From a virus (lineage: Duplodnaviria; Caudoviricetes), in the IMG/VR virus record IMGVR_UViG_3300033518_000149, positions 1-30,522 of that record: a stretch of 30,522 nt of DNA; one strand, written 5' to 3'. Numbering within the stretch: position 1 is the first letter of the stretch; the number at the start of each line of letters is the position of its first letter. Positions 1-30,522 of this stretch are shown piece after piece. A program made the position numbers and the translations under genes. The notes under the pieces were generated by a model. That model saw only the letters and a program-made list of their open reading frames with translations, was not told where the DNA came from and searched no databases.

Positions 1-597
1 TCCAATCCAATGCCCACAAAATAAATATGCAAAATCCTCTTTCACATTAAAGTCAACCATACATGGTTTTGAATCGGGTTTATATATTTCTGTGTTTGCT
101 CCTTCAAATAATATTTCACTATCACCTGTCCACTCAACATATCCCATTACTTGTTGTGTATTTTGGTCACGTTTTTCAAATTTAGATTTTTTCAATACCT
201 CAATTGAGTGTTTAGAGGAACCAAGTACTAGATTCATACGTTGACATCCTTCAACCCAATCAGCAGGAGCAATAGTTGATTCAATTCCAGCTGTAATTCC
301 AATATTGTATTTCCCAACTTGTTGGAATTCTGATGGGATTGAAATTTGGCACCAAATATCGGGTTGAGCTGTTAGTTGTGGTGTTGGTAATAGATGGGGT
401 ATCAAAAATGCCCATTCAGGATTATCTTGGATAAATCCCATTGGAGTATTTCCCCATCGTTGTGGAATGATTTTTACATCATATTTATCTAATTCTATAA
501 GAGCTTTAACGATATCACGCGAGCGTGCTGAGTATCCACTATAACAGTCTATGGGGCAACTAATTACAAATGTTGGTTTTGTTTCTGGGTGTTTCAT
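1..597 (-). CDS. GT-B (GT4-like) glycosyltransferase, N-terminal part, runs off the left edge
   Basis: Not in the ORF track. Manual translation gives MKHPETKPTFVISCPIDCYSGYSARSRDIVKALIELDKYDVKIIPQRWG...FAYLFCGHWIG, open to the window edge. The SGY..SR N-terminal motif is typical of GT4. The ATG overlaps the HNH stop (ATGA, 594-597). Confidence 0.75.
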   Translation of the reverse strand, partial: MKHPETKPTFVISCPIDCYSGYSARSRDIVKALIELDKYDVKIIPQRWGNTPMGFIQDNPEWAFLIPHLLPTPQLTAQPDIWCQISIPSEFQQVGKYNIGITAGIESTIAPADWVEGCQRMNLVLGSSKHSIEVLKKSKFEKRDQNTQQVMGYVEWTGDSEILFEGANTEIYKPDSKPCMVDFNVKEDFAYLFCGHWIG

Positions 598-1271
598 ATT
601 TTATTACTTTTATTTCTATTTCCTGTAAAATTAGGGTATCCTAAATTTTTTGCTATTTCTGTTGTTTTAAATAAGGGTTGGAGATTGGTATAATGGAAGC
701 ATTCTTTTTGTTGGGTTTCACATGTTAAATCAAAGGAAGCACATGGTTTGATATGATCTATTTCCCAAATTGTACTGTAATTTTCCCAATTCATATTTTT
801 ATTAAATTGTTTCTCTAAATATACTTTAAATTCTTCAATAGAACAACCTAAAAGTTTAATTGTTTTACCTTTTTTGAAGTCTTTTTTAATCGCATTTTTT
901 AACCTATTTCTTAAAATCAATTTAAGAGTCCAAACAATATCAATTTTGTATTTTTGATCATATTCTTCTTTCCTATATTGTTTTCTTGTTTGGATACCTT
1001 TTTCACTTTGTCTATGTTTTTTAGAGTATTCTTTTTGTCTTTCAGGGTTATTTATTTGATATTGTTTAGTATATTCTTTCTTTTTCTCCTTATTTTCAGG
1101 GATGCTCAACCATTTACTCCCATATTTTTTATCACTTTTCTTTTTAGATTCTTTAAATTTTTCTTTTTTACATAACTTACAATATGATTGTAATCCATCC
1201 GTTCTAGATGAGCATTTAAAAAATTCAACATAAAGTTTTATTTCTTTACAATTAGGACACCTTTTTTCCAT
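594..1271 (-). CDS. HNH homing endonuclease, free-standing
   Basis: N-terminal CxxC...CxxC and C-terminal WEIDHIKPC...FHYTNLQPL...GNRNK HNH motif. Paralog of 2488..3126 and 17142..17963. Confidence 0.8.
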   Translation of the reverse strand: MEKRCPNCKEIKLYVEFFKCSSRTDGLQSYCKLCKKEKFKESKKKSDKKYGSKWLSIPENKEKKKEYTKQYQINNPERQKEYSKKHRQSEKGIQTRKQYRKEEYDQKYKIDIVWTLKLILRNRLKNAIKKDFKKGKTIKLLGCSIEEFKVYLEKQFNKNMNWENYSTIWEIDHIKPCASFDLTCETQQKECFHYTNLQPLFKTTEIAKNLGYPNFTGNRNKSNKI

Positions 1272-1389
1272 CTTTAATATGTTTAATAATTAAATTTTCA
1301 ACCAATTTTTGCAATTTTAATCCATTATCATCACAATATTTTTTTAATTGAGTATGGATTTCTTCTTTAATTATAATTGATTTTTTCAT
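1252..1389 (-). CDS. Small ribbon-helix-helix-like protein (45 aa)
   Basis: Not in the ORF track. MKKSIIIKEEIHTQLKKYCDDNGLKLQKLVENLIIKHIKDGKKVS has a strand-helix-G-helix pattern. It follows the ATATGTATAAT motif and overlaps the HNH start. Confidence 0.65.
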   Translation of the reverse strand: MKKSIIIKEEIHTQLKKYCDDNGLKLQKLVENLIIKHIKDGKKVS

Positions 1390-1392
1390 TTT

Positions 1393-1430
1393 ATTATACA
1401 TATTATAAGGGTATATCAAAGTATACCCTT
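1393..1430 (-). promoter_or_regulatory. ATATGTATAAT promoter-like motif with upstream 9-bp inverted repeat
   Basis: Minus strand reads AAGGGTATA-CTTTGA-TATACCCTT-ATA-ATATGTATAAT, just upstream of the RHH start. Confidence 0.55.
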
Positions 1431-1444
1431 TTATAACTTTATTT

Positions 1445-2365
1445 TTAATATAATAATTCGTGATTTAATTCATCTTCTTTAACATCAGCAATATTGATGA
1501 ACTCAAATTTCTCTCGCGGAATCCACGTTGAAAATAATTGATCTATCGCGCTAATTGCTCTTTCTCCCATAATTTTACCTGTAAAACCAGCTTCATTTAA
1601 TGCCCATTCTCTACCTTTTAGACCCAATGATTTTGCTTTTTTTCTTCCAATCCCATATACTTGTTTGATTCTTTCTGCTGCATCCTCTGCATTACATCTA
1701 TCATCCCAAATATATGGTGTTGTTGGGGAACCTTGGATTGAGCGGTTTGTTGGGTATACTGGAAAAGCCCATTCACCATGTTTTCTATATTTACCTGTGT
1801 GGTTTGAAGGTACTGATGGTGATGGGTTAAACCAATTTCCATCTTCATCTTCAAAGCGCATTTGGTCTTGCATACCACCTGTTACATTAGCTATAATTGG
1901 TGTTCCAGCTAGAATAGCCTCCGTTAAAGACAGACCCCATCCTTCGTTTGATGTTAATAAAATTTGGGCATCTGCTAAATTATACAACATATTTAATTCA
2001 TGTGCACCTAATTTTTGTGTTGAAAAATAAATTGCGTTTGGATAGTCCTTGAAGAATAATTTACGTACTGCCTCTAAATCAGTTCCATGTTCCGATACTA
2101 TTTCTGTATGTAAAATAAAAGCACATTTTTCTGCTTTTTCTTTTGGTAAAGTATCTAGAAAATACCTAAATGCAAGCATTGTATCTGGAATTTGTTTTCT
2201 TCTGATGTTTCTAGAGTTAAAAAACAATATAAAGTCTTTTTCCTGTCCTTGAAATAAATTTTTCTTCAATTCAACTAACTCACTATCATCTAGTGGTTTA
2301 AATATATTCTCGTTTAGCCCGTGTGGTACGTAATTTAATAATATTGGGTTTCTACTTTTGCTCAT
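1445..2365 (-). CDS. GT4-like glycosyltransferase, C-terminal half of a split gene
   Basis: YVPHG, RNIRRKQ and EGWGLSLTEA...TPIIANVTGG (GT4 EX7E motif). It lacks the N-terminal Rossmann domain, which is encoded at 3166..3714. Confidence 0.85.
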   Translation of the reverse strand: MSKSRNPILLNYVPHGLNENIFKPLDDSELVELKKNLFQGQEKDFILFFNSRNIRRKQIPDTMLAFRYFLDTLPKEKAEKCAFILHTEIVSEHGTDLEAVRKLFFKDYPNAIYFSTQKLGAHELNMLYNLADAQILLTSNEGWGLSLTEAILAGTPIIANVTGGMQDQMRFEDEDGNWFNPSPSVPSNHTGKYRKHGEWAFPVYPTNRSIQGSPTTPYIWDDRCNAEDAAERIKQVYGIGRKKAKSLGLKGREWALNEAGFTGKIMGERAISAIDQLFSTWIPREKFEFINIADVKEDELNHELLY

Positions 2366-2507
2366 ATAATTTATTTTTTATGTAATCTACTAAAATTTTT
2401 TCCACAAACCTAGCTATTTTAAGATTTTCTTTATCACAATAATTTTTGATTTGTTGGTAGGAATCATCTGGGAGAGTTATGGTTCGTTTAATTTTTGTTG
2501 GGGTCAT
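2352..2507 (-). CDS. Small ribbon-helix-helix-like protein (51 aa)
   Basis: Not in the ORF track. MTPTKIKRTITLPDDSYQQIKNYCDKENLKIARFVEKILVDYIKNKLYEQK shares Q.K.YCD...LK....VE with 1252..1389. It overlaps both the HNH stop and the GT C-half start. Confidence 0.65.
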   Translation of the reverse strand: MTPTKIKRTITLPDDSYQQIKNYCDKENLKIARFVEKILVDYIKNKLYEQK

Positions 2508-3126
2508 ATTTTTTATTTTTATTTCTATTCCCTATATGGTTTGTATATCCAAAATTTTCAGCTATTTCTGTTGTTTTAAATAGTGGTTGTAAATTGGTAT
2601 AATGAAAACATTCTTTCTGTTGGTCCAAATATATTAAATCAAACAAAGCACATGGTTTGATATGATCTATTTCCCAAACAATGGCGTGATTTTCCCATAA
2701 CATTTCAGGTAGAAATTTTGATTCTATATAGTTTTTTAAAAATTCTATAGTACAACCTGTTAATTTAAAAGACGATTCATATTTTCTAACACCTTGAGCT
2801 TTTAATTTTCCTTTTAAAGTGTTTCTTAAATTTAATTTAAGTTTAAATATAATATCATTTTTATATTTCTGTTTATTATATTCATTTACTTTTTCTTTAT
2901 TATCTTGAAACCACTGTTTAGAATAACTTTTAATATTTTCCTTATTTTTTAAATTATATTCTTTAATTTTCTCTAAAATGGTGGATTTGTTAGATTCATA
3001 TCTATTTTTATTATAATCTTTGATATGTTCTTTCTTTAAATTATTATACTCTTTATTACATAATTTACACATATATCTTGTAGAATATTTTTCAAATAAA
3101 TTACCACATTTATTACATTTTATCAT
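2488..3126 (-). CDS. HNH homing endonuclease inserted in the glycosyltransferase gene
   Basis: CxxC pairs and WEIDHIKPC...FHYTNLQPL...GNRNK. Start moved to ATG 3126 (MIKCNKCG), downstream of the promoter motif. Confidence 0.8.
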   Translation of the reverse strand: MIKCNKCGNLFEKYSTRYMCKLCNKEYNNLKKEHIKDYNKNRYESNKSTILEKIKEYNLKNKENIKSYSKQWFQDNKEKVNEYNKQKYKNDIIFKLKLNLRNTLKGKLKAQGVRKYESSFKLTGCTIEFLKNYIESKFLPEMLWENHAIVWEIDHIKPCALFDLIYLDQQKECFHYTNLQPLFKTTEIAENFGYTNHIGNRNKNKKYDPNKN

Positions 3127-3175
3127 ATTATATTTTATTATACATATGATAAAAAGCATTCAAAGTCATGCTTTT
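3118..3175 (-). promoter_or_regulatory. Promoter-like motif with start-codon-sequestering hairpin
   Basis: Perfect 11-bp inverted repeat TTTTATCATAT/ATATGATAAAA covers the HNH ATG. ATATGTATAAT lies at 3137-3147. A second 8-bp repeat is at 3152-3175. Confidence 0.6.
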
Positions 3176-3714
3176 GCATCTAAATCTATAAAAGGAATAT
3201 CATCTAATACCAGCTTATTAACTAATTTTGTTTGTTTAGAGATAGCCATTAACAAATCACAACTTTCATAGAACGATTTATTATATAGTGGGGCAGGCAT
3301 ATCATCCCATATTTGTAAATAAATTATAGGACATTGTTTTCTAATTTCATTTTCCATAGCAAATAACCACTCAAACATGCGGGGGTCCGTTATAAGCATA
3401 ATAGCATCTGGTTTTTCTAATTGTAACATTTGTCTTATAATGTCAGGATTACCATAACCATCAACAGGATATAAAAATACAGATGCATCTTCTATACCAG
3501 CATTTGTGTTTGTATCTGCTGATAAATCAAAACGTTTACCTTTTTCGGGGTGATTGATTGCTCCCGCTACATTTACCCAATTGAAATGATGTGCTGTGTT
3601 TATAACCATTTCTCTTCCAACACAAGCCACCCCAGAATGGACCCTTATATCATCACATATAAGAAGTATTTTTTTACGTTGTTCTTTAGGTAAATAACCA
3701 AATTTTTTATTCAT
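3166..3714 (-). CDS. GT4-like glycosyltransferase, N-terminal half of a split gene
   Basis: KILLICDD...SGVA...EKPDAIML...WDD...DLLMAISKQT is a GT-B N-terminal domain that stops just before the YVPHG strand. Confidence 0.8.
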   Translation of the reverse strand: MNKKFGYLPKEQRKKILLICDDIRVHSGVACVGREMVINTAHHFNWVNVAGAINHPEKGKRFDLSADTNTNAGIEDASVFLYPVDGYGNPDIIRQMLQLEKPDAIMLITDPRMFEWLFAMENEIRKQCPIIYLQIWDDMPAPLYNKSFYESCDLLMAISKQTKLVNKLVLDDIPFIDLDAKA

Positions 3715-3734
3715 ATAACTTTATTTTTGTTTTT

Positions 3735-3764
3735 AATATAATAACTTTTTTTGAATATTCCAAA
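3735..3764 (-). promoter_or_regulatory. TTTG-N20-TATATT promoter-like motif
   Basis: Exact 20-nt spacer. The same arrangement recurs upstream of other gene blocks and resembles the Bacteroidota -33/-7 promoter. Confidence 0.6.
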
Positions 3765-3769
3765 GGTAT

Positions 3770-3964
3770 TTATTCCTCTATTGAAAGATCCATATGGTTG
3801 TGAACCATTCTTCTAAATGTCTCGTCCGTTAGATACAAGTGGATAGCTCGTTCGGATAATTTTTGGAAGCTAAATTTGCGCTTGATACATTCTACTCTAA
3901 AATTTTCAAATAGATCCTTGTCTATTTTTACACTTGTTAGTGTTTGGTTTTTTTCTTGGCTCAT
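3770..3964 (-). CDS. Ribbon-helix-helix-like DNA-binding protein
   Basis: 64 aa; LTSVKIDKDLFENFRVEC...FSFQKLSERAIHLYL fits a strand-helix-helix pattern. Confidence 0.6.
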   Translation of the reverse strand: MSQEKNQTLTSVKIDKDLFENFRVECIKRKFSFQKLSERAIHLYLTDETFRRMVHNHMDLSIEE

Positions 3965-3968
3965 GTTT

Positions 3969-4397
3969 TTATATTATATTTATAAGATATTCTTTTGCTA
4001 ATTTATAATTAGGATTCTTTACTATTTGTTTTATCTGGTGTCCACTTAAAGGGATATCCTTACTATTAATTAAAATGTTTAGTGAAGAATATATTTTTCC
4101 ATTATATTCTACTTTATTTGGGGTTCTTTTAGATATTTTAAATATTTCTCCAATTTCCCACTGTTCTAAAGTAGTTATAATCTCTTTATTTTGTAGAGGA
4201 TGACCCTCTGCTAATAGTTTTTCAATCCAATATGTTTCTTTATCATAAAAGATGTCTAAAATTTTCATTTTTATATCATATCTCCTCAAATGAGATACAT
4301 GATCATAGAATCTTGACTTTGGGCGAGATGATTTACCAATATAAAATATTTCATTTTTATTATCTAACAACCCATATATGTATACTTTAGTCCCCAT
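3969..4397 (-). CDS. Short GIY-YIG endonuclease
   Basis: VYIYGL...FYIGKS...RFYDH...E motif, preceded by ATATGTATAAT at 4420-4430. Confidence 0.7.
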   Translation of the reverse strand: MGTKVYIYGLLDNKNEIFYIGKSSRPKSRFYDHVSHLRRYDIKMKILDIFYDKETYWIEKLLAEGHPLQNKEIITTLEQWEIGEIFKISKRTPNKVEYNGKIYSSLNILINSKDIPLSGHQIKQIVKNPNYKLAKEYLINII

Positions 4398-4431
4398 AAT
4401 TAATTTTTAATATATCCGTATTATACATATA

Positions 4432-4476
4432 TCAGGATATGTCAAAGGTAGCAGAACAATGAAAGGTTTTATGAAA
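4432..4476 (-). pseudogene. Stranded former 3' end of the Cas4-like exonuclease
   Basis: Translates FHKTFHCSATFDIS*, collinear with the current tail FYKCIVCKLTYEK* including the last Cys (TTTCATAAA vs TTTTATAAA). Confidence 0.6.
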
Positions 4477-4486
4477 TTAATATTGG

Positions 4487-5293
4487 TTAAATTTTAAATT
4501 TCCATTTATACCCATAAGCTGTTTTTCTTTTACCATTACATACTAATCCAATTCCCGAATCATGTTTATGATTATTTAGAAAAAAACATGCTTCCATTAT
4601 ACTATCCCATTCTTTTATAAAGTTATTATAGACATCAAATTGAAGGATTGATTTACTATTTGATTGACCAATTTTATTATTCCTTTCACTTCCTCTCTCC
4701 CAATGTTTTCGATTAGATGATTTTAGTTTATCAACAAATCCATCGGGTTGGGGTTTACCTTTATTGTTTTTACTTATGTTTGAAGAATGTTCTTTTGATT
4801 TTTTATATCTCATATTCAATTTAGCATCTTCATTTCTAGGTTTAGACATTTTATTTATAGTATCTTTAGAAAAATTCCTACCTTTTAATTTTTGACTTAT
4901 TTTTTCACATGATTCTTTAGTATATTTTCTTCCTTTATTTGCTTTACTAATTTTTTGCTTAGTTTCTTCAGATAAAGGACCACCTCCATTATCATGAAGG
5001 TTACAAAATAAAACCATTCCCCAATCACCACCAAATTGATCAAGATAATATTGTTTCCAATATGTTTCCCTTTCATTTAGTTGATCTATAGAGCATTCTT
5101 CTATAACTTCATGAATATGGTTTTCCCAAGTATATTTTTGAATTGAATTATGTATTTTTAATTGTCCTCTAATCCTAAGAGTTTTATATGATATTTTTCT
5201 CCTTTCTACATCAATAGACTGCCCAATATAAACTTTACCCTTTGGGTTTGTTATTTTGTATATTCCTATAATAGCGTTGTCTTGACTTTTCAT
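4487..5293 (-). CDS. GIY-YIG homing endonuclease with NUMOD3/NUMOD1-like DNA-binding modules
   Basis: GIYKITNPKGKVYIGQS, SEETKQKISKA repeats, C-terminal FIKEW...GYKWKF. Probable start at ATG 5293. Confidence 0.85.
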   Translation of the reverse strand: MKSQDNAIIGIYKITNPKGKVYIGQSIDVERRKISYKTLRIRGQLKIHNSIQKYTWENHIHEVIEECSIDQLNERETYWKQYYLDQFGGDWGMVLFCNLHDNGGGPLSEETKQKISKANKGRKYTKESCEKISQKLKGRNFSKDTINKMSKPRNEDAKLNMRYKKSKEHSSNISKNNKGKPQPDGFVDKLKSSNRKHWERGSERNNKIGQSNSKSILQFDVYNNFIKEWDSIMEACFFLNNHKHDSGIGLVCNGKRKTAYGYKWKFKI

Positions 5294-5390
5294 CTTCTTG
5301 TTCTTTATTGGTCCAATAATATTTTTTAGATGCTCTAGATTGAGCAATTTTTTTTTCTTCAGGAGAATTATATTTTTTTATACGTCCCAT
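5235..5390 (-). CDS. Small basic protein (51 aa) overlapping the GIY-YIG start
   Basis: Not in the ORF track. MGRIKKYNSPEEKKIAQSRASKKYYWTNKEQEDEKSRQRYYRNIQNNKPKG; its ATG is 5 nt after the ATATGTATAA motif. Confidence 0.55.
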   Translation of the reverse strand: MGRIKKYNSPEEKKIAQSRASKKYYWTNKEQEDEKSRQRYYRNIQNNKPKG

Positions 5391-5446
5391 ATCAGTTATA
5401 CATATTAAATAAATATATAAAAGTCACAAAAAAAGTCACAAAACTA

Positions 5447-6394
5447 TTATTTTTCATATGTCAATTTACAAACAATACATTTATAAAAAGGACACCATTT
5501 ACAATTATCATTTAATTTTGGTTGTAATTCTACTTGTTTGAATCCTTTTTCATCGAATGCTTCTTCTGTGAACTTTTTTATTGATTCTATGGCTCTGTTT
5601 ACTTTTATTTTACCCGATGGAGGGGAAAATTTTTGTATACGTCTAATCACAAAGTCTTCACTTTCTTGTAACTTTCGTTTAACTATGAAAAATTCAATGT
5701 TGATGTTCTCTATTGGAAAGTTATATAGTACAGAAAAATAATATTTGTATAAAATAAGTTGAAATTGTTTGTTTTCGTCTGATTTTGCTTTTTGGTTCCA
5801 TCCTCTAGTGGAGGTTTTCAAGTCTATGATTTGGATTGTGTTTGTTGGCTCGTGGTACATTACTATATCCAGGTATCCCTGGTATAATACATTTGGTAAG
5901 TTTGGGTTGGGTGAGAGTATAATTGGTATCTCACATCCCACTAGATACCATCCACGTTTGGAGAAATGTTTGGTTTTATTTTTGGCAAAGTCTCTTATAA
6001 TTTCAATACCATCGTCAAAGAATTCTCTAAGTTCTGTTGGTGTGCTAAAATGTTGGTTGTTGTTTTTCTTGTATTGAGCTTTATATTCGTTTCGAAGAGC
6101 ATCTTCGAACATTTCATATGTATTTATACGATCTGCTTCTGCTCCACTTTTTTCGTACATTGTTGTTAAGTAATGTTGAATTACCTCATGTATAGCTGTT
6201 CCAAATACAGTGTGGATGGTGGAGGAAAATTGTTTTTGTCCCTCTTTATATTGTAGTGACCATTTTTTTGGACAATCGTTATACATTGAGAGTTGTGAAT
6301 AGGATACTAGTTTTTCACTTGCCCAATCTATATCTCTTTTAATAGCACCTCGGATGTCTTTTACTACTTGGGGTAATTTTTTCTTTTTAGCCAT
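5447..6394 (-). CDS. PD-(D/E)XK exonuclease, Cas4/RecB-like
   Basis: SYSQLSMYNDCP, GTAIHE, GYLD...IIDLKTS, QLILY and C-terminal CKWCPF.....C (split four-Cys cluster). Probable start MAKKKK at 6394. Confidence 0.85.
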   Translation of the reverse strand: MAKKKKLPQVVKDIRGAIKRDIDWASEKLVSYSQLSMYNDCPKKWSLQYKEGQKQFSSTIHTVFGTAIHEVIQHYLTTMYEKSGAEADRINTYEMFEDALRNEYKAQYKKNNNQHFSTPTELREFFDDGIEIIRDFAKNKTKHFSKRGWYLVGCEIPIILSPNPNLPNVLYQGYLDIVMYHEPTNTIQIIDLKTSTRGWNQKAKSDENKQFQLILYKYYFSVLYNFPIENINIEFFIVKRKLQESEDFVIRRIQKFSPPSGKIKVNRAIESIKKFTEEAFDEKGFKQVELQPKLNDNCKWCPFYKCIVCKLTYEK

Positions 6395-6431
6395 AACCTT
6401 AAAAGTAATCAATTAATTGATTAATTGCTTC

Positions 6432-6461
6432 AATATACAAAAACTTTATTAATCTTCCAAA
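6432..6461 (-). promoter_or_regulatory. TTTG-N20-TATATT promoter-like motif
   Basis: Exact match with 20-nt spacer upstream of the exonuclease. Confidence 0.6.
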
Positions 6462-6490
6462 TAATCAATAATTTGATTATTGCTTCCAAT

Positions 6491-6550
6491 GAAAAAGAAA
6501 CCCCCACGATAGCGACGTTGGGGGCTTCACCGTTACAGTTTTATAACGGC
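6491..6550 (-). terminator. Tandem hairpins, the second a Rho-independent terminator
   Basis: GCCGTTATA-AAAC-TGTAACGGT followed by AAGCCCCCAACG-loop-CGTGGGGGTTT-CTTTTT, directly after the stop of 6564..7343. Confidence 0.7.
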
Positions 6551-6563
6551 CCTAAATATTATT

Positions 6564-7343
6564 TTATATTTCTTCTGTTGTTTCTTCACCACCAACTAAA
6601 CCTTCATAATCATCCATTGATAATACTTCACCTTCAGCACTCATATCAATTGCTTTTTCAGCTAAATCATGTAAGTCCATATCAGTTGAGGCATCTTCTC
6701 TAGCAAACTCTAACATACGAATAAATAAGGGAATATCCATTGTAATAGAATCAATTGGATTTTCTTCACCGTCAGTACCTTCTTCTTCATATATAAATGA
6801 TTCTTCAACTTCATCCTTTTCGTTGATATATTTCTCATTTATTCCTTTAAAATCAGTAGTTTTAAGTGCTTGCATAATAGCATAAACAGCATCTTGTTCT
6901 GAGTAATCATATAATTTTGCAAGTGATTTAATGAATTTATTTACTTTATTGATTACTTCTGGGTTAATAGATTCATTCAAATCACTTGATGATTTTACAA
7001 CACCTTTTAATCCAAATAAATCAACAATGTTTTCGAATTTATCATAAAACTCATCTGATTTATCTATTGGTTTATAAATTACTTTAAATGGTTTAATTTT
7101 ATCTGTTGTAGATATTTCGTATTTAACACCTAAAGCATCTAATCGATTTTTAATATCATCCACAATTTTGTTTTCATTTATTTTACCCAAGTAGTGTTCA
7201 TAAGCTATTTCGTAATCTGCTTTTTCACGATCAAAGATATTACCTACCATAGGTAATCCAACAAAATTTTCATCTAATTGTTTTTTATTTTCTGTAACAG
7301 GTACACCTGCTAGGCGTTGCATTTTTTGAAATTCGTTTTCCAT
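6564..7343 (-). CDS. Acidic hypothetical protein, possible internal head protein
   Basis: Repeated (L/I/V)-x-E motifs (VTE, LDE, INE, LNE), N-terminal KMQRLAG, preceded by ATATTTATAAT. Confidence 0.45.
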   Translation of the reverse strand: MENEFQKMQRLAGVPVTENKKQLDENFVGLPMVGNIFDREKADYEIAYEHYLGKINENKIVDDIKNRLDALGVKYEISTTDKIKPFKVIYKPIDKSDEFYDKFENIVDLFGLKGVVKSSSDLNESINPEVINKVNKFIKSLAKLYDYSEQDAVYAIMQALKTTDFKGINEKYINEKDEVEESFIYEEEGTDGEENPIDSITMDIPLFIRMLEFAREDASTDMDLHDLAEKAIDMSAEGEVLSMDDYEGLVGGEETTEEI

Positions 7344-7367
7344 TTTATAATTTTATTATAAATATAA

Positions 7368-7592
7368 TCACTCTTTTATTTTTCCCACTTCTTCAAGAAT
7401 TTTTTTTGTTTTTTGTAAATATAGGATGGAATCCATATGTTCCTCCAAGGCATGGTTAATATAATCTAGTAATTCTAAGTCAGTACGATCTAAAGTACAC
7501 CCATATTTTGCTTTTCCAAATGTTGCTCGTTCAACAAACTTATCTATAACTGAATCTACAATAGAGTCTGTAACCTGTATTTCTCTTTTCAT
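7368..7592 (-). CDS. Small all-alpha protein, possibly MazG-like NTP pyrophosphatase fold
   Basis: G..KYG.TL.R.DL and HALEEHMDSILY (EExxD acidic motif). Confidence 0.4.
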   Translation of the reverse strand: MKREIQVTDSIVDSVIDKFVERATFGKAKYGCTLDRTDLELLDYINHALEEHMDSILYLQKTKKILEEVGKIKE

Positions 7593-8032
7593 TATTTTAA
7601 TATTTTATCTATTGTTTTGTCTTCCATCCCCATTTTATATAAAATACTACGTACTCCATTTTTTTGAAGAATATCAATATATTCATCTGCTTCTCCTAAA
7701 CTGCAATGGAAATATTGAGCTATATAAATCGCTAGCTCTAGGTTCTGTTTTTTCTTTTTAGAACCAATATATTTTAAAAATACTTTACGTTTTGGTATCA
7801 TCTCTCTATAAATTGAATATATTTGTTTTTTATTTTCATATGGGATTCGTTGAACATAATTCGCTAATTCAACATAGTCTGGAGACATTGATATATATTT
7901 GTTGATTAAATAAGAATTGAAGGTTTTTATCTGTTCTTCATTAAATGAATCCCAAGGAGATTTTTTAATAGTTATTTCTTCTAACCAATTAAATATAGTA
8001 AATGGTTTTGATTTCAATTTTTGTATTTCCAT
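7592..8032 (-). CDS. Clamp loader small subunit (T4 gp62-like)
   Basis: FNSYLINKYISM...IPKRKVFLKY...YFHCSLGEADEYIDIL pattern; lies near the AAA+ loader subunit. Confidence 0.65.
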   Translation of the reverse strand: MEIQKLKSKPFTIFNWLEEITIKKSPWDSFNEEQIKTFNSYLINKYISMSPDYVELANYVQRIPYENKKQIYSIYREMIPKRKVFLKYIGSKKKKQNLELAIYIAQYFHCSLGEADEYIDILQKNGVRSILYKMGMEDKTIDKILK

Positions 8033-8970
8033 ATGAATCCTTTACATGTTTTTTGTTTTCCTCTACAACAATCTGAAATATTACTATTAGGGATGTTGAG
8101 TATATTTTGTATTTCAATAGTACTTTTCCATTCTCTTAGAAAATTATTTGATAAATCAAATTGGTGAACTATTTTTCTAGAAGAGTCATATTTATTTAAT
8201 ATAAAATCATCTTCAAGTGGTTGAGATTCATATCTCCATAGATAGCCTGAACTGGTGACGGTTTTACCTTTAAGGACGTCTTTTATACCTGTACTGTAAT
8301 AGGATTCAGCAGATCGAATAGATTCCCATGTTTTTATATAACTTCCATCCAAATTATATTGTATTATTGATTTTTGATTTCTGGTTTTATTCATATTAGA
8401 CATACTTATTTTATTTTTATGCTCATCAGTGAATTTAATACCTATTCTTGATTGTGATATTTTTCTTTTTGCACTATCACTCATAATATTTCCTCTATTC
8501 GAATTCCCTATTTTATCTTTAGTTTTTTGAGTATGTTTTTTCCCAAATCCAAAACCTTCAGGTTTTGGTTTTCTTAATTTATTTCTTGCTTCTTCACTAA
8601 AAGGGATTCCTTTTCTATAACTATTTCCTATTTTAGATAACCCGATTTTCTTTTTATGATCATCGGATAAAGGCCCTCCCCCACCATCATATATGTTACA
8701 AAATAAAACCATATTCCAATCTTGATTAAATATTGAAAGATAATGTTTCTTCCAATATACCTCTCTATCATTTAATAATTCTATAGAACATTCTTCTATA
8801 ATCTCACATATATGATTATCCCAACCATATTTTTTCATTGAGTTGTATATTTTGGGTTGTCTCTTTATTTGATTTATATTTTTATAATATTTAAATCTGT
8901 TATGTATATCCATTGATTGACCCACATATATCTTTCCAGTTGGTGATATTATTCTATATATTCCTGTCAT
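8014..8970 (-). CDS. GIY-YIG homing endonuclease with NUMOD3 and two NUMOD1-like modules
   Basis: MTGIYRIISPTGKIYVGQS; ends GFIWKYKN, overlapping the start of the clamp-loader subunit gene by 19 nt. Confidence 0.85.
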   Translation of the reverse strand: MTGIYRIISPTGKIYVGQSMDIHNRFKYYKNINQIKRQPKIYNSMKKYGWDNHICEIIEECSIELLNDREVYWKKHYLSIFNQDWNMVLFCNIYDGGGGPLSDDHKKKIGLSKIGNSYRKGIPFSEEARNKLRKPKPEGFGFGKKHTQKTKDKIGNSNRGNIMSDSAKRKISQSRIGIKFTDEHKNKISMSNMNKTRNQKSIIQYNLDGSYIKTWESIRSAESYYSTGIKDVLKGKTVTSSGYLWRYESQPLEDDFILNKYDSSRKIVHQFDLSNNFLREWKSTIEIQNILNIPNSNISDCCRGKQKTCKGFIWKYKN

Positions 8971-9016
8971 ACGTTTTATTATACATATGACAGAAATATA
9001 GAGAGGTACATTTCTA
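8964..9016 (-). promoter_or_regulatory. Promoter-like motif with start-codon-sequestering hairpin
   Basis: CTGTCATATGT/ACGTATGACAG (11 bp, one G-U pair) covers the ATG. ATATGTATAAT is at 8978-8988. An overlapping upstream repeat is at 8991-9016. Confidence 0.6.
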
Positions 9017-9027
9017 TGAAAACTTAA

Positions 9028-9267
9028 TTAAAGTGAAATATCAGCATATTCATCACGTAACTCTGGTGGGAGAGAATCTTTTATAATCTTGTGACTATAT
9101 AAATCATAGAATACGGGGATTGGAATTAGAGCGTCCTCGTTTGCTCCAATAATAAATTTAGAGATTTTACGTAGAACAAATGCTTGTCCGAATAATTTAC
9201 CTCCGTTAAAACCTTCAACAGCTGTGGTGGTTGAAAAGTCGATGTTCATTTCTGGTTGTTTTTGCAT
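9028..9267 (-). CDS. Hypothetical protein between clamp-loader subunits
   Basis: 79-aa ORF with A-rich AAGTTATATG start context; no family recognised. Confidence 0.6.
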   Translation of the reverse strand: MQKQPEMNIDFSTTTAVEGFNGGKLFGQAFVLRKISKFIIGANEDALIPIPVFYDLYSHKIIKDSLPPELRDEYADISL

Positions 9268-9298
9268 ATAACTTATTTATTTATTTTTTCTTTTTAGA

Positions 9299-10219
9299 TT
9301 AAATAATCTCTAATAGCTTAGCAATACATGCTGAAAAGCATATTTCCTTGTCTATTACTGATATGCTTTGGAATATACTTTCGTTTATTGTAATTGTAGC
9401 TATACCTTCTGATTGGGGAGCGTATTTTGCTGTTTCATCGTATAATTTCTTATACATACTGTCAAAATCTGTTATATCTCCATCTGCAATCAATTGTCTA
9501 ATAATTGAGAATGATTTTTCTGTTTTTTTAGCTAGCTCATTTATAATTTGGTTTTCAATATCAACACTGTTAGTTAACATTTTAGGTAACACAAATTTAT
9601 CCTCTATAATATATTTTTGAACGTTATTTATTGTTCTACGAATATCGGGATAGTATGTGTGTATTACTTGGGCTACATCTTTAATATCAAATTCAACACC
9701 CTCTGCTCTCAATATTGTATCTAGGTGTTTTGCAACTGATTTTTTACTTGGTGGTTTTAGATTATAATCCTCTAAGCGCGAACGAAGTGGCTCAATTAAA
9801 CGCTCGGGATAGTTTCCAGTTAATATAAAACGTGTATTTAGAGAATATGTCTCTATCATATTCAATAGCAATACTTGAGATGCCTGTAAAATATGTGTTG
9901 CCTCGTCCAATATTACAATTTTGGGGGCACTTTTAAAAGACATAACGGAAACAAACGGAAGTATCTCGTTTCGAATATCATCCATACCACGTTTATCAGT
10001 CGCATTTAAGTAAATGTAATCGCAGTCTATATTATTGGCTAGTATTTTAGCTAGAGTTGATTTGCCGGATCCTGCTTTTCCATAGAAAAATAAGTGTGGG
10101 ATGTTTTGTTCCTCGATCCATGATTGGATCTTTTCTTTAAATTGTTCATCACATACATAACCTTCAAGAGTTGATGGCCTGTGCTTCTCATTTAATATAT
10201 AATGTTCTTTTTTTTGCAT
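9299..10219 (-). CDS. Clamp loader AAA+ subunit (RFC small subunit / T4 gp44-like)
   Basis: EKHRP, Walker A GKAGSGKST, LNATD.RG, Walker B IVILDEA, PLRSR, DIRRTIN. Probable start at ATG 10219. Confidence 0.92.
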   Translation of the reverse strand: MQKKEHYILNEKHRPSTLEGYVCDEQFKEKIQSWIEEQNIPHLFFYGKAGSGKSTLAKILANNIDCDYIYLNATDKRGMDDIRNEILPFVSVMSFKSAPKIVILDEATHILQASQVLLLNMIETYSLNTRFILTGNYPERLIEPLRSRLEDYNLKPPSKKSVAKHLDTILRAEGVEFDIKDVAQVIHTYYPDIRRTINNVQKYIIEDKFVLPKMLTNSVDIENQIINELAKKTEKSFSIIRQLIADGDITDFDSMYKKLYDETAKYAPQSEGIATITINESIFQSISVIDKEICFSACIAKLLEII

Positions 10220-10225
10220 AACTTT

Positions 10226-10260
10226 AATATACAAAAAAAGCTTGCGATAAGCAAGCCTTT
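10226..10260 (-). terminator. Terminator hairpin overlapping a CTTG-N20-TATATT promoter-like motif
   Basis: AAAGGCTTGC-TTATC-GCAAGCTTTTTTT-GTATATT; near copy at 15145-15180. Confidence 0.7.
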
Positions 10261-10274
10261 TAAGTTAAATTTTT

Positions 10275-10786
10275 TTATTTTTTAATAAGTAAAACCCCAT
10301 TTCTCCTTGATTCCGGGTAATAATCAGGAATATAGGATAATATATTTTTTATATAGACATCATATAATGATGATTTTTGGGTTTTATTTTGATCTTTTTC
10401 CGTTGCTAAAACATAAAGAGCATCGGGTGTTGAATTATATATAAAATTTTTAATTATATCCACTACTGTTGATATTATTTGTAAGAGTAATTTTATATTG
10501 GTTTTAGCAAATTGTGTATCTGTTCCTCCAATAACATAACCAACATTCCAAGTGTTTTTTGAATCCCATAATTTATTTGGGAGATAATATTGCTTTATTT
10601 CTTGATTAACCCATAGGGGATCAAATATAACTTCAACCGTTTCATTAAATTATTAATAGTTATTTCAAATTCATAATGTTCCTCATATATTTTTTTCCAT
10701 TTTAGAGGAGAGATATTTGACTCCCCAATCTCTTTTACTAATATTTCATTTAAAATAGGAAACAGTAAAGTTGAAAATTTACTCAT
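10275..10786 (-). pseudogene. Frameshifted gene of about 170 aa, paralog of 23360..23842
   Basis: ORFs 10595..10786 and 10275..10463 join if one base is added in the T run near 10647-10649. The joined protein shares EIG and KT.IK....IISTVV..I..FI....P..LY..A.EK with 23360..23842. Confidence 0.65.
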
Positions 10787-10787
10787 A

Positions 10788-11756
10788 TCATTTTATAATA
10801 CCGGCTCTAACTAGCATTGATCTCATTTCATAATCTGTTGATTCTTTTAATTTCATTTTAAAATCAATTGCTATGGGTTGAATTGCTGCTCTTTGAGATG
10901 CTGTTATACCTGTTACCACCAATTTATATTTTCTACCTTCAGGAGATTCAATTGGGGTAATTTCATATTTTGCATTAGGAACTTCTCCAAGTTTTGCTTG
11001 TAGTTGTTTTCTAAGTTTATCTGCTTGGTCTGCTGAGTTAACAGTAGTTGAAAGTGGTGGTACATCTACTGTTTTTGGTTTTTCAATTGATGGTTTTGAT
11101 ATGTCTTCTGATGGTTCCAATTTCATTATAGAATAATCTATATTTGCATTCCCCATTATGGTTTTTAATACTTTTTCAAGATATGCTTTTGTATTATATG
11201 GGTTATCCATTGTAGATGGAAAAATAATTTTATTATCCTCTACCTTATAATTTATATCTTGTTCTAATCTACCTGCGTATTTTTTTAAATTTGCAGGAGT
11301 TTTCATTGGGAAATAATTTTTACCATATTTTCCATAAAATGATAATGGTAAAGATTTTCCGGGTAATGATTTTAAATATTCCTCAAATGTGCCTTCGTTA
11401 TCATCTGCTAGCCAAGATTCATATGCTTCTGTAGACTTTTCTTCAGTTTCATTCCATGCTTCGGGTTCGCGTTTTTTAATATCTATGATTTTGAAATTCT
11501 TTTCCTCGTCCGAACGTGAATCCCAATCTTTCCAAGCAGCACCTGCTTTTTGAGCTGGTATTGAAGGTCCAAATGCTTTAATGATTGCTTTCGGATCGCG
11601 CATGTTTTGTGCGTATATTCCGTAGTTTTCAATATCGTTCAACGCTTTGATAGCATTCTCAATAGAATCGGATTGGATAGCAACATCGTACGCTACTTTC
11701 ATTCCTTTTTTACCGTCTTCGTCTTCTACTTCGCGTAGTATATCTATTAAATTCAT
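10788..11756 (-). CDS. Hypothetical protein, possible internal head protein
   Basis: Starts MNLIDILRE and ends LKE...MLVRAGIIK; preceded by ATATGTATAAATA. Confidence 0.45.
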   Translation of the reverse strand: MNLIDILREVEDEDGKKGMKVAYDVAIQSDSIENAIKALNDIENYGIYAQNMRDPKAIIKAFGPSIPAQKAGAAWKDWDSRSDEEKNFKIIDIKKREPEAWNETEEKSTEAYESWLADDNEGTFEEYLKSLPGKSLPLSFYGKYGKNYFPMKTPANLKKYAGRLEQDINYKVEDNKIIFPSTMDNPYNTKAYLEKVLKTIMGNANIDYSIMKLEPSEDISKPSIEKPKTVDVPPLSTTVNSADQADKLRKQLQAKLGEVPNAKYEITPIESPEGRKYKLVVTGITASQRAAIQPIAIDFKMKLKESTDYEMRSMLVRAGIIK

Positions 11757-11782
11757 TTAAAGTATTTATTTATTTATACATA

Positions 11783-12018
11783 TTATCTATCTCCGTAAAT
11801 GTTGAAGCGTTTAGTTGGTGAAGGTTTTGTTAATTTTATAGCGAATAATTTACTATTTAAAGGCTCTAATCTAAAATTACATTTATCTCCTGTGTTTTGA
11901 AAATACGCCTCTAAAACATTAGTTAGGGATGAGTGTTTTGTCTCATCCCCAATTAATATCCAAGAATCTTCTTCACCAGCAACCCTGGTAGCTATTAATT
12001 CATTGTGTTCATTTTCCA

Positions 12019-12019
<1 letters not shown>
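11783..12019 (-). CDS. Hypothetical protein coupled to groEL
   Basis: 78-aa ORF whose start overlaps the groEL stop (TAATG). Confidence 0.6.
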
Positions 12020-13665
<1,646 letters not shown>

Positions 13666-13971
13666 TTAAATTGATTTTACTCCCGTTAATACTTGTTTTT
13701 CTGATCCAACCCAATAATCATCTCCATTGTGTTCGAATTTTGTGAAACCCATTGTAGGTAAAATCACTTGTTCTCCAACTTTAATAGATGTTGGGATAAA
13801 TTCACCAGTAACTGTATGCGCTCCAGGCCCAACAGCTACTATAGTTCCATGAACATTCTTATCTTTTCCCATGTCCGGGACAATAATAGAACCATATTGG
13901 GTTTCCTCAATTTCTAAAGGTTTTACAATAACCGCATCAAAATACGGTACTAATTCTGATTGTTTTTCCAT
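13666..13971 (-). CDS. groES: Co-chaperonin GroES
   Basis: P..D.VIV, GSIIVPD mobile loop, GTIVAVGPG, IKVGE; directly upstream of groEL. Confidence 0.93.
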   Translation of the reverse strand: MEKQSELVPYFDAVIVKPLEIEETQYGSIIVPDMGKDKNVHGTIVAVGPGAHTVTGEFIPTSIKVGEQVILPTMGFTKFEHNGDDYWVGSEKQVLTGVKSI

Positions 13972-13974
13972 TTG

Positions 13975-14331
13975 TTATATTTCGATTGATTTTAATAAAC
14001 TATTTAATCCATTTTTAACGGCATTCCAAGTTGAGATATATTCTTGGATAGAAGAATAATCTGATTTATTTTGGTAGAATTTTTCTTTTGCGATGCGATT
14101 TATAGCATTTGTGAAACTAGTATAATGTCCTACTACTTTTTCTTGTTCTTTACCAGATGCTTTTATATTACCAAATCCACGAGTGGTTGTGGATTTTTCC
14201 ATTACTGTAAAGTTAGATGAGTCTTTTATAATAAAGAACGGCTCAATGGCCTTGTCTCTAATTGTACATAAATTGGATTGTGTGTCATTCTCGTCTCTAG
14301 CGGGACGACCGCGTCGTTTTACTTCTTCCAT
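13975..14331 (-). CDS. Hypothetical protein with N-terminal AT-hook-like motif
   Basis: KRRGRPAR at the N-terminus; 118 aa. Confidence 0.55.
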   Translation of the reverse strand: MEEVKRRGRPARDENDTQSNLCTIRDKAIEPFFIIKDSSNFTVMEKSTTTRGFGNIKASGKEQEKVVGHYTSFTNAINRIAKEKFYQNKSDYSSIQEYISTWNAVKNGLNSLLKSIEI

Positions 14332-14354
14332 AACATTTTTTAATTTATAACTGT

Positions 14355-14401
14355 AATATACGAAAACTATTTTATGTAACCTAATTTCTTATTATAAATA
14401 T
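14355..14401 (-). promoter_or_regulatory. Tandem promoter-like motifs upstream of the groES/groEL block
   Basis: ATATTTATAAT at 14391-14401 followed by TTAG-N20-TATATT at 14355-14384. Confidence 0.5.
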
Positions 14402-14403
14402 TA

Positions 14404-15138
14404 TTAGAAGCTGTCTTCTGCTTTTCTTATTATATAATATTCGCTATTTGTATCATCATTTTCAAATACTAGTTTCATTATACCATCATTATTTAAATAC
14501 ATTGTACCTGTTTTCAGGTCTTTATTTGAATTTAAAATATTTCTGAAATGAGTAGAATTGAATGGTATTTTAATTTGGTTGTTTTTAATTTCACCATACA
14601 ATTGGTAGGTGATCTTATTATTGTGTCCTTTTTCGTCTCCAAATGTAAATTTACATATCATATCGTTATTTAGATCCAATTCAGTTGAGACAACCATGTT
14701 GTCTACATCAGCAAGTGCAGATTTCGCTTTAACTAAATTATCTACATCTTCCTTTACCATAGGTAAAATAGCATCCCATTCGGGCTCATTTACTGTACCT
14801 ACTTTACCAATCAAAAGTGGATCAGCTAAAGCGTATGTTAAATTAAAATATGGATCTGATATGTTTAGTTTAATGGTTGAGCCTTTATATTGTTCTGTTT
14901 CTAGAAGTAAATCACCTGAGGTGATACTCAATAGATTGGATAATTTTTTGGTATCAAATACGGATAATGTACTGTCCGCTAATTTAAAATTGCGGCACGT
15001 AATATTTCCCATAACTTCACGATTGATAGTCATAAAGTCAATACGTAGTGTATTATCTTTGATTACCCAATTAACGGATTCGTTTTCTCCCAAATAGTAT
15101 TTTGAGATAATTGATTGAATTAATAACTTGTTTATCAT
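14404..15138 (-). CDS. DNA sliding clamp (gp45/PCNA-like)
   Basis: About 245 aa with a two-domain beta/alpha pattern, located between the polymerase and clamp loader. The call rests largely on size and context. Confidence 0.65.
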   Translation of the reverse strand: MINKLLIQSIISKYYLGENESVNWVIKDNTLRIDFMTINREVMGNITCRNFKLADSTLSVFDTKKLSNLLSITSGDLLLETEQYKGSTIKLNISDPYFNLTYALADPLLIGKVGTVNEPEWDAILPMVKEDVDNLVKAKSALADVDNMVVSTELDLNNDMICKFTFGDEKGHNNKITYQLYGEIKNNQIKIPFNSTHFRNILNSNKDLKTGTMYLNNDGIMKLVFENDDTNSEYYIIRKAEDSF

Positions 15139-15144
15139 AACTTT

Positions 15145-15180
15145 AATATACAAAAAAGCCTGCGGTTAGGCAAGCTTTTC
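15145..15180 (-). terminator. Terminator hairpin overlapping a CTTG-N20-TATATT promoter-like motif
   Basis: AAAAGCTTGC-CTAACC-GCAGGCTTTTTT-GTATATT, followed by AAAGTTATG as at 10226. Confidence 0.7.
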
Positions 15181-15198
15181 TTTAAGAATTTTAAAAAT

Positions 15199-15486
15199 TT
15201 AATAATCTAATTCAATTGAATCCTTACTAATATCAACATCATAATTCATATTATTTAATTTTTGAATAAGATCTAAAGTAACATCAATTTCAGTTTCATT
15301 AAAATAATACTCGTCGAATTGTTTTCTTTGTGTGAATGAAGATTCAATATTAGGGATTAATTCACTAAGTTCTCTAACGATGGATCCTTCAAGTAAACCA
15401 TTAATTACTAAAATTCTCTTCATCCCTCCTTCAGCTTCATTTAACTTATTTTCAGCTAAATATTGTTTTAAATCAAAGTTATCCAT
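15199..15486 (-). CDS. Small acidic protein, possible internal head protein
   Basis: Starts MDNFDLKQYLAENKLNE (L-x-E motifs); preceded by ATATGTATAA at 15505-15514. Confidence 0.45.
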   Translation of the reverse strand: MDNFDLKQYLAENKLNEAEGGMKRILVINGLLEGSIVRELSELIPNIESSFTQRKQFDEYYFNETEIDVTLDLIQKLNNMNYDVDISKDSIELDY

Positions 15487-15525
15487 TTTGTTTTATTTTA
15501 TTTGTTATACATATTATAATACCAT

Positions 15526-16233
15526 TTATTCTTTATATTCCCAAATAAAACCTCCAGCTAATTTTTGTTTTCCTGAAAGGCACCCAGCTATATCTCCAGG
15601 TCCTAACTATTTTTTAGCTTCTGTTCTACTAGACTATTCTTTTATAAAATTATAGGATTGGTCAAATTGAAGGATTGGTTTTTTATTTCTAGATATCCCT
15701 TTACTTCCTTTACTTATATTTTGTTTGTGTTGTTCTGTTTTAGGTACGTCTTTTAATTTTTCCCCTACTGTTGGTTTTGATATACCTTTAGTAGAATTAC
15801 TTATTTTTTGATTTCTTTCTTTACTTTTAATTTTATCTCCAAAATCTAAAGGTCGTTTTACTCCTTTAGGATAACCTTTTGTACCCATCTTTCTATCAGA
15901 TATTTTCTTTTTAGTTTCTTCAGATAAAGGACCACCCCCAGTATCATATAAATTACAAAATAAAACTTGTTTCCAATCTCCCCCCACTTGATCAAGATAA
16001 TATTGTTTCCAATATGTTTCTCTTTCATTTAATTGTTCTATAGAGCATTCTTCTATGACTTCAAATATATGTTGTTCAAATCCATACTTCTTAAATGAGT
16101 TTGTTAAAATTGGACCTATACTATTTTTATATGAATTGAAATAAAAATATACTCTTTTTCTTGATTCTATATTAACACTTTGTCCAATATATGTTTTTCC
16201 TTTAGGGTTTGCTATTTTATATATTCCTACCAT
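15526..16233 (-). pseudogene. GIY-YIG homing endonuclease with two in-frame TAG codons in the C-terminal NUMOD1-like module
   Basis: MVGIYKIANPKGKTYIGQS; the frame continues FIKE*SSRTEAKK*LGPGDIAGCLSGKQKLAGGFIWEYKE* to TAA at 15526. Close paralog of 4487..5293. Confidence 0.75.
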
Positions 16234-16266
16234 ACTTTATATTTCCTATAAATATTAAGGGGGCTG

Positions 16267-17145
16267 TCAAAAATTATAGAATTTATTTAAATATGGGTTT
16301 AGATTTAATTGCCAGCTTAGATCATTATATAAATTCTCTAATTTATTTCGCATTACACCATCAAATAAACCTTCTCTATCGATATATTTGTTTACTATCT
16401 CTATTATTTCTGGGGCGTCATTATATCCATTTAGTCCTATAACATCTATCTTGTATGGGTTAGGTTTTAAGTAAGCAATATACATTTTATCTCCAATAGT
16501 GAATTCGGGGTATTTTTTAGTTAAATTTTTAAATTTTAAGATATCATTTGTTATGATAGCTGCTTTAGTATTGATTGGGCATTTTTTCTTCAATTTGGAA
16601 AACAATTCACCAGCCATTGGTTTGCGTTCTGTATATTCAGCTATTTTCTTTAGTCCAGTTGGTTTAAGCAAATCTATCCAATCTACTGTTGCAATTGATT
16701 TTTTAAAGTCCATTACAAATTCATCAATTTCTGCTTTTGGTTTGGAGAATAGAATATTTTCTATCAACTGCTTTCCAAAGTTTCTAAAGTATGGAGGGAA
16801 ATTGGATTTCATAATATCCAATCCTTTCATATCTAGTTCCTCAATGGATATACCTTCTTTATTTACAATATACATTGCATATCTACGCTTACCCGACCAA
16901 TATGCTTTCTCAGCTATAACTTCTTGTTTAAGTTCAAAGTGGTGTTCTGATTGTATGTTGAAAAATTCTTTCGATATAGCTGTGAGATCATAATTTGCTC
17001 TTTCTTGGATTTTGTCTGTAAATTTTAAAAGTATTTTTATTCTTTCTTCTCGAGGTATAGAATCAATATTAGGGTATATCTTTTCAAGAAGTTTTGTAAG
17101 TGTGAAGTATGCGCTATCAGTATCAGACGCGATAACATGTTTCAT
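16267..17145 (-). CDS. Family B DNA polymerase, C-terminal part (motif C palm and thumb)
   Basis: Starts MKHVIASDTDS; FELKQE, KRRYA, KGLD..KS. The ATG overlaps the HNH stop (ATGA). Confidence 0.92.
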   Translation of the reverse strand: MKHVIASDTDSAYFTLTKLLEKIYPNIDSIPREERIKILLKFTDKIQERANYDLTAISKEFFNIQSEHHFELKQEVIAEKAYWSGKRRYAMYIVNKEGISIEELDMKGLDIMKSNFPPYFRNFGKQLIENILFSKPKAEIDEFVMDFKKSIATVDWIDLLKPTGLKKIAEYTERKPMAGELFSKLKKKCPINTKAAIITNDILKFKNLTKKYPEFTIGDKMYIAYLKPNPYKIDVIGLNGYNDAPEIIEIVNKYIDREGLFDGVMRNKLENLYNDLSWQLNLNPYLNKFYNF

Positions 17146-17963
17146 ATGGTAAATTTTGGTTTATTTCTATTTCCTATACGATCAATATACCCAAAAGATT
17201 TGGCTATATCACTGGTTTTGAAGAGAGGTTGCATGTTTGTGTAGTGGAAACATTTCTTTTGTTCTTTTAAATCCTCTAGATTAAAATTAACACATCCTAT
17301 AATATGATCTATCTCCCAAATACATCCATGATTTTCCCAATTCATTTCCGGAGTGAATTGTTTCTCTAAGTATAGTTTAAATTCCTTAATAGAACAATCT
17401 AAAATTTCGATAGAGGATTCATTTTTCCATTCATTTTTAATAGCACTATGCAGTCTATTTCTTAATAAAGTAAGTATTTTAAATTGCGGTTCTGTATGGT
17501 AACGTTCTAATTTTCTTTTTTGAAATTTTTCTTTGTGTTTTTCTTGATATTCTTGGTGTTTTTTCTTATTTGATGGTTTGGAATATCTATCTGAGTTTTT
17601 ATTATATTCTTTCACACAAGGAATGCATTTATTTTGATAACCATGAACTGCTTTTTTGTCGGGATAAAATTCTGTTTTTTGTTTAATCTCCAAACATGTG
17701 TTGCATTTTTTTAGATCTTTATATTTTTCTTTTAAATATTCCCATTTTGGAGCATATTGTTCCTTTAATATTTCAAAGGTACCATTCCTTTTACATCTCA
17801 TATAATCTGCCCAACAGGATTTACAATAAGATGTTTTAGAGGATAATTCATGTGGTTCTTTCTCTTCAACACACAACACACATCTTTTTCTTTCCCCATC
17901 TTCAGAATACTTTATAAGATCAATGTTATGTGTATATGTTTTTCTATTTTGTGTTTTGTTCAT
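17142..17963 (-). CDS. HNH homing endonuclease inserted in the DNA polymerase gene
   Basis: Four CxxC pairs and WEIDHIIGC...FHYTNMQPL...GNRNK. Probable start at ATG 17963, after the promoter motif. Confidence 0.8.
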   Translation of the reverse strand: MNKTQNRKTYTHNIDLIKYSEDGERKRCVLCVEEKEPHELSSKTSYCKSCWADYMRCKRNGTFEILKEQYAPKWEYLKEKYKDLKKCNTCLEIKQKTEFYPDKKAVHGYQNKCIPCVKEYNKNSDRYSKPSNKKKHQEYQEKHKEKFQKRKLERYHTEPQFKILTLLRNRLHSAIKNEWKNESSIEILDCSIKEFKLYLEKQFTPEMNWENHGCIWEIDHIIGCVNFNLEDLKEQKKCFHYTNMQPLFKTSDIAKSFGYIDRIGNRNKPKFTI

Positions 17964-17994
17964 ATCTATTATTTTATTATACATATACACAAAA
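17954..17994 (-). promoter_or_regulatory. Promoter-like motif with start-codon-sequestering hairpin
   Basis: TTTTGTGTATAT/ATATGAACAAAA pairs at 11 of 12 positions and covers the ATG. ATATGTATAAT is at 17976-17986. Confidence 0.55.
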
Positions 17995-18007
17995 TCAGTC
18001 TCCTTTA

Positions 18008-19885
18008 TCAAATTCCAAAAACACTTTTAAGTTCTTCTATATCCATTTCTAGATATTCGTCTATCATATCGTTTATACCATCAATACTAGCTTTAACTAA
18101 TCTCTGTCCACTGTTTGTAATAGCGGCTGAGCATATTTTAAATCCATCTGTAAAGCGCCAAGAATTAATTGCATATGTACCGTATAAAGCGTTTTGCAAG
18201 ATTTTAAATGCCATTTGATACAAGTCATATAGCTTATAGTTTTCCCAATCCTCGGCTTTACCTGCTTTGCTCTTTAATCCCCGATAGTGGTTTCGTTGAT
18301 CGAACCAATCCTGTAATACCTCACACGCTATACTTTTAATATCTGTTCTAAAGAAAGCACCGCTGGCTGAAACTGACCAATTATTATCCTCAATTAATTT
18401 AACTAAATTACCCAAGGATATTTTAGCCTCTTTCAACATATATGTTTTCTTGTTTAGCTTTTGTATATGAATTATTTCCTCGGGATTACGTTTCTTTAAT
18501 TGCTCAAGTGAATTATACTGTTCATAGTTATCTTTTGTAACTATTCTTCCCACTAGAGTTTCTATACCTAAATTAAGGGATTTGATAATAGAGGGATATA
18601 GTGAGGTAAAATCCAAATCGGATACATCAGAATATAGTCCTGGTTTAGGGTCTAGCAAATATCCACCAGCGTATGATTCTTTCCGGCGTATTGTTTTTAT
18701 ATTTCGATAAAGCATATGACCCGACATAGTTCTGATTACTACATCTTTTTCTTTAAATGAATGAACAAAACCCTCAATTGTAGGTGTACCCCTTTGATTG
18801 ATTATGTGATCATCTATCTCGATTTCTCGAATACTTGGGTTTGTTGTGGTGGGTTTGTTTGGAGCAACTATACCTTTACGCTTTAGATACGTTAAAATAG
18901 CACCTTCGTTTAAAGTTGTATTATAGTAAATAGATTCATATGGAGTATGACATAGATGTGAAATCAATACGGTTAATTCGATAAATTTCAATTTCTCCTC
19001 TAAAGCCTCTAATATCTCAACGTCTCGAATATTATAGTCGATATATTTGTCTTTATCTTCTTTAAATAATGTATCTAAACTACCATTGTACTCTATTTTA
19101 CCTAATTTAGCGTATTTTATCCCAATATCGCCTAATTTATATGATGGTTCTTCTTTAGCTATATATTTTTTCAACAAAAGCATATAATCTAAACTATTAA
19201 CTAAACCAATCCGAATTGGAGAATTACCATTAGATAAATTTTCAGTTATTTTACCAATTGGAGATAAACGTAAAACTTCATCGCCCAGTATTTTTTGGAT
19301 ACGATAGTAGATATATGGAATATCAAAGAAATCTGAATTGTAGCCTACAACCATAGTTGGGTCCATCTGTTCCCATTTGCTTAGAAATTTTCGTACAAGA
19401 GTTTTTTCATCTATACAAGGGATAACTGTTTTTCCATTTGCTGTTATCTCTTCCATTAGATTTTCTTTATCTAATATGAAACATATTTTTTCCTTAGTTG
19501 ATATATCCATTAAAGCAATAGCTGTAATTTCTGCGTTTGCTTCTCTAATAGTATATGGTGTAAGTGCCCCTAGAATTTCAATCTCAATATCCAGATAAAC
19601 TAGATTGTGATATGAGGGCATATCATCTGTTTGATAATATAAATCTCGAAGTAAAACTAATTCACGGTCAATATCTTTTTCAAATATGGTGGGATCTTTC
19701 TTATCGTATTTACCTTGAAATGGAGAACAAGAATCCCCGAAGAGATTCTTATATTCACCATATTCATCCAATTTGTAGAGTGTAGGCCAATATTGGAAAC
19801 AGCTAATACCTTTTTGATCATCCCTCAAGTAATAATGATATTGATCCTCGCCAGGTTGACGATTGTAATGAACTGCTTGAAACAT
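18008..19885 (-). CDS. Family B DNA polymerase, N-terminal part (3'-5' exonuclease, motifs A and B)
   Basis: LDIEI, GYNSDFFDIPY, YNIRDV, DFTSLYPSII, KILQNALYG, ITNSGQ; stops before DTDS. Confidence 0.95.
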   Translation of the reverse strand: MFQAVHYNRQPGEDQYHYYLRDDQKGISCFQYWPTLYKLDEYGEYKNLFGDSCSPFQGKYDKKDPTIFEKDIDRELVLLRDLYYQTDDMPSYHNLVYLDIEIEILGALTPYTIREANAEITAIALMDISTKEKICFILDKENLMEEITANGKTVIPCIDEKTLVRKFLSKWEQMDPTMVVGYNSDFFDIPYIYYRIQKILGDEVLRLSPIGKITENLSNGNSPIRIGLVNSLDYMLLLKKYIAKEEPSYKLGDIGIKYAKLGKIEYNGSLDTLFKEDKDKYIDYNIRDVEILEALEEKLKFIELTVLISHLCHTPYESIYYNTTLNEGAILTYLKRKGIVAPNKPTTTNPSIREIEIDDHIINQRGTPTIEGFVHSFKEKDVVIRTMSGHMLYRNIKTIRRKESYAGGYLLDPKPGLYSDVSDLDFTSLYPSIIKSLNLGIETLVGRIVTKDNYEQYNSLEQLKKRNPEEIIHIQKLNKKTYMLKEAKISLGNLVKLIEDNNWSVSASGAFFRTDIKSIACEVLQDWFDQRNHYRGLKSKAGKAEDWENYKLYDLYQMAFKILQNALYGTYAINSWRFTDGFKICSAAITNSGQRLVKASIDGINDMIDEYLEMDIEELKSVFGI

Positions 19886-19902
19886 AACTGATTAGTGTTT
19901 GG

Positions 19903-20223
19903 TTAATTTTTAGCTTTTGGTTTAGCTGGTGTCTTTTTTACTGGAGGTTTAGTTTCTGGTGTTAATTGTGCTGTTTTCTCTTCTGTTAGATTATCGAATA
20001 TTGTATCTTCAATCTCAAGAAAATCTTCTAAAGCAGCATCAAAGAATTCAATTTCTTCTTTTGTTGGTTCTGTGAATTCAATGGGGTTTTCTATAATTTC
20101 CTTTACTGTTAGTAGAGTTTCTAATTCATTAAGTAGGTCCATAGTCTCTCTAAACTTAATGTTTGGTTGAGACCAATTCGTAACGTGTTTTAATTCTGAG
20201 ATAATTTCTAGTGGTGTTTTCAT
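19903..20223 (-). CDS. Hypothetical protein, acidic core with basic Pro/Lys tail
   Basis: 106-aa ORF ending KPPVKKTPAKPKAKN. Confidence 0.55.
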   Translation of the reverse strand: MKTPLEIISELKHVTNWSQPNIKFRETMDLLNELETLLTVKEIIENPIEFTEPTKEEIEFFDAALEDFLEIEDTIFDNLTEEKTAQLTPETKPPVKKTPAKPKAKN

Positions 20224-20345
20224 ATTATTTTAAAAAATTGAATTTGAATAATTTATTTCCTTTTATTTTATTTTCAGAAATAGCCATTGGATTTATTTTG
20301 GTGGAGATGAAAAATCCCATCTTTATTCAAGGATATTGGTAAACA

Positions 20346-21008
20346 CTAGTTCTTTTTATTTCTTATAAAAGTATTAAATAATTCATCTTCAGTAAAAAAT
20401 TGAGATAAATTAGGTTTGAAATAATTTATTGATTTCATTACTTTCATATCGGAAGAACGATACACAACATATCCTCCATCTGTTTTTTCCAAATGACATG
20501 GTTCTCCTTGTTGTTCAGATCTAATTTTTATGGTTTCTTCTGCTTCTTCTTGAGTTTTACATATTTTAGACATATTAGAAGATTGAACTTCATTATACCC
20601 CTCTAACATTTTATCTTTTAAACCAAATACTAAAGCACCATTTCCCAAACCTACATATGTTATATCCAGCAAGGCATCAAATATTTCAACAATATTATTA
20701 TCTTTTACTGCTTGTTTTAACTCATCTAATTCTTCAGTTATAAAATCAATTACAAATTGTGCATCTTTAGGATCAATAGTTGGAATAGTTCTGTTCTGCC
20801 AACTTTTTCCCATAACTGCATTGAACTCTTCAACTTCTGATATAAATGGTACATAATTTTGTTTTAGATTATTAATTTCCTTATTTAATATATCCCATTT
20901 TTCAATTACATCATTTCCTAATTCGATTTTAGACATCATGGAAATGTCTACTAATTGATTTTTGAGTAATCTAATTAACTCTTCTTGTTTTTCTTCTAAT
21001 GGATTCAT
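20346..21008 (-). CDS. MazG-like / PRA-PH-like nucleoside triphosphate pyrophosphohydrolase
   Basis: VEEFN, FITEELDEL, EIFDALLDITYV, EVQSSNMSK, KVMKS..YFKPNL. Confidence 0.8.
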   Translation of the reverse strand: MNPLEEKQEELIRLLKNQLVDISMMSKIELGNDVIEKWDILNKEINNLKQNYVPFISEVEEFNAVMGKSWQNRTIPTIDPKDAQFVIDFITEELDELKQAVKDNNIVEIFDALLDITYVGLGNGALVFGLKDKMLEGYNEVQSSNMSKICKTQEEAEETIKIRSEQQGEPCHLEKTDGGYVVYRSSDMKVMKSINYFKPNLSQFFTEDELFNTFIRNKKN

Positions 21009-21011
21009 TTG

Positions 21012-21179
21012 TTATTTTTCTATTAAATGATAATATAATCTATTTTTTACTGTGTCTTTCCAAGAGTTAATTCGCATTTGGGAAAAACTGTCTTTTTGTT
21101 TTGGATCAATCAAAATCATAAGATTACCTTGTAATTCTGCATCTATTATAGCTAGTATTTCTTCTTTAGATTTAGACAT
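21012..21179 (-). CDS. Hypothetical protein (55 aa)
   Basis: Not in the ORF track. MSKSKEEILAIIDAELQGNL...HLIEK fills the gap between folE and the pyrophosphatase. Confidence 0.5.
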   Translation of the reverse strand: MSKSKEEILAIIDAELQGNLMILIDPKQKDSFSQMRINSWKDTVKNRLYYHLIEK

Positions 21180-21217
21180 ATTTTTATATATTGTGTACCT
21201 CTGGGAGAATTACTATA

Positions 21218-21853
21218 TTATAAATCCTTTCCATTTTTAGATATAGCGTGTAAAAATTCTTCTCGGATCATGTTATTTGATTCCATAAATACTCCACTGA
21301 ATTTATTAGTAGTCATAGTGGATGTTGGATGTTTGATTCCTCGATTTGAGCAACACATATGCTTAGATGATATACTTACTGCTATTGATTCGCATTCTAA
21401 TTTTTTAGTTAGAAAATCGTGAATTTGTTGTGTAAGGGATTCTTGCATTTGAGGTCGACGGGAAAACCAATCCACCACTCTATTTAATTTAGATAAACCT
21501 ACAACTTTTTCTCCGGGGACATATGCTACTGAGGCGTATCCTGTGAATGGGAGATTATGATGGGCGCACATTGATATAACAGGGATACCGGTTTGGATAA
21601 CTATTCCTGTGTAATTTTCTTCATTAGGAAAAACAGTCATGGATGGTTCTTCGGTAATAGAACCTAATATAAGATCCTTTAACCATGCTTTTGAAACCCT
21701 TCTTGGAGTATCAATAGTTTGTGGGTCTTTTGTATAATCAAAACCCATAGATAAAAGGAATTTACCATAATGTTCTGATGCTTCTGTGATCATGTTTTCA
21801 ATCTCCTCACTAGTTCGAGGAGAATTTTCATTTGATTTGTTAATGTATTTCAT
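21218..21853 (-). CDS. folE: GTP cyclohydrolase I
   Basis: DTPRRV, SMCAHHNLPF, VGLSKLNR, RRPQMQE.LT, HMC...RG. Confidence 0.95.
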   Translation of the reverse strand: MKYINKSNENSPRTSEEIENMITEASEHYGKFLLSMGFDYTKDPQTIDTPRRVSKAWLKDLILGSITEEPSMTVFPNEENYTGIVIQTGIPVISMCAHHNLPFTGYASVAYVPGEKVVGLSKLNRVVDWFSRRPQMQESLTQQIHDFLTKKLECESIAVSISSKHMCCSNRGIKHPTSTMTTNKFSGVFMESNNMIREEFLHAISKNGKDL

Positions 21854-21854
21854 A

Positions 21855-22145
21855 TTAATCTTGTATTGTGATTTTATTTATCTTATATTGTTTTTTATAT
21901 CGTTCAATAAACGAATTTCCTATACCAATATCAACGATTTCAAAATCATTTGGTATTAAAGGTGTATGTTTTCTTGTAGTGATAATTGTGTCAATACCAA
22001 AATTTATATAAGTATTTAAATAATATTTTTTATCTGTTGATTTTTTATAAACAACACATATTACTATTTTTTCAGATATAGGCCTACCTGTTCTTACAAA
22101 TGGAATTTTTGGTGCGATTTTTTTCGAAGGTCTTCCTCTTCCCAT
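21855..22145 (-). CDS. Basic hypothetical protein with AT-hook-like motifs
   Basis: MGRGRPSKK...RTGRP. Confidence 0.55.
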   Translation of the reverse strand: MGRGRPSKKIAPKIPFVRTGRPISEKIVICVVYKKSTDKKYYLNTYINFGIDTIITTRKHTPLIPNDFEIVDIGIGNSFIERYKKQYKINKITIQD

Positions 22146-22165
22146 AACTTTTTATTTTATAACGG

Positions 22166-22195
22166 AATATATGGAGGAGCTTTAGCTCCTCCAAA
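22166..22195 (-). promoter_or_regulatory. TTTG-N20-TATATT motif whose spacer is a perfect 9-bp hairpin
   Basis: TGGAGGAGC-TAAA-GCTCCTCCA directly followed by TATATT. Confidence 0.6.
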
Positions 22196-22206
22196 TATTT
22201 TTATTT

Positions 22207-22797
22207 TTAATTATATAATCTTATTTCTATAGATGTATTCTGTAAGATACCATTATCTCGTTGGGTTCCTGTACCAGTAATAAAACTACTTAAAATAAAA
22301 ACTCCTTCACCATCTTCATCATTCCAAGTAATCCCCATGACTTTTTCTTCTCGTGATGATATATTAAGATATAATTTAGATGGGTCATTTAATGTTGGGT
22401 TATGTAATTTATAAGCACCAGTGTTATAACCAGTAAACCAAATATTACCAATAGTATTTTCTAATACTGTTACTATAGGTGCTCCACTATCGTATTCTAA
22501 AATACCAGAAGATCCCCAACTATTTGGAGTTGTTTCTGTTGCTACAAACGGAGTATCAATATCATTGTTTGGAGCTCCCACATTTGTAAAATCTGCATCT
22601 CCATTATCACGTATTATATAAGTAACACCTATTTCAAGTAATCCACTATTTATGGTTTCAATTACACTTTTACCGCTCTGTGTTAATAAAGCAGTATATA
22701 TTTTATATGGGACTTTATTATCCAAATAATTTAAGTTACCATCCATCTCTTGGATAGTTAATTTGCTTCCTTTTCCTTCTCTTGTAATTAATTCCAT
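22207..22797 (-). CDS. Putative virion structural protein (fibre/appendage-like)
   Basis: N-terminal R..KGS.LT..EMD.N motif of the kind seen at the start of phage fibre proteins; Gly/Thr/Asn-rich beta composition. Confidence 0.45.
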   Translation of the reverse strand: MELITREGKGSKLTIQEMDGNLNYLDNKVPYKIYTALLTQSGKSVIETINSGLLEIGVTYIIRDNGDADFTNVGAPNNDIDTPFVATETTPNSWGSSGILEYDSGAPIVTVLENTIGNIWFTGYNTGAYKLHNPTLNDPSKLYLNISSREEKVMGITWNDEDGEGVFILSSFITGTGTQRDNGILQNTSIEIRLYN

Positions 22798-22824
22798 TGT
22801 TTTATTTTTTTTTTGTTTTTTAGT

Positions 22825-23088
22825 TTATATAAAATAATTTTCAATATAACAATTTTCAACATAATCATTTTCAATGCAATTATTAGTTGGATTGTTTGAT
22901 AGTAGAGGTCCTCCTCCACTAGAGATTTGAGACCTAATTATCTGTTGTTGATATATAAAATTCATCTGTTGTTCAAATAATAATTGCTCTCTCATGTATT
23001 TATCTTTAACCTCCATAATAGGTAAACCAATATTATCATGTCGGTTTATAAAATATTGCCAAGGTCCTGGATTATTGGTTATAAACAT
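22825..23088 (-). CDS. Hypothetical protein
   Basis: 87 aa with a C-terminal (I/V)ENxY repeat; preceded by ATATTTATAAT at 23103-23113. Confidence 0.55.
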   Translation of the reverse strand: MFITNNPGPWQYFINRHDNIGLPIMEVKDKYMREQLLFEQQMNFIYQQQIIRSQISSGGGPLLSNNPTNNCIENDYVENCYIENYFI

Positions 23089-23112
23089 AATGTAATTTTT
23101 TTATTATAAATA

Positions 23113-23358
23113 TTAGCGATTATATAATGTTATAACTTCATTTTTTGAAATTCCACCTACTAGTCTTCCTTTTTCAATTCCATTTTGTAATACAATTGTT
23201 GTAGGAACAGAGCGTACATTCCATGTTTGTGCTAATTGTGGAGATATATTCACATCAATAAATGTGATTGGCATTTCTGATTGTAAAGATTCCATTATAG
23301 GTTTGAATATTCTGCATGGAGTGCAGTTTGAGGTGCTAAAGTATAGTACTTGTTTCAT
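23113..23358 (-). CDS. Thioredoxin-like protein
   Basis: LYFS...CTPC, IDV, NVRSVPT, RLVG. Probable start MKQVLYF at 23358. Confidence 0.85.
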   Translation of the reverse strand: MKQVLYFSTSNCTPCRIFKPIMESLQSEMPITFIDVNISPQLAQTWNVRSVPTTIVLQNGIEKGRLVGGISKNEVITLYNR

Positions 23359-23359
23359 A

Positions 23360-23842
23360 TTATTTATTTTTGTTTTTTTGAATTCCAAACCCATTTCCTT
23401 GATTTCCTATTACATAACCATCTGCTTTTAAATTTACCTTGGCATATTGAATCCATATTTTATTTTTTTGATCCATTTTACCTTGCTTTTCAAATGCTTC
23501 TATATATAGTTGGGTTGGTTGGTATTTTTCTATAAATTCATTTATAACTTGAACAACAGTTGAAATAATTTTAAAAAAATGTTTAATATCAGTTTTAAAA
23601 GCTTCTCCACTATGTCCATTTATATCAAATTCTACTTCAAAACTATCAGATCCTTCTTTAAATCTATGGAATTTAACCCTAATTCTATTTCTTTGATCAT
23701 CATTAAACTCAGTCATTATAGCATTTCCTGATTCTATGAATATAAAATCTTTATCGTAAGGTTGAACAAGTTGTCCTATTTCTTGGAGTTTTTTTTCACT
23801 TTCATTTATATTTTGTTTGTAGTTTTGATATGACCTAGCCAT
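23360..23842 (-). CDS. Hypothetical protein, possible internal head protein; paralog of 10275..10786
   Basis: N-terminal INE...LQEIG and shared IISTVV core. Confidence 0.5.
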   Translation of the reverse strand: MARSYQNYKQNINESEKKLQEIGQLVQPYDKDFIFIESGNAIMTEFNDDQRNRIRVKFHRFKEGSDSFEVEFDINGHSGEAFKTDIKHFFKIISTVVQVINEFIEKYQPTQLYIEAFEKQGKMDQKNKIWIQYAKVNLKADGYVIGNQGNGFGIQKNKNK

Positions 23843-23908
23843 TTTATTTTACTATAATATAATTAATTTGATAATCTCCGAATGTTGTTGTTACTGTATA
23901 CATATTAT

Positions 23909-24130
23909 TTAATATATTCCTTCTTTTAATACTGTAGTTATTTTACCATAATCTTCTTCTCTTCTACTTTCTATTTTGATTCGAAGACTATCCCAATCCA
24001 TATTCATAGCATAAACACATAGCTCTTTTTTAAATGGGATGTTAATATAGAATGGTATTTTTAAACCAAAAGAGTTTTTTGAGTGTCTCATATATGAGTT
24101 TTTCACTATTTTATTTAATATTTTTTTCAT
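23909..24130 (-). CDS. Hypothetical protein
   Basis: 73-aa ORF with A-rich start context. Confidence 0.45.
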   Translation of the reverse strand: MKKILNKIVKNSYMRHSKNSFGLKIPFYINIPFKKELCVYAMNMDWDSLRIKIESRREEDYGKITTVLKEGIY

Positions 24131-24153
24131 ATTTTATATTTTATTATTTTAAA

Positions 24154-25011
24154 TCAAACATATCTATTTTTACCAAACATCATAATATGTAATCTAGGGC
24201 AAAACCTCCATCCTCGTTTAATTGCTTGTTCTGCAATCCAACCAGTCCTTGAATTTAAAGTATTCACATCAACTCCTTCAGGCATCAAACATATATCTGA
24301 GGGTTCCCATCCTTCTAATTGGTTTAAAATTTCTTCAATTTCTATAATATCTTGGTCTGTAGCTACTACAAACTTTAGTTGGCAATCATTAAAACCGGAT
24401 ACTTTATTATTTAAGAATGATTGGATAACAGGGATATTAATTCTGTCTTTTTCATGCTTTTTAGCCCATTTTTCACTATATTCAATCCCTGTTTCTTTAA
24501 GATTAGGTTTATGAGGAGTTGAAGTAGATAATTTAGGGGACATTGAAACTAAATCAGTATTCAAACTTATTTTTTCTGAGTATATGGTTGCATTAGTTTC
24601 AATAGTTGTATGGTATCCTAGTTTTTTTAATTTTTCTAAAAGTTCTTCTAAAGCTTCAGTTTGCATTGTAGGTTCACCTCCAGAAATTACAATATGTTTA
24701 ATATTTTGATCTTTAGTGTTTTTTATTACTACCTCTATAATATCATCTACCTCCATTTTATTTTTTTCAGGGTTATGAGATGAATATGGGGTATCACATG
24801 GTGATCCTTTTCCATCTAAACCTACCCAGGCACATCGCAGATTACATGCTGATGTACGGATAAAAAGACATGCTGTTCCTGTTAGTTTTCCTTCTCCTTG
24901 AAATGTGGCGGCACAATTAAATCCAGTCCCATCTTTTTGGTGGGGTAATCTATTCCCTTTCCCATCGTGAGTTATGGGGAATATCCCTCCTTTAACTAAG
25001 TTAATTTTCAT
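24154..25011 (-). CDS. queE: 7-carboxy-7-deazaguanine synthase (radical SAM)
   Basis: TFQGEG, FIRTSACNLRC...CDT, ISGGEP, IETN, SPKL, KFVV, PRLH; lies near queD, queC and folE. Confidence 0.92.
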   Translation of the reverse strand: MKINLVKGGIFPITHDGKGNRLPHQKDGTGFNCAATFQGEGKLTGTACLFIRTSACNLRCAWVGLDGKGSPCDTPYSSHNPEKNKMEVDDIIEVVIKNTKDQNIKHIVISGGEPTMQTEALEELLEKLKKLGYHTTIETNATIYSEKISLNTDLVSMSPKLSTSTPHKPNLKETGIEYSEKWAKKHEKDRINIPVIQSFLNNKVSGFNDCQLKFVVATDQDIIEIEEILNQLEGWEPSDICLMPEGVDVNTLNSRTGWIAEQAIKRGWRFCPRLHIMMFGKNRYV

Positions 25012-25025
25012 AATTTTTATTAAAT

Positions 25026-25682
25026 TTATTTATTATTTCCTCTTCCTCTAAGGGGAATGTTATTTTCAATTATCCTTCTTCTAATCATAGGTACACTTGT
25101 ATTAAATATCCTAGCAATTTCGGGTGTATTCAACCCACCTTTGTACATTTCTGTAATTTTAATAACATTTTCATCTAAATACGAATTTCTTTTGGTTGAA
25201 GGGTGGGATTGAAATCTTAAATATTGAGATTCACTTCCACTCCTTAATAAATCTTCACATATAATTCTTATAGTACCCTTATCACAATTATAAAATTTAG
25301 CTAATTCTGTAGGAGTGTAATTATTAAGATATTTAATTCTTATATCATTATAATAGTCATACCATAAATCTTTTCTAAAACAATGTTTATTAACCCCATC
25401 ACTCCCAGTATTGATAATATTATAAGTATTAGGACTATTACAATATTCCTCAGTTAATAGGGAGGATTCATATTCTACTGCTTTTTCTCTTGTATCGAAT
25501 GTTTTTAAAATTAATTTTTTAAAATTATCAATACCCTCAATTTCAATTACTTTTAATATGCAAGTACCACTTCCCATATATTTATCTTTTTGTGGGTTGG
25601 GATGAGTTCTTACACCTATATATTCTTTTTGATTTTTAAGGTTTACTATTTTATAAACATAATGTTGATTGTGTGTTCCCAT
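25026..25682 (-). CDS. GIY-YIG (Seg-like) homing endonuclease with C-terminal HTH-like modules
   Basis: YVYKIVNLKNQKEYIGVR, YMGSG, TYNI; C-terminal TELAKFYNC and EIARIFNTS helices. Confidence 0.8.
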   Translation of the reverse strand: MGTHNQHYVYKIVNLKNQKEYIGVRTHPNPQKDKYMGSGTCILKVIEIEGIDNFKKLILKTFDTREKAVEYESSLLTEEYCNSPNTYNIINTGSDGVNKHCFRKDLWYDYYNDIRIKYLNNYTPTELAKFYNCDKGTIRIICEDLLRSGSESQYLRFQSHPSTKRNSYLDENVIKITEMYKGGLNTPEIARIFNTSVPMIRRRIIENNIPLRGRGNNK

Positions 25683-25727
25683 ATAAGTACGATTTTACTA
25701 TACATATGTAGGAACCTTAAAAGTTCC
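25675..25727 (-). promoter_or_regulatory. Promoter-like motif with alternative hairpins over the start codon
   Basis: GTTCCTACATA/TATATGGGAAC pairs at 10 of 11 positions and covers the ATG. GTTCC can instead pair with upstream GGAAC. ATATGTATAG is at 25698-25707. Confidence 0.55.
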
Positions 25728-25729
25728 AA

Positions 25730-25831
25730 CTAATCTCCTTGAAATGTTCCTGAATATTGGAACCCTGTAGAGTTATTTTCTAGATTATCTTTTATAGGGA
25801 ATATTCCTCCTTTTACTAAATTTAATTTCAT
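25730..25831 (-). pseudogene. queE: Stranded queE 5' stub (33 codons)
   Basis: MKLNLVKGGIFPIKDNLENNSTGFQYSGTFQGD* vs intact MKINLVKGGIFPI...TGFNCAATFQGEG; similarity ends inside the Glu codon of QGEG. Confidence 0.9.
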
Positions 25832-26161
25832 AATATATTTTTTTGTTTTAATATTAATTTTATCTGTATCTCACTAGCATCATATATTTTATATAATTCA
25901 GTAAATATTTTATATTGGTGTTACTTTGGAATTTTTCAATTAATTATTTCCCAATATGTTGTTTTTACAACCTTTATTTTTTTCTTTACCCTATTAAATT
26001 CATAAATATCACTCTTTCATGATCCCAGTCAGAATCACTAACATAAGTATTAGTTTCCCAATAACTCATCCAATTCTCTTGGAACTTTATGAAAATATTC
26101 TTGGTTAATCTACATAATTGATCTTGTAAAAAATTAGAATTCCTTCTATGTTCTGTATAGC

Positions 26162-26392
26162 TTATTTATTTGGTTTAACAGTTATCGTATATTTTTTAGT
26201 ATAACTAGAATCCTCGTTTTTTACTAACACACCTAACACGGGATTAAATGCGTTCGAATCAAACATAATTGGTGTAATGGCAACGTTTAAGTTGGAGTTT
26301 TCTAAAGCAACTTTAATTTGTTGAATTATTGACATCTCATTAATTTCTAATTCCATATGGTCTTTATTGTTGTTGTTTATTTTATTCTTCAT
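26162..26392 (-). CDS. Hypothetical protein
   Basis: ORF overlapping the queD stop; exact start uncertain. Confidence 0.5.
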   Translation of the reverse strand: MKNKINNNNKDHMELEINEMSIIQQIKVALENSNLNVAITPIMFDSNAFNPVLGVLVKNEDSSYTKKYTITVKPNK

Positions 26393-26846
26393 AACTAGCT
26401 GAGTTTCTTTCGTGTTCATATACCTCTACTTTAATAGCTTTAATTCTATTATCTGTTTCATTTGATAAAAAATCATTAATAGTTTTATAAAGATATTCTG
26501 CAAATCTTTCACAACCCACACTATCCATAATTCTAAGTTGGATGATTCCATCTTCATCCATTTGTTTAAATTTTTCTAAATATGGATCATCTTGTGATAT
26601 AATTGTAGTATGATCTAGTAAATATGTAAAATAATCTTTTGGAGACATACCATGTATTTTATTTTTTGCACGCTTCATTCCCCCAAAATCAAATACCCAG
26701 TTACGGTGATCTAACTCACCCTCAAACCATACTCGAAATGATACTGCATACCCGTGCAGGAATTTACAATGTGTATCTTCTGCTCGCCATTGACGAAAAC
26801 AAGTTGAGTATCCATCAAATAATTTTGTTGATTTAAATTTTCTCAT
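26382..26846 (-). CDS. queD: 6-carboxytetrahydropterin synthase
   Basis: HCKFLHGY, WVFDFG, LDH, GCERFAE, VEVYEH..NSA. Confidence 0.9.
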   Translation of the reverse strand: MRKFKSTKLFDGYSTCFRQWRAEDTHCKFLHGYAVSFRVWFEGELDHRNWVFDFGGMKRAKNKIHGMSPKDYFTYLLDHTTIISQDDPYLEKFKQMDEDGIIQLRIMDSVGCERFAEYLYKTINDFLSNETDNRIKAIKVEVYEHERNSASYEE

Positions 26847-26971
26847 TTAATTTTTATTTAAAAATATTAATTATTCTTTGTATTTCCAAACTGTTTGGTA
26901 TGTTCTTTTATATTACTCCATATATGTGGATTTTTATTTTCCATAGTTTTTTTGTAATTTTTATTCCTTTA

Positions 26972-27820
26972 TTACCCTCTGGAGAGTTCAAATTCTTCAC
27001 ATATTTTAATAACATATTCTTTTACAAAATCCCAACTTACTAAAGTTCCATCATCATCAGCATATTGAGAAGGATCTTCTAAACCTAATTTAATAAAGGA
27101 TTCAATACGTTCAATACTTGAACCAGATTTATAATCACTTACCCATTCTCCATTACTTAATTGAATTGGATTATAACTTGTATTTGTTCTAGAATATATT
27201 TCTTTATAATCCAAACCCATAGATTTACATTTAATAATTCCATCTTCCAAAACACCTGTTTTATCTGTAATATTATATGGTGCGTAATAATCTACTTTGT
27301 CTGAATCCCAATTCCCAATTTTAAATGCATGTTCTAATGCTATACGGAATTCTTCTGAGCAATCTGGGTATATTCCGGTTTGTTCTTTATTGTTAAAATC
27401 ACCCATGTGTGTTCCCAGGGCGATTTTACATGGTTCCCCAGTACGTTTAACTACAGATAAGGCCACTGCATATGTTATTGCAGCAAATATAGCATTTCTG
27501 TTTGGAACTACTGTTGTTAGTGCGTTTTTATGAGCATAATGACCTTTTTCCATCTCCATAGAATCATTATCTATTAAACCACTCACCAATAAATTAGATA
27601 AACCATCCAAAGTTATTATTTGATGTTTTAAATTATATCCTTTATCTTGAAGATATTTTATAAGGGATTGGGCCCGTTCAAGTTCTACACTATGTTTTTG
27701 ACCATATGAATATGATAAACATATTACTTCATGATCTGTATTTAAAAGATTTAGTAAAAGGGTAGAGCTATCTAAACCACCACTTAAAGATAATACTGCA
27801 TATTTATTTTGTTTATTCAT
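26972..27820 (-). CDS. queC: 7-cyano-7-deazaguanine synthase, variant lacking the Zn-binding cysteines
   Basis: SLSGGLDSST, YGQKH..E, TVVPNRNAIF, YPDC..EF; C-terminal TSY...DYKSGSSIER replaces SCY...CxxCxxC. Confidence 0.92.
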   Translation of the reverse strand: MNKQNKYAVLSLSGGLDSSTLLLNLLNTDHEVICLSYSYGQKHSVELERAQSLIKYLQDKGYNLKHQIITLDGLSNLLVSGLIDNDSMEMEKGHYAHKNALTTVVPNRNAIFAAITYAVALSVVKRTGEPCKIALGTHMGDFNNKEQTGIYPDCSEEFRIALEHAFKIGNWDSDKVDYYAPYNITDKTGVLEDGIIKCKSMGLDYKEIYSRTNTSYNPIQLSNGEWVSDYKSGSSIERIESFIKLGLEDPSQYADDDGTLVSWDFVKEYVIKICEEFELSRG

Positions 27821-27824
27821 ATTT

Positions 27825-27980
27825 TCATAATTTATTTGCTATTTTTTTAATTGTTTCTTCATCTTCTGCACTCAAACGTAAACGAGCATATTTGCTTATT
27901 AGTTTTTTTACTATTTGATGCCATTCTTCATCCATTGGATTATTTTTCTTATTTACATTAGGTCGTGTGTGGGAATTCAT
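27825..27980 (-). CDS. Hypothetical protein (51 aa)
   Basis: Not in the ORF track. MNSHTRPNVNKKNNPMDEEWHQIVKKLISKY...ANKL fills the gap before queC. Confidence 0.4.
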   Translation of the reverse strand: MNSHTRPNVNKKNNPMDEEWHQIVKKLISKYARLRLSAEDEETIKKIANKL

Positions 27981-28020
27981 ACTCTAAAATTTAAAATGGT
28001 AAGTCATCGTCTTCAAGATT

Positions 28021-28251
28021 TCATGCCCAATCAATACCTCCAGGAATTGGGTCTGGTTCTCGAAAATAGAAATCCAAGAAATCTTTAGGGTACAAATGTA
28101 CAGCACCCGTATACTTTGGATTAGAGATTTGACGTTCTTGTGGTTTAATACCACCTTGATAAGCTGCTTGTGCAACTTCACCACCTAGTTCTTTACCCGC
28201 AGGTTTTCCTAAAAAGTCGTAAAGAGACAAATATTCTATTTTATTTTCCAT
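28021..28251 (-). CDS. Hypothetical protein
   Basis: 76-aa ORF downstream of a TTTG-N20-TATATT motif at 28276-28305. Confidence 0.6.
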   Translation of the reverse strand: MENKIEYLSLYDFLGKPAGKELGGEVAQAAYQGGIKPQERQISNPKYTGAVHLYPKDFLDFYFREPDPIPGGIDWA

Positions 28252-28285
28252 AATTTTAATTAAATATTTTCAATTAATATACAAT

Positions 28286-28414
28286 CTATTCTTTATATTT
28301 CCAAATATACCCTCCAGAAGTTTGAATTTTTCCTTTAAGTACTCTTTGAATAGATGGAGAGTTGGTAGATTTTACAGCTTCAGCTTGGTAAGACCATTCT
28401 TTAATAAATACATC
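28286..28414 (-). pseudogene. Remnant of an endonuclease C-terminal NUMOD1-like module
   Basis: Translates DVFIKEWSYQAEAVKSTNSPSIQRVLKGKIQTSGGYIWKYKE* with no start; matches the ends of the GIY-YIG genes in this window. Confidence 0.75.
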
Positions 28415-28415
28415 G

Positions 28416-29207
28416 CTATACCTCTAGAAATTTCTTAAACATTTTTACATTATGATATACTAAATCTACATTAATATCATCAATAGAAATATTTGAACAA
28501 CTATTCATGTTGGGAATTGGTTTTTCATGTAATCCATTAGTATATTTGATATTATCAATTGCAGCCATAATTGGATTGGACGTATCAATTGATTCGATAC
28601 ATTCAATGTTTTTATACATAGGGAATTCAAAAACTCCAGCAGTTCCAAGTAAATGCACACGATCAAATTTAGTTAATATTTTTTGTTCGTATAAAGATGA
28701 AAGTACAATAAAACGTCCAATTGCTTTTCCAAGATCTTTATTTGGGTGTGGACATACCTCATTATAGTAAGAGGCACCATATGAATATGCTATTTTCTTG
28801 TATCCTAGATCTTTATATGCTTTTGTACAAAGTATAGTCTCATGCATTGATTTTGCTTGCACTACCACAACTTTAGTTACCTCTTTAGGTAGTTCAACAG
28901 TTGCCCATTGTCTTGCATTTCTAACTGAAGCATCTTTATCTTCCCATACATCTGGAATAAAGACACATTCTGGTTTTAGTATATTGATCCATTTAAGGAG
29001 GATTTCTCCTCCAATAGCATATCCTTTTTCATGCAAGCTATTATCTAAATAGATAGGGATACCTTCATCTCTACATTTAATAAAATGGTTTCTATATTCT
29101 TCATTTTCTTCTAAAAGATGAACCAATGCATATTGGTAGTCGCAAAATTTGAGACTATTTTCCAATAAACAAAAAGGAACTTCATGACTTATAAGAATTT
29201 TTTTCAT
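28416..29207 (-). CDS. TGT-fold protein, probable DpdA-like 7-deazaguanine transglycosylase
   Basis: Motif order YLDNS, IPDV, VVQ, VHLLG, SIDTS matches the TGT barrel. No C-terminal Zn motif of tRNA TGTs is visible. It heads the queC-queD-queE block. Confidence 0.7.
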   Translation of the reverse strand: MKKILISHEVPFCLLENSLKFCDYQYALVHLLEENEEYRNHFIKCRDEGIPIYLDNSLHEKGYAIGGEILLKWINILKPECVFIPDVWEDKDASVRNARQWATVELPKEVTKVVVVQAKSMHETILCTKAYKDLGYKKIAYSYGASYYNEVCPHPNKDLGKAIGRFIVLSSLYEQKILTKFDRVHLLGTAGVFEFPMYKNIECIESIDTSNPIMAAIDNIKYTNGLHEKPIPNMNSCSNISIDDINVDLVYHNVKMFKKFLEV

Positions 29208-29213
29208 ATTATT

Positions 29214-29462
29214 TTAATTTAAAGCAAACATATATTCTTTTTCTTCAATCTCCACATTTTCAGGTGTTGAAAAACGAGTAGCATCATAGCCAATCCAACG
29301 CATACCCCATTTTGTGGTACCTTCGTTTATCGCGCCTTTAATAATGTAAACTCGTTGATCTAGTGCGTTTACATATTCAGATTCGACTTCGTATTCTTTA
29401 CCTTTAACAACGTTAGCTCCTAAAGGTTGATTTTTGTCATTAATACAAGTTACTGTTTTCAT
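29214..29462 (-). CDS. Hypothetical protein
   Basis: 82-aa beta-rich ORF tightly packed in the operon. Confidence 0.6.
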   Translation of the reverse strand: MKTVTCINDKNQPLGANVVKGKEYEVESEYVNALDQRVYIIKGAINEGTTKWGMRWIGYDATRFSTPENVEIEEKEYMFALN

Positions 29463-29463
29463 A

Positions 29464-29982
29464 TTACCAATTTAATTCATGATTTACAACTCTTAAAGCA
29501 TAGTCATTTACTCTAGGATATCCTGTATTGTAATATCCAAATACAATAGGCCAACTTTTATACCTATTATATAATCGTCTTAAGTACCCCATTGATGTTC
29601 TGATATTGTATTTTAGATCTGTTCTCAGTTGAATACGTGAGACATTATCATTATTTAAATATCGAGCAGTTGAGAGTAATATTTGCATTGGTCCTTCGGC
29701 ACCAGTTGGTGAAGTTTGAGCGGGATTATAATTCCAATGAAATGGACCTCTATATCTAGTTTCAGCATATGCTATTCCAAAAGCATATTTTAACGGAATA
29801 TCGAATGTATCAGCATATGTTTTAATATATTTGTACATTTGCAAACTTGGAGGTGAGTTTTGGTCTATACTGTCTGGAATGCGTGTTTTTTGGGTAGTTT
29901 CTTTTTCCGGTTCAGTAACAGTAAAAGTGGTGACAGCTACTGCTCCCACCACTAAACCGATTTTAATATTATTTACCAGCAT
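29464..29982 (-). CDS. Lytic transglycosylase (SLT domain) with N-terminal hydrophobic segment
   Basis: AYAET, SPTGAEGPMQI, NI..SM.YL, YYNTG. Probable start MLVNNIKIGLVVGAVAV at 29982. Confidence 0.85.
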   Translation of the reverse strand: MLVNNIKIGLVVGAVAVTTFTVTEPEKETTQKTRIPDSIDQNSPPSLQMYKYIKTYADTFDIPLKYAFGIAYAETRYRGPFHWNYNPAQTSPTGAEGPMQILLSTARYLNNDNVSRIQLRTDLKYNIRTSMGYLRRLYNRYKSWPIVFGYYNTGYPRVNDYALRVVNHELNW

Positions 29983-30289
29983 TTGTTGCCTCTTGGTGAA
30001 TACGATTTGCGTACATTCCAAAAATGGTTTGACCAATTTTATCGGAATATACAATATACTCTCCAGTTGATCTTTCAATCATAATCAGTTCATTTGATTC
30101 ATTAACTGCGATTGAAATTTCTTCAGGTGAAAACGCGTGAGAGTATGGGTTTTTTACTTTAACTACTCCTTTTTTAGATGATTGATAAATTCCACCTAAT
30201 TGAAACATAGCGGTTCCTATAGATACAACGATAATTACGTTTAGAGCTGGTTTAATGATTTTTGAAATTGATTCTCTGTTAATTTTCAT
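29969..30289 (-). CDS. Membrane-anchored hypothetical protein
   Basis: Single N-terminal hydrophobic helix (ALNVIIVVSIGTAMFQLGG); overlaps the transglycosylase start; GTAG-N20-TATATT upstream at 30315-30344. Confidence 0.6.
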   Translation of the reverse strand: MKINRESISKIIKPALNVIIVVSIGTAMFQLGGIYQSSKKGVVKVKNPYSHAFSPEEISIAVNESNELIMIERSTGEYIVYSDKIGQTIFGMYANRIHQEATNAGK

Positions 30290-30324
30290 AAACTTTATTT
30301 TTAAATTATACTTAAATATACGAC

Positions 30325-30522
30325 TTATTTTTTGGAAGGCCTACCTCTTTTTTCTTCTTGTTTACCTGATTTATCAAATGTTTTTAAACAATACATATAA
30401 AATTCTTCAGTTGTGCCATTGAATTCAATCACATGATCATCATATTCTTGGCTTGTCATAACAAACTCACGTAAAAAACCTTTCTTCAACTCAACAAGTA
30501 AATCTTTTTCAAGTTTGTTAAA
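30325..30522 (-). CDS. 3' end of a hypothetical protein with C-terminal AT-hook-like motif
   Basis: Open from the right edge: FNKLEKDLLVELKKGFLREF...EEKRGRPSKK*. Confidence 0.55.
   Translation of the reverse strand, partial: FNKLEKDLLVELKKGFLREFVMTSQEYDDHVIEFNGTTEEFYMYCLKTFDKSGKQEEKRGRPSKK

Follow-up and report, generated by a model that had tools for sequence, protein, structure and literature searches.

Apart from introns and inteins, end-replacing homing elements are treated as a third and considerably rarer category in a 2026 preprint (bioRxiv 10.64898/2026.08.13.744650). WHO elements of Torulaspora and Lachancea yeasts home into FBA1, where cleavage has been shown (PMC7282813; bioRxiv 10.64898/2026.08.13.744650), and gene hybrids produced by mobile endonuclease ORFs have been described in fungal mitochondria for atp6 of Allomyces macrogynus (Paquin 1994, as cited) and for atp6, atp9, cox2 and nad3 of Glomus (PMC3630166). 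No phage description of start replacement with a stranded stub was found in the literature searched, which consisted largely of freely accessible papers in their main text. In the locus analyzed here, a splice-free mobile cassette composed of a GIY-YIG endonuclease gene and a foreign queE start is very probably inserted in the 5' end of a phage queE gene and likely spreads by homing.

The window, by which the whole analyzed stretch of DNA is meant, is a single contig of 30,522 bp with 29% GC, almost every gene of which is encoded on the minus strand. It encodes a family B polymerase, a clamp-loader-type ATPase, GroEL/GroES, folE, queD, queE, queC and many free-standing nucleases and looks like part of a large phage genome; related IMG/VR viral contigs have sizes of up to about 168 kb. 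All features of the cassette locus are on the minus strand. A queE stub of 33 codons (25730..25831) consists of the resident queE start (25831-25734) and a stop codon that comes from the cassette. The cassette spans 841 bp (24893..25733) and comprises a promoter-like motif of the ATAT[GT]TATA type (25698..25707), which lies 25 nt ahead of the nuclease start, the gene for a free-standing GIY-YIG endonuclease of 218 aa (25026..25682) and a replacement queE 5' end (24893..25011), which forms codons 1-40 of the complete working queE (24154..25011; resident body, 24892-24154). The host gene is one open frame of 285 aa without splicing. According to sequence comparison, a 14-bp block, ACATTTCAAGGAGA, is identical at the stub end (left copy, 25747-25734) and in codons 36-40 of the working queE (right copy, 24906-24893); the copies are 841 bp apart, and the cassette boundaries can slide by up to 14 bp (24907-25747).

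The sequence-only reading of this locus had described a 33-codon stub upstream of the nuclease, followed by a complete queE with a diverged start 7 residues longer, and a break of similarity inside the QGEG motif. These observations were borne out: the stub occupies 25831-25730, the working start is 20/39 identical to it at the protein level with 39 residues up to QG versus 32 in the stub, and the 14-bp block is followed by divergence in the Glu codon of QGEG. The working start also has Ala for Gly three residues before the Gln of this motif. At the DNA level, 33 of the first 39 nt are common to both starts in addition to the 14-bp block. The stub was matched by a QueE query in a tblastn search of the window (E 4e-06); across the 49 ORFs of the window that were tested, no other gene had such a duplicated end close by, nuclease-associated paralogues aside, and no further stub-plus-replacement cassette was found in the 30,522-bp window. 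The GC content of the carried start is 0.40, versus 0.29 for the stub and 0.32 for the body. Because the 841-bp insert lies inside one contig of one sequencing run (possibly the source run) and recurs unchanged in another IMG/VR record, which is probably of the same genome, a local assembly error is unlikely.

Alleles that lack the cassette were found in two sequencing runs from different studies. One contig each in runs X3 and X5 joins 24895 to 25737 and omits exactly 841 bp, as anticipated by the earlier suggestion that empty alleles would begin with the stub sequence; no joint was seen in the other two runs examined, X1, which may be the source run, and X2, which yielded short pieces only. 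Compared with the window, these contigs differ at 4/113 and 4/124 bases on the stub side and at 46/738 and 41/738 bases in the body, and the preservation of the stub at the level of the coding body indicates that the insertion is recent. Among 18 viral QueE loci, one is the source genome and another is truncated; the remaining 16/16 encode 278-aa proteins with a short, stub-type start. The cassette is therefore patchily distributed, as it is missing from close relatives (the 16 short-start loci and the two contigs), and no empty allele with a long start, which would have pointed to ordinary duplication and decay, was seen in this set.

The origins of the two starts were compared by identity and by separate trees for the start and the remainder of QueE. 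By spacing pattern, the best 120 of 3,251 protein matches include 89 with a stub-like start and 3 with a start like the working one, the rest being 20 with other spacings, mostly more distant proteins, and 8 that could not be parsed. The QueE body after QG is 234/246 identical to those of P0001 and P0002 and 230/246 to that of P0003, and the starts of these three proteins are 31/32 identical to the stub but only 22/39 to the working start. The closest matches to the working start among the same 120 are P0061 (29/39), P0042 (28/39) and P0038 (26/39), the bodies of which are 67-73% identical to the window QueE body. In trees of 42 of the 120 proteins, picked by hand, the window body joins P0001-P0003 (SH-aLRT 99), whereas the working start, in a tree of only 39 columns with long-branch warnings, falls outside a group of 33 short starts that includes the stub (97/89). 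Judged by these conflicting trees and identities, the working QueE is a chimera of a foreign start on a resident body, and the stub is the resident queE start. Together with the empty alleles, this supports the view, put forward in the sequence-only reading, of a mobile unit made of the nuclease and a foreign queE 5' end. The window QueE and the nearest empty alleles have Thr44, where P0061, P0042 and P0038 have Ile, so that the foreign part of the window queE ends between codons 36 and 43. These three long-start proteins form three separate branches of the body tree, the P0061 body is 85% identical to a short-start body, so that they may be chimeras too. Among the viral contigs, a degenerate pattern for long-start loci matched the source genome only, and a protein search with residues 10-50 returned no candidate. 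No close queE was found among GenBank phages (174 records, all under 60%), and pattern, protein and nuclease-alignment scans of viral and metagenome loci did not retrieve a second filled allele of the window's QueE lineage (lineage A).

The cassette nuclease is matched by the Pfam model SegE_GIY-YIG (28.6 bits versus a cut-off of 25) and by a PHROG homing endonuclease profile (E 1e-23). In an alignment of 60 of its 69 homologues, it keeps the family-invariant Y10, Y21, G23, R25, Y35 and N88 and the near-invariant E72, and these conserved Tyr, Gly, Arg, Asn and Glu residues are presumably of the catalytic type. Another nuclease, P0122, is 67% identical to it. The predicted structure (pLDDT 86.8) has a beta-rich N-terminal domain, which corresponds to the SegE-type domain, a flexible linker at residues 92-100 and short helices thereafter. 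The C-terminal module, with a weak match to HTH_17, HTH families on many relatives and short-helix repeats in the model, resembles a helical HTH-like repeat region. A profile search of the PDB returned no solved GIY-YIG relative and one helical-repeat protein only. The ORF has its own start and stop, lies outside any intron or intein and has no credible Rfam match; these features suggest that the enzyme is likely a free-standing, Seg-like GIY-YIG homing endonuclease. The ATAT[GT]TATA-type motif, a pattern selected post hoc after the motif had been seen, has 14 matches in the window versus 2.8 expected, of which 13 are on the coding strand. It stands ahead of most nuclease genes in the window and of several others, and a looser form precedes 23 of 25 family nucleases; from these positions, we infer that it serves as a promoter. 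A hairpin over the nuclease start was no more stable than shuffled sequences (z -0.94). Elsewhere, at least eight free-standing nuclease genes were counted in the 30.5 kb, with GIY-YIG genes at 3969, 4487, 8014, 15634 and 25026 and HNH-like genes at 594, 2488 and 17142. Three of the GIY-YIG genes share 71-75% DNA identity, and the gene at 15634-16233 has an early stop beyond which homologous sequence continues.

Based on this arrangement, a possible route of spread is proposed. The nuclease is predicted to cut cassette-free queE alleles near the QGEG codons, and during a mixed infection the break in the recipient would be repaired from a cassette-bearing donor. The right arm would pair in the conserved TFQGEGKL codons, and on the left the recipient would pair with the donor's stub. 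The recipient's own queE start would then become the new stub, while the carried start would rebuild the gene. Because all sequence beyond the junction is missing from the stub, and the carried start diverges beginning 15 bp ahead of the junction, the cleavage site would span the junction, and the donor would be immune, with the whole site in neither copy of the start. The promoter-like motif of the cassette would drive the nuclease gene and probably queE behind it.

Relatives of the nuclease were collected by scanning with its alignment, which gave 21 viral and 21 metagenome loci; the family set comprises 25 loci, once 6 distant partial matches had been dropped and 11 duplicates collapsed. 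Seven distant, mostly partial matches that do not count as family members (L022, L041-L043 and L063-L065) are 27-51% identical over about 60-100 aa, and their downstream gene, where visible, is not queE. Within the family, the gene following the nuclease is queE in 21/21 loci with visible downstream DNA, the other 4/25 ending at or shortly past the nuclease. These loci involve three QueE lineages with different breaks: in lineage A, that of the window, the break lies in QG|E, in lineage B after Phe/Leu-Tyr, about three codons before the Gln, and in lineage C (L040) six codons past the Gln. By the patterns used, 8 of the 25 loci have a clear stub (window included), 5 a short remnant and 12 neither, although one of these 12 has only 8 bases of upstream DNA. 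The lineage-B junction falls at the same Phe/Leu-Tyr codons in L031, L033, L035, L048, L053 and L054, and in a tree of 75 lineage-B bodies the presence of the cassette changes at least nine times. Two pairs of loci are informative about the stub. L035 and L054 differ at 3/800 cassette bases versus 5/46 stub bases (Fisher p 2e-05), L031 and L048 at 7/700 versus 5/34 (Fisher p 1e-04), and the DNA upstream of the cassette is unrelated within both pairs. Near-identical cassettes with far more divergent stubs are as expected if the recipient's start becomes the stub, which is the prediction of the WHO model.

Some further features of these loci were observed. The nucleases of L031 and L048 have near-identical N-terminal parts but C-terminal parts of different length (285 vs 228 aa), and their replacement starts differ too, which suggests that the DNA-binding tail and the carried start could have been swapped together. 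In L024, L028, L030-L032 and L048, a short conserved palindrome follows the junction just upstream of the promoter-like motif of the nuclease, even without a stub; this lineage-B palindrome is possibly an operator or a terminator. In L005 (3294-3980), a different GIY-YIG-like gene directly precedes a lineage-A queE with a short start and no stub.

The codon three before the Gln of QGEG, a motif that we take to be substrate-binding in QueE, is altered in a number of the carried starts. Among 119 lineage-A proteins, it encodes Gly in 115, Ala in three long starts and Cys in one, and the window working start has Ala. In lineage B, Phe is found in 9/16 cassette-linked alleles versus 0/60 empty alleles, the empty set being drawn from the best 80 of 290 matches to one query; 7/16 cassette-linked alleles keep Tyr. 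This Tyr/Phe codon changes at least seven times on the tree, and an independent-pairs test gave only 4 supported pairs with p 0.25-0.5. It is possible that the altered codon in carried starts represents an immunity change. In the yeast WHO work, a similar variable residue adjoins the active site of the aldolase (bioRxiv 10.64898/2026.08.13.744650). A broader reading, held tentatively and doubted somewhat more than believed, is that the nuclease family may be specialised on queE as a 5'-end mirror of WHO, with a start-replacing cassette re-founded in at least three distant QueE lineages, the stub renewed from every recipient, and an arms race forcing changes (Gly to Ala, Tyr to Phe) at a near-constant codon beside the QGEG substrate loop. 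If so, the family would spread rare QueE starts over unrelated gene bodies, and would do so in a pathway that likely modifies guanines of the nuclease's own target DNA.

Other origins of the arrangement were weighed. The main alternative is the scar of a single event, in which an ordinary nuclease gene upstream of a donor's long-start queE arrived by a homologous join in QGEG on the right and an illegitimate join on the left, the stub being a by-product and not a working arm. Such an event would account for the missing stub or remnant in 12/25 family loci and for the stub-less lineage-A queE behind an unrelated GIY-YIG gene in L005, and the failure of the scans to find a second filled lineage-A allele would fit a single chance event in the window. 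However, the junction of lineage B is fixed in the six loci named above, stubs are far more variable than cassettes, and the window stub, like the carried start, keeps the 14-bp block up to its end, so that this explanation appears unlikely. Since the breakpoints differ between the QueE lineages, each lineage needed a founding event of the one-off type, and a one-off illegitimate join probably explains the origin of each lineage's cassette.

A self-splicing intron or a ribosomal bypass could in principle join the stub to the queE body and make the second start incidental, and the stub does end in Gly-Asp-stop beside a small hairpin, a combination in which we see a faint resemblance to the T4 gene 60 take-off site. 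Yet the nuclease ORF and the second start occupy 776 of the 841 bp and leave no space for a ribozyme, the single Rfam match (E 0.16) is far below threshold, the hairpin region is no more stably folded than shuffled sequences, and the downstream queE by itself forms a full open frame that begins with an ATG, all of which makes this possibility very improbable. A group I or II intron or an intein was rejected, as there is no ribozyme core, the stub is closed by a stop codon and the nuclease ORF is read in a different frame. The least credible account is a tandem duplication of the queE start followed by divergence and by insertion of an unrelated nuclease between the copies. The 33/39 first nucleotides and the 14-bp block common to both starts are what duplication would leave, but it is the divergent copy that is expressed, whereas the dead stub is about 97% like relatives, counterparts of the long start occur naturally on distant bodies, and taking out exactly 841 bp restores a natural allele. 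Duplication is refuted by the empty alleles, the identity of the stub to relatives and the conflicting trees.

The target gene itself belongs to a small set of neighbours in the window. The working QueE has QueE as its best NCBIfam and PDB matches, below curated cut-offs, and a PHROG QueE-like match (E 2e-51). Nearby on the minus strand are queD (26382..26846; Pfam PTPS, NCBIfam QueD below cut-off), queC (26972..27820; Pfam QueC E 1.5e-28, NCBIfam below cut-off) and folE (21218..21853; Pfam GTP_cyclohydroI E 3.9e-51). The phage set for dPreQ0 DNA modification is given as FolE, QueD, QueE and QueC together with DpdA in its description (PMC6884629), and the first four are encoded in the window. 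The minus-strand ORF at 28416..29207 is a possible divergent DpdA (DNA-guanine transglycosylase), a weak call with two weak leads: an Atlas score of 0.95 to a cluster set in which DpdA makes up 17% and a profile match to PDB 7ui4 (E 0.027); no Pfam or NCBIfam match was obtained for it. The statement in the sequence-only reading that the target is a DNA-modification gene is accordingly likely but indirect: the presence of folE, queD, queE and queC agrees with it, whereas the DpdA-like gene remains a weak call. From this gene content, queE likely serves DNA modification.

Several other observations concern these and other genes of the window. The ORF at 28416-29207 belongs to a large viral family with 933 representatives at an E value of 0.001 or lower. 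Its members frequently neighbour queC, Asp55, His185 and Gly188 are invariant in them, and the family is possibly an undescribed DpdA class. QueE residues 56-72 have an unusual cysteine spacing (Cx3Cx11C), and in a lineage-B QueE (L037:2919-3755) about 35 residues separate the second and third cysteines. The family B DNA polymerase is encoded in two minus-strand ORFs (18008-19885 and 16267-17145) split by an endonuclease VII/HNH-like gene (17142-18011); the split falls immediately ahead of the DTDS motif, neither a duplication nor an intron being visible, and a two-chain polymerase is a possible outcome. A glycosyltransferase is seemingly split in the same strand (3166-3714 and 1445-2365) by a related HNH-like gene (2488-3159), and similar short ORFs (about 2373-2495 and 1252-1419) border HNH-like genes, the first immediately downstream of one such gene and the second immediately upstream of the following one. 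GroEL and GroES are phage-encoded at 12019-13971 on the minus strand.

Among phage systems, the "intronless homing" genes of the Seg/Mob type in T4-like phages resemble the cassette in the SegE-type GIY-YIG domain, in the lack of an intron or intein, in the occurrence of several genes per genome and in having their own promoter upstream (PMC2988022). T4 seg genes are intergenic, and the sites that they cleave are hundreds or thousands of bases distant (PMC2988022), unlike the cassette, which is embedded in its presumed target and leaves the gene start in two copies. T4 MobA in gene 60 and Aeh1 MobE in nrdA likewise place a phage nuclease in a conserved coding region without splicing (bioRxiv 10.1101/2022.08.31.505936, PMC2988022), and what the MobA element brings along is a short, diverged homologue (about 15 aa) that replaces the removed region (bioRxiv 10.1101/2022.08.31.505936). 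However, MobA and MobE split a protein into two working chains that reassemble, MobA with ribosomal bypass (bioRxiv 10.1101/2022.08.31.505936, PMC2988022), whereas at queE the protein is restored as a single full chain, the piece left upstream being a stub that repeats the start. The locus is not a gene-splitting element, as the downstream queE is whole and its beginning is present a second time in the stub.

Design features of terminus replacement that are present at queE are a foreign carried end, a displaced end like that of empty relatives, and one rebuilt frame. In the WHO studies, a comparable combination appears: next to a free-standing nuclease stand a chimeric host gene of full length and the recipient's old gene end, stranded as a fragment, without splicing, with discordant trees for the two gene parts; there too, the stranded fragment is proposed as a recombination arm, as in the model for queE. 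Resistant WHO alleles are altered next to the active-site motif, to which the codon three before Gln would correspond at queE. In contrast to WHO, which replaces the 3' half of FBA1, the queE cassette replaces the first 40 codons and must therefore supply the start codon region and probably a promoter as well. The WHO nuclease is an HO-related LAGLIDADG protein with a zinc finger, versus GIY-YIG-HTH at queE; its setting is the yeast nucleus and meiosis, versus phage co-infection; it forms tandem clusters, none of which was seen at the queE cassette; and its cleavage has been demonstrated, whereas that of the queE cassette is predicted from sequence. With a GIY-YIG nuclease and the queE 5' end in place of the FBA1 3' end, the cassette does not belong to the WHO family. 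In the mitochondrial reports, too, a nuclease gene imports a foreign gene end, the displaced native end matches an empty relative, and trees place the foreign ends and the native ones in separate clusters, although the C-terminus is affected in organelles, compared with the N-terminus in phage.

With exact empty alleles and a survey across the family, the locus makes a clear phage example of end replacement, one that involves the other gene end and an unrelated nuclease fold, and it suggests that the strategy is general and convergent. The locus would link selfish nucleases with the way in which a pathway protecting phage DNA from restriction enzymes evolves, and it provides a warning that phage queE trees include chimeric 5' ends. 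The cassette also constitutes a small testable system, with one 218-aa enzyme and three natural substrates. The queE cassette works like WHO elements and mitochondrial gene hybrids but, differing from them in nuclease, host, target and gene end, is a member of neither: end replacement, already described in yeasts and fungi, occurs here in a phage and at the opposite end of the gene.
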